Shown here in pieces: positions 1 through 64,000 of a stretch of 64,000 bases of DNA. Both the position numbers and the translations under genes were made by a program. The notes beneath the pieces were generated by a model. The model did no database searches. It was not told the DNA's origin and worked only from the letters and a program-made list of their open reading frames with translations. Numbering within the stretch: position 1 is the first letter of the stretch; each line of letters begins with the position of its first letter. This DNA is from Octopus vulgaris (taxonomy: Eukaryota), in the NCBI GenBank assembly GCA_951406725.2, contig OX597815.1:27466001-27530000 (forward strand), written 5' to 3'.

Positions 1-314
1 GAAATAACTGGTTATTAATAGCTGACATTCTTTATAACTGAGCCCTGTTTGTCTTGATGTGCAACAAAGAATGAGGCTACTTCTATATTTTTTATTATTT
101 TGGCCTGATCAGGTAACTGTTACCCTGAAGTAGATGAATGAATAAAAGATAAGAGAAATAAAAGGTGATTGAAACAAGACAATTATGAAAGAAACTATTA
201 TGAAATATTTAACAAGTCGACATATTATCCAAGAACTAAGTAAATAGATTTATTGTCCGTATGTATGTAAGTGTATGTCAGTATATATATATAGTGCGAA
301 TTTACATATATGTA

Positions 315-364
<50 letters not shown>

Positions 365-660
365 ACATGCTTCTTAGACAAATTAAGACAGGATGTATTT
401 TTTTTTATTTTCAAATAATGTCAGTGAGGAATGTTAGGAATCAGGTTTAAAAAGTTGTGATCATGATTCTGGTTCTAAACCTTGCCACATCTGTTTGGTT
501 TGTGGGAGTTGCCTTTGAAATACAGACTGGTTTGCGGAGTAAGAAGAGGTGAGAGGCAAGCGCCATTAATATATTGGAATGACAGATATGCCTGTCACAA
601 GTATGTTAGTGTCACATTATATGTACAAGCACACACACACACACATACACACATATATAT

Positions 661-767
661 GAATGTTGTTGACAATGACTTTGAAACTTTGGCCATTTAA
701 GCAATTGTCAGACAGTCTGACAATGGCTTAACTAGCCAAAACTTTGAAGTCACTGTCAACAACATTC
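661..767. repeat. Imperfect palindrome, 53-bp arms with 1-nt centre
   Basis: gaatgttgttgac...ttgtcagac-a-gtctgacaa...gtcaacaacattc; about 45/53 arm identity. Confidence 0.9.
711..757 (+). ncRNA. Decayed minimal type I hammerhead ribozyme motif (right arm of a 107-bp palindrome)
   Basis: gacagt(stem I)-ctgacaa-t-ggct/taact/agcc(stem II)-aaaa-ctttgaag(near-palindromic stem III)-tc-actgtc(stem I'). Departures from CUGANGA, GAAA and cttcgaag are all CpG-type transitions. Confidence 0.65.
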
Positions 768-1117
768 TTCTATAAGAATAAGAATTTTGTACTCTACTAA
801 CTCATCAGATTAATGTAAAATTCTTTTTAGTATAACTCAACATAAAAAAAGACCATTTATATGTATATATTAAGATGAGTGGTTTGTTAGAGCTATATAA
901 GCCATGTGGTCCAACCCATGCCGGCATGGAAAATGGAAGTTAAAGAATAATGATGATGATAATAATATTAATGCATGAGAGAAGCAGGGTCTTTAATGTG
1001 GACCTAACTGAGGGATCAGCCACCAGGGTCTCTCTCTGTTGGGTTAAACTGCTGATATGACAGTCGTATGATAAGATAAAGCAATTAAGGATATGAAGAC
1101 AGGGAAAGCCTCTGGAC

Positions 1118-1480
1118 CAGTGATTTCCACTGGAGGAGCCTGGGAAAATTGTGGTGGGGTGTGGGATCCAAAATTTTTTCTTTTCTCCTTTTTTGTTTTT
1201 AGTGGGACATGGAATTGTGAAAATCTTATTTTCTCAGCAAATACTCCACCTATACACAGCCTAGCCAAACCAATCCCTCTATCCACCCAAGCACACTGTG
1301 TGAAGACTGTTTGCTACAGTATAGCACTAATCAAATGCTGTAGTGTGGATATTTCTTTAAGGAAAATATATCATTGTGAAATATTAAAAATAAAGCTGTT
1401 TTTTACCAAACAATGGTGGGGCATACATTTTTCTAGAAAGTCATAGTGGGGCCTAGCAGGAAATAAGTTGGGAAATACTG
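1118..1480. mobile_element. Non-autonomous hAT (Charlie-like) MITE inserted in the RTE
   Basis: Imperfect TIRs cagtgatttcc / ggaaatactg; 8-bp TSD ctctggac (1110-1117) / ctctagac (1481-1488); excision restores the RTE frame KASGPSGIT. Confidence 0.85.
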
Positions 1481-1509
1481 CTCTAGACCATCAGGAATCA
1501 CTGTTGAAA

Positions 1510-1886
1510 TCATCGTCATCGTCGTTTAACGTCCGTTTTCCATGCTAGCATGGATTGGATGGTTCGACCGGGGTCGGGGAAGTCAGAAGGCTGCACCAGG
1601 CTCCAGTCTGAGCTGGCAGTGTTTCTACAGCTGGATGCTCTTCCTAACGTCAACCACTCTGTGAGTGTAGTTGGTGCTTTTTATGTGCCGCCGGCACAGG
1701 TGCCAGGGAAGGCTGGCAACAGCCACAATCGGTTGGTGCTTTTACTTGCCACCGGCACGGAAGCCAGTCAAGGTGGTGCTGGCATTGACCACGTATGGAT
1801 GGTGCTTTTTACATGCCACTGGCACAGGTGCCAGGGGAGGCTGGCAACAGCCACGATCGGTTGGTGGTTTTTACATGCCACCGGTG
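1510..1886 (-). mobile_element. 5'-truncated RTE 3' UTR ('family B')
   Basis: (GAT)n-type tail, tccatgctagcatgga palindrome, internal gcacgtaaaaagcacc-like repeats. Confidence 0.85.
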
Positions 1887-3451
1887 TAGTCACTCATATC
1901 AGGTTATCTAGGAAGGCATCATTCCTAAAGACAGATGTAATATTATAGCTAGTTGCTACAAGAGTAAAGGTGATGCCTTTGATAGAAACAACTTCAGATG
2001 TATCAAACTGCTGGGCCAAGTCATGAAAGTTATATATAGAGAGAGCTATATCCCAATTTATTGGGAATAGAATTCAACTAGATTAAATGCAGTTTGGTTT
2101 TGTGCCTGGGAAAAGTAACACAGATTCCATCTTCCTAGTAAGACAGCTGTGGGAGAAATATCTAGTCAAAAGTAAACCATTGTACTTGGCTTTTGTTGAA
2201 CTGAAGAAGCTTTTGACAGAATCCCTTGTTCTGTTTATCTGGTGGTCTCTAAGGAAATTAGGAGTAGATGAGTGGCTTGTTAGAGCCATATAAGCCATGT
2301 ATAGTGGAGCTGTCAGTTGAGTGAGAGTAGGCCATGAGTACAGTAACAAATTTAGTGTACAAGTGAGTGTTCATCAGGCCATAACAGTGGGATTTAAAAC
2401 TGGCTGCCTGTGGAAACTTCTGTATGCTGGTGACCTCACACTTATAGCAGAATCTGTAATGAAATTGGAGAAGAAAAACTTAGAATCAAAGGGCTTTAAA
2501 GTTAATATAGCAAAGAACAAAGTTGTTTGCAAGAAAGTGGATAAGACTCTTCTATCAGGTGGATGGCTTTGCTCAATATGTAGGAAATGCGTTGGAAGAA
2601 ATTCCATTCATTCACAGTAGGTCAGCAGAGAGTCGTGTTTGTATGTGGAAGATGCAAAGGAACAATAAACACTAAGGAAACAAGGAAATTAGACTCTCTC
2701 AAACACCCAGGAGACTCCTTTACGGTTATAGATCATTTCTGTTTCCTAGGTGACCAAATTAATAGTGGCAGAGGATGTTCTGAAAGTAGTGTTTCTAGAA
2801 TAAGAATAGGATGGAGAAAATTTAGAGAGCTATTACCTCTATCGGCAACAAAAGGCTTCTCTCTCAGAGTGAAAGGCAGATTGTATGATGCTTGTGTGTG
2901 AACAGCTATTGCTCCATGGCAGCGAGACATGGGTCCTGAATGCAGAGAGTGTGCAGACTGGAAAGGTATGAAGTATGCTCCTATGTATATACAACATCAG
3001 TGTGTGTGTGTGTGTGTGCAACAAAGTGCAATTATGCTGAGAGAAAAGCTGGGTATAAGAGGAATTAGATGTAGCATTCAAAAGGGACTATGTTGGGTTG
3101 GACATGTGACTTGCATGAACAAAGACAGCTGTATAAAGAAGTGCCAATTGCTTTAAGTAGATGGCACTTGCGGAAGAGGGAAACCCAGGAAAACATGAGA
3201 TGAAGTAGTAAGATCCAATCTCAAGGTGTTGGGCTGCTTGCAGGTGATGACAATGGACCAAGATGTCTGGTGATATGAGGTTCTTGAGAAGATCCACCCT
3301 CTTCATTTAATATATTGAAAACTATTTTTTAAAATTCCCTTGTAGCAGCTAAAGTTTGATATCATATCAGATGCTATAATTTTTCTTTGTTAGAAAATTA
3401 ACATTCGGCAAACTTTTCTTCAAAAATCTGAACATATTTTCAAACTTGTAT

Positions 3452-3870
3452 ACTCTTTCTCTTTTACTCTTTTACTTGTTTCAGTCATTTGACTGCGGCC
3501 ATGCTGGAGCACCGCCTTTAGTCGAGCAAATCGACCCCGGGACTTATTCTTTGTAAGCCCAGTACTTATTCTATCGGTCTCTTTTTGCCGAACCGCTAAG
3601 TAAGGGGGACGTAAACACACCAGCATCGGTTGTCAAGCAATGCTAGGGGGACAAACACAGACACACAAACACATACACACACACATATATATATATATAC
3701 ATATATACAACAGGCTTCTTTCAGTTTCCGTCTACCAAATCCACTCACAAGGCATTGGTCGGCCCGAGGCTATAGCAGAAGACACTTGCCCAAGATGCCA
3801 CGCAGTGGGACTGAACCCGGAACGATGTGGTTGGTTAGAAAGCTACTTACCACACAGCCACTCATGCGCC
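3452..3870 (-). mobile_element. Full-length tRNA-derived SINE family A (young copy)
   Basis: Minus-strand head ggcgcatgagtggctgtgtggt (A box) ... gggttcagtccc (B box); internal TA/TG microsatellite; (gtaaaaga)n tail. Confidence 0.9.
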
Positions 3871-4755
3871 TATGATAATATTGTATGATAATATTTTACA
3901 TTTTCCTGTTAATTTTCTATTAACATTTGAAATTATTATTTGTTTGTTTATATGAAACTGCTCTTTCTTATCTTTTCTGATATGTGAAATATTTTCATTT
4001 CACTTGTTTATCAAGAAATACCTCATTTTTGTTTTCCTCTGTTGAGAGATCTTTCCTGTTTTCATTAACTGAGATTCCTCTGCTTTTCAATGAATTATAT
4101 TTTTGTCATGATGATTGTCTTAACATCCTTCTGGCCTTAATCTAAAACCAATGTGACTTGACGTTGCTGTCTTCTATTTCCTATTGAGAGGGATTTGGCT
4201 TTATCTCTTGATGGTATGTATGTAATCCAATTAATTAAAAACATATATATATATAATTATTTATACCCTTGTGATTTTCTCTTCCTCTAACTACTGTTTG
4301 TGTAATTCATTGTTAAGAGTATTTTCAGCTTCTGCATCATTTCCTCACTTCAATCTCTTGTGTGCTTCTGCAGCAGTTCACATCATTCTGTTGATCTTCT
4401 GGAAAATTCTTTATATGGAATTAATATCAAGAGGTTAATGAAATGCCTAAATGTATAACCATAGACTAAAGAATTGTCTGAATTGATTAAAGTGTACTGC
4501 ATCTAAATCTACTATGGTATACAATCTATCTGTCTTTCTCTATGTCTCTTTGTCTAACTGTCTATCTCTTTGTCTCTATCTAACTAGCTATCTGTCCGTT
4601 TTTCTATCTATCAATGTTTATCTAGCTTTATTGGTCTGTCTGTCTATCTACCAATCTCTGCCTGTCTGTCTACCACTCTTATCTATGGTGCTTTTCTTTC
4701 TACGAAATGAGAAGATTCATTGTGGAACTGTTATTCCCTAACGAGTTGTATCTAT

Positions 4756-4925
4756 TTATTATCTGATGAGACACTTCTGCACCGCCAGATGCTCCTGAAC
4801 CAGTCAAGGGTCCACCCATGAGGGACCGATGCTAGATGTGTTGAAACAATTCATCATCATCATCGTTGTCGTTTAACGTCCGTTTTCCATGCTAGCATGG
4901 GTTGGACCATTGTTGTAACTAATAA
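4756..4925 (+). ncRNA. Type I hammerhead-like motif with long stem II insert, split by an RTE 3'-end fragment (4852-4907)
   Basis: ctgatga(4763)-gacac...gtgtt-gaaa(4843)-caatt|insert|cattgttgta-actaataa; stem I is imperfect. Confidence 0.55.
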
Positions 4926-4967
4926 TATTCCATTTTCCATCTTTCATTTATCATATATATATATATA

Positions 4968-5343
4968 TAAAATACAAAATGGGACAAGAATGCAAAACAT
5001 CCAGACAGGCGATACAAAGAAAACAAGGACAGAGCATTCAAAGTTTTATTTCCTCTGTCAAGTACCAAATTATCTTCACAATTTCAGCTGATTATACTTG
5101 AGATTGCTCCAATCTGGCCAGCCCCAATGAGAAACTAAGTTAAGAGCATTAGATTCCTTGGAAGAAAGCAGCAAATGTATACAAAAACAAGGACAGAAAA
5201 AAAACAGACGTCCTTAGTCGAAAGACACATGTTGTTATGTCCTGTTATTATTTTTATTGTATTTGTGTAACATCATCCGTTTTTTTCTGTCCTTGTTTTT
5301 GTATACATTCGCTGCTTTCTTCCAAGGAATCTAATGCTCTTAG
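4968..5343 (-). mobile_element. TA-microsatellite-anchored short element with internal ~65-bp inverted repeat; related to 16701-16830
   Basis: Arms ~5141-5207 and ~5277-5342 are near-perfect reverse complements; the end abutting (TA)n matches 16701-16830. Confidence 0.7.
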
Positions 5344-5511
5344 ACAAAGAGACATAGAGAAAGACAGATAGATTGTATAACATAGTAGATTTAGATGCAG
5401 TACACTTTAATCAATTCAGACAATGCATACACACATATATATACACGCATATATACACACACACGCACACATACACACACACAAGCACACACACACATGC
5501 ACACACACATA

Positions 5512-6218
5512 GATGCAAGCATGGCTGTGTGGTAAGAAGCTTGCTTCCAAATCATATGGTTCCAAGTTCAGTCCTACTACATGGCACCTTGGGTAAGTGT
5601 CCTCTACTATAGCCTTGGGCTGGAAACTAAAATCTTGTGAGTAGATTTGGTTGATGGAAACTGAAAGAAGCCCATTGTATGTGTGTGTGCATGTGTGTTT
5701 GTCTTTGTGCCTGTGTTTGTTCCCCCACCATTGCCTGGCAACTGATGTTGGTGTGTTTATGCCCCCGTAACTTAGTGGTTCAGCAAACAAGACCAATAGA
5801 ATAAGTACCAGGCTTGCAAAGAATAAGTTCTGGAGTTGATTTCTTTGACTAAAAGGCAAATGACTGAAACAAGTAAAAAAATAAAAGAATATATATAAGT
5901 GTCTTCTGCTATAGCCCCGGGCCGACCAATGCCTTGTGAGTGGATTTGGTAGACGGAAACTGAAAGAAGCCTGTCGTATATATGTATATATATATATATA
6001 TGTATGTGTTTGTGTGTCTGTTTGTCCCCCTAGCATTGCTTGACAGCCGATGCTGGTGTGTTTATGTCCCTGTCACTTAGCGGTTCGGCAAAAGAGACCG
6101 ATAGAATAAGTACTGGGCTTACAAAGAATAAGTCCCGGGGTCGATTTGCTCGACTAAAGGCGGTGCTCCAGCATGGCCGCAGTCAAATGACTGAAACAAG
6201 TAAAAGAGTAAAAGAGTA
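5512..6218 (+). mobile_element. Two adjacent SINE A copies (older 5512-5888; young 5'-truncated 5897-6218)
   Basis: Reverse-complement matches to 3452-3870. Confidence 0.88.
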
Positions 6219-6864
6219 TACATGCATATATGTGTGTGTGTGTGAGTGTATTTTTGTATTTAACGGAATAATGTATCGCTAAAGTTGAGAAAATGTATCT
6301 TATGATCTCAAAATTTTTTTTTGAAATATTGATAATCCTCAAGATTTAATTAATGCTTTTGATAACATCGCTGTAAGAGTGTTGTTGCTGGAGTTCAGCA
6401 CCTGCTATGATAACAGCTAGAAGAAGACATCGTCAGTAGCAAGGCTGAAGAAACACACCATACTTCAGAACGGTATTAAAATAAGACTTTCATTCAAATA
6501 TTGTAGGTGATCACAGTTTGAAATGTGAAGTAGTATTTTCTTTTTGAATATTACTTCACATCTAAGACCTCACCAATAGAGATTTTGGTCATATGATTAT
6601 GATGCCTGTCTGTCTATGTCTCTGCATTTGTATGTGTGTGTTGACTGATCTCTTTGAAGAGATGTTGTATGTCTGTCTGTATGTATATATGAATGTAAAG
6701 ATTTTGAAAATTGTTATGTGGATGTATTATCTGAGTTATGTGTGTAGATCTGTATAGGTATGAGTATATGCACTTGTCTGGCTAGGTGTGTTTGACACCT
6801 TAGTCTTACTGCTTGTTTCTTAAAGGTAACTGGACCTAATTCTTTATTAGTTGTCCATTATTTC

Positions 6865-6921
6865 CGTTTTCTCTCTCTTACTCTCTCACTCTGTCATTGT
6901 CTCTCTCTCTCTCTCTCTCTC

Positions 6922-6962
<41 letters not shown>

Positions 6963-7305
6963 ACTCTCTCTTCCCTCTCTCCCTTACCTTCTTACTCCTT
7001 GTTTCTGCCTCTGTCCGTCACACTTCTCTTTCCATTCTTTCCTCCCCTCTCTCCATTCTCTTTTCTTTCTCTCTCTCTCCTCTTCCCCTCTCTCCCCTCT
7101 ATTCTCTCCCTCCTCTGTCTATCTTTCTCCCTCTCTCCCCATTTTTCCCCTTTTTCTCCCTGTCTCCCTCCTGCTAACCCCATTTTTCTGTCTCCACCTC
7201 CCACTTACCCCATCTCTCTCCTCTCTTCCCTCACCTCTCCCCTCCTCTTGTCTTCCCTCCTCTTGTCTCCTCTCCTCCCTTCTCCCCTACTTTCCCTCTC
7301 CCCTC
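6865..7305. repeat. (CT)n / polypyrimidine low-complexity tract
   Basis: About 440 bp almost entirely C/T. Confidence 0.95.
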
Positions 7306-7886
7306 ACACATAGAATCCACTATTACAGTTTATCAATGAAAGAGGAAGCAACTACTGGATACCTGCTGTAAGGTATATTGTTTATTTAAACTGAATTCTT
7401 TTTCCTCCTGATTCATCTTTCACCACACCAATTTCGGTTTACCTGAAAATTACTGTTACCTGAAAACTACTGTGACATGAAACTCAAGTCATGAGAAGGA
7501 TTCACTACATAAAAACCAGTTCCCTCTTTTCTACACTCCCACTCAGCCTAGTAGGTTCTTCATAGCCATGTGAGTTACAAGACAACATCATTAATGCTGG
7601 TGCCACAACTAAAAACACCCAGTACATTCTGTAAAGTTACCATTGTTAGAAAGGGCATTGGAGCTGTAGACACCATGCCAAAGCAGACATCGGAGCACAA
7701 TGCATGCTGTCCTCTGATTCATCAAATCCTGTCAAACCATTCTGCCTATGCTGACATTGATGACGGGTGTTAAATAATTATAATGGTGATGATGTTGAAG
7801 ATAACTTTACTGCTAATGCCACTGACGCCAACGATATGTATATTTTTTAGATTTAATTTGTCTATTAAGTAAGCACACTCACAGCC

Positions 7887-7923
<37 letters not shown>

Positions 7924-8229
7924 ATATCTTTGAATACATGCTTATTATAAAAAAATCTATTCTGGCTGGCTTTAACATGTTGGCTATTGTCCAGATATTC
8001 TAAATGTTGGCTATAACTTACAGTTAAAGAGAGAGTCATGTGTTACATAAAAGAAAACAAATTTAACTAGCTCTATTCTCAAATAATTCACCAGCACTAC
8101 TATTGCCATAATCATCAGAACATCCACTACAACCAAAAGTTGTAATATTGCGGTTTATTTGGACTGTAGAAAGACTATACAACAGTTTTGATTTATCATT
8201 ATTGTTGTTGTTGTTGTTGTTATTGTTGC

Positions 8230-9180
8230 AGTGAACAGGCAAGATCATTAGAGTATTGGGAAAAAAAGCTTTGGAATATTTGAAAAAAGGATTTGCAAAA
8301 TCACTGAATACAACTGCACTATATAGAAAACAAGGATGGAAAACCCATGCTGCAACTACCAATAGCATCAATCACAAAAGAATATAAGGCAGGAAAGGAA
8401 AGGACAGTAATGATGCTAAGGGATTCGAAAGATCAGAACAGCTGAGACATAGGATGGCGAGCTGGCAGAAATGTTAGCATGCCGGTCGAAATGCTTTGCC
8501 TTTCATCCCTTTCGGGGTCGATAAATTAAGTACCAGTTATGCACTAGGGTCGATGTAATCGACTTAACCCCTTAGTCTGTCCTTGTTTGTCCCCTCTATG
8601 TTTAGCCCCTTGAGGGCAATAAAGAAAGAACATCTGAGAAAACCCTCCAAAGGTACGAACAGGGAGGAAATGGAAAAGCGGAAGAAGCAGTAAACAGGGC
8701 AATCAGAAAGCTAAGGCGTGCCAATATAGTCGAAGTGATGCAAGAAACAAGAGCCGGTCTAGGGCTGCACAATTTCAGGCCATTTTGCATGAGTAGTGTA
8801 AAAGAGATGAAAGAAGCAGTGGTACACGAAGTGGGAAAGGAGGAAGAAGAAAGGCGAAATGTACATTTGGTGCGATGTAGTCAACAGGGACAGTGTCTGA
8901 GATGGGAGGAATATGTAGTCAGTTGCAGAATCTCATGGAAGGAACTCTGGGCTTGGGAACAAGCAAGAACATCCTTCTTGATCAAGTCTACCTTTGACAT
9001 TTTACCCTCCCTGGTAAATTTAGTCCGGTGGAAAATACAAACAACTGATGAATGTAGATGCGGAGAGAAAGCAACGGTCAGACGTGTTCTGTCAAACTGT
9101 AGGCAAGCATTAGACAGATATACATGATGTCACAATCAAGTCCTCAGTGTCATAAGCACAGCACTCAAGGAGAAGATCGA
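8230..9180 (+). mobile_element. HERO/NeSL-like (RLE) non-LTR retrotransposon fragment, interrupted by SINE C
   Basis: GFAKSLNTTALY; EYKAGKERTVMMLRDSKD; RAGLG...QQGQCLRWE...ISWKELW...SFLIKSTFDILPS..NLVRW; degenerate zinc knuckle CRC...VLSNC..AL..Y..HNQVL. Confidence 0.8.
8453..8628 (+). mobile_element. SINE family C (internally deleted)
   Basis: ggcgagctggcagaa head; ctttgcctttcatccctttcggggtcgataaattaagtaccag core; aataaagaaa end. Confidence 0.85.
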
Positions 9181-9398
9181 GGGAATTCCTCTGAGTTCAA
9201 ATCCCACCTAGATCAGCTTTGGAATTGATAAAATAAAATACCAGTCAAGTACTGGGATTATTCCCCTGAAAATTGCTCCTCTACCCTCTAAAGTTGCTGG
9301 CCTTGAACCAAAGTTAGAAAAAAATATTATTATTCAAACCATCACATGCTATATCAGTTAGCAGGGATGATGCCATAAGGTTTTGGTGATAGGTCTCC

Positions 9399-9930
9399 TC
9401 ACATTTCAAGGAACTTCTTTAGGATTCTTGCAGAGTATAGGGTGGCATTTTTCTGCCAGTTGACGATGCAAATCTCAATTCCAATATCTTTCAACCTGTT
9501 AAGCATCAGCCTGGGTGTCGTGTCAAGTATCTCCATTACCATAGGAATAATGGTTATCTTAATCTTCCACAGTCTCTTCATCTCTCTGGCTAGGTTTTGA
9601 TATTTCTCTATTTTCTCAATATCTTTGATATTCACTCTATTTATCATATATCAGTGCAAAGTTTGTTTCTTTTCTTGCCCTTTATAATCATATCTGGTCT
9701 TCTTGCTTCAATAGTATAACCGGTCTTTAAAATCCTGTAATCATTATTCTCTATCACAGCCTCACTTTCATGTTACTTTAAATTCACATGCTTAGCTGAC
9801 ATTCTAATGAACTCTTTTACCTACACAGTCATGACTGCACTTATACTCTTTTTGTACTAGTTTATTGTTTCACTCAAGAGACAGTTAATACTTTCATTTC
9901 CTTTCACACTGATTCCGTATTTGCTGTATG
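9399..9930 (-). mobile_element. R4/Dong-like non-LTR retrotransposon 3' fragment (RLE endonuclease)
   Basis: HDCVGKRVH; IEARRPDMII; EKIEKYQNLAREMKRLWK....IIPMV...QKNATLYSARILKKFL. Confidence 0.8.
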
Positions 9931-10144
9931 ACTGAGGGTGGTGGATTGGCCACATCATTAGTGGTAAACAGAATGCTTTATGGTATTTGTTCCAGCTTTG
10001 CATCTTCTGAGTTCAAATTCTGCTGAAGTCAGCTTTGTCTTTCATCACTTTGGGGTCAATAAAATAAGTATCAGTTGAGCACTGGAGTTGATTTAATCAA
10101 CTAGCCCTCTCCCACAAAATTTTAGGTCTTTGTGCCTATAATTG

Positions 10145-10185
<41 letters not shown>

Positions 10186-10737
10186 GAGTGAAAGAGCAGT
10201 GCATGCCATCAAAGTGACGCTGGGGTAAAATATACGAAGCCTGGTGTATCCATCATTTCTACCCATCTGATAAGGGTACGCTAGACACATGCATCACAAC
10301 CATACGTGCACAACATGGTAATCTCATATCAAGATAAACAGCACATGACCTTGCAGGTGAGGCCCAGTTAGAATTTTCTTCTGGTCAAGTAACCCATCCT
10401 GCTCAAAAGGTCCCTGAATAAGGGTTGTTTAAGGATGTTGAATGAACCACCCATGTTTCCAGAGGTGAATTATTCAAACTTCAAAGAATTCCTCTCAACA
10501 CATGGCTATGATGCTCCCCCACTACTTCTGCTCCTGATCAGAGATGCACATATCATCAGCCATTAAGGGACATGCTCAACTGGTTAAGGTTAAACAACTG
10601 ACAAGCAAATCTATGGTATTGAGCAGAATATTTGCTGTAGCCCATCTTTTATACCAAGATATAATGTACATGATAACACTTCCAATCAGTTAAGATCAGC
10701 TAGCCGTGAGAGCCACTGCCTGGTACTGCATCAGGGC

Positions 10738-10740
<3 letters not shown>
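10186..10740. mobile_element. ~555-bp non-coding element embedded in a (TTA)n microsatellite
   Basis: Complex sequence bounded on both sides by long (att)n tracts; no TIR or ORF seen. Confidence 0.65.
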
Positions 10741-10789
<49 letters not shown>

Positions 10790-10801
10790 TATTATTTATT
10801 A

Positions 10802-10832
<31 letters not shown>

Positions 10833-12019
10833 AGGATGGTGGATTGGCAGAATCATTAGTATTGGGCAAAATGCCTTATGGTTCTTATTCTGGCTGTGTA
10901 TATTCAAACTCTGACATGGTTGACTACTTTTCATCCTTATGAGGTCAATAAAATAAGTTCCTGTTATGCCTCTATCACTTATATAGTTATTTATTTATTT
11001 AATCAAATTAATTATTTAATCAATCTAAGAGTCCATGTAAAGACAGTAAGCTAAACCAGATCCCTTTATAGGTAAAAACCTATAAAATGAAACAAAGGCA
11101 AAAATATTTAAAAGAATGAAAAAAAGAAGTACAAATAAAAACAGTTAAACGTTTTAAAGTCTTTTTACTGTTTCCATGAAGGGGAAGATCTTATGGTTTA
11201 CCAAATATTTTGATTATTTCTTTAATCATCCCAACAAGGAGTTCTGGAATCTGCTATTGTTAAAATATTGAAAATAGAATGTTGAAAATTCATGCATTGT
11301 GACTCTCAGTTTTGATATAATCAGTAAACTTAAATCTATAATACCTATTTCTTTACTACCCACAACGGGCTAAACACAGAGAAGACAAGCAAGGACAGAC
11401 AAATGAATTAAGTTGATTATATTGACCCCAATACATAACTGATACTTATTTAATTGACCCCGAAAGGAGGAAAGGCAAAGTCGACCTCAGCGGAACTTAA
11501 ATTTATACCACCTATATAAATTTCAGTTGTTATTTAGTCCCTGATAATCTCAGGTTATACAGATCTATTATCAAAGGCAACCCTTTGTATTCAGTCTATA
11601 CAATAGGTACATTATACCCCTTTGTGTCATAAAAAACAATTGAAAGAGTTAACAGGAAGATCATCTGGCCATAAAACACTGCCTTGAAAGGTTTCATCTA
11701 ACTCATGCTAGCATTGAAAATCAGGTGAAAAATGATGATAATGATGATTTTAATTGGGACCATCAAGCCTTTTTTACATGTAATTTATCTCAGATAACAT
11801 TATTGAATATATTTTTCCGCTTTAGAAGGCAGAAAGGTGCAACTTGAGAAAGATTTGGAGTGACCATATAGATACATATTCATTGTTTCGATTAGGTAAA
11901 TGTATGTATACATTTGTCGGTAGGTTTTGATTTTGGTTTTGGGTTACATTCCCCTGCATGACACCTTGGGTCAGTGTCTTCTATAACCTGTTTTATGAGG
12001 GAAATTTGATAGGCGGAGA

Positions 12020-12417
12020 CTTTTTTACTCTTTTACTTGTTTCAGTCATTTGTTTAGTCGAACGAATTGACCCCAGGACTTATTCTTTGTAATCCTAATA
12101 CTTATTCTATCAGTTTCTTTTGCTGAACCGCTAAGTTATGGGGACGTAAACACACCAACATCGGTTGTCAAGCGATGTTGAGGGGACAAACACAGACACA
12201 CAGACATATACACACACATATACATATACATATATATTTATATATATATATATACGATGGGCTTCTTTTAGTTTCCGTCTACCAAATCCACTCACAAGGC
12301 TTTGGTCGGCCCGAGGCTATAGCAGAAGACACTTGCCTATGGTGCCACGCAGTGGGACTGAATCCGGAACCATGTTGTTCGTAAGCAAGCTACTTACTAC
12401 ACAGCCACTCCTACACC
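12020..12417 (-). mobile_element. SINE A
   Basis: Matches 3452-3870. Confidence 0.9.
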
Positions 12418-13204
12418 CAGTGTGCATACATATTTCTGTTGGTATAGATACTCAAGTATATATACATGTGGGTGTGTGTGTTTCTCCATGTCTTCACATT
12501 GTCACCATTTGAATGGAAACAGTGTCAGCGTTTATGTTTCCTGTAAACAATATTGTCTTGTACCTCATTAGTTTCACAAAGACCAAATGAGAAAAAATAC
12601 CTTACTTGAAGAAAGCAAATGAGGCTTGGCAACAGGAAGGGCATCCAGCCTTAGAATACTGCCTCAATAACTCTTGCCTAACCCATGTCAACAATTAAAA
12701 AACAGGCATAAAAATACTGATGCCAATACCATTTCTTGCTCCATATGACAGAATGATTATATGACTGGCTTCAGAAAGAAGTTTTTGTAAGGGAACAAAA
12801 ATACTACATTGAATTTATCTCCAGAATCTGACTGTTGTATGTATGAAGTGTTGCTTAGTCTTTGTAAGTACATTTCTACCCCTGAGGTCTGGTAGACATC
12901 TACATTCTTATTTTATTTCATTCATTGGTTTTTTTTTATTTTTATTCAACTGGTAAAATATTCATAATGATTTTTACAGAAGATTTGATCATCAAGAAAG
13001 ATAATGATTCATATGAGTTCCTGAGTAGAACAGAACAAAGTTTGGAAGGTCACCAATAGAATGAAAATTATTTTTAAAAAAAACACAGTAAAGAAAGATT
13101 TATTTAGGTTGGTGCACGCCCTAAATTTGTTGGATGACTAATTCATAAGGAATATATTCTACAATAAGTTGTTTAAGCTGTGTGCGCATGTGTATGCTTT
13201 AATG

Positions 13205-13242
<38 letters not shown>

Positions 13243-13244
<2 letters not shown>

Positions 13245-13607
13245 TGTAGGAGTGGCTGTGTGGTAAGTAGCTTGCTTATGAATCACATGGTTCCGGGTTC
13301 AGTCCCACAGCGTGGCACCTTGGGCAAGTGCTTTCTACTATAGCCTTGGGCCGACCAAAGCCTTGTGAGTGGATTTGGTAGATGGAAACTGAAAGAAGCC
13401 GTCATATATATGTGTGTATATGTTTGTGTGTCTGTGTTTGTCCCGCCCCCCCCAACATCACTTGACAACCGAACTTAACGGTTCGGCAAAAGAGACCGAT
13501 AGAATAAGTACTAGGCTTCCAAAGAATAAGCCCTGGGGTCGATTTGCTCGACTAAAGGCAGTGCTCCAGCATGGCCACAGTCACATGACTGAAACAAGTA
13601 AAAGAGT
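13243..13607 (+). mobile_element. SINE A
   Basis: ggtgtaggagtggctgtgtggt...gggttcagtccc head through aagtaaaagagt tail. Confidence 0.9.
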
Positions 13608-14439
13608 ATGTATGTAAGTACATAGCTGTGTGGTTAAGAAGTATGTAACTACATGGTTCTAGGTCCAATCTCAGTTGCACAACATGAGTATGCGTCTTAA
13701 ATACTTGCACTTAAATATTACTTACTGTAACAGTCTTACCATTTAAGACTGCTGTAGACTTAAATATCTTTTTTAAATCTCTTAGTCATGTGGGAAGGCA
13801 GTGCTTGTGATCCATTATCAGACTGCCTGATATTTGTAGGAAAGAAAGACAGTTAAAGATATTATCAAACTAGAGATCTGGTCTGAATGCTTCTAACAGA
13901 CTAAAGTCACCCAAGGTACCAGATCCCCCCTCACACACACACACACACACATGCACACACACACACACACACACACATGCACACACACACACACACACAC
14001 ACACCTCCCTCACAATTAGGCCACAACAGGATTTGAACACTCTGAATGCAAAGGTCAAGAACAAATACCACAGTGCATCTGATCCAGTTTTCTTAGAGTT
14101 TTGTGACACGGGCATGAGTGATTTATATGTGGCACCAGCACATGTTGATACATCCATGCCACATGGCACCCAAGTCACATACTCTTTTTATTGACACCAA
14201 AAGGATGAAAGACAAAATTCATTCTTTGACTATCATCTTTTCAGGGTCAATAAAGAAGCATTTGAACTCGGAGCTAATATAATCAGAATAAATACCATGA
14301 AGCAGTCTGTCCACTGGTTTAGCAACTTCCTAGATTGATCAATACCTTGTGAGGGAAATTTAGTAATTGAAAACTGTGCTGAAACCCAGCAAACACAGTA
14401 TATATATGCAAATATATGTATATAAGTATGTGTGTGTGT

Positions 14440-15270
14440 AAAAAATCATTAACAAAGCAAAGTTTGACCTTAGCAACAAAGATCAATCATTCACTGTATC
14501 TGAATGGAATGATAGCAACCGGTTAATATCATCATCATCATCATCATCGTTTAACATCCATTTTCCATGCTAGCATGGGTTGGACGGTTCGACCTGGGGT
14601 CTGGGAAGCCAGGAGACTGCACCAGGCTCCAGTCTGATCTGGCAGTGTTTCTACAGCTGAATGCCCTTCTTAATACCAACCACTCCAAGAGTGTAGTGTG
14701 TGCTTTTTACGTGTCACCGGCACAGGTCCCTGGCGAGGCTGGCAACAGCCATGATCGGTTGGTGCTTTGTATGTGCCACCTGCACGGAAGCCAGTCAAGG
14801 CAGCGCTGGCATCAGCTACGTTCGGATGGTACTTTTTACATGCCACCAGCACAGGTATCACAACTACAATCTCCATTTGATTTTTTGATGTTGATGTACT
14901 TGACTCAATAGGTCTCCTCAAGCACAGCAGGTCACCCTACGATCCAAGGTAAGCACAAAACCAGAAAAATATTCGCAAATGCAAATATGAACTGCAAAAG
15001 CAGAAATTTACTGCATCATCAAATGCCTGAATTGCGAAGAACTATATGTGGTCAGACTGGAAATACCCTATCAGAACATTCATGTGTGCACCAACAGCAA
15101 ATTTGAGATCCAGATGTCCATCAGATACCCTTGAGTAACCATCTAGCAACATGTGGTTGGAAAATATTTATAATATTTCCATTTCACAAACTACACAGTC
15201 CAAGAGAAATCCAAAGAAAAATCAGAGAAAAGAACTTTATTAATAAATTCCAACCCAAGCTAAATAAGCA
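14440..15270 (+). mobile_element. Penelope-like element GIY-YIG endonuclease remnant, interrupted by an RTE 3' UTR
   Basis: Frameshifted translation NMNCKSRNL / CIIKCLNCEELY / GQTGNTLSE...VHQQQI.DP / IFPFHKL...REKNFINKFQPKLN. Confidence 0.75.
14528..14945 (-). mobile_element. RTE 3' end (family B)
   Basis: (GAT)n tail; AVLEET-like ORF end at its 5' boundary. Confidence 0.88.
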
Positions 15271-15444
15271 ATACTAGTAACACTTAGAGGCATAATTTCT
15301 ATTGTTATGACCACTAGCAACAACAATACCAAATGTTCTCATGATTTTGATAGCAGGAAAATACCAGCTAAGTCAAGAGAAAAGTCAATAAAAATAATCT
15401 TATTTTAGGTGTAAGATTCTATTGCCACAGCTACTCCTACCACC

Positions 15445-15479
<35 letters not shown>

Positions 15480-16079
15480 TAATAAAGGTGATGATGATAA
15501 TCAAAATGTAAAGATCCCTGGGAAATGTTGTTTTCAACATTTCTAAAAATAGCCAAATAATCACTGCTTTGGCCAGGGTCAAAATACAGGTCTCTTGACA
15601 TGTTCAACAAACCATGACATCTAAACCAAACATCAGTCAACTGAAGTAATTTAATAAAGCCATACACTGATTGGTCAGAATACAGTTTGCAAAACTTAAC
15701 ATTTTGGAGCCTATACAAATGTATTTAAGGCAAACATTTTAACCATTTCACTACAATTATAGATTATAAAACATAACTGTTACCACTACTATATGAGCCT
15801 GAAGATTGCATAGTTTAATGCATGAAAGTACTAGTTCAATCAGAATGGACATTTAATATTCTATCATTTCATTATATTATATTATCTTATATTATATTAT
15901 TATAAGATTGTAAATAAGATGTGAAAATCAAACAAAATTGGAATTTCTTTGTGTAATATATATATATATATATATATATTCCATACCTGCCATCTCTGAA
16001 GAGCAAGCAGTATTACTTAACTATGCTGTTATCTAACATCTAGTTTTAGTACCCACTGGGAAACCAATTGATAACATCG

Positions 16080-16520
16080 GATGGAACAGAGACTTCTGGC
16101 GATTTGCTATGCTTGAGAAGAAATGTCATGCTAATTAAAATCATGGCTATCTATACATACAGGCATGTTCCTCTGTCATCCAAGAGGTCTTTGATTTGGA
16201 AATTCATGGATGCTGGTGCCACATAGTAAAGCACCTGTTTGGGGCCACATAAAAAGCACCCATGTCAATGGCATGTAAAAAGCATCTGTGCTGGTGCCAC
16301 ATATAAAATCACCCATACTGGTGTCACATAATAAAGCACCCATGCTGGTGCCACATATAAAGCACCTATACTGGTGCCATGTAAGAAGCACCCAGTACAC
16401 TCTGTAAAGTGACTGACATTAAGAAGGGCATCCAGCTGTAGAAAACATGCTAAATCAGACAATTGGATCCTGGGCACCAATGCATACCAACATGGAAAAT
16501 GGACGTGAAATGATGATGAT
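16080..16520 (+). mobile_element. RTE 3' end with expanded ~21-bp tandem array
   Basis: RDFWRFAMLEK ORF end, about 8 units of atgctggtgccacatataaagcaccc-like sequence, gaagggcatccagctgtagaaa, (gat)n tail. Confidence 0.85.
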
Positions 16521-16653
16521 ATATATATATGTACATCTGTGTGTGTATGCATGTATGTGTGCATGTATTTATGTGCATGTATATATATATATGTGTGTGT
16601 GTGTATTTATGTGTGTGTCTGCATATATGTATATGTGTGTCTACATGGATTTA

Positions 16654-16700
<47 letters not shown>

Positions 16701-16705
<5 letters not shown>

Positions 16706-16830
16706 CAGCCGAAATTGCTACGATGATCCGGTTCTTGACTGAAGATTGAGGGCTTCGAATGTCCCGTCCGTGTTTTTTGTATCGTCTTCTAAGTGTTTTG
16801 CGTTCTTGTCCCAGTTTGTATTTTTCTACA
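16701..16830 (+). mobile_element. Short element inserted in (TA)n; same family as 4968-5100
   Basis: ataatcagccgaaattg...ttcttgtcccagtttgtattt flanked by TA repeats. Confidence 0.7.
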
Positions 16831-16836
16831 TATAAT

Positions 16837-16874
<38 letters not shown>

Positions 16875-17377
16875 ATGTGAGTGTGTGTGTGTGTGTGTAT
16901 ACACACATTCACATACATGCACTATAAAAGGGTGCAGCAAGTTGTGTCACTTTACACCAAACAGTCAAACTTAGTCATTTGGTAAATAAAGAGCAAAGAA
17001 ATAAATGCCATGACTGAAATCCATGCTAACTTGGTTGATGTAACTGACTAAAGTTGTTACAGAGCAGAGGATTCCCTGGTGTAGCCATTTTCAGATCACT
17101 GAAACTAGTTAAAGAATAAAAGTGTGTGTGTGTGTGTACATGGGTGTATTATGCCTGCATATATATATTTACTGTAAGTGTATTGTGTATGTACATATGT
17201 ATTCGTATGTTATATATGCATGTGTGTGTGTGTGTGTGTGTAACTTCTGCTTAAGTATTATGCATGTGTGTATATTATGTTTGCACATGTTACATATGCA
17301 TATATGCCTATGTACTATGTGTACTTATGTATCTGCACTGCATGTAATGCATTAATATGTGTGTGTAATGTATGCAT

Positions 17378-17413
<36 letters not shown>

Positions 17414-17419
17414 GTGTAC

Positions 17420-18118
17420 ATTAATGACAGAGAAAGTTCAGCAGAAAAATGTTGCCAAAAGTTTGGTGATACCGGCTCAGAGGCCTATGCAAAGTTTTCC
17501 AAAAGTTTTCATCAGTCTCAACACAATCAAGGAAATCTTGTACAACTGAAACCCAAGTGTCTTTTTGGTCAGCTGGAAGCAGTTTTGCCACAAACTTGGC
17601 AAACATGTGTCTCATACCCAAATCTTCAGTGATAATGGACTGAACTGAACTGAAACTAATCTGCACATCCTCTGATAATTCACAGATGGTAATTCGACGA
17701 TTTACCCTCACAGCTGCATGCACATCTGCAATGTTTTTTCTCACTTCTGCTGACTGCAAGTCTCCCAGAACTTTTGTCCAAATCAACATTTTTTCAGCCA
17801 TCTTGGAAACGTCTGAACTACTCATACACTTGTGTGCGGCTCATACACTCCTCTCCATACACTTTCTGCAACTTTGCATAGGTCTCTGAGCAGGTATCAT
17901 CCTGACAACTTTCTCTGTTATGATCAATGCGACAATTACACGCTACACACCTTCCTTCCAAACACTGCAGTAAACAGTGGAAATGAGCTAGAACATTAAA
18001 ACTTGGTGTGCATGTACAACAGAGTTCAAGGTCAATCTGTTCCAAGTGGCTTCACCCAGCATGCTTTAGCTTCGTTCCAGTGGCAACTGTCCGGATACTT
18101 ATTGATCAGACCTCATAT
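17420..18118 (-). mobile_element. Mariner transposon 5' fragment (TIR plus decayed N-terminal transposase)
   Basis: SETYAKLQKVYGEECMSRTQVYE; NRRITICELSEDVQISFSSVQSIITEDLGMR..AKFVAKLL; TIR-like tatgaggtctgatcaataagtatccggac. Confidence 0.88.
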
Positions 18119-19406
18119 ATATGTATATATTTATGTGTGTGTGTTTTTGTGTCTATCCTACCATCATTGTTTGACAATCGATGTTGGTGTGTTTCCATCC
18201 CTGAAACTTGCCGTCTAGCAAAAAATGACCAATAGAATAAGTACTAGGCTTACAAAGAATAAGTCCTGGGGTCGATTTCTTTGAAAAAACCCTTTAAAGT
18301 GATGCTCCAGCATAGCCACAGTCAAATGACTAAACAAGCAAAAGAATAAAAGAATAAATAAGTGCTGGCTTTAGGAGGGGCATCCAGCTCTAGAGATACT
18401 GTCATACAACATCTTGTCTAACCCATACAAGTATTAGAAAGCAGATATAAAAACAATGATAGTGATGTGTACATGTGTGTGTAATATATGTGTGTAATTG
18501 AAGCTTTCAAATGTCTATGGCAGAACCTTATTCTCATGTGTGTGTGTGTGTGTGTGCATATGCACATATACATGAAATATAATTGGGACAACTTATAGAT
18601 TTTATTTAAAATCGTTAAATTGTATTTTTATAAATTGCTTGTCCAACAGCAGAGAAAAAGCAGGCATAAAAAGCACTGATGATGATACGTAGGAGTATAC
18701 ATCTATATGTGTATATATGCATATATACACACATACAAGACATGTATAACACAATTATTTACAAAATAAAATTGGGACATCTTACATAAATTTTATTTAA
18801 AATATTAATATTCTTCTTTTTATCTATAAATATTTAAAAAGAAAAATGATTTAATTTAAATTGAAAGTGTGCAGCCAGAATATATTTTTCGTGTAAATAA
18901 GAGTACAGGTCAAGAAAGTGGGTTATCTACAAGAAGATACTACAGAAGATATCTAATCAAAATATGAAATTATTAAAGTAGAAGCAACTCAAACACGCCG
19001 TGCAGGAATACCTGAAATAGTAAATATATGATGCTATTGATTTAATCCTTGTCTATGTTGGTTGGTAGTGGCTGAGTTCTGTCTTTCGAACTGTTACAAT
19101 TTTAGAAATTCCTCAGTTTGAAAAAAGTCTGCTGTTTTTGCCATATGTCAATTCTGATTGAATAATAGATTTATGATGATCAGAGATTATCCAACCATGA
19201 CCATCTCATTATGTAACTGAAACTAAATTACCTATCCAATATCTCTCTGCATTGTTTTTTTTTTTGCGGGGGGGGGGGGTTTCTAGAAAAAATAGTATCT
19301 ATATCTTTTACTTGTTTCATTTAATGAACCACAGTCATGCTGAAGCATCGCTTTGAAGAGTTTTTAGCCAAATACATAACCCCCCCCCCAATACTTACTG
19401 TTTTAA

Positions 19407-19628
19407 CCCTTTTGAGACCAACCCGGCTGAAACCAGCTCTGGCTCTGTAGTACAAATGTCTTGTTTTCGTAAGTTTTGAATTAAAATCTTCCACCAAACT
19501 TTAGTCACAATTTATGTACCTAACATTAGCTTAATGATAAATAAGTTATTTTACTAAATTCTTTGTTATATTTAAAATTGATTGAAAGAAACACAGAGCA
19601 TCTCAAAATAAATACAGTAACAAAAGGG
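19407..19628. mobile_element. piggyBac-type MITE nested in a decayed SINE A
   Basis: ttaa|cccttttg ... caaaaggg|ttaa (TTAA TSD, CCCT ends). Confidence 0.85.
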
Positions 19629-20159
19629 TTAAAGTCTAGTATTTATTTCATCAGTTTTTTTTGCCAAACTGTTAAGTTATGGGAATATAAAAACAAACCA
19701 ATACTGGTTGTCAAACAGAGGAAATGTGGGAGACAAACACACACACACACACAGATATTATCACCATTTAATGTCCATGTCCTATTTTGGCATAGATTGG
19801 ATGATTTGACAATGATCCAATTATCAAAAGATTTGCATCCTGCTATAGTGTCTACTTTGGAATGATTTCTACAGCTGGATATTCTTCCTAACATTGATCA
19901 CTTTATAGCATGTATTAGATGCTTTTTTTTTTATATACTGGTCAGCTCAGAGCTATAATAGTGAGTCTGTAAAGTCTGGCTGTCTTTTAATTTAAAAAAA
20001 AATATTGAGTATAAAGATTTAGTTTGAATACAAAATGCACTACAGAAAGAAAAAAATGATTTCTATAGAATATAAAATTGCATAAAGCTGTCTCAAGTGT
20101 GGTTATTGGATAAAGTACTCAATATACTAAACCAAGAGAAAAGCCTCTACACAGTTAGT

Positions 20160-20420
20160 GAGCTTGGTAGAAAAAGCAGCCTAGTCTCTCTCAAATCATT
20201 TCCTGCCTTTTCTTTCTCTATCTTAAGAAAAAATGAAACGGGGGGAAAAAAATGGAATACCACCTTGGGTGATGTAATTACAGATACACTGTCTAAAACA
20301 CAGGATGGTCACAGCTGAAACATACATTGTCTAAATAAGACATAGGATGGTCACAGCTGAAATATTCTTGGTCATAGGTCTGCTCTGTTGGATCTGACTT
20401 TAGTCTAAATAACAACAACA
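20160..20420 (+). mobile_element. Repeat family E with (CAA)n tail; similar pieces at ~30800-31095, 40590-40785, 61570-61785
   Basis: Shared ctagaaa..gcagc..ctcaaatca...ggtcacagctg...cataggt...ctaaacaacaac pattern. Confidence 0.6.
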
Positions 20421-20450
20421 GGCTCAAATTATTTTTCAATTATATGATTT

Positions 20451-20878
20451 GGATCTTTTTGGTTTGACTGGCAGTTTTTTAAAATAATTTCCAGATAACT
20501 AAACACTTTTAAACTTCGTATACTGGTAGAATGTGTTTATAAAACATCTTTTTCTCTTGGCTTTATTGAGAAAATTCTATAGTTTGTAAGATATTTGTTG
20601 GGTTTTTTTTCTGCAATTTCAACCAATCAATGACCGTCTATTGAGGTGAAAACATTCTGTGCTGTATGAATATGTCCCTTGTTTAAAGAAACAGATTGGA
20701 TTTATTTACATTTCTGAAGAAAAAAAGATACCCTTCCCCCCACCCCTACCCCTTACTAACTCTAACCCTAACCCTAAAACAGATTGAAATGCAATAGATC
20801 GATACTAGGGTCATAATTATGGGTGACAATTTCATATGACATCGCTAGAAAAAACTGCCATTGAAACCGAAAAGATCC
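20451..20878. mobile_element. MITE with ~30-bp TIRs and internal (CCCTAA)n
   Basis: ggatctttttggtttgactggcagtttttt / aaaaaactgccattgaaaccgaaaagatcc; taaccctaaccctaa at ~20763-20777. Confidence 0.85.
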
Positions 20879-21481
20879 TTTATTTTTGAAATTATATAAG
20901 GGATTATTTGATAAAATCTAATAGCTGATAGTTGTATATTTATCAAAATGGATGTAAATTGAACTGTAAACCGATCAAAGGCCCACTAAAACAGTCACTA
21001 GCTGAAAGATCAACTATTATGTCACCAAACATTTCTACTATGATTGACACTATACATGCACGACATCTACTATACACATATATTAGTAAACATGCTAGTT
21101 AGCCTGAAAAAAAGGGGAAGTAATAAAACAATATTGTTTGACTTCCTCCTCATCAATCTATACAAGTTCAACAACTAATTTGACCTCATCACTCTGGAAG
21201 TGACTGTAAAGTTTACATGCAGACATCACACTTCCTCTTCCATTGTTTTCAATTGTTGAGCTGAGAGTTATTGTCTCTTATTTGATTATTTTGTTGTTAC
21301 TTAGAGAAAGCTGAACTTCACAATCCTTTGACTGTGTGGACTTTAGCTTAAATAGTGTTTTGATGATGTAACCTAAATGAAATACATCATAATCAGTTTT
21401 GGGTTTTTTATGTCATTATGTCTGGAATTTTTTTATACTGCCATGTGTATGTATTCATACATACATATATATACATATATG

Positions 21482-21663
21482 ATAGATCATTAGCCACTAC
21501 ACACATTTTTTTTCTCTCCTTATTTTTTCTGTGTCCCTTTCTATAGAAGAGCATAGGCTCGAAACGTAAAAGACTTTTTCTATTCCTGAGCGTTATACTA
21601 ATACATCTGTTTGTTTTGTACACCACCTGCCTTCGTCTTTTGTTTTTTTCGTAAACTTTCCCT
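21482..21663 (+). mobile_element. ~180-bp TA-inserted element carrying a minimal hammerhead motif (21537-21572)
   Basis: cttt-ctataga-a-gagc/atag/gctc-gaaa-cg-ta-aaag; near-identical copy at 37865-38045. Confidence 0.75.
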
Positions 21664-22164
21664 ATATATATACATACATATACATAAGGCATTGCTATGT
21701 GGTTAAGATCTTTGCTTCTTGACCACATAGCTTTAGGTTTGTTCCCTCTGTGCAACACCTTGGGTGTCTTTTACTAAAACTCTAAAACTCAGGTTGACCA
21801 ATACCTTGTTAGAGACTTTGGTAAATAGAAACTAAAAGGAGCACATACAGGCACACACACACATGTGTATGTATTTATGCTCTTGTAATGAATGTTTCAA
21901 ATCTATACTGAGCTACAACTATGGCCATTAATGTCATTGTTTGTATCTCAGTTCACTGTTTCTGTATTTTAGAATTTCATTGGAACATAACAAAAAAAAA
22001 AAAACTTGAAAACCAAGTAAGGGTTGGTAACAGGAAGAGTATCCAGCCAGGTGACAGAAAAAGCATCCCGTCTCAGATACCTGCTCCATCTAATCCATAC
22101 TAAGATGGGAAAATAGATGTTAAACAAATGATCAAATATAGACATGCACAAGCACATTAAAAAT

Positions 22165-22695
22165 ATCCTTGTATCTAAAGCATCACCTTTACCTTTGTAG
22201 CAGTTGACTATGGTGCTGCTACACCAGTCATTGGGTATGACTCCTTCATGTATCACCTGGTGAACTATATGGGTGACTAGGCTATAGCCGACACCGCCAG
22301 ATATTTTGAGCATCTCTGCAGTAATTCCTGATGGGCTGGGGGCTTTCCCTGTCTTCATACTCTTAATTGCTTTATCTACCAAGGTACTCTTAATTCAGAT
22401 AGCTGGTCCCTCTGTTGGGTCAACATTCAGCAACTCTCTCTCTCCCATTCATTCTCTTTATTGAGCAACCTTTCATAGTGGCGTCTCCAAACCTCTCTTT
22501 TTGCAGCCTCGTTTAGTGCAAGTGAACCATCATCCATACGAACACATTTTTCTCCTACGACATCACGATTCTCTCTCACACACTGTCTTGCAACACGAAA
22601 TTCCTCAAGTCTTTGGTCTTCACAGCGCAGAACATTGGCAAACTTTTTCTTATCTGCTTCCCCTCTGGCTAAATAAACCTGTCTCCTAGCTTCCC
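22165..22695 (-). mobile_element. RTE LINE internal fragment (pre-RT and RT start)
   Basis: REARRQVYLARGEA...VWRRHYERLLNKENEW; VDKAIKSMKTGKAPSPSGITAEMLK...IPNDWCSSTIVNCYKGKGDALD. Confidence 0.92.
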
Positions 22696-22737
<42 letters not shown>

Positions 22738-23292
22738 GTAATGTGGTGATTGACGATTTAAAGTCTATTCTCAGCATATTGGCAGAGAATTTTTTTCTTT
22801 TGCCCTTGTTTATAAATTACATATATAAGATATATATATATATATATATATATATATCATAATATATCATGTGTTTGTGTATTCCCCCTCCACACACACA
22901 CACACACAAAACATACCTCACAAGACACAAATATATAAGTACTAAACTCATTTTTTGAGTTGAAATAGCTGAAATCTTTCACTTGTTTTTCATTTTCGTT
23001 AAAAAGATATTTGAAAAATCCCCCAATCTCTCTGACAGCTCAACAGCAATTAAATGAATGCCTGAAGGGAATTAGTAGCTCTTATTGCTATAAATATGGC
23101 ACAAACTAATCCAAAGACTCATTCTTCACTGATGTGAAGTGACACTACTAACAACAACAACAAAAACAACGATAACAGTCACTTGGTGTTTAGGAATTTA
23201 GATTATAATTTATTTTCAATTAAAATTTTGGCTTGTTTTTATTCCTAACAATTTTTTTGCTTGTTGTTGTTTGATAATATTATTCACCACCA

Positions 23293-23675
23293 CACATGGT
23301 TGTGTGGGTAAGAAGCTCATTTGCTACCTTGTGGTTTCAGGTTCAGTCCCACTACATGGCAACTTGGGTAAATGTCTTCTACTTTAGCTCCAGTCCAACC
23401 AAAACCTTGTGTGGGAATTTTGTAAACAGAAACTGTGTGGAAGTTTTTCATGTATGTGTATTTGTGTCTTTGTGTTTCTCCACTCTCCTCACCACTGCTT
23501 CTCATCCAGTATTGGTTTGTTTATATCCCTGTGCCTTAGCAATTTGACAAAAAAGATCAATAGAATAAGTACCAAACTTAAAAGTAATTATTGGGGTTGA
23601 TTCATTCAACTAAACCCTTCGAGGTGGTGCCCTAGCATGGCCACAGTGAACTGAAATGAGTAAAATGGAAAAGTT
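23293..23675 (+). mobile_element. SINE A (old)
   Basis: Diverged match to family A. Confidence 0.8.
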
Positions 23676-23870
23676 AAAAACATCATTATTATGATCCTCA
23701 TCTTCATCTCTTGCAGTTTTCATTTTGAGCCTTTTAATGATGTAATAAATTGGACATGTGTACAGTATTAACTCTTGCTCCCTAGCTGTCTTTGTATTTG
23801 TTCCTATGTATTCAATTTGTTATTTCTGCACTAGAAGTTTGTTCAAGTAGAACTGTTTGAAGATGGCCAG

Positions 23871-24380
23871 TACTGTAAATCCTCGAGTATAATCCGCATT
23901 TTTTTCCCAAAATTTAAAGGTCAAAATCCCTAGTGCGTACTATATACGGGGTTAAAAATGAAAAATATTTTCTAAGCAATGTCTCTATTTGCTGTCCGGC
24001 AATGTTTATTCAGACCCATTTTGTGATGTAGGGCATGAAAATACCTTAAGCTAAGCCTGAAAGCAATGAAGTCATAAAAGAATCATCCATAACTTGCAGT
24101 AAGCAACATTTATTAAACATTATTACTGTTATTTCTTTATTTTCTGCAAACAAAATGCACAAAAAAGCTACATGTTTGCATTATGTTATATGTACAATAA
24201 TAATAAAGGACGTTACCGTATACATTTTTACAAACCAAGGATGTTATATAGACCTCCTTGACTCATGTTAGAGAAGGGGTGCATATTATACATAAGGTTT
24301 AGGTTTTACAGAAGTACAGTCCCCTAAAAATCCCCTGCGTATTATACTCAATGGCGGACTATACCCGAGGATTTATGGTA
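23871..24380. mobile_element. TcMar (pogo/Tc2-like) MITE
   Basis: TIRs tactgtaaatcctcgagtata / tatacccgaggatttatggta, including TA ends. Confidence 0.82.
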
Positions 24381-25013
24381 TTCCAAAACAACAACAACAA
24401 CAAAATAGTTACAAGCTATTTTCCTCCACCATGTATTTATGAATTCATCTTCTACATAATATCACTGTTTTGGTTCAGTCTTACTGCAATATTGGTATTA
24501 CTTTCACAGTGATATTATTACTTCTATAACCAAAGGCCATTAACCTTCATTCACTATGTTTTACTGCAATATAACTTACTTCTGGCACATAATGTATCAG
24601 TTGTCCTGGCCCTTCCTACCTTTTCCTTAAACCAGTGATATTCTGATATTCTCCGTAACACTTGACGTTATGCTGTCACTGGCTTACACTTCTACCTTTC
24701 AACAGTTTGAAAGTTTTTGAGGTATTACCAAGTAAAACTAGTTCTGTTCTGGATTTGAAATGAGAGTGGGTGTTGTATAAAAGAATTAATCATGGAAAAG
24801 AATATATTACAATAAGTTGAAGCTATTAAATTCATTGCATGTTTTCTATTTAGATTAGCTTCAGACAGAAATGAAGTTGGACCTTAAAATGTACTGTAAA
24901 AATTAGGTTAATTGATATACAGGCTGTGGATAAAATAGCATGAAATTAAACTATTCTATGAAAAATAGACTAATTTAAAAAAGGAATGTCTCTACCAAAA
25001 CTTTCAGGACTCA

Positions 25014-25215
25014 TTAGCCCTGTAACATTTAAACTGGTCATATAAGGTTAAAATATTCTACCTGTTTTATGTTCAAACTGGCCAGATTTCACACCTACCT
25101 TACAAAGCCATTCTAAAAATAAACATCCACGTCATCAAAATCTCAAAGCTACAAGATAATGCATGATTAATTTTTTAAAAATGTGAATGACAGAATGTGA
25201 ATGCTAAAGGAGTAA
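25014..25215. mobile_element. Decayed piggyBac-type MITE (similar copy ~29070-29316)
   Basis: ttagccctgtaacattt ... aatgctaaagg; ends are degenerate. Confidence 0.5.
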
Positions 25216-26055
25216 GCTCAATATTTCTTTGGATTTAGTCATAAAAGCTTAATCTTTCTTTGGAAAGAACACAGGTATGTTGCTGATAATATTTTTCAAA
25301 AGATCCTGTAACTATTCCCACCAGCAGGTAAACTGAGTTATGAAGAATGAAATGCCTTTTTTCTGAGACACCTACAACACATTTGAGGTTACAACTTGGG
25401 AACAGATAATGAAATACATTACCACTTGTTTGTAAAGCAGGTGATGGAATAAAGGGAACCTTTTAAAGGTTGCTACTAAAGATGGCTAATCTTAGAATTG
25501 TGGGTCTCAGTCTTTTTCGCTTTTATGTTGCCCTAGAGATCAAATATAAAAAAAATACAGGTGTTCTTTGCATGGGAATTTTTTAAAAGGTCATTTTCAA
25601 GTTAAAAATTTATAGAAAACTATTGCTTACCTTATTTTATTAATCATATTTATGTATAACAAAATTATGAATAACATTGTGGATGGATAAAGACATTACG
25701 AAGTGCCACTCGCTAAAAGAGGAGGGAAGTTGTGGAAGAGGGAGACCCTTGAAAACACGTTCATCGTTTCCACTTAACCTATGGTGGCATTGCTGTTTCC
25801 AAAGTATATTTTAATTTCTCTATTAGTAATTTTACTCGTGTATCTATCTTAAAATGAGCTGCTTGGTGGAGGTCTGCGGAGGATGACATGACAAGCCTTG
25901 ACTATTGGGATCGACTCAAAAATCTCAGGCTTTGCTCCCTCCATCGCCGTTGTGAAACTAGCTTGCTGTTCTCATTGATGTATTATAACTGCTTCAGATG
26001 ATTCCTGTTTTTAAAGGGTTTTTTTTAAAAAATCAATTGGCTGTGTTATTTTTTT

Positions 26056-26185
26056 TTAACCCTGCCAAGGAGGTTATGTTTTTGCCGGCGTTGGTTTGAG
26101 AAATTGAGCGATTTTCAGTATGTGTGTATAGGGGTGGAAATGAGCTGCTTGGTGGAGGTCTGTGCTCTCCAAGTGCTTTTCTAGT
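26056..26185 (+). mobile_element. Helentron-associated (HINE-like) short element
   Basis: ccctgccaaggaggttatgtttt ... cttggtggaggtctgtgctctccaagtgcttttctagtt; subterminal inverted repeat, 3' hairpin, T-rich flanks. Confidence 0.65.
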
Positions 26186-26462
26186 TTTTAATTTATTTCA
26201 AATTCAGAGTTCAAATACTTTCAATGTATTTCCCCTTATCGCTATCAACCTAACTGTATAACTATCCATTCTGTTGACTACCTCTGTAATGACCAGATCT
26301 TCAGTCAAACAATATTTATCAGCTGAAAATTTTGAACTATAAGCCTGCAAATCATACAACAATTTAGTACATATACTCCTCTAAGGTCTTGTAGCTTGCA
26401 GAGAGTTTGTAAAGAACTAGCTGGTCAAAAATAACAGCCAAATGTAGTATTTTATATATAAA

Positions 26463-26834
26463 CTAGCGCTATGACCCGGCAACGCCAGGTCATAGGGCTA
26501 GTGCATGCATATACAGCTGCGTGCGTGCGTGCGCGCGCACATGCATGCGAGTACTGTCCAAATCTCCGACCAATCGCATACAGCTAGCTGGCATTCAATT
26601 GGTGTATCAAGTTTCGAGCATTTTGATTGGGTTTTGGATAGAAAATTCACAAAAAAGTCACTTCTATTGATTTTTTAATGGCTTTACAGGGTGACTGGGG
26701 AAATGTAAAGATGTGCACGACCACCCTTGGATGGTTTTGAATGACCATAGAAAGTGCAAGCCCTCTAACTGAAAAATTGTGGATTTGTATAAAGGACACA
26801 CACGCAGACATTTTGCCGTTTATATATATAGAGA
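26463..26834 (-). mobile_element. Non-autonomous Helitron
   Basis: Minus strand 5'-TC(tctatatatat) ... hairpin ctatgacctggc-gtt-gccgggtcatag ... CTAG-3', between A and T. Confidence 0.8.
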
Positions 26835-27979
26835 TAAGGTATAAAATAATCATAGATACAAACATTCACATACTTCCTTTGTACACACACACACACACAC
26901 ACACATATACCCACACAGAGTTGAAATACTCTTTGATTTTTCTTTTCAGCATTGAATGTTCACTATCCCACCTCCATTGCATGCACACACACATGCACAC
27001 ACACAAACATTCCAATGACTCACTTTTACATACACACACATATACTCACACAGAGTTGAAATACTGTTTGATTTTTTTTTTTTTTACACTGTAGAACTTC
27101 CATCATCCCACTACCAAGTTTGCCATCACCCCTTCCTTCCTTATTCATCTATCACCCCTTCCTTTCTCATTCATATGTTGTGACAGAGAAATACACAAGA
27201 GTATTATTACAGTAGCTATTTATTTAAAAAAAAATATAATGAGGTAACTCATCTAAAATAACAGAGGAAAAAGGAAATATTTTGATTGACACAAAGAACT
27301 AAAATGTAAAATCAATATCTTTCTCTATTTTAGTGAGCCATGATTCTTAAAATATAAATATTGAGACTACTTTTACTTTGTAATTCGTATGCAAGGCCAG
27401 TCATTTTGAGGGATAGGTGGGGAGGCAGTAGACATTTGCATCAATCCCTGTACTTGATTGGTACTTTATTTTATTGATCTCAGCAAGATGAAAAGCAAAA
27501 GTAACTTTGACAGGATTTGAACTAAGTATATAAAAAGCCAGATGAAATATCACAAGGCTTTTTGTTTGATGTTTCATCAATTCTACCTATCCATCACCCT
27601 AGGCATTTTTCACAGTGCCTATAGCTAGCAGCAATGTGTTCTCACTAGGCCTGATCTAAGGTCTGATTAAAAAACATGTTCGGTATAACTACAAGATAAA
27701 CATGACTAGAACTCCAACGATAAGGTTTTGCGATGGGTTGTATGACTGGACTTGTTGTCAGTTTAAGCATATGAGCATCCAGTCATCTGAAGAACCAACG
27801 CATTGAATTTGCATGCAAAATGGCTGGGTTTTCCACAGACACATGTATGTTCAATGTAATTCTCTGGTAAAATCAACAAATTCTCTGGTAAAATCAACAG
27901 GACACAAATGTGGCAAGGCTAGACCTTTGAATTACAGCTATAGCCCATTCTGTAGGCTTCCTTACAGTTACCATCTGTA

Positions 27980-28133
27980 CAAATGCGATAATTTTGGTTA
28001 CCATAATTGACCAATAGTACTTGAGTATTATTATGTAAGAGAAATGTGTAAAAAGCATCAATCTTATTAGTACCATTTGTTTAATGAAAAGAGACATTAT
28101 TCCCACTGAAGAGAAAATTTCCTCTGGTAATAT
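27980..28133. repeat. 154-bp segment duplicated in inverted orientation at 32237-32390
   Basis: Reverse-complement identity with about 2 mismatches. Confidence 0.92.
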
Positions 28134-28184
28134 GGCTTCCTTCACAAATTTGAGTCAACACAAGGCTATAGTAAAAGCAGTTTA

Positions 28185-28580
28185 TCTTTCATCTTTTACT
28201 TGTTTCGATCATTGGACTGCAGCCATGCTGGAGCACTGCCTTGAAGGGATTGTTCGAACAAATCAACCTCCTATTTCATTTTGTTTAAAGTCTAGTTCTG
28301 ATTCTATCAGTTTCCATTAAATTATGAGGACATAAACAAACCAACAATGGCTGTGATGCAATAACGGGGTGGGAGGATGAACAGAAACAGATTCACACAC
28401 AAACATGCACATATACACTACAGGTTTCCACACAGTTTCTGTTTACCAAATTCGCTCACAAGGCATTCGTTGGTCTGAGGCTACTGTAAAAGACACCCAA
28501 GGTGCTGTGTAGTGGAACTGAACCCAAAACCATATGGTTGTAAAGTAAGCTTCTCAACCACACAACCATACCTGCACCTA
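28185..28580 (-). mobile_element. SINE A (old)
   Basis: Diverged match to family A. Confidence 0.8.
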
Positions 28581-29316
28581 TATGTTCAAGATAATACTCA
28601 ATGGGGTCAAACCAGAGACTTCATGGTTGTGAAGTGAACAGCTTGACCATTCAGCTAACTCTGTATTATCCAATGATAAGTTGTATACTTAATGAGAGAA
28701 TAATGTGTTATAGTAGACAAGCATATATCACAAGTAGCTATTGATGACTTACTGACCTGACTTTAAAATCCTGCGAAGATTGACATAAACTCTTCCTTTA
28801 CCTGAGGTGGAAAAACTAAGTACCCACTTGCTTATTGAGCTAAATTGTCAAAATCTACTCTGTATTTCACATGTTGAGTTAGTAAAGGATTCTGAAGTGT
28901 TTGATTAGCTACTTCCTGTAACTGTAAACTATCTCAGCTTAAGTTCACTGAAGCTACTTTTTAACTACAATCTATAATAGATAAGTATCATATATAAGAG
29001 TTGACTTCTCTCACACTATGGTAACTTAAAGATAAGCTTAAGAAAGGCTTTAACCAAAGTAAAATTTCCTTAACCCTCCAGTATTTAGCTTACTCTGTCA
29101 AATGTTGTGTTTGTTTGTTTTTGCCACATTGTTTCGAATATTTATCATGTATTATCTCATACCTTCAAGATTTCAGATGATGTGATCATTTATTTTTAGA
29201 ATAACATTGTACGTTTATTTTTAGAATGATGTGAGAGGATATATCTGTACTGATTTGACCAAAACACATGTACAATACTTAGGTCAGAAATGGCCAGTTT
29301 AAATGCTAAAAAGTTA

Positions 29317-29946
29317 TCATCATCATTTAGTGTCTGCTTTCCCTGATGACATTAGTTAGAGGGTTTGACTGAAACTGGTAAGCTGGAGGACTGCACTAGG
29401 TTCCAATCTGATCTGGCATGGTTTCTATGGCTAGATGCCCTTCCTAGTGCCAACCACTCCAAGAGTGTAATGGATGCTTTTTACATCCCACCAGCACAAG
29501 TGCCATTTATGTGACACTGGCATTGGTCACAACTACGATTTCACTTGGCTTGACGAGTTTTCTCAAGCACGACTTATCGCCAAACATCTCAGTCATTTAT
29601 CACCTCTGTAAGGCCCAACATCTAAAGGGTGCTTTTTCTGTGCTTGTTATGTGAGACCAGCATGAGCCACAACTACGATTTCACTTGGCTTGATGGGTCT
29701 TCTCAAGCACAACATGTCACCAAAGATCTCGATCATTTGTCATTGCCTCTGTGAGGCCCAACATTTGAAGATCATATGTCACCACCTTGTCCTATGTCTT
29801 CCTGGGTTTACATCTTCCACAGGTTCCCTCTGCAGTTAGAGATCAGCACATTTTCACACAACTGTCCTCATCCATACGCATCACATGACCATACCAGCAC
29901 AGTCATCTTTCTTGCACACCACATCTGATGCCTCTTATGCCCAGCT
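29317..29946 (-). mobile_element. RTE 3' end: ORF C-terminus, duplicated terminal segment and family-B UTR
   Basis: WYGHVMRMDEDSCVK...GRCKPRKT...DRDLW..VLEKT, contiguous with family-B sequence and a gat tail. Confidence 0.85.
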
Positions 29947-30149
29947 TCAGATGTGGTGTGTAAGAGAGACAACAACACTGGTATGGTCATGTGATGCATA
30001 TGGACAAGGACAGCATCGGAAGTGTGAAACTTTAAACATGTAAAATATCTTGCACAGAATCACTACAAAATGCAATACCTGCTGTGGGATACAATCCTGA
30101 AATCAGATATGTGAAATGGGTTTTATCTTATTGGATCATTTATATATTA

Positions 30150-30555
30150 GGTACATACATGGCTGTGTGGTAAGAAGCTTGCTTCCCAACCACATGGTTT
30201 GGGGTTCAGTCCCACTGCATGGCACCTTGGGCAAGTGTCCTCTAAGTATAGCTTCAGGCCAACCAAAGTCTTGTGAGTGGATTTGGTAGATGGAAACTGA
30301 AAGCCTGTCGTATACATGTATATATATATCTGTGTGTATGCGTGTTTGTCTCCCCCTCTACCACCACTGCTTGACAACTGCTACTGGTGTCTTTATGTCT
30401 ATGTAACTTAGCAGTTCATCAAAAGAAACCAATAGAATAAGTACCAGGCTTTAAAAAAGTAAGTACTGGGGTCAATAGATTCAACTAAATATTCTTCAAG
30501 GTGGTGCTCCAGCATGGCCACAGTCTAATGACAGAAACAAGTAAAAGATAAAAGA
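30150..30555 (+). mobile_element. SINE A
   Basis: Match to family A. Confidence 0.87.
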
Positions 30556-31364
30556 TTTTATTGGTCTTTGTTGGTTTAACATTCAATTCTTAATAATGGC
30601 ATAGGTTGAACAGGTTCCGTAATATAATATTTCTCTGTGCATCATAACGTTATGTGTCATTTGTAGTTATATTTATGACACCCATCTTTTGAATATCCTA
30701 TTTTATTCTTCAGCAAAAAAATATCTATCCAAAACATTAGAAGATATCTCTCCTTGTGGTAGACAAACTTATTTACCAAACCAATGAGGGAGCCTCTATG
30801 CTCTGCTAGATGTAGCAGCCAGCTCTCCCTCTAATTACACTCCACTGTCTTAAAAAGGAAAGAACATAATGTAGGCCTAGATACGCTGTCATCATTTAAC
30901 ATCCATTTTCCATGCTAGCAATGGGTGGAATGGTTCAACAGGAGCCAGAGGACTTCATCAAGCTCCAGTATCTGCTTTGGCATGGTTTTTATGGCTGAAT
31001 ACCCTTAATGCCAAAAAAGATGGAATTGCATGACTGAAAAGCCTTTATCCATAAGTTAACTTTCTCGGGGCCAACCTAGGATTAGACAACAACTTGTTCT
31101 GTTATGGAATTTATTTTTCTGAAATCTGACCCAAGAACCTTCATACAAAACTTCTCCAAATTTTATTGGTTCTACATCTTGCAGCAGACATTTCTCACCA
31201 TCATTTCCTAGCATTTTTTTTCACGCATCCTGCATCATTTCTGAACATTACCAATCCATAGACTCTATTGTCCTCAGTCTCATCAACTGATGGTTCTGTT
31301 TATTCTTCTGTAATAGAATAACTGACCACTTATTTCAGAGAATAACATTGTCTTAGAACAGTAC

Positions 31365-31645
31365 ATCATCATCATCATTTAACGTCTGCTTTCCATGCTA
31401 GCATGGGTTGGACAATTTGACTGAGGTCTAGCGAACCAGACTCCAATCTAATCTGGCAGAGTTTCTACAGCTGGATGCCCTTCCTAACGCCAATCATTTC
31501 GAGAGTGTAGTGGGTACTTTTACGTGCCACCGGCACGAGAGCCAGTCAGGTGGTACTGGCAACGGCCATGCTCAAATGGTGCTTTTTATGTGCCACCTGC
31601 ACAGGAGCCAGTCCAGCGGCACTGGCAAAGACCTCGCTCGAATGT
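31365..31645 (-). mobile_element. RTE 3' UTR (family B)
   Basis: Tail, terminal palindrome and core motif present. Confidence 0.85.
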
Positions 31646-33064
31646 TTTTTTTTTTTTTTTAAAAAGAGAGTGTATTTGATGAAGTCAGTCAATGGTGTTT
31701 TTTTACTTCAAGTCTATTTCCATACATAAAGAGAATTACAGATTTTAAAGCTTACTACTACTTGTTTCAAGATTACAAGAATAAATCCTTTATAATGCAT
31801 GGAATTTGCTTGCTTCAGTATTTTTAGCTGTAAGTAGATGCTTCTTCTACATGGCAATTGTATCTTTGGTATAAGGAAAGATATTAAACTGGAGTGTGGG
31901 GGAATAATTTAAATAATATAAACAAACATCTAAATTTGCAAACCTAATTCACCCTTATATTGAAAAATAGCCTAAAGCAAGAAGAAAAAATGTGAAAATA
32001 CGACATATCATTTGTTTTACATTTAAATCATTTTCTCTCTCTTTTTTTTTTTTTTTTTTTTCACTTTCCTCAGTGAATCCCCTTTTTCAAAAAAGTATCC
32101 AAATTTAGACTGTTGTCGACTTAGAAAAAATAACTACAATTTTAATATAGGAAAATCCTTTCTAATGCTAATGGATTAATTTGGCAGTAATATTTTTTCA
32201 ACTAATTATACTAAAACAAATTTGGTTGATTAATGAATATTACCAGAGGAAATTTTCTCTTCAGTGGGAATAATGTCTCTTTTCATTAAACAAATGGTAC
32301 TAATGAGATTGATGCTTTTTACACATTTCTCTTACATAACAATACTCAAGTACTATTGGTCAATTATGGTAACCAAAATTATCGCATTTGGGGAATATGT
32401 AATCTTTCAACATGTTTTACAAAGGGTCATGATGAGGTTAATGTCACAGGATGTGTTCAAGTACTTCCTCTATTCCTTTTATACAACTAGAATAGACGCA
32501 TATTCCTTTATGTATTTTGCTCAACAGAATTTCAATTTAAGAGACGTTCTCTAGTATAAACACACGTGTCAATCACAATTAAATTTAATATGTGTGTTTG
32601 TTATAACAGTTTCATATTTACTCCATAATTAAACAAAGACATTACTCTAAATACTATCTCTGAAGAATGATATAGTTTTTTGTAACAATGTAAGAATACA
32701 ATGTACTGCACCTAGGCACTCTATTTTGAGTAAGGCGTGGTTAAACAATCCAACCAAGACTGCTTCAATGGTAACTCATATTCCCCATCACCCACATCAT
32801 GTTACTGCTGTGCTCACAGAAAAAAAAAAAGAAAAGTCACTTTTCAGTTTGCTACAAATTGACATAACCCCTACCTGCAATGTGATGCTCACTCACTGAC
32901 TGGCTGAATCCCCTCTTCTCTCCTTCATCCTACCTCTATATATTTCCCTCTCTTTGTTCATTCCTGGGTGCTATCAAATTTTCTTTTTTACTGACAGATT
33001 GCCCCAGATTCACTTTTCTATGCCACACCCCCACACACTCTGGTTCCAACCCCAGATCAGACCA

Positions 33065-33592
33065 GTCATATCCATCAAACATTTTCATCAAACATCTCAT
33101 CTTCATCAACTTCATCAAATAACTTTATCAGTCATTTTCATCAAACATATATCCATCAAACATTTTCATGAAACATCATCATATTTAAGAGACATTCTCT
33201 AGTATCACACATTTTCATCAAACATTTTCATCAAACATTATCAACTTCATCAAACATTTTCATCAAACATCTTCATCAAACATCAAACCCTAACCTTAAC
33301 TCTAACCAGTGCAAACCAGATCAAACCGTATCCGACAAGTCCAAACCAGATCAAATCAGTTCAGACCAGACCAGACCCTAACCCTAACCCTAACCAGATC
33401 AGACTGCTCCAGACCGGTCCAAACCAGATCAAACTGATTGAAACCAGATCAGACTGGCCAACACCAGATCAAACTGGTTCTAACCAGTTCAGACTGGATC
33501 AGACTGGTCCAAACTGGATCAGTCCAGACAGGTCAAAACCAGATCAGACCAGACCAAATTTGACCAGACAGGACCAGACTCTAACCCTAAAA
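33065..33592. repeat. Compound minisatellite: (catcaaacatttt)n followed by (accagatcagactg)n interspersed with CCCTAA
   Basis: Directly visible tandem units. Confidence 0.85.
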
Positions 33593-34436
33593 TTTTTTTG
33601 GCATGTTTGTTTAAAGTTTTACACTATCTTCTACAAACGTTTTTCATTAAAACGATTAATCAAAATTTTAAGCCTATGGAACTTCCAGTTTTTGTCTTAA
33701 CCAAGTATAAACACGTTTCAAGAAAGAGGTAGCTGTGGCATCTATGATGGTAGTGGATGTGGTTTGTGAGACAAGACTTTATAATGTCAATTTTTGTGGG
33801 GGTTTGAACAGATCAAACTAAAGACTTATACTTATTTATAAAATAGGTTAATGGGATTGATAAATAGGTCATAGTGCATCATGTATATAATTAAATGCCC
33901 CCTATCTCCGCATTATTTTCTTTAATGTAATACTTTTGATTTTATTAGTAGTTTACTTGTATGCTACTTTGTCCTAAAAGGAAGTTTACTGAAACTCTTA
34001 TCTCTCTTTTTTTAAGAACTCCTCCTATTACTGAAGAACAACACTTTAAAGATATAAGATACCTTTGGGTTGGTTACATTATAACCTCAGAAGATAATCC
34101 CCAATGTTAATTGTAGATGAAAGGTCTTCAGTCTTTATTTTTCAACTATTTTTTTAAATGGAATTTTGTTTTTTACCATCATATGAATTTACTGAATTCT
34201 CTATAACAAGATACAGTTCACATACAGTTGCTGTTAGTGATAAAGAATGCAAGACCTCGTGAGCTTCATGCATAAACAGGAAATAATAGAAGGGAGAAAC
34301 TGGGCAAAAAGGGGCTAAAGAGAAATAAAATGGAAAGAAATGAGGAAAAGCTGTAGGTGGAGTTGAGGGGGGAAATTGAGATGAAAGGGGAGTTGGCAGA
34401 TAAGAAAGCGATTACTGATCTAAGAAATAGAAAACA

Positions 34437-34880
34437 TTAATTTAAACCTGTTGATAATATGGCACCAAGTTTGAATATGAAATGTTCCTTCTGTTTCTTT
34501 GAGTATGTGGACCTATGGTGTGTGGAAATGTTGCAGGTTACCCAGATATATGTAGTGGTATGTTTCAAATGTTCTCCCAAAAGCAATTGGCAAGGTATCA
34601 GTCTGTTTCCACAATATGAATAACACCACAAAGTTTACATCATATGATACAATATTTAAGGTTGGCAAGATGTACGACAGAAGTTCTGGCTAATGTGACA
34701 TCGTAAGTTAGCGCAGTGATGGTTGTAGTGTAGGGACAGGTATTACATCATTGGCAAGTGCACTTAAAAGTGCTTCATTGTATGGGGCCAGATGCTATGA
34801 AGCTTCCCACTAGGAGGTTGTCATGGTTCATATCCTTTTTTGAAGGTGAAGAGAGGTGATGCAGGAAAGACTATTTATTC
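34437..34880 (-). mobile_element. Penelope-like element linker plus GIY-YIG remnant
   Basis: FPASPLFTFKK; TFKCTCQ*CNTCPY; NLKYCI..CKLCGVIHIVET; EHL; KEHFIFKLGAILSTGLN. Confidence 0.75.
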
Positions 34881-35020
34881 TCTTTTCTTTCTTGACTGTC
34901 CAAATTCCTTTTCACTATGAACATTGAATCACTTTACATAGTCATCTCCCACATTGACAGTCTATCAACCCTTAAACACTTTCTAAACTGTCAGCCCTTA
35001 TCTGTACTCAGATATATATA

Positions 35021-36240
35021 TAGGGGTTGGAAAAAATAATGGAAACACCTTAAAATTTCAAACAAATTTATTTTAATATGGGGTAGGAACACTTTTGGCA
35101 GTAATTACAGCTTGAATTCTACAAGGTATGGACTCATACAAAGTTTGAATTGTTTCCAAAGGAATTTTTGCCCTTTCTTCAGCTAAAACAGTCTCCAGTT
35201 CTTGTAGTGAAGATGTTGGAGGATATCAACTCCTTACTTGTTTTTATAAAATACACCATAAATGTTCAATAATATTGAGATCTGGGGACTGTGGTGGCCA
35301 GATAAGATGTTCAACTTCACTAGAATCTTCCTTGTGCCATTTAGTAACAAGTTTAGCTGTGTGAATTGGTGCATTATCATCCTGAAAGATTGTGTTTCCC
35401 TCTGGAAACAGTTCCGCAACCATAGGATGAATTTGATCAGATAAAATGCTTAAATAGTCTTGACTATTCTGCCATGAAGGGACACCATTGGGCTGGCAGA
35501 TTTCCAAGATATAGCACCACCCCCAGATCATCACAGATCCTCCATGTTTAACATTTGGAAGACGGCAGTCTAGGTCAAATGCTTCTTTTGGCTGTCTCCA
35601 TACGTATACTCGGCCAGTGGTCAGAAATAAGATAAAGAATGACTTGTCCAAGAAAATAACATTCTTCCACTGCTCTAGGGATCAATTCTGTAGGTTTTTA
35701 CTCCACTCTAAATGTTTTGCATTTTGAAAGTAGTAGTTTTCTGATTGCAGCCCTCCCATGAAATCTGGCTTTGTGCAGCTCCTGGTGAACAGTTTTTGTG
35801 GAAACTGGGTTCTCGCGGTGGTCATTAAGTTCTGCAGTAATTTTTGGTAGCTGTACTTTTGTGATCCTTTCTAACAATTCATATAAGAGCCAGATGGTCT
35901 CTGACTCAAAGTTTTGGTTTTCTTCTGGAGTTTTGTTTTGAAGGAGGTTTTACCCTCTTTCTCAAAGGCTGTCATTACTTTTGAGATAGCACTTCTTGAT
36001 ACAATAAACATTTTGGCTGTTTTTGTTACACTAGCACCTACTATATGACCACCAACAATTTGACCTCTTTGAAAGTTCGATAGAGCTATCGTTTTAATGA
36101 GTTTTAATTACCTTTTTCTGATGATATCCGAAAAGAAACAGCAATTTTAGCAAAACATATTAAGCAACGCTAATAATAAATCAAAAAACCTAAAAATAAA
36201 CAAGCTTTTGACAGTTTTATAGATATTTCCAAATTTATGA
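35021..36240 (-). mobile_element. Decayed Tc1 transposon
   Basis: VKHGGSVMIWG, FQDDNAPIHTAK, WPPQSPDLNIIEHLW (DD34E region); TIR-like taggggttggaaaaaataatggaaacacc next to TA. Confidence 0.92.
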
Positions 36241-36317
36241 TGTATATATGTATATACATATATATGTATGTATGTGTGTGTGTGTGTGTATGTATATATA
36301 TATATATATATAAACAA

Positions 36318-37130
36318 AACATTCAAACACTAAGGTTTGAAATAAGATGTCACTACTGTTAACATCATCATCATCATCATTTAACGTCCGTTTTCCATGC
36401 CAGCATGGTTTGGACTGTTCAACCGGGGTCTAGTAAGCCATGTAGGCTGCACCAGGCTCTGGTCTGATTTGGCGGTGTTTCTACAGCTGGATGCCCTTCC
36501 TAACGCCAACCACTCGGTCAGTGGATAAAATTTAAAATTGATGGTATCAACAGTAGAAACATAGGTGGTTCACAGGCAAATAGCATTATTAAGCTATAAT
36601 ATACAAATTAGCACGAAGCGTAAGAATGCATAAAAGCATCAACCTGCTAGAAATAAGAGCTAAAGTCTTAATCAAACCACTGTAAAGCACCAAAATAACA
36701 GAGAAATAACAGTAGATGAGGAAACGGAAAGAATTAATATATTCAAAAGCACATCTATGAAAGATTATGCTATTTAGGATATCTACATACCTGAGTTTGG
36801 GCTTCTGGAAATTTAATCCTTGAGCCTCTTCGGTGTAGACTACCTAGTAAACATTCATGTCCATCACGTCATATATCCGTTAATGTACTGATTTTGTTTT
36901 GCGCCAAAAAACTCAGCACATGGTGCAAAAATATTTATAAACAATACATTCAAACCCTAAGATTTGAAATAAGATGTTACCACTGTTAATATCATCAGTG
37001 GATAAAATTTAGAATTGATGCTATCAACAGTAGTAACATAGGTGGTTCACAGGCAAATCGCATTTTAGCTCTTTTTTCTAGTAGGTTGATGCTTATATGC
37101 ATCCTTGTGCTTCATGCTAATTTGTATATA
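36318..37130. repeat. Local duplication with partial inversion; first copy carries an RTE 3' fragment (36364-36516)
   Basis: 36318-36590 matches 36945-37063 directly; 36598-36664 matches the reverse complement of 37063-37129. Confidence 0.85.
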
Positions 37131-37146
37131 AAATATATATATATAT

Positions 37147-37331
37147 GATTGACTGCTAGCTCCAAAAGTTTTTTTTATTCTCTCACTGTTTGTTTCCTAG
37201 TGTTCCTTTCTGTTGAAGAGTGTAGGCTTGAAATGTAAAAGACTTTCTCACCTTCCCAAGCATTGAACTAATACACCTGTTTGTTGTTTATGCACCTGTT
37301 TTTGTCTTTTGTTTTTCTGTAAATTTCAACT
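37147..37331 (+). mobile_element. TA-inserted element with decayed hammerhead motif (37206-37241)
   Basis: cttt-ctgttga-a-gagt/gtag/gctt-gaaa-tg-ta-aaag. Confidence 0.7.
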
Positions 37332-37651
37332 ATATATATCTATATATATATATATGCACATATATACATATATATACGTATATATATATATATATATGCA
37401 CATATATACATATATATACGTATATATATATATGTCTATGTATATATGTCTATGTATATGTTTATACATGTGTGTGTGTATTTGTATGAATGTATATGAA
37501 AGAATTTATGTACTGGTAGTTATCTACACACAGGCACACACACACACACACACACACAGAGGCACACATGCCAATTAAATGTGTAGAGGGGAAATATTTG
37601 AACAGATAAAGAATGTAAGATTAAAATTATCTATTTAGACATTTAGCAGCC

Positions 37652-37688
<37 letters not shown>

Positions 37689-37864
37689 AAGTAAGATAGG
37701 GGTTATGGGTGTAACCCACTATGGGATATCATTTATCCAATATACTGTTGGTAAAGTACCCAAATTCTTAATACATAAATTTTTTAATTGCAATGCAATA
37801 TCCGTAAGTTCATGAACAAGCTAAATTTGTTTCTCCATTTTCTTCTTTGTATTATATATATATA

Positions 37865-38045
37865 TAGATCATTAGCCAATATACACATTTTTTTTCTCTC
37901 CTTGTTTTTTCTGTGTACCTTTCTGTAGAAGAGCGTAGGCTCAAAACGTAAAAGACTTTTTCTATTCCTGAGCATTATACTAATACATCTGTTTGTTTAG
38001 TACACCACCTGTCTTCGTCTTTTGTTTTTTTTCGTAAACTTTCCC
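37865..38045 (+). mobile_element. TA-inserted element with hammerhead motif (37919-37954)
   Basis: cttt-ctgtaga-a-gagc/gtag/gctc-aaaa-cg-ta-aaag. Confidence 0.75.
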
Positions 38046-38062
38046 TATATATATATAATATA

Positions 38063-38227
38063 TTCCTCCGTCTTCCTTTCCTTGGATTTTTCCTTTTCCT
38101 ATGTTTCTGATGAAGAGCTCTGCTCAAAACGTTGAATCCTCCTTCTTTCTTTCCTCTCCTGAGCGTCCAATAACACTATACTTGTTCCACATCCTCACAT
38201 TGTTGTGTTTTCATGTTTGGATTAACT
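38063..38227 (+). mobile_element. Related TA-inserted element with canonical CUGAUGA hammerhead core (38103-38137)
   Basis: gttt-ctgatga-a-gagc/tct/gctc-aaaa-cg-tt-gaat; shares the downstream cctgagc motif. Confidence 0.72.
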
Positions 38228-38264
38228 ATATATATATATATATTATTCCATCTGTGTGCACAAT

Positions 38265-38366
38265 AATTTGTTTGTTAATCAGATACACTAAACTTCGAGA
38301 ACCTTCAATTTTGTATTTCTTTCCATTTCTGAAAGAAACTAAAGAACTCTACCCATATATTGAGTA
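38265..38366. repeat. ~100-bp segment duplicated in inverted orientation at 42643-42742
   Basis: Reverse-complement near identity (one substitution, one 2-bp indel). Confidence 0.9.
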
Positions 38367-38669
38367 CTGTATTGATGTTTGGCTATTAACTCCTAGTTTT
38401 TTCAGTAATCAGGAACTTCTGTCACAGCCATGAGTCACTACCATCATGTACACTCTCTTGGGAATATAACACAGAAATTAACTCAGAGCAAGGCTAGATC
38501 TAATTTATATGAAATTAATTAATTCATATATTCTATAACAGATGTTAAATTTTTCTTGTGTTCCTCTGGGTATAGTTAAAGAAGACACAAACTTGTTGGC
38601 ATTGCTGTCTTGCAACTGGTTCCAGTTCTTATCACCACTGTATCCATATTTTGTGCTCTTACCTACATA

Positions 38670-39180
38670 GCTTTTATCTTTTACTTGTTTCAGTCATTGG
38701 ACTGTGGCCACGCTAGGGCACTGCTTTCAAGGGTTTAGTCAAACAAATTGCCCCCTGGTACTTATTTTTTAAGCCTAGTATTTATTCTATTGTTGCTGTT
38801 GCTGTACCACTCAGTCACAAGGATGTAAACAAACCAACATTGGCTGTCAAGTGGATAGGAATGAACACACACACACAGTCACTTCATATTTAAAGCTCTG
38901 ATGAGGTGTTACTCGGGCACTCAACTATGAGTCCACTGCATTTAATAGTGGAAACAGCAGTAAGCTAATGAAGTTCATAAGATAATTTTTTATTCCTTTG
39001 CCTTCTTATTTTCTTACACACACACACACAGAGTTTGTACCAAATTTATTCACAAAACATTTGTTGGCCTGGGAGTGTTGTAGAAGACACTTGCCCAAAG
39101 TTCTCCTCAGTGGAATTGAATCTGAAACCACCTGGATGCAAAATGAGCTTCTTGACCACACCACCATATTTGTATCTACA
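38670..39180 (-). mobile_element. Old SINE A with a hammerhead-bearing insert in its (CA)n tract
   Basis: SINE A halves flank 38879-39016. Confidence 0.8.
38881..38974 (+). ncRNA. Type I hammerhead-like motif with extended stems I and II
   Basis: acttcat..agct-ctgatga-(46 nt)-gaaa-cagcag-ta-agct-a-atgaagt; base of stem II is degenerate. Confidence 0.65.
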
Positions 39181-39256
39181 TAGTTTATTTTATTTTTTTT
39201 TTATTTTGTTAATTTATTTTCAGTTTAGTCATGAAGCCCCCTGAACCTAGTGAGAA

Positions 39257-39737
39257 TCATCATCATCATCATCGTTTAACGTCCGCTTTCCATGCTAGCA
39301 TGGGGTGGACGGTTCGACCAGGGTCTGGGAAGCCAGGAGGCTGCACCAGACCCAGTCTGATCTGGCAGTGTTTCTACAGCTGGATGCCCTTCCTAATGCC
39401 AACCACTCCATGAGTGTAGTGGGTGATTTTTATGTGCCACCGACAACGGCCACAATTGGTTGGTACCTTTTACATGCCACCGGCACGGAGGCCAGTCGAG
39501 GCAGCGCTGGCAATGGCCACGTTCGGATGGTTCTTTTACGTGCCACCAGCACTGGTATCACAACTACAATTTCCATTGATTTATGATCGATTTCGATTTC
39601 ACTTGCCTCAACAGATCTTTGCAAGCAGAGTTTTGTGTCCCAAGAAGGAAAGGTATGCATAAGTGGACTGGCTACATCCCAGGTAAAGGCCACAGGTTAT
39701 AGTCTCACTTGTCCTGCCGGGTCTTCTCACACACAGA
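39257..39737 (-). mobile_element. RTE 3' end (ORF end plus complete family-B UTR)
   Basis: VCEKTRQDK* followed by UTR and (gat)n tail. Confidence 0.88.
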
Positions 39738-41719
39738 TGTGGTTAATGTTTGGCTTGTGCAATTGCAAGTTTATGACTGCAGGATGAGAATTATAGTGGG
39801 CCAGTTTTTTGTGGAGCAAGGATGGGACATAATGGTTAGTGCTGAAAGTGAGGTGAGAGGGTGGTGGGGAGAACACAATCTGAATGGTGAAAGAGAACTG
39901 AATTGGAAGTGCTTGAGTGGTGTTTGCATGATACCAGCCAGTTCTGCAAACCCAAGACCTCTGTAATAATGATGCAAAAGGCAGAGAAAGGAGACAGCAT
40001 TTCTGAGTGTTAAAGAGTGTTGGCTAGCAGTTTCACATTGATCAGCTGGATCATTTTTGAATGTGATCTAGTAATGAATCTTGGGCAATTGGAACGTACA
40101 CACATTTACTGGATTTACTTTTATGTCTCTAGTTAGCAAAATTGATACAGCATGGCCTGAGGGCTACATACCATTTTTACTTGTAATTATCAATACATGG
40201 CAGGTGTAGAAACAATAAGTTGCTTCTAAACTTGAATGCAGCTAACTCTCTGCTCAACAAAATAACCAAAGTGAAAACCAGTATGTGGTTAAAAATAGCA
40301 AGCATATCCCTTTCAGATTTCTCCACATTGCCTAACAAAAAGGTGATAGCAGTTATTAGTGGTATTAATAACCACTAAAGGCTAGTTTATCAAGTAGTAT
40401 TATATAGGAGGTAAAACAGAGCTTGTAAGAGTAAAGTTTAATTTGACAGTGTTAGTTAAATTAAAATGATAATTATGAAATTATGGTGATTTCAAAATTT
40501 GAAGGTTGCAATGAGAGCAATTCTTAATCAGATAAACAAATTTTTGCCTTAATAACAAACCTTTTTGCATCAAAATGTCTATATGATTGCTTGTCCTGCT
40601 AGGAAATTTAAGCAGATCTTCTTTAAATCACATGTTACTCCCTTAAAAAAGGAAGGACACATCAGAAATGTATTCTTAAATATACTGTCTGGAAAATAAG
40701 TAAATAGAATGCAGAATATTAGTAGTTGTAGCATCTTTGATCATAGGTGTACTCAATCAGGGTCGACCTGGAGCTAAACAACAACTACACTGGCAATGAT
40801 TCTTTCATCTTGTTGGAAATAATTGTCATATTCTCTTATATTATAAAATAAGGTTATTTACAATAAATTTATTTTGCATTTCTTACCATTTCTGGTACAA
40901 CAAACTGTTGTATTTAATTAATTTTATATTTTATGTTAAGGAACATAGTTTCTGTTGAACAAAATAATCTTTTCCTGCATTAGGTAGAAATGTCTTTGTT
41001 CTGTTAAGAAACTGAAACTCTTAGACGTTTTCTTTTATCTGAAGCAGTTTTATATACATATAATTGTTCTGAAGTTTGCTTTCAGGCTTGGAATGATTTT
41101 ATTTGAAACTGGTTACATATATTGTTAAAGATATTTTATAACCTTGTTTCTTGAACTTTTTCCTTCATGACCAGGATTTCTTGGATATTTACCAAATGAT
41201 TTTTTTTTAGATTTACAAAAAATTCTTAGATTTTTACAAAATTAAATAAAAGAAAAATTCATAAGTAACATTAGATTATAGAAAAAGTTGGTGTTTTTGT
41301 CTTCATTGCTATACAATTTATTTCCTCTTTTCTTCCAAAAAGTTTTCAGACAGTTGCCATTCTATACATGTTTTTAAAAGATTCATAGAAGTAACTTGGT
41401 ACTTCCATACTCTGCCACGAACAAGGTTTTTTTTTTTTTTTTTTTACCTCCATATTGTTTACCAAAGATAAACCTTTCTGCAAGGTTGCAGTTAAAGAAT
41501 GATGAAATGAAAGATCATTAGTATCAAGCTAAATGTAAAACAAAGATTATCTCTACATTTATCTTGAGAAATGTCCCAATGTCTCTCTAATTCTGAAACT
41601 TGAAAAGTTAATTATCATCATATACTGTTTATGTAGCTTCATAAGCCTGAATTTTGAATCTTTTGGCATGAAACTAAATTTAGTAAAATTGTAGTTATGT
41701 AGTTATGGCAGATACTAAA

Positions 41720-41965
41720 AAAATAAATGCGCCCTTTTAAAGCCTAGCCAGGCTCATGGGCCCGGTTTCTATGGCATATGTGTTCCCCAGATGGATAGGA
41801 CGCCAGTCCATTGCAGCATTACTCATTTTTGCCAGCTGAGTGGACTGGAGCAATGTGAAATGAAGTGTTTTGCTCAAGAACACAATGTGTCGCCCGGTCC
41901 AGGAATCGAAACCACAATCTTACGATCATGATGCAGACACCCTAACCACTAAGCCACACACCTTC
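41720..41965 (-). mobile_element. tRNA-derived SINE family D
   Basis: gtggcttagtggttagg (A box), ggtttcgattcc (B box), gtgttcttgagcaaaacactt, ctgcaatggactggcgtcc (resembles a V-SINE-type motif). Confidence 0.82.
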
Positions 41966-41974
41966 ACTATGGCA

Positions 41975-42177
41975 GATACTGGTGTCACACAATTGGTGTG
42001 TAAAAGCACTCATTACACTCAGAGTGATTGGCTTTAGGAAGGGCATCAAGCTGTAGAAACTATGCCAAATCAGACTGGAGTCTGGTGCAGTCCCTCAGCT
42101 TACCAGCTGCTGTCAAATCGTCCAACCCATGCCAGCATGGATGACAGATATTAAATGATGATGATGATGATGATGAT
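41975..42177 (+). mobile_element. RTE 3' UTR (family B)
   Basis: Core motif and (gat)n tail. Confidence 0.85.
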
Positions 42178-42784
42178 ATATAATAGACTAAAAGTTAGAC
42201 ATGCAAAATATATTTTTCCAGTTTTAAGAAACTCTCATGAGAACTGAACAACAGAAGGTCTTCAGAAAAGAAACCCCACTCTCAGGCTAGTGTTTGGCCT
42301 ATAGCTTCTTACACTCTAAGGGGCCAGACTACATCCAGGTCATGACACCTGGGTGCCCTTCTGCTGACACATTTTAGCCATTTGGATATTGAAGACTTGT
42401 GTATTTAAACCACTAGTTGTAACTCCTCTTCATTAACTCAGCTTCCAAACTTAAATGAGAACTAGCATTAGTTGTCATGGTAGCAGTGAAGTATCAATGC
42501 TACTACAATGACTCACTCAGAGTCATCGTAGTAGACTCAATAGGTCTCCTCAAACACAGCAGGTCATGTGCCACCGGCACAGAAACCAGTCAAGGTGGTG
42601 CTGGCATCGGCCACGTTCGGATGGTGCTTTTTACATGCTTCTTACTCAATATGGGTAGAGTTCTTTAGTTTCTTTCAGAAGTGGAAAGAAATACAAAATT
42701 GAAGGTTCTCGAAGTTTAGTGTATCTGATTAACAAACAAATTAACAAATGCTTCCCTTTGCGTTAAAGTACAAAAACATTACTT

Positions 42785-43835
42785 TCAAATAGTTTTGAGG
42801 TCATTTTTGTTCCTCCTCAACCAGATGGAGTTGTCTGCTGTCTCTGACATTGTCCTTAGGGTTTTGGTCCTGTTCTTCCCAGAGACTAGGAGTTGTTTCA
42901 TTAGATCATTAGCAGATTTGCCCACAAAACTTCTGGCTCTAGCCTCTATGGCAAGACCTTTGACCTGGAAGTTGACTTCGCTCAGGCTGTTGCTCAGACT
43001 AACATATTTTTCAGTGTTGGACATATGTGCTTCTTCTATTCCATTTTCAAATAGCTCGGTGAGGACAACGAAAATCAGTTACTCTTTTACTCTATTACTT
43101 GTTTCAGTCATTTGACTGCGGTCATGCTGGAGCACCGCCTTTAGTCGAGTAATTCGACCCCAGGACTTATTCTTTGTAAGCCTAGTACTTATTCTATCGG
43201 TCACTTTTACCGAACCGCTAATTTACGGAGACGTAAATACACCAGCATCGGTTGTCAAGCGATGTTGGGGGGATGAACACAGACACAAACATACCCACAC
43301 ACATATATATACATATATACGACGGGCTTCTTTCAGTTTCCGTCTACCAAATCCACTCACAAGGCTTTGGTCAACCCGAGGCTATAGTAGAAGACACTTG
43401 CCCAAGGTGTGAAGCAGTGGGACTGAACCCAGAACCATGTGGTTGGTAAACAAGCTACTTACCACACAGCCACTCCTGCACCTAAAAAGGGAATGGAGTA
43501 TGATATCCAGCCTCAAGCCACTCTTCTTCATGATTTCTGGTTGTTTTGTTGTTCCTGGGAGGCCTGCTGTGCACACCCAGTCATTCACACCACCCAGAAG
43601 GCTCCACTCCTGTGCCCCTTCTGGGATAGATGTTCCTGGCCATAATTCACTGCCTCCTGTTGTGTAGAATGTTGGAGATTCTGGTGTTATGATTTTACTT
43701 TAGCTGTATTTATAACGTGTAGTCTCCTTAAGCACTTGATTGTGCCTCCATGTGTATCTTCCTTGGGCTAGTGCTATTCTGCAGCACTTATTCCATTGTC
43801 AGTCTATCCCAGCAGTGTAGGCACTCAGGATTATC
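42785..43835 (-). mobile_element. HERO-like RLE C-terminal fragment split by SINE A
   Basis: NDWVCTAGLPG...SGLRLDIILHS | LIFVVLTELFENGIEEAH...KY..L...AIEARARSFVGKS...SETA..SIWLRR. Confidence 0.78.
43080..43482 (-). mobile_element. SINE A (young)
   Basis: Near-consensus match. Confidence 0.92.
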
Positions 43836-44869
43836 TGATTTGATGATGATGGTACTTATTTTATTGACCCCAGAAGGATGAAAGGCAAAGTCAACCTCAG
43901 CAGAATTTGAACTCAGAACATAAAGACAGATGAAATGTTGCTAAGCGTTTTGCCTGGCATGCTATCAATTCTTCCAGCTCACCGCCTTAATATGAATAAA
44001 TAATTTTAATGAGTTACTCAGGACATGCATTGAATGCACATTTATATATTGAGTGGTACATACAAGCCTTGTACTAAGAAATATTGTACTTTTTGCTTCA
44101 GAAGACATTGAACTTCACTTTTGACTCTCACTATTTCACTTGTCCATCCTATCATGTCTTTAAATGAAATACTATGTTTTCCAAACAAGAAATTTACCAT
44201 AGAAATTGTAAATACCTTGGGCAGTACAGTAATTGATTTTCAAAGCAGTTTTAAAATCTTGTCAGCTGTTTTTTTTGTTTTTTTTTTAATATGGCTATCA
44301 CAAAACTCTACATTTTAAAACAAGCTACTTTTTTTTTGTCGATACATCAGTTCTTTTATCAATAATTAATTAATGTTAATTTGATACCCTTAAATTACAT
44401 TGTAGGAATTGTCCAGTATTCTTCACCAATGAAATTATGAAAAGTTACTGTTCTTGCACATTTAATTCCCCTAGTAATCTAATATAATAAATGAGAAAAC
44501 TAATTTCTGTGTGTCAATATGTCACACTTAGACCCCCCTCTCTCACTATTCAATGACATGCTTACCATTTCTCATGATGGGGTGAGAGTAATAGTAGGCA
44601 TAGAGATGGTGAGGGTGGTGGCGAAGATAGACAGAGAGAGAGAGAGAGAGAAAGAGAGGCAAAGAAATTTAGGGAGAGGTGATAATGTTTTATTAAAAGC
44701 AGTAGTGTTGATGGTGGCAGTGAGAGTAATAATAAAAAAGAGAGAAAGAGTGGGTATGTGAGAAAAAGAGGGAGATGATGTACAACTTTGTTTAACCATG
44801 TCCCTTTGACGGAAATTCCTGTTGCCAACATACTGAACACTATCATTTTTGTTTTATTTTTTTGCTTTC

Positions 44870-44909
<40 letters not shown>

Positions 44910-44911
<2 letters not shown>

Positions 44912-44994
44912 CGGGAAGCTTTATGAAAATAGACAAAAGACGAAGGCAGGTGGAAAACAAACGAACAATTGTATTAGTATGGCGCTCAGGAAAT
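44910..44994 (-). mobile_element. 3' fragment of the hammerhead-bearing TA-element family
   Basis: Reverse complement ttcctgagcgccatactaataca...ccacctgccttcgtcttttg...ttccc+(ta)n matches 21584-21663. Confidence 0.8.
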
Positions 44995-45134
44995 ATATTC
45001 ATACATACACACACACAAACACACATACATATATATAAAATACACTTTAATTGAAATAAAGTTTCCCCAAAATTAAACATATCTAATATAATTAATGTGA
45101 ATGCCAGTGTGTCACACTTTCACAGCGTTAATAA

Positions 45135-45593
45135 ATCCTTTCTACTGGAGGTATAAGGCCTTAAATTTTGACGAAAGGGATTAAGTTGATTACATCAACC
45201 CCAGTACATAACAGGTACTAATTTTATCGACCCCGAAAGGATGAAAGGCAAAGTCAACCTCGGCAGAATTCAAACTCAAAATCTAATGGCAGACAAAATA
45301 CTGCTAAGCATTTCACCTGGTGTGCTAACGATTCTGCCAGCTCACCGCCTTAATATGATATATATTTCTTTATTGCCCACAGGGGCTAAACAATGAGGGG
45401 ACAAACAAGGACAGACAAAGAGATTAAGTCAATTACATCGACTCCAGTATGAAACTGGTACTTTATTTATCGACCCCGAAAGGATGAAAGGCAAAGTCAA
45501 CCTCGGCGGAATTTGAACTCAGAATGTAACAACAGACGAAATACCGCTAAGTATTTTGCCCAGCGCGCTAACGAGTCTGCCAGCTCACCGCCT
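45135..45593 (-). mobile_element. Two adjacent SINE C copies
   Basis: Two heads (gccagctcaccgcc) and two cores. Confidence 0.88.
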
Positions 45594-45954
45594 TGATATA
45601 ATATAATAAATGTGAATGTCAGTGTATCACACTTTTTCAACTTTACTCCTAGAGGCCATAGCCCAACATATCATACCATTTCGGAATCTGGCTGACTCCA
45701 TGAGTAAAGTAAAAATATTCTGGGCCGAATTTGAACCCACAATTCTGAAATTTTGGATCCCCAAGTTTTCATTACTGTGATTGCTTTCAGTGATTTTTTA
45801 CGTGACTTTTTGCAACAAATTTTTTGTTTGATAACAATTTTTATAATCTAAAGGCTAGCTCCATGAGTAAATTAAGAACATTCCAGGCCAAATCTGGACC
45901 TGCAATCCTGAAATTTTGGATTCCTGCGATTATTTATGGTGATTTTTTTAAAAT

Positions 45955-46197
45955 CAGTGCATTGAAATATTTGTGGAAAATGTGTCTTTTGAGGATAAAT
46001 GAACTCTGGCTATGAAGAAATAATATTTGTAAATATTATTTAAATATTTGATTGAACCATGTATTCATCCCTGTTCTAAATTACTGTTTCAAAGATAATC
46101 TTGAAGGTTTTTGTTCTTCTGGTAACTAATTTCTTATTATTCCTATTAATCTGATGTTCTCTCTGGTGATTGAATCTAGTGCAGCTGTTTATAAAAT
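45955..46197. repeat. ~243-bp segment directly duplicated at 53986-54228
   Basis: High identity with a handful of substitutions. Confidence 0.92.
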
Positions 46198-46242
46198 TGT
46201 TTATGGTGTTTTTTTTTTTACAGGATTTTTTGCGATGAATAT

Positions 46243-46323
46243 GATTATCATTGGAATATGACTCTTGAGGAAGCAATTCCAACAAATTCTCCAAAACAAG
46301 TCAGAGATCTGTTTGCGGATCTT
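46243..46323 (+). pseudogene. Helitron RepHel remnant
   Basis: DYHWNMTLEEAIPTNSPKQVRDLFADL resembles the D..W...L.EA.....P.Q.R.LFA motif between the Rep and PIF1 domains. Confidence 0.6.
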
Positions 46324-47088
46324 CCCATTCAGAGTCATTTGCTTAAAAGCTACGTACTAGCTTAAAAGCTGCCCGATAAAGTGGCTTTTAAGCTAGTTTT
46401 AGAATAGATGCTTATATTATATAAAAATGACTGGATTGTGCTCTGCTACAAATGCACACATTTTAAGTTCAGTTGAATCTGCATAAAACATGCTCTATTG
46501 AAAAAGTAGAAGGCCATAAGAAATCAGTTAATTTAGCTGTCCAGGTACTCGCTTTAATATTTTCTGAATGTTTTCTCATTGTCAACTTGTTTCTTATATA
46601 CGATAGCACTCCCAGATAAGTCGCAGAAAATGTCCAGGTTTATCAAACTTTGACCAAAAACAACTAAACTTATGATCATCAAACCATTTGAGAATATGAA
46701 TATCTTTAATGAAAAGAATGTACTTGTTTCTTTTGACATAGTACATCAACCTATAGCTTTATATTTATTAGTGATGTTCTTAACTCTATCATGCCATGTT
46801 CCCTGTGTAGTAGTAATAGCATAAATGTAATTTGTACCAGTTTCTGGTCTAAGTGGTAATGTGTAACATACATAGAGAAAAAGATAAAATACTAAAATTA
46901 GACAACCGATAAAGTTGCAACTTTGTAGTCTAATGTGCATATGACTTGTTGTTAATGATGTCCCTCCATAGTCATTGTTTACTTGTCTTTTTAATAAAAG
47001 AAAATACAGATTTTTGTGATGAAATGAACATGTGATAAACCCAACACATTGTCTTGTAAACAAACAAGGCCTAGACTCATTATAGTTG

Positions 47089-47389
47089 TTTGTTCCTTCT
47101 CAAGCCATGCCTGGCTCATAAGGGCTGGTTTCCTGGTTTCCTTGGCATATAGGTTCCCCACCTGGACGGGACGCCGGTCTGTCGCAGGTGAGCTGCAAGA
47201 TGCAGGAGGAAAGAGTGAAAGAAAGTTGTGGCAAAAGAGTCAGCAGAAGTTCACCATTACTTTCTGCCAGAGCCACATGGAGCTTAAGTGTTTCGCTCAT
47301 AAACACACACATCGCCCAGTCTGAGATTCAAACCTGCAATCTCTCGACCGCAAGTCTGCTGCTCTAACCACTAGGCCATGTGCCTCCAC
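47089..47389 (-). mobile_element. tRNA-derived SINE (D-related) with probable 13-bp TSD
   Basis: gtggaggcacatggcctagtggttagag head, ggtttgaatctc B box; flanks ctcattatagttg / ctctttacagttg. Confidence 0.8.
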
Positions 47390-47644
47390 TCTTTACAGTT
47401 GAGGAAATTATTGATGATATTTATTCTTCAGATGAAGAGTTTATCCTTATGCAGACAATGAGAGTGATTCAGACACTAAAACTGGTGAAAGTGATGAGGA
47501 AAGTAGCAATTCAGGTGAACATTAGTTGAGTGATAGGCCTATTAGTGTTAATCTCCTGATTTTTTTGTGATTCAGTTCCTTAGTTTGCTTGCAATTGTTT
47601 ACTCTTGAGCTGTATATGCAACTATTTACTTTTTTACTCAGGAT

Positions 47645-47980
47645 CTGCATTGCTTGAAGAGACCTATTGAGTCAAGTATATCAACATCAAAATAAATATC
47701 AAATGGAAATTGTAGTTGTGATACCTGTGCCGGTGGCACGTAAAAAGCACCATCCGAACGTGGCCAATGCCAATGCCGCCTTGACTGGCTTCTGTGCCGG
47801 TGGCACGTAAAAATCACCTAGTACACTCACGGAGTGGTTGGCATTAGGAAGGGCATCCAGCTGTAGAAACACTGCCAGATCAGACTGGAGCCCGGTGCAG
47901 CCTCCTGGCTTCCCAAACCCCAGTAAAACTGTCTAACCTGTGCTAGCACGGAAAACGGATGTTAAACGATGATGATGATT
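47645..47980 (+). mobile_element. RTE 3' UTR (family B)
   Basis: Full core and (gat)n tail. Confidence 0.88.
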
Positions 47981-49384
47981 ATGAGGAGAAGCCCAGCTGG
48001 AGGGTAAGGTTAGACACAGGGGCCCAGGTCTGAAAGAGTTAAGGGAATTTCTACTTATATTATTCTGTGGTAAGTTATTTTTATTGTTGTTAAAATTTAA
48101 AAATGTAGATTCACATAAATATATGGAAGAAAATGTTAGAAGAACTATCATAGCTAATTCAGATAAAATTAGAAAATCTAATTTCACATTTCAGCTACAA
48201 AATGCTGAATTTTATTTTTTGAAATTTCAAGTTTGAGATTTCAAGTGCATAAACAGCTCTCCAAATTCTTCTTGAGTCTTCAAAGAAACCTGTTTCCCAT
48301 CACATTTTCCATTGCTACATTGAACATGATTTGGATCCAATCTAATTTACATTGTAAATTACAATTGTCTATGTTTTGCAGAATATATTTGTAAAACTGG
48401 TTTTCTTTTTCTTACACGCTGAATACTTGATTACAATCTGCTTAATCAAATTAAAAGTTATTTTCACCAACATAATCATTAGTATTTCAAAGTTATCATT
48501 TTGTACTACGTGTTTCTGAAAGTTTGTATTTTTTATTTAGTCTTTAATTTAATTTTTTTTTATGAATGTTCAATTCTAACTTTCACAGTGAAAATGTTTA
48601 TTTTTCTTGTTTACCCCTACCCCCTGCAGAGATGTATTAAGTTTCTCAAATACGTCTAACAAATACTATAATTTGCAAAACCTATTTTTATCATGAAAGA
48701 ATTATGCAACATTTGAGTTCTTTTCTGATAAAAAAATAAGTTTATTTCTTTTCCCAAATCCTTTTAATGCTCATCCTTTCAACAGTCATTTCACTGTTAT
48801 ATGCAGTAAAAATTTGTTGAATTCAGATCCCATATCCTGGCATAGATTTACAAGTAGACAGCTGATCAATGTGTAATGCTTAATGAATTTTATAATTTCA
48901 AATGCGTCTCCTATTAAATTTTTTTAGTTACTAATGTCTCTTGATGAATCATGCAGTATCAATGAATATAGTTGGTGCATATTTTTTCATTAACTTTATA
49001 TTGAAGTCATTTTTTTCCCCCCTGTCACTGCTACTCCACCATTAGTACATACATCAACATAGTCATTCCATCCCAGACCTACTTCTTTAACAAAAAAAGG
49101 GTCAACTTTGGGGTAAACATCTTCAACTGTTGCATGCTCATTTAATTATTTAAACAGTAAGCACCCAGTTTTAATATGAATATCTGACAAATGTCAATAG
49201 TTGAACTCCATTTACAATGTTAATTGATTAATTTAACTGAATTTCAAATTTAGTATTTTCTTCAGTTATTTCAATATGTTGCACGAATTGGTTACTGCTA
49301 GTCTCTGCATACCATTTCTTTTGACAGTGAAATTCTTGTTTTGTCTGCAAATGGTTTTTAAACTTTCATTATCAATTATGAGGA

Positions 49385-49598
49385 AGGCAGTAAACTGGCA
49401 GAATCATTAGCAAGCTGATTAAAATGCTTAGTAGCATTTCATCTGTCTTTATGTTCTGAGTTCAAATTCTGCCAAGGTCGACCTTACCTTTCATCCTCTT
49501 GGGGTTGATAAAATAAGTACCAGTTATGTACTGGTGTTGATGTAATTGACTTACCTCCTCCCTTGAACTTACTGGCCTTATGCCAAAATTTGAAACCA
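49385..49598 (+). mobile_element. SINE C (further decayed copies ~9935-10145, 11340-11497, 43850-43988, 50433-50615)
   Basis: Head, gagttcaaattc B box and core. Confidence 0.82.
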
Positions 49599-51566
49599 TT
49601 ATAAATTATGAGGATTCATGTGATGTTTTAAAGTAGTTTCCATCAACCAGTTTCATTTCCAAAAAAAGAAAAATTGTTGGGAGTCCCAGCCTTTAGGGTC
49701 CAAAACAGAAGTTTCTCAAAACGGATAAGTTGTCATTGTTGCCACCATCATCATCATCATCTTCATTTTCTATGCTGAAATGTATTGGTGAGTTTGACAG
49801 GGGCCAACAAGCCAAACTCCAGTTTCTACTTTACCATGATTTCTATGGCTAGTTGCCCTTCCTAACACCAACCATTCCACAGTATACTGGGTACTTTTTA
49901 TGTAGTGCCAGCACTGGTGAAGTCACCAAGTAACTCTTAAGACAAGACACCAACCAAGAGGAGGTGGCTTTATGCCAGATGATGAGAGGTTAAAGTATGA
50001 TATGGAACAAAAGCAAATGTCTTACAGTAGAGGAGATACATGATTATCCCTGTTGAAAAAAGAGAGATGGTAATGAAGAGTGTTAGGGTATATTCTCAAA
50101 TTACAGGAAGGTGATTATAAAAGTGGTACAGAGGGTTGGACATAGTGAATGGGTAAGTTCACAAGAGTGTGAAAGAAGAGTGACAGTTGATTAGGGATTT
50201 GTTTAGGGGTGAGGGAACAGATTGGTTATGGTTGGAAAGGTGTAGTTGTGTTGAAATGTCTTGTGTTAGTACATGACTCATAGTTTTAACATTTGCAAAA
50301 ACTCAAATGAATTTGTCCGCTATTTACTTTGAAAATTTGTTTCAGATCATAAACTCTGAGATACCCAAATTGTTTTCAACTTTTAATGATTTCTGTTATA
50401 GAAAACATGTCTTTTAAATTAGCAGACTTCAGAAGGCGGCAAACTGGCAGAATTGTTACCACACTAACTTTATATGTTCTGAGTTCAAATACCACCAGGG
50501 GTGACTTTGCCTTCTATCCTTTCGGGATAAAATAGGTACTAGTTGAGCACTGGGGTTGATTTAATCAACTTATCCCCACCCCAAAATTGCTGGCTTTGTG
50601 CTAAAATGTGAAGTCAACTTATCAGACTTTCATTTGCTGAAGATTCATTGCAAATTCAGCAGATTGGGTTGTGTAAAAGTCTAAAAGTAACAGTAAATCC
50701 ATATTATGGAAAAAAATTTTGTTGTACTTTTATTTTCTGTGAGTCAGTTCAACGCTTTTACACTTTCATTCATTGATTTATGTTATGGCACCAACATTCT
50801 GCAGAAACTGTTACCTCAGTATTGTGGGGTTTTTTTCTTTTTTGTATGTTTTCTTCTTTGCCAAATTTAATCATTTATCCATGGAGAGATATTTTCAGTT
50901 TTGTATAATAATAATAATATTTAAAAAATAACAAAAAAAAGGAACAATTTAAAACAAAAGTTTATGTAAGTTGGGTAAAGGAGTACTTATAAGTATTTAA
51001 ACTGTTTAATAAATTCAAAATTAAAACATTTAAAACTTTATATTTATTGAATTAATTTTATGTGATATAAAGTTTTACTCTTGAAAATGAAAAAATTGAA
51101 TTATTTGTTGATGTTATGAGCAAATTATGTTTTTCACAATTAAATTAAACTGTATTATATTATAGTCAACAAGTACCTACTTTTGGGTCATGGTTCACTG
51201 CTTATGAATACATTTCTTGATAGAAAATGGAAAATTCAGAATCATGATTGGAAACACTTATTGAATTAATATCATTCACAAAAGCACTTTCTTTTCACTG
51301 AAGTTTAAAGTAAAAAATTATGAATAACATGTTTTTCAAGAAACTTGATTATTAATATGGGTTTTCTAAGGCCTTAAATTTATCATCAATCATCATCATT
51401 ATTTAATGTCCATTTTCCATGCTAGCAATGGTTGGACAGTTTAAGAGAATCCAGAAAGCAGCAGGACTGTTGAGCTCCAATGCCAACTTTGGTCCAGTTT
51501 CTTTCGCTGGATGCCCTTTCTAATGCCAATCTTTTTACAGTGTTGACCAGGTGATTTTTTTTCATA

Positions 51567-51885
51567 CGGCTAAGTGGCCAGAGCATCTGGCTCACAATCA
51601 TGCAGTAGTGAGTTCAATTCCTGGAATGGGTTGTGTTTTGTTCTTGAGCAAGACACTTTATTTCATGTTGCTCCAGTTCACTCAGCTGTAGAAATGAATT
51701 GTGACATCACTAGTGCCAAGCTGTCACGGCCTTTGCTTTCCCGTGGATAACATCAGTGGCATGGAGAGGGGAGGCTGGTATGCATGAGCGACTGCTGGTT
51801 TTCCATAAACAATCTTGCCTGGATTTGTGCCTTGGAGGTTAACTTTCTAGGTGCAATCTCCATGGTTATTCATGACTGAAGTAGG
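51567..51885 (+). mobile_element. tRNA-derived SINE (D-like head, different tail) nested in a family-B copy
   Basis: ggctaagtgg..gagttcaattcc..gttcttgagcaagacacttta..ttgctccagttcactcagctg. Confidence 0.75.
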
Positions 51886-52394
51886 GAGGGTTCTTTCACC
51901 AGCACTATTGAGATCACCTTTTAACTCACAAGAGAAGAGAAAGAAAAGGCCTTCTCAATGAGTGAGATTGTATATTTAAGAAGAGAGGAGGAAGACGGCT
52001 TTATGCTAGGTGCTGAGAGACTAAAGTTTGATAGAGGGACAAGCACAGGTGTCTTGCTGTAGAGGAGATAGATGACGATCACTTTATATAATGTTGGTTA
52101 AGAAAAGCTGGAAAGAAGGTGGAGATGATGGTGACAAATTGTCAGAGTATCTCAAAATAAAAGGTGAGTATAAAGAGAATGCAGACAGTAAATTGGGAGG
52201 AAGGGGGAGATAATTTCATAAGAGTTTCAGAAGAGGATAACTGATAGTTATATCTTTTAAAACTTTGCATCATGCTTGGTGCCCCTTGCAATGCAGCATT
52301 GCAATACAGTATACTATTTAAGAACCACTGTCTTAGACTGTTGATATATGACTGAATGAAAGACACAATGTGGCACTATTGACTAAAGGTTTTA

Positions 52395-52611
52395 AGCACC
52401 ATCCGATCGTGGCTGTTGCCAGCCTCGACTGGCACGTAAAAAGCACCCACTACACTCACGGAGTGGTTGGCGTTAGGAAGGGCATCCAGTTGTAGAAACA
52501 CTGCCAGATCAGACTGAAGCCTGGTGCAGCCTCCTGGCTTCCCAGACCCCAGTTGAACCGTCCAATCCATGCTAGCATGGAAAGCGGACATTAAACGATG
52601 ATGATGATGAT
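52395..52611 (+). mobile_element. RTE 3' UTR (family B, young)
   Basis: Near-consensus sequence with tail. Confidence 0.88.
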
Positions 52612-54629
52612 TGCAGCTACTAGATATTGCATTCAGTGTAAATTGCAATTATAAAGCATAAGGCTGAATAAGAACAAAACAAACAATTGCTGGTCCAACT
52701 GTTGTTCTTTCTGCTTTTTTTCATTTTATACTAGTATTTTTTAATTTATAGACAAATTTTATTGCCCGTATGTTTTAATGGAATGAGACAATTGGGCACA
52801 GTTATTCGGATACTGACATCTTGGCCTGGCTGACTGGATGTTCAGTCTGTGTTGGTGACAGTACTTTTTGGTACTGGAGTCAAACATACATACTTGTGCA
52901 CTGAATTATAATGTTGGCAGACCAACTATATGTGCATTGAATTATAGACATACAGAGGAAGACATTACAATTTATCATTTGAACATGTTCATATACATAA
53001 AGAGAAATATGTTCACATAAACAAAGAGAGAGAGAGAGAGGAGAGAATGAGAGAAACATTAAGATGTCTGGTGTCAAATAAGTCAGCATCGGATCAGTGA
53101 TGCCGAATGGGCAGGGCCAAAATGGCTGTGCCAAGACATCTTTTAGATACTTATTTTTATATACACATAAAATGCTCAAATAAACAACAAAGAAATTTTA
53201 GTATTTTCCATGGGTGTTCTGTGCTCTCTGGAGGTTTTAAGTGATATTTTGTTGTATTGATTCATTAGTATCACAGTAGACTTTGGTGAATGCATGGAAA
53301 CATGAGAATTCTTGATTTATGGTATTAACATGGTTAATGCCATAGAGAAGCAGCAGAACAAATTTGCTTGCTACTTAATGAGAATTCATTATTAGTGTTC
53401 TTTACTAATGAGATGTTAGAAGTATCTCAAATTCTATAATTTCCCCACCTCAGTGTAGGGTCTGTTAATCCCTACCCCTCTAGAGATAGATTATTTGAAG
53501 TTGGCAGGCATATAATAGAAAGCCATTGTTGAATTTATTGGGGCTGAACACCACCAATACTGGTCACTTGAATGAGTTTTTTTTTTTTCCTTGTTTTATT
53601 TATTTATTTATTTTGGAACATGGGAGTGGTCTGGTAGCTGCTTGCTGATATTATTTTCCTGCCTTTCCCAAAATAGAGCTACTAATTAATTTTTCCTATC
53701 CTCTAAAATGATTCTGTTCTCCTCAGCCAAGTCATCGCTACTCATTCATCCCCGAGTTTAGATTTCACTGAATCACTTCCTCAGTGCTTCACTTATTCTA
53801 GCAATTTTGCCAGTCCAGCTCTGCTCTGGGTCAGAATAACAAAGTTCTTTGTTCTCTAGAGTAATTATTAATATTCGAGAAAGCTTTGAATGTTATGAAA
53901 AGAGAAACAGCCCTTGGGGGATATTACATTGATGCCATTGTCTGTAAATCTGAACATTTTTCACAAAACATGGTAGTTGATTATTTCAGTACATTGAAAC
54001 ATTTGTGGAAAATGTGTCTTTTGAGGATAAATGAACTCTGGCTATGAAGAAATAATATTTGTAAATGTTATTTAAATATTTGATCAAACCATGTATTCAT
54101 CGCTGTTCTAAATTACTGTTTCAGAGATAATCTTCAAGGTTTTTGTTCTTCTGGTAACTAATTTCTTATTATTCCTATTAATCTGATGTTCTCTCTGGTG
54201 ATTGAATCTAGTGCAGCTGTTTATAAAATGCATAAGCTGTCTTAGCATATTAATAATTTATGTGCTTAGCTGATAGTAAAAGTTATCTATTCTGAAGAAT
54301 GGAAGAATAATTAACTTGATGTTAAACAACTGTGGAAGACTCATTTGAATAAAACAGACATTAATGATGCAATATATTTCTGAACCTTGTATTTAAAGTA
54401 CTACATTAACATGTTTTAAGAAAACTGTGTAATGTAACACTGTATCTCAAATATGATGGTCGCTCCTGTCGGTTTCAACATATGAGTGTTTGAAGGAGAG
54501 GTCTTAAAGTTGAGGGGTGGGGAAATGCTAAGCAGCTGCATCTATCTGTGATGGGTGTGTAAATGTAATTTCAATCCAGGTATGTTCTCAGGTGTGTAAA
54601 TGTAATTTCAGTCCAGGTATGGATTTTGC

Positions 54630-54895
54630 TATGAAAACCCAATGAGAACATTGCTGATTTTCGTTTTACCCGGGATTGGGCAATTGTGTCTGTTGGTTGC
54701 GGGATATAGTTCTTCTATTGTTCTTTTTCTTCAGCTCAAATCGTTTGATGCATTGTGACACATTTGGGCAATGGCTTTCCCACGATGTCAGGTTAAGCTG
54801 TAGAGATTTTAGTGATTGTTTCAATTTATTCTTATACCTAAGGAGAAGTCTTCCTTTGCTGTGCTATCCCTCCACTTGTTGGCTGTGATTAGGAA
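54630..54895 (-). mobile_element. Decayed RTE (BovB-like) C-terminal fragment
   Basis: SQQVEG*HSKGRLLLRYKNKLKQSLK...SWE...KRFE. Confidence 0.55.
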
Positions 54896-57800
54896 AATTC
54901 ATAACATGCTTGAAGCTACACTGTAGCAAACCATAGTTTCTTTCAGATCACACATAAATATACAGAACTACATTAGCATGAATAAATCTGAATAATTTCT
55001 TAGTGTTTACTACTCTGTCAGGGTGGGAAGTCAGTATCCTTGACCCTTTATTTCTAAGACTGGTGTGCTGATTGGAGGGATTTATCCTCAAATCAGAGAC
55101 CCTGCCTAAATGCTTACAGTGGAAGTAACCCCACTAAAGATACCAAGTGACCTGGTGGTGTGTTAAACTAGGTGGTAGAATAAATCTGCTGCCTAAGAAC
55201 TCAGAATGTAAAGACCTAAAACATCTACAACAAGGCATACTTTTCCATCTAACAATTCTAGCAACCCTCTGTTCTTGACTGGTATTTTATTGACCTCAAA
55301 AGATAAAGTTGATTTTGGTGAGATTTGAACTCAGAATGTAGCTAGCTGGAACAACTACTATTAAGGTATGTTGTTCTATACATTAATGAATCTGTCAGTT
55401 CGCTTCCTGTTATTTGACTGTTGAGTGTAATTGTGGTAAAGATGGCCAACACCATAGATTACAATTCTAGCTAAGATATATTAATTTGATAGGCTTAATT
55501 TCTTTTCTTCTCTTGAAATCACTTCAACAACTTCAACAATACCCCACACACAACTTCTAAGTGAAGAGAAATGGAAGATTGATATTAATGTATCTGATTG
55601 ACTTAGCTCTAAATCATGAGTGTCAAACTCCTTTGGCTTTGCAGGCCAGATTGAAACAAACTTAATTTTGAAGACCAGATAGGGATAATTATTCCTAAAA
55701 ACCCTATTCATAATGTGAGCCTAAAGTAGATAGATGGATATAGTGAATGATATATATTGAAACAACTTTGTTAACAAATTATAAGGTGTTAGCAGAGATG
55801 TGTGAGAAAATTTCATCCAGATGGTATATATATATTGTTGTATTAAGTAAGAATGCTTAGATAGGTACAGAGACAGTAATTGTTGAAATAAATACATAAA
55901 GTTCTTGAGAAGAGAAATGCTTGATAAAAAGCTTGCAATGTTTCAGCAGCAAAATCTTTCAATATCATTCATATCATTAAAATCCATTTGGACAAACATG
56001 TGCATAAATTTAATTTTTAAAAATCCATTTGACTTGGTGTCTAATAAGCATAGTGAGAGGGAAATAGGTCACGTCTTATAGCTTATAGATTCATAAGCTT
56101 CTTTTACATTGGGTGAAATAACAAGATTCCCTAATGTGCATTGATTTCACTAATGGGAATCACCACCACCACCACCACCACCCACCTTTCCTACTGATCA
56201 CTGCTCCCTTTGGGGTTTATAATCTTGCAAGCCACATGGCAACCTCACTAGTGCTGGTGGCTTGTAAAAAAAAAACACCCAGCATACACAGTTAAGTGGT
56301 TGGCATTAAGAAGGGCACTGACCCATAAAAACCACCCAAAAGCAGACATTGGAATATGATGCAGTCCTTCGACTCATTGGATTCTTCAACCTGTTCAACC
56401 CATGCCAGCATGGAACATGGATATTAAATGATGATGGTAACTCTAGTTGGGCTCTGAGCACGTGTTAATGAAATATATTTTACAGAATATTTTAAAATCA
56501 AAAATAATAATAAATATTTTATTATATAACATTAAGCTGGGACCACACTTAAACATTGCCGTAAGTTGGATCTAGCAGACAGGCTGTATACATGACACTT
56601 TTGATCTAAGCTGTAATCAACACCTTATATCTCTAAGTCCAGTTCCCACTAGAATTAGCTTTTGTTTTTATCCATCCAAGGTTAATAAAAATTTGAACTA
56701 TCAATATACTGTTATTGAATTATTTCATTTGTCCTTTACAAAATAGTCTTTCTGCCTGAAAGAGATATCACTGCTCTTACTATAAACTTAATTGGTATAG
56801 ATTTTTTTTCAAAGTATAAAATTCTAATTGAGGGTTTGAGCATAGTATTAAAGAACACACCCACTCTGAATTCCTGAGCATCTTGTATGTGTAGATAAAT
56901 AGATGTGTAGATAAATGATATAAAATATGTGTAGATAAATGATATAAAATATCATTTAGTAGAAATAATTTTCAGTTATCATACATCACGAGTATCTACC
57001 AGCAAAATATGCATCATCTGGCAATTTTTTTTTTTTTATGTGTTATTCTTTTGCCAGTTCTGTTCATTGGACAGCGACCATACTGACACATCACCTTCAA
57101 GATTTTAGTACATCATACTGACCCCAGTCTGATACTGATTCCATCAACTTCTCTTTTCTGGATTTAAATGCCACAAAATATATTGCACCGATTTTCACCG
57201 GAATATTTATTCATTCATTCTGGTGGAGCAAGAAAGAGAAAAAGAAACAGATGCCTAGTTTGAACCAAATTTCACTGACAAAGCATTAGTTTCTCCCAGA
57301 GTTATGGTGAAAGACCAATGCATACAGTTCTGCAAAGTGGGATTGAACTCAAAGCCACATGGTTGTAAAGTGAACATCTCGACCACACAGCTAGGCTTGC
57401 ACTGTGTTCTTTGAGTTTCTTTCCAAATAATTCTATAATGAATTTAGCCGTTATGTGTACACTGATCTATCAGCTTACCATTTTTATTATAGAAAGAAGT
57501 AAAACCTGATTTCTTCAACCTTTTATTCTGTTTGCATCTTGTTAAAATAGTTTTGTCTTCTTTACTCTGGAAACATCTATTCTTCTGATTGCTGTCAGAA
57601 GATTTTGTTTGAGTTTCGTACAATGTAAGCATTATTTTGGCTTCTTGTTTGGTAGGTATGTTCATTAGATCCAAGCAAGTTTGCTTGCATGTAGCTTGGA
57701 CAGGTGTTTTTTGTTGTTCTTTTTTCTTCTCTAAACACTATTTGTAATCTCAGTTGTTGGTTTCTTTACTGTACACATATTAGAATTAGGTTTAATAATA

Positions 57801-58529
57801 ATATATCATTATCTATTTCTTCTCTTGAAATATTTTTTGTTTTAAATTAAATCTGAACATTTTGAATAATTCTGAATATTTTCTTTGTTATCTAAGCTTA
57901 TTTCAAGAAACCATGCTGTGCTACTGAAGTCAAAGTAACTCTGGATCAATGATGCACAGTGAATTTTGAAAAAAAGTTTCTTTCTTAACAATGCCATTTT
58001 GGTTTCTGAACAGAAATTTTAATTCTAGATTCCTCTTTTGCATTGTTCAATTTGTTTTTTTCTTTAAAACTGAATGCTTTATCTCTTCATTTTGGTTTAG
58101 TGGATTCCTTCTTTAGGGGAAAAATATTTGAATATCTGAGTGTTAGGAAGCTGAAATAGTCGATTCCTTGACAAGTCTATAAAATGTTGTGGTAGGTTTA
58201 GTACTGAGAATAGAACAGAATGGAATAATTTAATACGGCATGTGGTTTAGCCGCACTTCAGTGTATTTCATTATTACAGAGGGTGGTGCTGAAGAATTGC
58301 AATTCTTCACAATAAAACCAACCATTATCGGGTCTTTGTTTCTTTGGGTAATGAAATCTATAAACATTAGATAATGCACAATTGCATAAACATGTGTATG
58401 CATATATGTATGTATGCACTTTTGAGAGACGGAGAGCACAAACACTTAAGGAATGTATGAATATTAATGGAATTCTAACTAGTGTCTATGTGTTCTGCTT
58501 GCGAGTGTGTGTGTATGTATGAATGCAGC

Positions 58530-58920
58530 TAAGGATGCAGGTATGACTGTGCAATTAAGAAGTTCACTTTGCAATCATGAGACTCCAGGTTTGATCTCAC
58601 TACATGGCACCTTAGGTTAGTATCTTTCACTAAGGCCCCAGGTTGACTTAAGTCTTGTTTATATAGATGCAGGCATGGCTGTGTAGTTAAGAAGCTTGCT
58701 CTGTAGTCACATGGATTGGGGTTCTGTTCCACTGTGCAACACTTTGAACAAGTGTCTTCTATAATAGCCCTGAGCCAATCAAATCCTTGTGAGTGAATTT
58801 GGTAGGCAGAAACTGCATGGAAGCATGTTGTGTGTATATGTGTGTTCCAAGTACCGGGTCAATTTGTTCAACTATAACCCTTCAAGGCAGTGCTCTAGCA
58901 TGGCCATAATGCAAAGATAA
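58530..58920 (+). mobile_element. Two old SINE A pieces
   Basis: Two tRNA-like heads. Confidence 0.72.
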
Positions 58921-59147
58921 AAAGTAAATGAAATTGAATAGATGGAAACCATGTGGAAGCCCTTCAGGCAGACTGAACTAGTAATAATACAACAGGTCAG
59001 CTTTGTTACACTATGTCTACTCAAAGATTACATTAATGGTGCACAGGAATACTCAGACACTTTTATGCTAATACAGTAAAGTAACTGAGTTGATCAAAAA
59101 CCTGAGAATAAGAAATATATGAACATTATTGGAATGTATGCCTGGTA

Positions 59148-59787
59148 GATATTTCTTTATTGCCCACAAGGGGCTACACACAGAGGGGACAACAAGGACA
59201 GACAAACAGCTTAAGTCGATTATATCAACCCTAGTGCGTAACTGGTACTTATTTAATCAACCCCAAAAGGATGAAAGGCAAAGTCGACCTTGGCGGAATT
59301 TGAACTCAGAACGTAGCGGCAGTCGAAATATGTATTTCTTTACTACCCACAAGGGGCTAAACACAGAGAGGACAAACAAGGACAGACAAACAGATTAAGT
59401 CGATTATATCAACCCCAGTGCATAACTGGTACTTATTTAATCAACCCTGAAAGGATGAAAAGCAAAGTTGACCTCGGTGGAATTTGAACTCAGAACATAG
59501 CGGCAGACGAAATACCGCTAAGCATTTTGCCCGGCGTGCTAACGTTTCTGCCAGCCTGTCGCTGTGGTAGATATTCCTTTCTACTATAGGCACAAGGCCT
59601 GAAATTTTGGGAGAGAAAGCTAGTCAATTGCATCGCCCGCACTGCTTGACTGGTGCTTATTTTATCAACTCCAAAAGGATGAAAGGCAAAGTCAACCTTG
59701 GCAGAATTTGAACTCAGAATATAAAAACAGAAAATACTGCTAAGCAGGTTTTCTGACATGCTAATGATTCTGCCAGCTTGCCACCTT
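59148..59787 (-). mobile_element. SINE C cluster: head plus tandem bodies (59148-59562) and another copy (59570-59787)
   Basis: Repeated ~180-bp bodies. Confidence 0.9.
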
Positions 59788-60295
59788 ATGTCTGGTATAT
59801 TCTTGTTTCTTGAGAGTTTGTCTGGCTCCCCTCACTATCATTGTTACTTCCTTTCCGCCCCTCCCTATATAATGTGGGGTAGCTATGTATCTCCTCTTAT
59901 AGCAAGACACTTGTACTTGTCCCTCTATCACATTTTAACCTTTCAATGTCAGGTATTAAGTCACATACCCCTCCCAAATACTCACCCACCCACTCTATTT
60001 AATTATAGGGATCCCCCATAGACACTCACACACACACACCATTTCCCCATTGTTTTTCTGTCTTGCAGCTTATTTGGCAACCTCACTGGTGCTGGCTACA
60101 TGAAAAAAAAAAAGCAGGCAGTACACACTTAAGTGGTTGGCATTAGGAAAGGCATCCAGCTGTAGAAACCACGTCAGAGTTGATATTGGAACTTAGTGTG
60201 ACCCTGTAGCTTGCCATGATCCTACCGAACCGGCCAATCCATGCCAGCATGGAAAACAGACGTTAAATGATTGTGTTGATGATATGTATGTGTGA

Positions 60296-60700
60296 AGGCG
60301 GCGAGCTGGCAGAAACGTTAGCACGCCGGGTGAAATGCGTAGCCGTATTTCGTATGCCGTTACGTTCTGAGTTCAAATTCCGCCGAGGTCGACTTTGCCT
60401 TTCATCATTTCGGGGTCGATTAAATAAGTACCAGTTATGCACTGGGGTCGATATAATCGACTTAATCCGTTTGTCTGTCCTTGTTTGTCCCCTCTATATT
60501 TAGCCCCTTGTGGGTAATAAAGAAATACGTATTTCGTCTGCCGTTACGTTCTGAGTTCAAATTCCGCCGAGGTCGACTTTGCCTTTCCTCCTTTCGGGGT
60601 CGATTAAATAAGTACCAGTTACGCATTGGGGTCGATATAACCGACTTAATCCGTTTGTCTTTCCCCTCTGTGTGTAGCCCCTTGTGGGTAGTAAAGAAAT
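60296..60700 (+). mobile_element. SINE C head plus two tandem bodies, CpG-intact
   Basis: ggcggcgagctggcagaa, gagttcaaattcc; body repeated from ~60529. Confidence 0.92.
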
Positions 60701-61254
60701 AGATATGTATGTGTGAAAGTGTGTGTGTGTGTGTACCTACGCGCGCGCAAGAACATGTGCACACGAGGTACTTTCAACCGCTAAACTGCTACAGTTCAAA
60801 CTAAGCATTAAACTCATTCTAATCTCGTCCAAGTTAACCTTATCTTTTGGCGATTGGTGATTGTAGGACTGAGACGTGAATGTATTGAGTCTGTACGAAG
60901 GTAGAGAGGAAAAAAAAAAATAGATGAATGGACTTTGGATGAAAAAGCATGGTTGGGTTTTTATGCGTGTGTGTATAGGAGAGAGAGAGAATACGTTTAA
61001 GCGAAGAAAGAAGGTAACTATGAGATAAATGGATATCAGTGTGTGTGAAATAGATATTTTGAACGCCGAAGGTATGTATGTATGACTTGTGCTATGTTCG
61101 TATGTGTGTGTGTTGCTGCCTATATTTGACAGCTAGCGATGTAAATGTAGTGTATATATATTTTGGCTACAGAGTTTTGAGTTCTGGCAATGTAAATTAG
61201 CAACAAGAAACCTTCACTGTAGATGGCAGTAGCAGTATTCTTTTCTTGTATGGG

Positions 61255-61443
61255 CAGGGTGGTGGTGCTGGTGGTGGTGTTGGTGGTGGTGCTGGTGGTG
61301 GTGTTGGTGGTGGTGGTATCTTCATCCCCCATTTATCTAACTCTTTATCACCAGTACTAACACCATCATCACCCCACCACCACCACAACGTACCTCTACC
61401 CTTCGCCTGATTACCAACACATTACCCTCATTACCACTATCAA

Positions 61444-61480
<37 letters not shown>

Positions 61481-61977
61481 CTTGTCTTTGCCCTAGAACC
61501 TACCATCATCATCATCGTCGTCGTCATCATTATTGACGAGCCATTTGGAGGCGCGCTATTTTTAGCAAGTTGAACGACCTGCTAAAAAGAGCAGCTAACT
61601 CTCTCACTCGAACCCCCCCCCCCCCCACTCCACCTGTCTTACAAAAAAAAAAAAAAGACATCAAGTAATGTAGTGCTAAATTTCCTGCACATTGGAAAAA
61701 CGGGCGGGCTGGTCACGCTTGGAAAGCTTCTCAACAGAGTTCTTGCTCAATCAGGGCTAATTTAAGACTTATAAACATCAACAATAGCATTAAATAACAA
61801 TACCACTATCATCATCATCATCATCATCAACAGCAGCAGCAACAGCATCCTTATTAACGACAACCATTTTCATCATTAATACTCTTTTTTTTTTTGGCTT
61901 GGCCTCGTTATATCATCATCATATATATACATATACCATCATCAATTATTATCAATACCATCATCACTATCATCCTT

Positions 61978-62064
<87 letters not shown>

Positions 62065-62372
62065 TGACGATGATGATGATACTAGTACAACAAGCAACAA
62101 TTAAGAACAGTACACACGCACACACATACAATAACGTGTGTGTGTGTGTGTGTATGTGTGTGTGTGTGCGTGTGTGTGTGTGTACATATATATATATATA
62201 GGTGAAAAGAAAGAAAAATCAAGGAGGTGAAGATGGGTTGGAAGGGTGGGGACCTAATTAGACTAAGTCTTTCAAACAAGATAACCCTGCTCCCTGTATA
62301 GGCACACTTACTATTTCATCCCCTCTTTCTCTCTCTCTCTCTCTCCTCTAGACAGACTACCGGAACTTTGTA

Positions 62373-62426
<54 letters not shown>

Positions 62427-64000
62427 ATATACTGTTTCAGAAGTATTTGTCTGTTGTTGATCCCTTTCCTCTCTTTTCAGCATCACTACCACTACCCCAT
62501 CGCCTTCCAGCCCCGCCTCGACCCTCCCATAAAAACTCCTTCCCCCACAACAGCTGCCGCCCCTCGCCTTCACCACCACCACCACCGCCGCCGCCGCCAC
62601 AGCTGCCTGTACTGTTATCGCGTCAACACCACCAACGCCACCACCACCAGCACGCTACCTTCGTAGTCATCGTCACTAGCACCACCACCACCGTCATCAC
62701 CACCATCGTCATCACTATCACCATCGTCAATGTCATTTGTATCATCAACACCATCTCTGCTAACTCCAGTACCGTTAACATCATGTGCTCGCATCACCTT
62801 TTACTTCCCAATGAAACCATTATTACTTCTGCGATAATTAACATCATCAACAATTACCTTCACCACCACCACCACCGCCGCTATCGCCAATATCACCGCC
62901 ACCACATCACCTCTGCCTCAATTTACCAATACTATTTTCTAACACAAATACTACCAACACATTAACACGTCTGCCACCACTAACACTTCCATTACCATCA
63001 CCCACCACCACCACCACCACCACTAACACTGCCTCTACTACCATTGCGTTACCTCTACCATGGCTAACACCACTACTTTTCCCCCGCCACTACCCATACC
63101 AATCACCACCATCACCTCTACCTCAACTTACACCACTACGTTATCTCAACAGATACCACGAGCACATTGCTTAACCTAACACCATCACCACATTGCCTCC
63201 ATCCATCCTCACTATATTACCTCCAGCAACACCAATACGTTATCGCTGCCTCCAGCAATAACACCAACACATTACCTCCACCAACACCACCAACATATTA
63301 CCTCCTCCTCCACCAAACACCAACACATTACCTCCACCAACACCACCACTGCACTAACTCCACCTCCATCCACACCACCACCACCAATACATTACCTCCA
63401 CCCACACTACCACCACATTCCCCACCAACACCACCAACATATTACCTCCTCCTCCACCAACATCCCCACCATATTGCCTCCACTAACACCACCACTGCAC
63501 TAACTCCACCGCCATCCACACCACCACAATACATTACCTCCACCCACACTACCACCACATTCCCCCAGCAACACCACCAATATATTACCTCCTTCTCCAC
63601 TAACATCCCCACCATATTTACTCCACTAACACCACCACTGCACTAACTCCACCTCCATCCACACCACCACCAATACATTAACTCCACCCACACTACCACC
63701 ACATTCCCCCACCGACACCACCACCACATCCACATCAAGCAACAACACCAACACATTACCTCCACCAATATCACCACCAAATTACTCCCACCTCTACCAA
63801 TACCCCCACTACATTGCCTTTACCTCCACCAACACCATCACTGCATTACCTCCAACTCTACCGACACCGCCACATTACCTTTACTTCCATTAACACCATT
63901 TCCACATTATCTTCACCAACACCAACACCATATTACCCCAACTCACCCATTACCTCCACCTCCATCACATTACCTCTACCTCCACCAACACCACCACCAT
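61255..64000. repeat. Trinucleotide-rich low-complexity region, (ACC/CAT/CTA)n, ending in a degenerate CA-rich minisatellite
   Basis: Directly visible; units such as caccaccactgcactaactccacc recur at ~63340, 63490, 63630. Confidence 0.9.

What the first reader, a model, noticed from the sequence alone, without database searches (positions are those of the whole stretch)
21482..38227. Family of ~180-bp TA-microsatellite-targeting elements carrying a minimal hammerhead with a variant CUGU(A/U)GA core
Seen: copies at 21482, 37147, 37865 and 38063 (plus a 3' fragment at 44910) lie in (TA)n and share stem I-core-A-GAGC loop GCUC-GAAA-CG-UH-stem I'. Three copies have U at core position 6 (ctataga, ctgttga, ctgtaga), while the sister element has canonical ctgatga. 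Most other deviations are CpG decay. Established: Penelope-like element pseudo-LTRs carry minimal type I hammerheads with a tiny palindromic stem III that can cleave as dimers, and A6 is normally conserved. Inference: this is a non-autonomous ribozyme-bearing retroelement lineage that spread with an A6U core variant.
Basis: partly seen in the sequence, partly recalled or inferred. Interest (0 to 1): 0.75.

Follow-up and report, generated by a model that had tools for sequence, protein, structure and literature searches.

The report
Penelope retroelement tails with variant hammerhead
These short repeats are the cut-off tail ends of a very abundant, still-young jumping gene whose small self-cutting RNA motif carries the same change at a normally fixed core letter in 96% of about 16,000 matching copies; the motif likely still cuts, slowly, but this is untested.

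Summary
The repeats and the hammerhead-like motif are real, and U6 is not decay: 15,730 of 16,332 exact genome matches have U at position 6 and 180 have A. The elements are not a separate non-autonomous family. They are 5'-truncated 3' tips of autonomous Neptune-type Penelope-like retrotransposons (RT plus C-terminal GIY-YIG, ~4.5-kb tandem units). The 38063 copy belongs to a sister lineage (68% protein identity) with A6, whose youngest branch fixed U4C instead. U6 arose once on the tree. Across seven later subfamilies none of 30 hammerhead-constrained columns changed, while the free positions 7 and 17 did. Against activity: A6 changes slow hammerheads, stem covariation is thin, and 0 of 92 copies start at the cut site. 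Copy ends pile up 80-120 nt upstream of the cut, which explains the '180 bp'. Best model: a slow, dimer-dependent ribozyme that makes a circular template, with solo tails copied from uncut short transcripts (inferred). None of the window copies is intact. This scan noted similar elements before on other DNA, including a fixed A6U core.

The parts
21482..21662 (+). Copy A: 3' tip (solo pseudo-LTR) of the U6/A7 subfamily of a Neptune-type Penelope-like element; hammerhead core 21541-21568, predicted cut after 21568; G5A in this copy
   Evidence: 95% over 181 nt to ORF-linked tip L256; tree groups it with ORF-linked L235
37147..37330 (+). Copy B: 3' tip of an older U6/U7 subfamily; core 37210-37237; three CpG transitions. 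Its own subfamily was not linked directly to an ORF here
   Evidence: 84% to L033, a copy with a long 3' UTR
37864..38045 (+). Copy C: 3' tip of the U6/A7 subfamily; core 37923-37950; G12A by CpG decay
   Evidence: 92-93% to ORF-linked tips L256, L258, L245, L261
38063..38227 (+). Copy D: 3' tip of the sister A6 lineage (3-nt loop II), in the TA tract next to copy C; core 38107-38133; G12A
   Evidence: 89% over 150 nt to ORF-linked L231
44913..44992 (-). Copy E: last 80 nt of the youngest U6/U7 subfamily, downstream of the hammerhead (no ribozyme), joined to (TA)n
   Evidence: 98.75% to intact elements L081, L095
21588..21593 (+). GAGCG-type motif about 20-30 nt after the predicted cut; seen in all lineages (also at 37258, 37970, 38161); role unknown
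44874..44910 (.). (TA)n target tract at the 3' end of copy E; shorter TA tracts flank copies A-D

Best explanation
The repeats are truncated 3' tips of autonomous Neptune-type Penelope-like retrotransposons that insert in TA microsatellites and carry a minimal hammerhead with U fixed at core position 6, and this ribozyme likely still cuts, slowly and only as a dimer, which would turn tandem transcripts into the circular template for long copies. Shown: element identity, intact ~970-aa RT-GIY-YIG ORFs in 4.4-4.6 kb head-to-tail units with one hammerhead per unit, U6 fixed with one origin on the tree, the genomic 3' end at an internal short TA tract about 104 nt after the predicted cut, and 5' ends piling up 80-120 nt before the cut. 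Inferred: the nicked (TA)n target anneals to the internal UA tract and primes reverse transcription. Tandem transcripts have two hammerheads, cut as a dimer and are ligated into a circle, so long copies run seamlessly through the cut site and into a second round. Short transcripts that start in the pseudo-LTR promoter have one hammerhead, stay uncut, and are copied to their 5' end, giving the ~200-nt solo tips. U6 would slow the ribozyme, partly by letting the core pair with the ACGU palindrome in the monomer.
For: Identity: ORF with YIDD, DKG, CxxxxCxxC linker and YIGQT upstream of the tips; Pfam RVT_1 E 1e-7 and GIY-YIG E 0.005 in that order; window subfamily linked to ORF in 11 of 30 loci. 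Fixation: 15,730 U6 and 180 A6 of 16,332; U6 rows are one side of a branch, 99/84, also with column 6 removed (74 of 76 tips, support 99; the two extra rows are private C6). Continued constraint: among 7 U6 subfamily groups (117 of 155 rows) 0 of 30 constrained columns differ, positions 7 and 17 both differ, 39 of 129 flank columns differ; G17, which breaks the NUH rule, is 132 of 15,730. The 27-nt block is shared with the sister lineage while the flanks no longer align. Template: the tandem junction is the same internal TA tract in the 11 junctions visible; 81 of 92 tips span the cut site; 0 of 12 U6 and 0 of 8 U4C tandems have their upstream copy starting at -80 to -120, against 39 of 55 first-round ends there and 25 of 30 sister tips at -92 to -112. 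Penelope's transcript starts in the upstream pseudo-LTR (PMC2377424, passages). Monomer latch: G5-C15.2 pairing probability 0.31-0.98 in 7 U6 copies against 0.01-0.11 in 2 A6 copies, 52-nt window.
Against: No cleavage, circle or transcript end was observed; no RNA-level test was possible. A natural A6C hammerhead has kobs <0.1/min (PMC3088659, passages), and single mutants in CUGA have low activity (PMC9901934, passages); even A6 minimal hammerheads cut poorly as dimers (PMC4209133). 0 of 92 tips begin at the cut site, so there is no fossil of cleavage. Loop II is also unchanged across U6 groups (0 of 4), as are other blocks outside the ribozyme (3' motif, GAGCG), so constraint need not mean catalysis; the groups were clustered on flank columns and most rows were picked by the motif, which inflates the contrast. 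No stem covariation inside the lineage. The sister lineage tolerates U4C with a 3-of-4 stem I and has 4 of 30 copies with G17, which also fits relaxed selection. The 0 of 12 comparison mixes ages: within copies closest to the youngest subfamily only 5 of 12 first-round ends fall at -80 to -120 (counted by hand). Read-through from longer tandem arrays would also give seamless long copies without a circle. The latch pairing drops to 0.01-0.78 in a 108-nt window.
Confidence: 0.55

Rival explanations
1. Same autonomous element, but the U6 motif no longer cuts; the block is kept as a promoter element, an RT-binding fold or a dimerisation signal, and long copies come from read-through tandem transcripts or template jumps.
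For: No copy starts at the cut site (0 of 92). CUGA mutants are weak in vitro. Both successful young lineages carry a CUGA change (A6U; U4C in 96 of the first 100 of 1,547 matches). Loop II and blocks outside the ribozyme are as conserved as the core. Craig et al. note that hammerhead function in EN+ PLEs is unclear and that Naiads spread without canonical ones (PMC8557442, passages).
Against: The only two positions inside the block that changed between U6 subfamilies are 7 and 17, the two a hammerhead leaves free, and 17 stayed H. G5, G8, A9, G12, A13, A14 are unchanged as group majorities.
Confidence: 0.3
2. One reading: the ~200-nt tips are a self-propagating non-autonomous (SINE-like) family, with solo pseudo-LTRs transcribed from their own internal promoter and mobilised in trans by the Neptune RT.
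For: Short copies dominate older subfamilies (29 of 30 sister tips end within 120 nt of the cut) and share a length. A solo tip holds the priming tract and probably the promoter. Non-autonomous PLE derivatives exist (PMC8557442 passages; bioRxiv 10.64898/2026.07.22.740005, abstract and introduction).
Against: 5' ends differ copy by copy over about 40 nt rather than being shared. Long or ORF-linked copies were found for the A7, U7, G7, basal A6 and sister types, and window copy A groups with an ORF-linked copy. The tips are dispersed monomers, not retrozyme-type tandem arrays.
Confidence: 0.12
3. The U6 letters are coincidental decay of an A6 consensus.
For: All four window copies are decayed in other positions.
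Against: 96.3% U6 against 1.1% A6 genome-wide; 20 of 20 intact young loci have U6.
Confidence: 0.01

Closest known systems
Minimal type I hammerheads (min-HHR) in pseudo-LTRs of metazoan Penelope-like elements (Cervera and De la Pena 2014, PMC4209133; read: main text parts 1-2 of 4, supplement file 2 part 2 of 3)
   Same: U-rich 5' flank, 4-bp stem I, extra A between positions 9 and 10.1, G10.1-C11.1, GAAA-CG-UH palindrome with no loop 3, location near the 3' end, mostly single truncated motifs in the genome; circular template proposed there as a hypothesis.
   Different: Their consensus is CUGANGAH and all 44 Fig. S3 rows seen have A6; their descriptor required the core, so it would miss this family. 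The core variant they describe is U3-A8. Stem II here is 4 bp, shorter than their usual 6-8.
Neptune clade of C-terminal EN+ Penelope-like elements (Craig et al. 2021, PMC8557442; read: passages, section 6, supplement part 54)
   Same: One ORF with RT then GIY-YIG, CX2-5CxxC linker with Neptune-length spacer, CCHH, DKG, no IFD, partial tandems, 5' truncation, inverted adjacent tips, (TA)n targets, hammerhead near the 3' end.
   Different: Fixed A6U core; about 1.1 kb CT/CA-rich 3' UTR; 3' end set by an internal TA tract; sharp pile-up of ~200-nt copies. Clade placement is by motif comparison, not by a tree with reference Neptune sequences.
Natural hammerhead core variants A6C (phage Bcep176) and U4C (viroid) (Perreault et al. 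2011, PMC3088659; read: passages)
   Same: A change at position 6 or 4 of the CUGA turn that occurs in nature; A6C cleaves slowly, U4C suffices in vivo.
   Different: Those are single rare examples; here A6U and U4C are fixed in about 15,700 and about 1,500 exact-match copies of two sister retroelements. 'A6U' has 0 occurrences in that text.
Non-LTR retrozymes (bioRxiv 10.64898/2026.07.22.740005; read: abstract, introduction, part of methods)
   Same: Short hammerhead-bearing repeats related to PLE pseudo-LTRs.
   Different: Retrozymes are defined by tandem units each with a hammerhead; these tips are dispersed monomers continuous with the parent element's 3' UTR.

Membership tests
EN+ Penelope-like element | [quoted passage not shown] | tested here: met
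   966-aa segment: RVT_1 at 454-643 (E 1.1e-7, above cut-off), GIY-YIG at 874-907 (E 0.005, below cut-off); YIDD and YIGQT motifs
EN+ Penelope-like element | Partial head-to-tail tandems forming pseudo-LTRs, frequent 5' truncation | tested here: met
   12 of 20 long-ORF loci have two hammerheads 4.44-4.58 kb apart; variable upstream partial copies; truncation
Neptune clade | CX2-5CxxC linker between RT and EN with Neptune-length spacing, CCHH, DKG, no IFD | tested here: met
   Compared by eye with Fig. S1-S2 rows of PMC8557442: resembles Neptune1_Nv and DrerioNep1, not the short Nematis spacer; DKG and CCHH exclude Hydra as described
Neptune clade | Phylogenetic placement among reference Neptune RTs | not tested
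Minimal type I hammerhead (min-HHR) | Core C3 U4 G5 A6 N7 G8 A9 ... G12 A13 A14, NUH | tested here: not met
   All positions match except A6, which is U in 96.3%; H17 kept (G17 0.8%)
Minimal type I hammerhead (min-HHR) | Stems I and II, extra nucleotide after A9, G10.1-C11.1, palindromic stem III without loop | tested here: met
   Alignment A1; 92% of cells paired; stem II probability about 1.0 in intact copies L081 and L112
Minimal type I hammerhead (min-HHR) | Compensatory changes in stems | tested here: inconclusive
   One stem I pair C-G to G-C/G-U between lineages; stem II invariant; the two rows of a third family were misaligned, so part of the count is not valid; none inside the U6 lineage
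Minimal type I hammerhead (min-HHR) | Self-cleavage as a dimer | not testable with these tools
   No assay; indirect test negative: 0 of 92 copies start at the cut site
Non-LTR retrozyme / non-autonomous PLE | Tandem short units, or a discrete short element without a coding parent in cis | tested here: not met
   Dispersed monomers with variable 5' ends that continue into 3' UTR and ORF

The most novel reading that the evidence does not exclude
Two sister retrotransposon lineages each fixed a different weakening change in the hammerhead's CUGA turn (A6U, U4C) because a slow, dimer-only ribozyme is selected: it circularises tandem transcripts for rolling-circle reverse transcription primed at an internal UA tract, while sparing single-ribozyme transcripts, which are copied into ~200-nt solo tails. 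A6U would then be a naturally working core variant present in over 15,000 copies, and the copy-end pattern would be genomic evidence for a circular Penelope template.
Probability: 0.3. Interest if true: 0.75.

Novelty: new variant of a known kind. Interest (0 to 1): 0.47.

Why it matters
What hammerheads do in Penelope-like elements is an open question. This genome holds young, intact elements with three natural cores (A6, U6, C4) in nearly the same scaffold, so cleavage rate can be set against transposition success. If U6 cleaves, the hammerhead consensus used in searches is too strict and misses very large families. If it does not, a highly successful retroelement has kept a ribozyme-shaped block for another job. 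The internal priming tract and the copy-end pattern give testable predictions about a circular template. The element type itself is known.

Tried and rejected
Fossil test for cleavage (5' ends at the cut site): negative, 0 of 92; nearest ends at -7 and +12 (93 tips found, 1 not aligned). Simple model in which all copies stop at one transcription start: rejected, since 0 of 20 tandem upstream copies start there. Apparent loss of the ORF stop codon in the youngest subfamily: rejected as C-run length variation, since L083 holds both forms; the ORF is about 970 aa. Rfam: no hammerhead match. Pfam on the 357-aa C-terminal piece: no hit. RNA data: no RNA holder listed; the four runs laid were contigs only, with no starts, ends or joints, so nothing on expression, splicing or cleavage; one run of another organism label holds an identical 120-nt piece across the U6 core. 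Two-strand folding does not return the active dimer and is uninformative. A branch-by-branch count of changes along the tree was not made, so the constraint test rests on extant subfamily groups. Literature: 'hammerhead + A6U + catalytic core' 0 papers; 'hammerhead ribozyme + octopus' 4 listed, none describing this; searches gave nothing on A6U in the listings. Lunse et al. 2017 on PLE hammerhead dimers is not held (only its title seen) and may list position-6 variants. Supplement file 1 of PMC4209133 could not be searched, and figure panels are not readable. PMC13282606 (passages) has 0 mentions of hammerhead or Neptune. Sequence look-up in earlier findings was empty.
Full report
Observation. 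The window holds four hammerhead-like motifs at 21541, 37210, 37923 and 38107 and a minus-strand 3' fragment at 44913-44992, all next to (TA)n. Copies A (21482) and C (37864) are 94% identical, B (37147) is 77-78% identical to them, and D (38063) does not align to them by BLASTN. No copy is intact: A has G5A, C and D have G12A, and B has three CpG transitions. Rfam finds no hammerhead. The host is an animal genome of 2.8 Gb; earlier scan notes call it octopus-like, which I did not test.

U6 is fixed. A 27-letter motif with positions 6 and 7 left open has 16,332 exact matches (control 0); 15,730 have U6 and 180 have A6. All four letters occur at position 7 among the first 100 listed. Of 93 tips picked by a 3' motif outside the ribozyme, 75 aligned across the core and 73 of these have U6. 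The sister motif of copy D has 3,853 exact matches, with 97 A6 and 0 U6 in the first 100.

The repeats are tips of autonomous elements. Some copies continue 5' through a CT/CA-rich UTR into an ORF with YIDD, a CxxxxCxxC linker and YIGQT. That protein piece has 24,044 first-look candidates, many with identical scores. Twenty loci chosen for long open frames all carry the U6 motif, and 12 have two motifs 4.44-4.58 kb apart. Pfam gives RT then GIY-YIG. The linker, CCHH, DKG and lack of IFD match Neptune rows in the supplement of Craig et al. by eye; no tree with reference sequences was made. For the window's own A7 subfamily, 14 of 30 long loci hit the ORF and 11 of these have the hammerhead 769-1061 nt downstream; copy A is 95% identical to one of them and fragment E is 98.75% identical to the youngest intact elements. 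The D-type motif lies downstream of a second ORF, intact in young copies and 68% identical over the RT-EN part. Copy B's subfamily was linked only to a long 3' UTR.

History. In a tree of 79 tips the 48 U6 rows form one side of a branch (99/84), with two A6 copies of the same loop type basal and the D lineage outside (the bootstrap had not fully settled). Removing column 6 gives the same grouping. The youngest branch of the D lineage has fixed U4C instead: 1,547 exact matches, 96 of the first 100 with C4, and a stem I with 3 of 4 pairs.

Is the motif still constrained? Among 7 U6 subfamily groups (117 of 155 rows) none of 30 core and stem columns differs, both free positions 7 and 17 differ, and 39 of 129 flank columns differ (Fisher p 1e-4; coarser groupings give 0 of 30 against 35 and 31 of 129). 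G17 is 132 of 15,730. Caveats: groups were made on flank columns, most rows were picked by the motif, loop II is also unchanged, and other blocks outside the ribozyme are conserved. Covariation is thin: one stem I pair changes on both sides between the lineages, stem II is invariant, and two rows of a third family were misaligned in the count. Published data point to slow cutting at best: natural A6C has kobs under 0.1/min (PMC3088659, passages), CUGA single mutants have low activity (PMC9901934, passages), and A6 minimal hammerheads cut weakly even as dimers (PMC4209133). Folding suggests U6 lets U4-G5-U6 pair with the A-C-G of the palindrome in the monomer (0.31-0.98 in 7 U6 copies, 0.01-0.11 in 2 A6 copies), but this weakens in longer context.

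How copies are made. In tandems the upstream unit passes through a short internal TA tract into the next 5' UTR, the same in the 11 junctions visible; terminal units end at that tract and run into genomic (TA)n, about 104 nt after the predicted cut. The sister lineage does the same. So priming is inferred to occur inside the RNA, downstream of the ribozyme, and the template must be whole across the cut site: 81 of 92 tips span it and none starts at it. 5' ends pile up at -80 to -119 (39 of 55 copies that reach this far; some ends at -44 to -70 are alignment breaks in a pyrimidine tract). In the sister lineage 25 of 30 ends fall at -92 to -112, just after an initiator-like TCATT/TCAGT (the initiator consensus is recalled). 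Yet the upstream partial copies of 12 U6 and 8 U4C tandems all start at -382 or beyond. Two template classes explain both: a short or uncut RNA with a 5' end near -110, and a template with no end there, a circle or a longer multimer. Penelope's start site lies in the upstream pseudo-LTR, 46 nt before a 75-nt intron whose end maps to helix I (PMC2377424 passages; PMC4209133), a similar distance. The contrast is weaker within the youngest subfamily (5 of 12 against 0 of 12, hand count), and of 20 U4C copies 12 extend past -230. No RNA data could test it.

Comparison and novelty. It works like, and by ORF features is, a Neptune-type PLE with a min-HHR. It fails one defining core position of the min-HHR consensus; all 44 rows seen in Fig. 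S3 of Cervera and De la Pena have A6. I found no A6U in the searches made, but Lunse et al. 2017 could not be read. Earlier notes of this scan reached a similar reading in this genome and reported a fixed A6U core in another genome; these are AI notes, seen after my own reading was formed, and not independent support. Verdict: a new variant of a known kind. Element identity and U6 fixation are secure (about 0.95); slow activity with a circular template is about 0.55.

Noticed in passing
L263-L270 (e.g. L266:8777-8805), G000-wide: Youngest branch of the sister Neptune lineage (open frames of 1008-1009 codons, units of about 5.9-6.2 kb) has fixed U4C in the hammerhead core, with a 3-of-4 stem I; 1,547 exact matches.
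   Followed up: partly
window 21588, 37258, 37970, 38161 and all lineages: A GAGCG motif 20-30 nt after the predicted cut is kept across lineages whose flanks no longer align; it could pair with the 3' strand of stem II as an alternative fold, or be a protein or promoter site.
   Followed up: no
L194, L195, L216, L217: Four of 30 sister-lineage copies have G at position 17 (non-cleavable triplet by the NUH rule) and share upstream changes, possibly a small subfamily.
   Followed up: no
L033:1799-1858, L035:7621-7680: A third minimal hammerhead family with canonical A6, stem I ACAC/GUGU and a 6-bp stem II.
   Followed up: no
window 34878-34988 (+): Short decayed RT remnant, 57% identical over 37 aa to the Neptune ORF (E 2.5e-5), 2.2 kb upstream of copy B and not joined to it.
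   Followed up: partly
window 37864-38227; L023:1290-1790; L210; L041:5270-5530: Tips of different subfamilies and lineages stack in the same TA tract, in direct or inverted order, so earlier insertions seed later ones.
   Followed up: partly
L086, L151, L167, L188, L198, L046:461-949: More distant PLE-like RT-EN ORF pieces (25-36% identity to the U6 element) occur in the fetched loci.
   Followed up: no
window 5135-5350: Long inverted repeat that scores against a miRNA hairpin model below its gathering score; probably a MITE-like or inverted repeat insertion.
   Followed up: no
window 59150-59514: Two head-to-tail copies of a 184-bp unit at 91% identity, resembling a dispersed repeat seen elsewhere in the fetched loci.
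   Followed up: no
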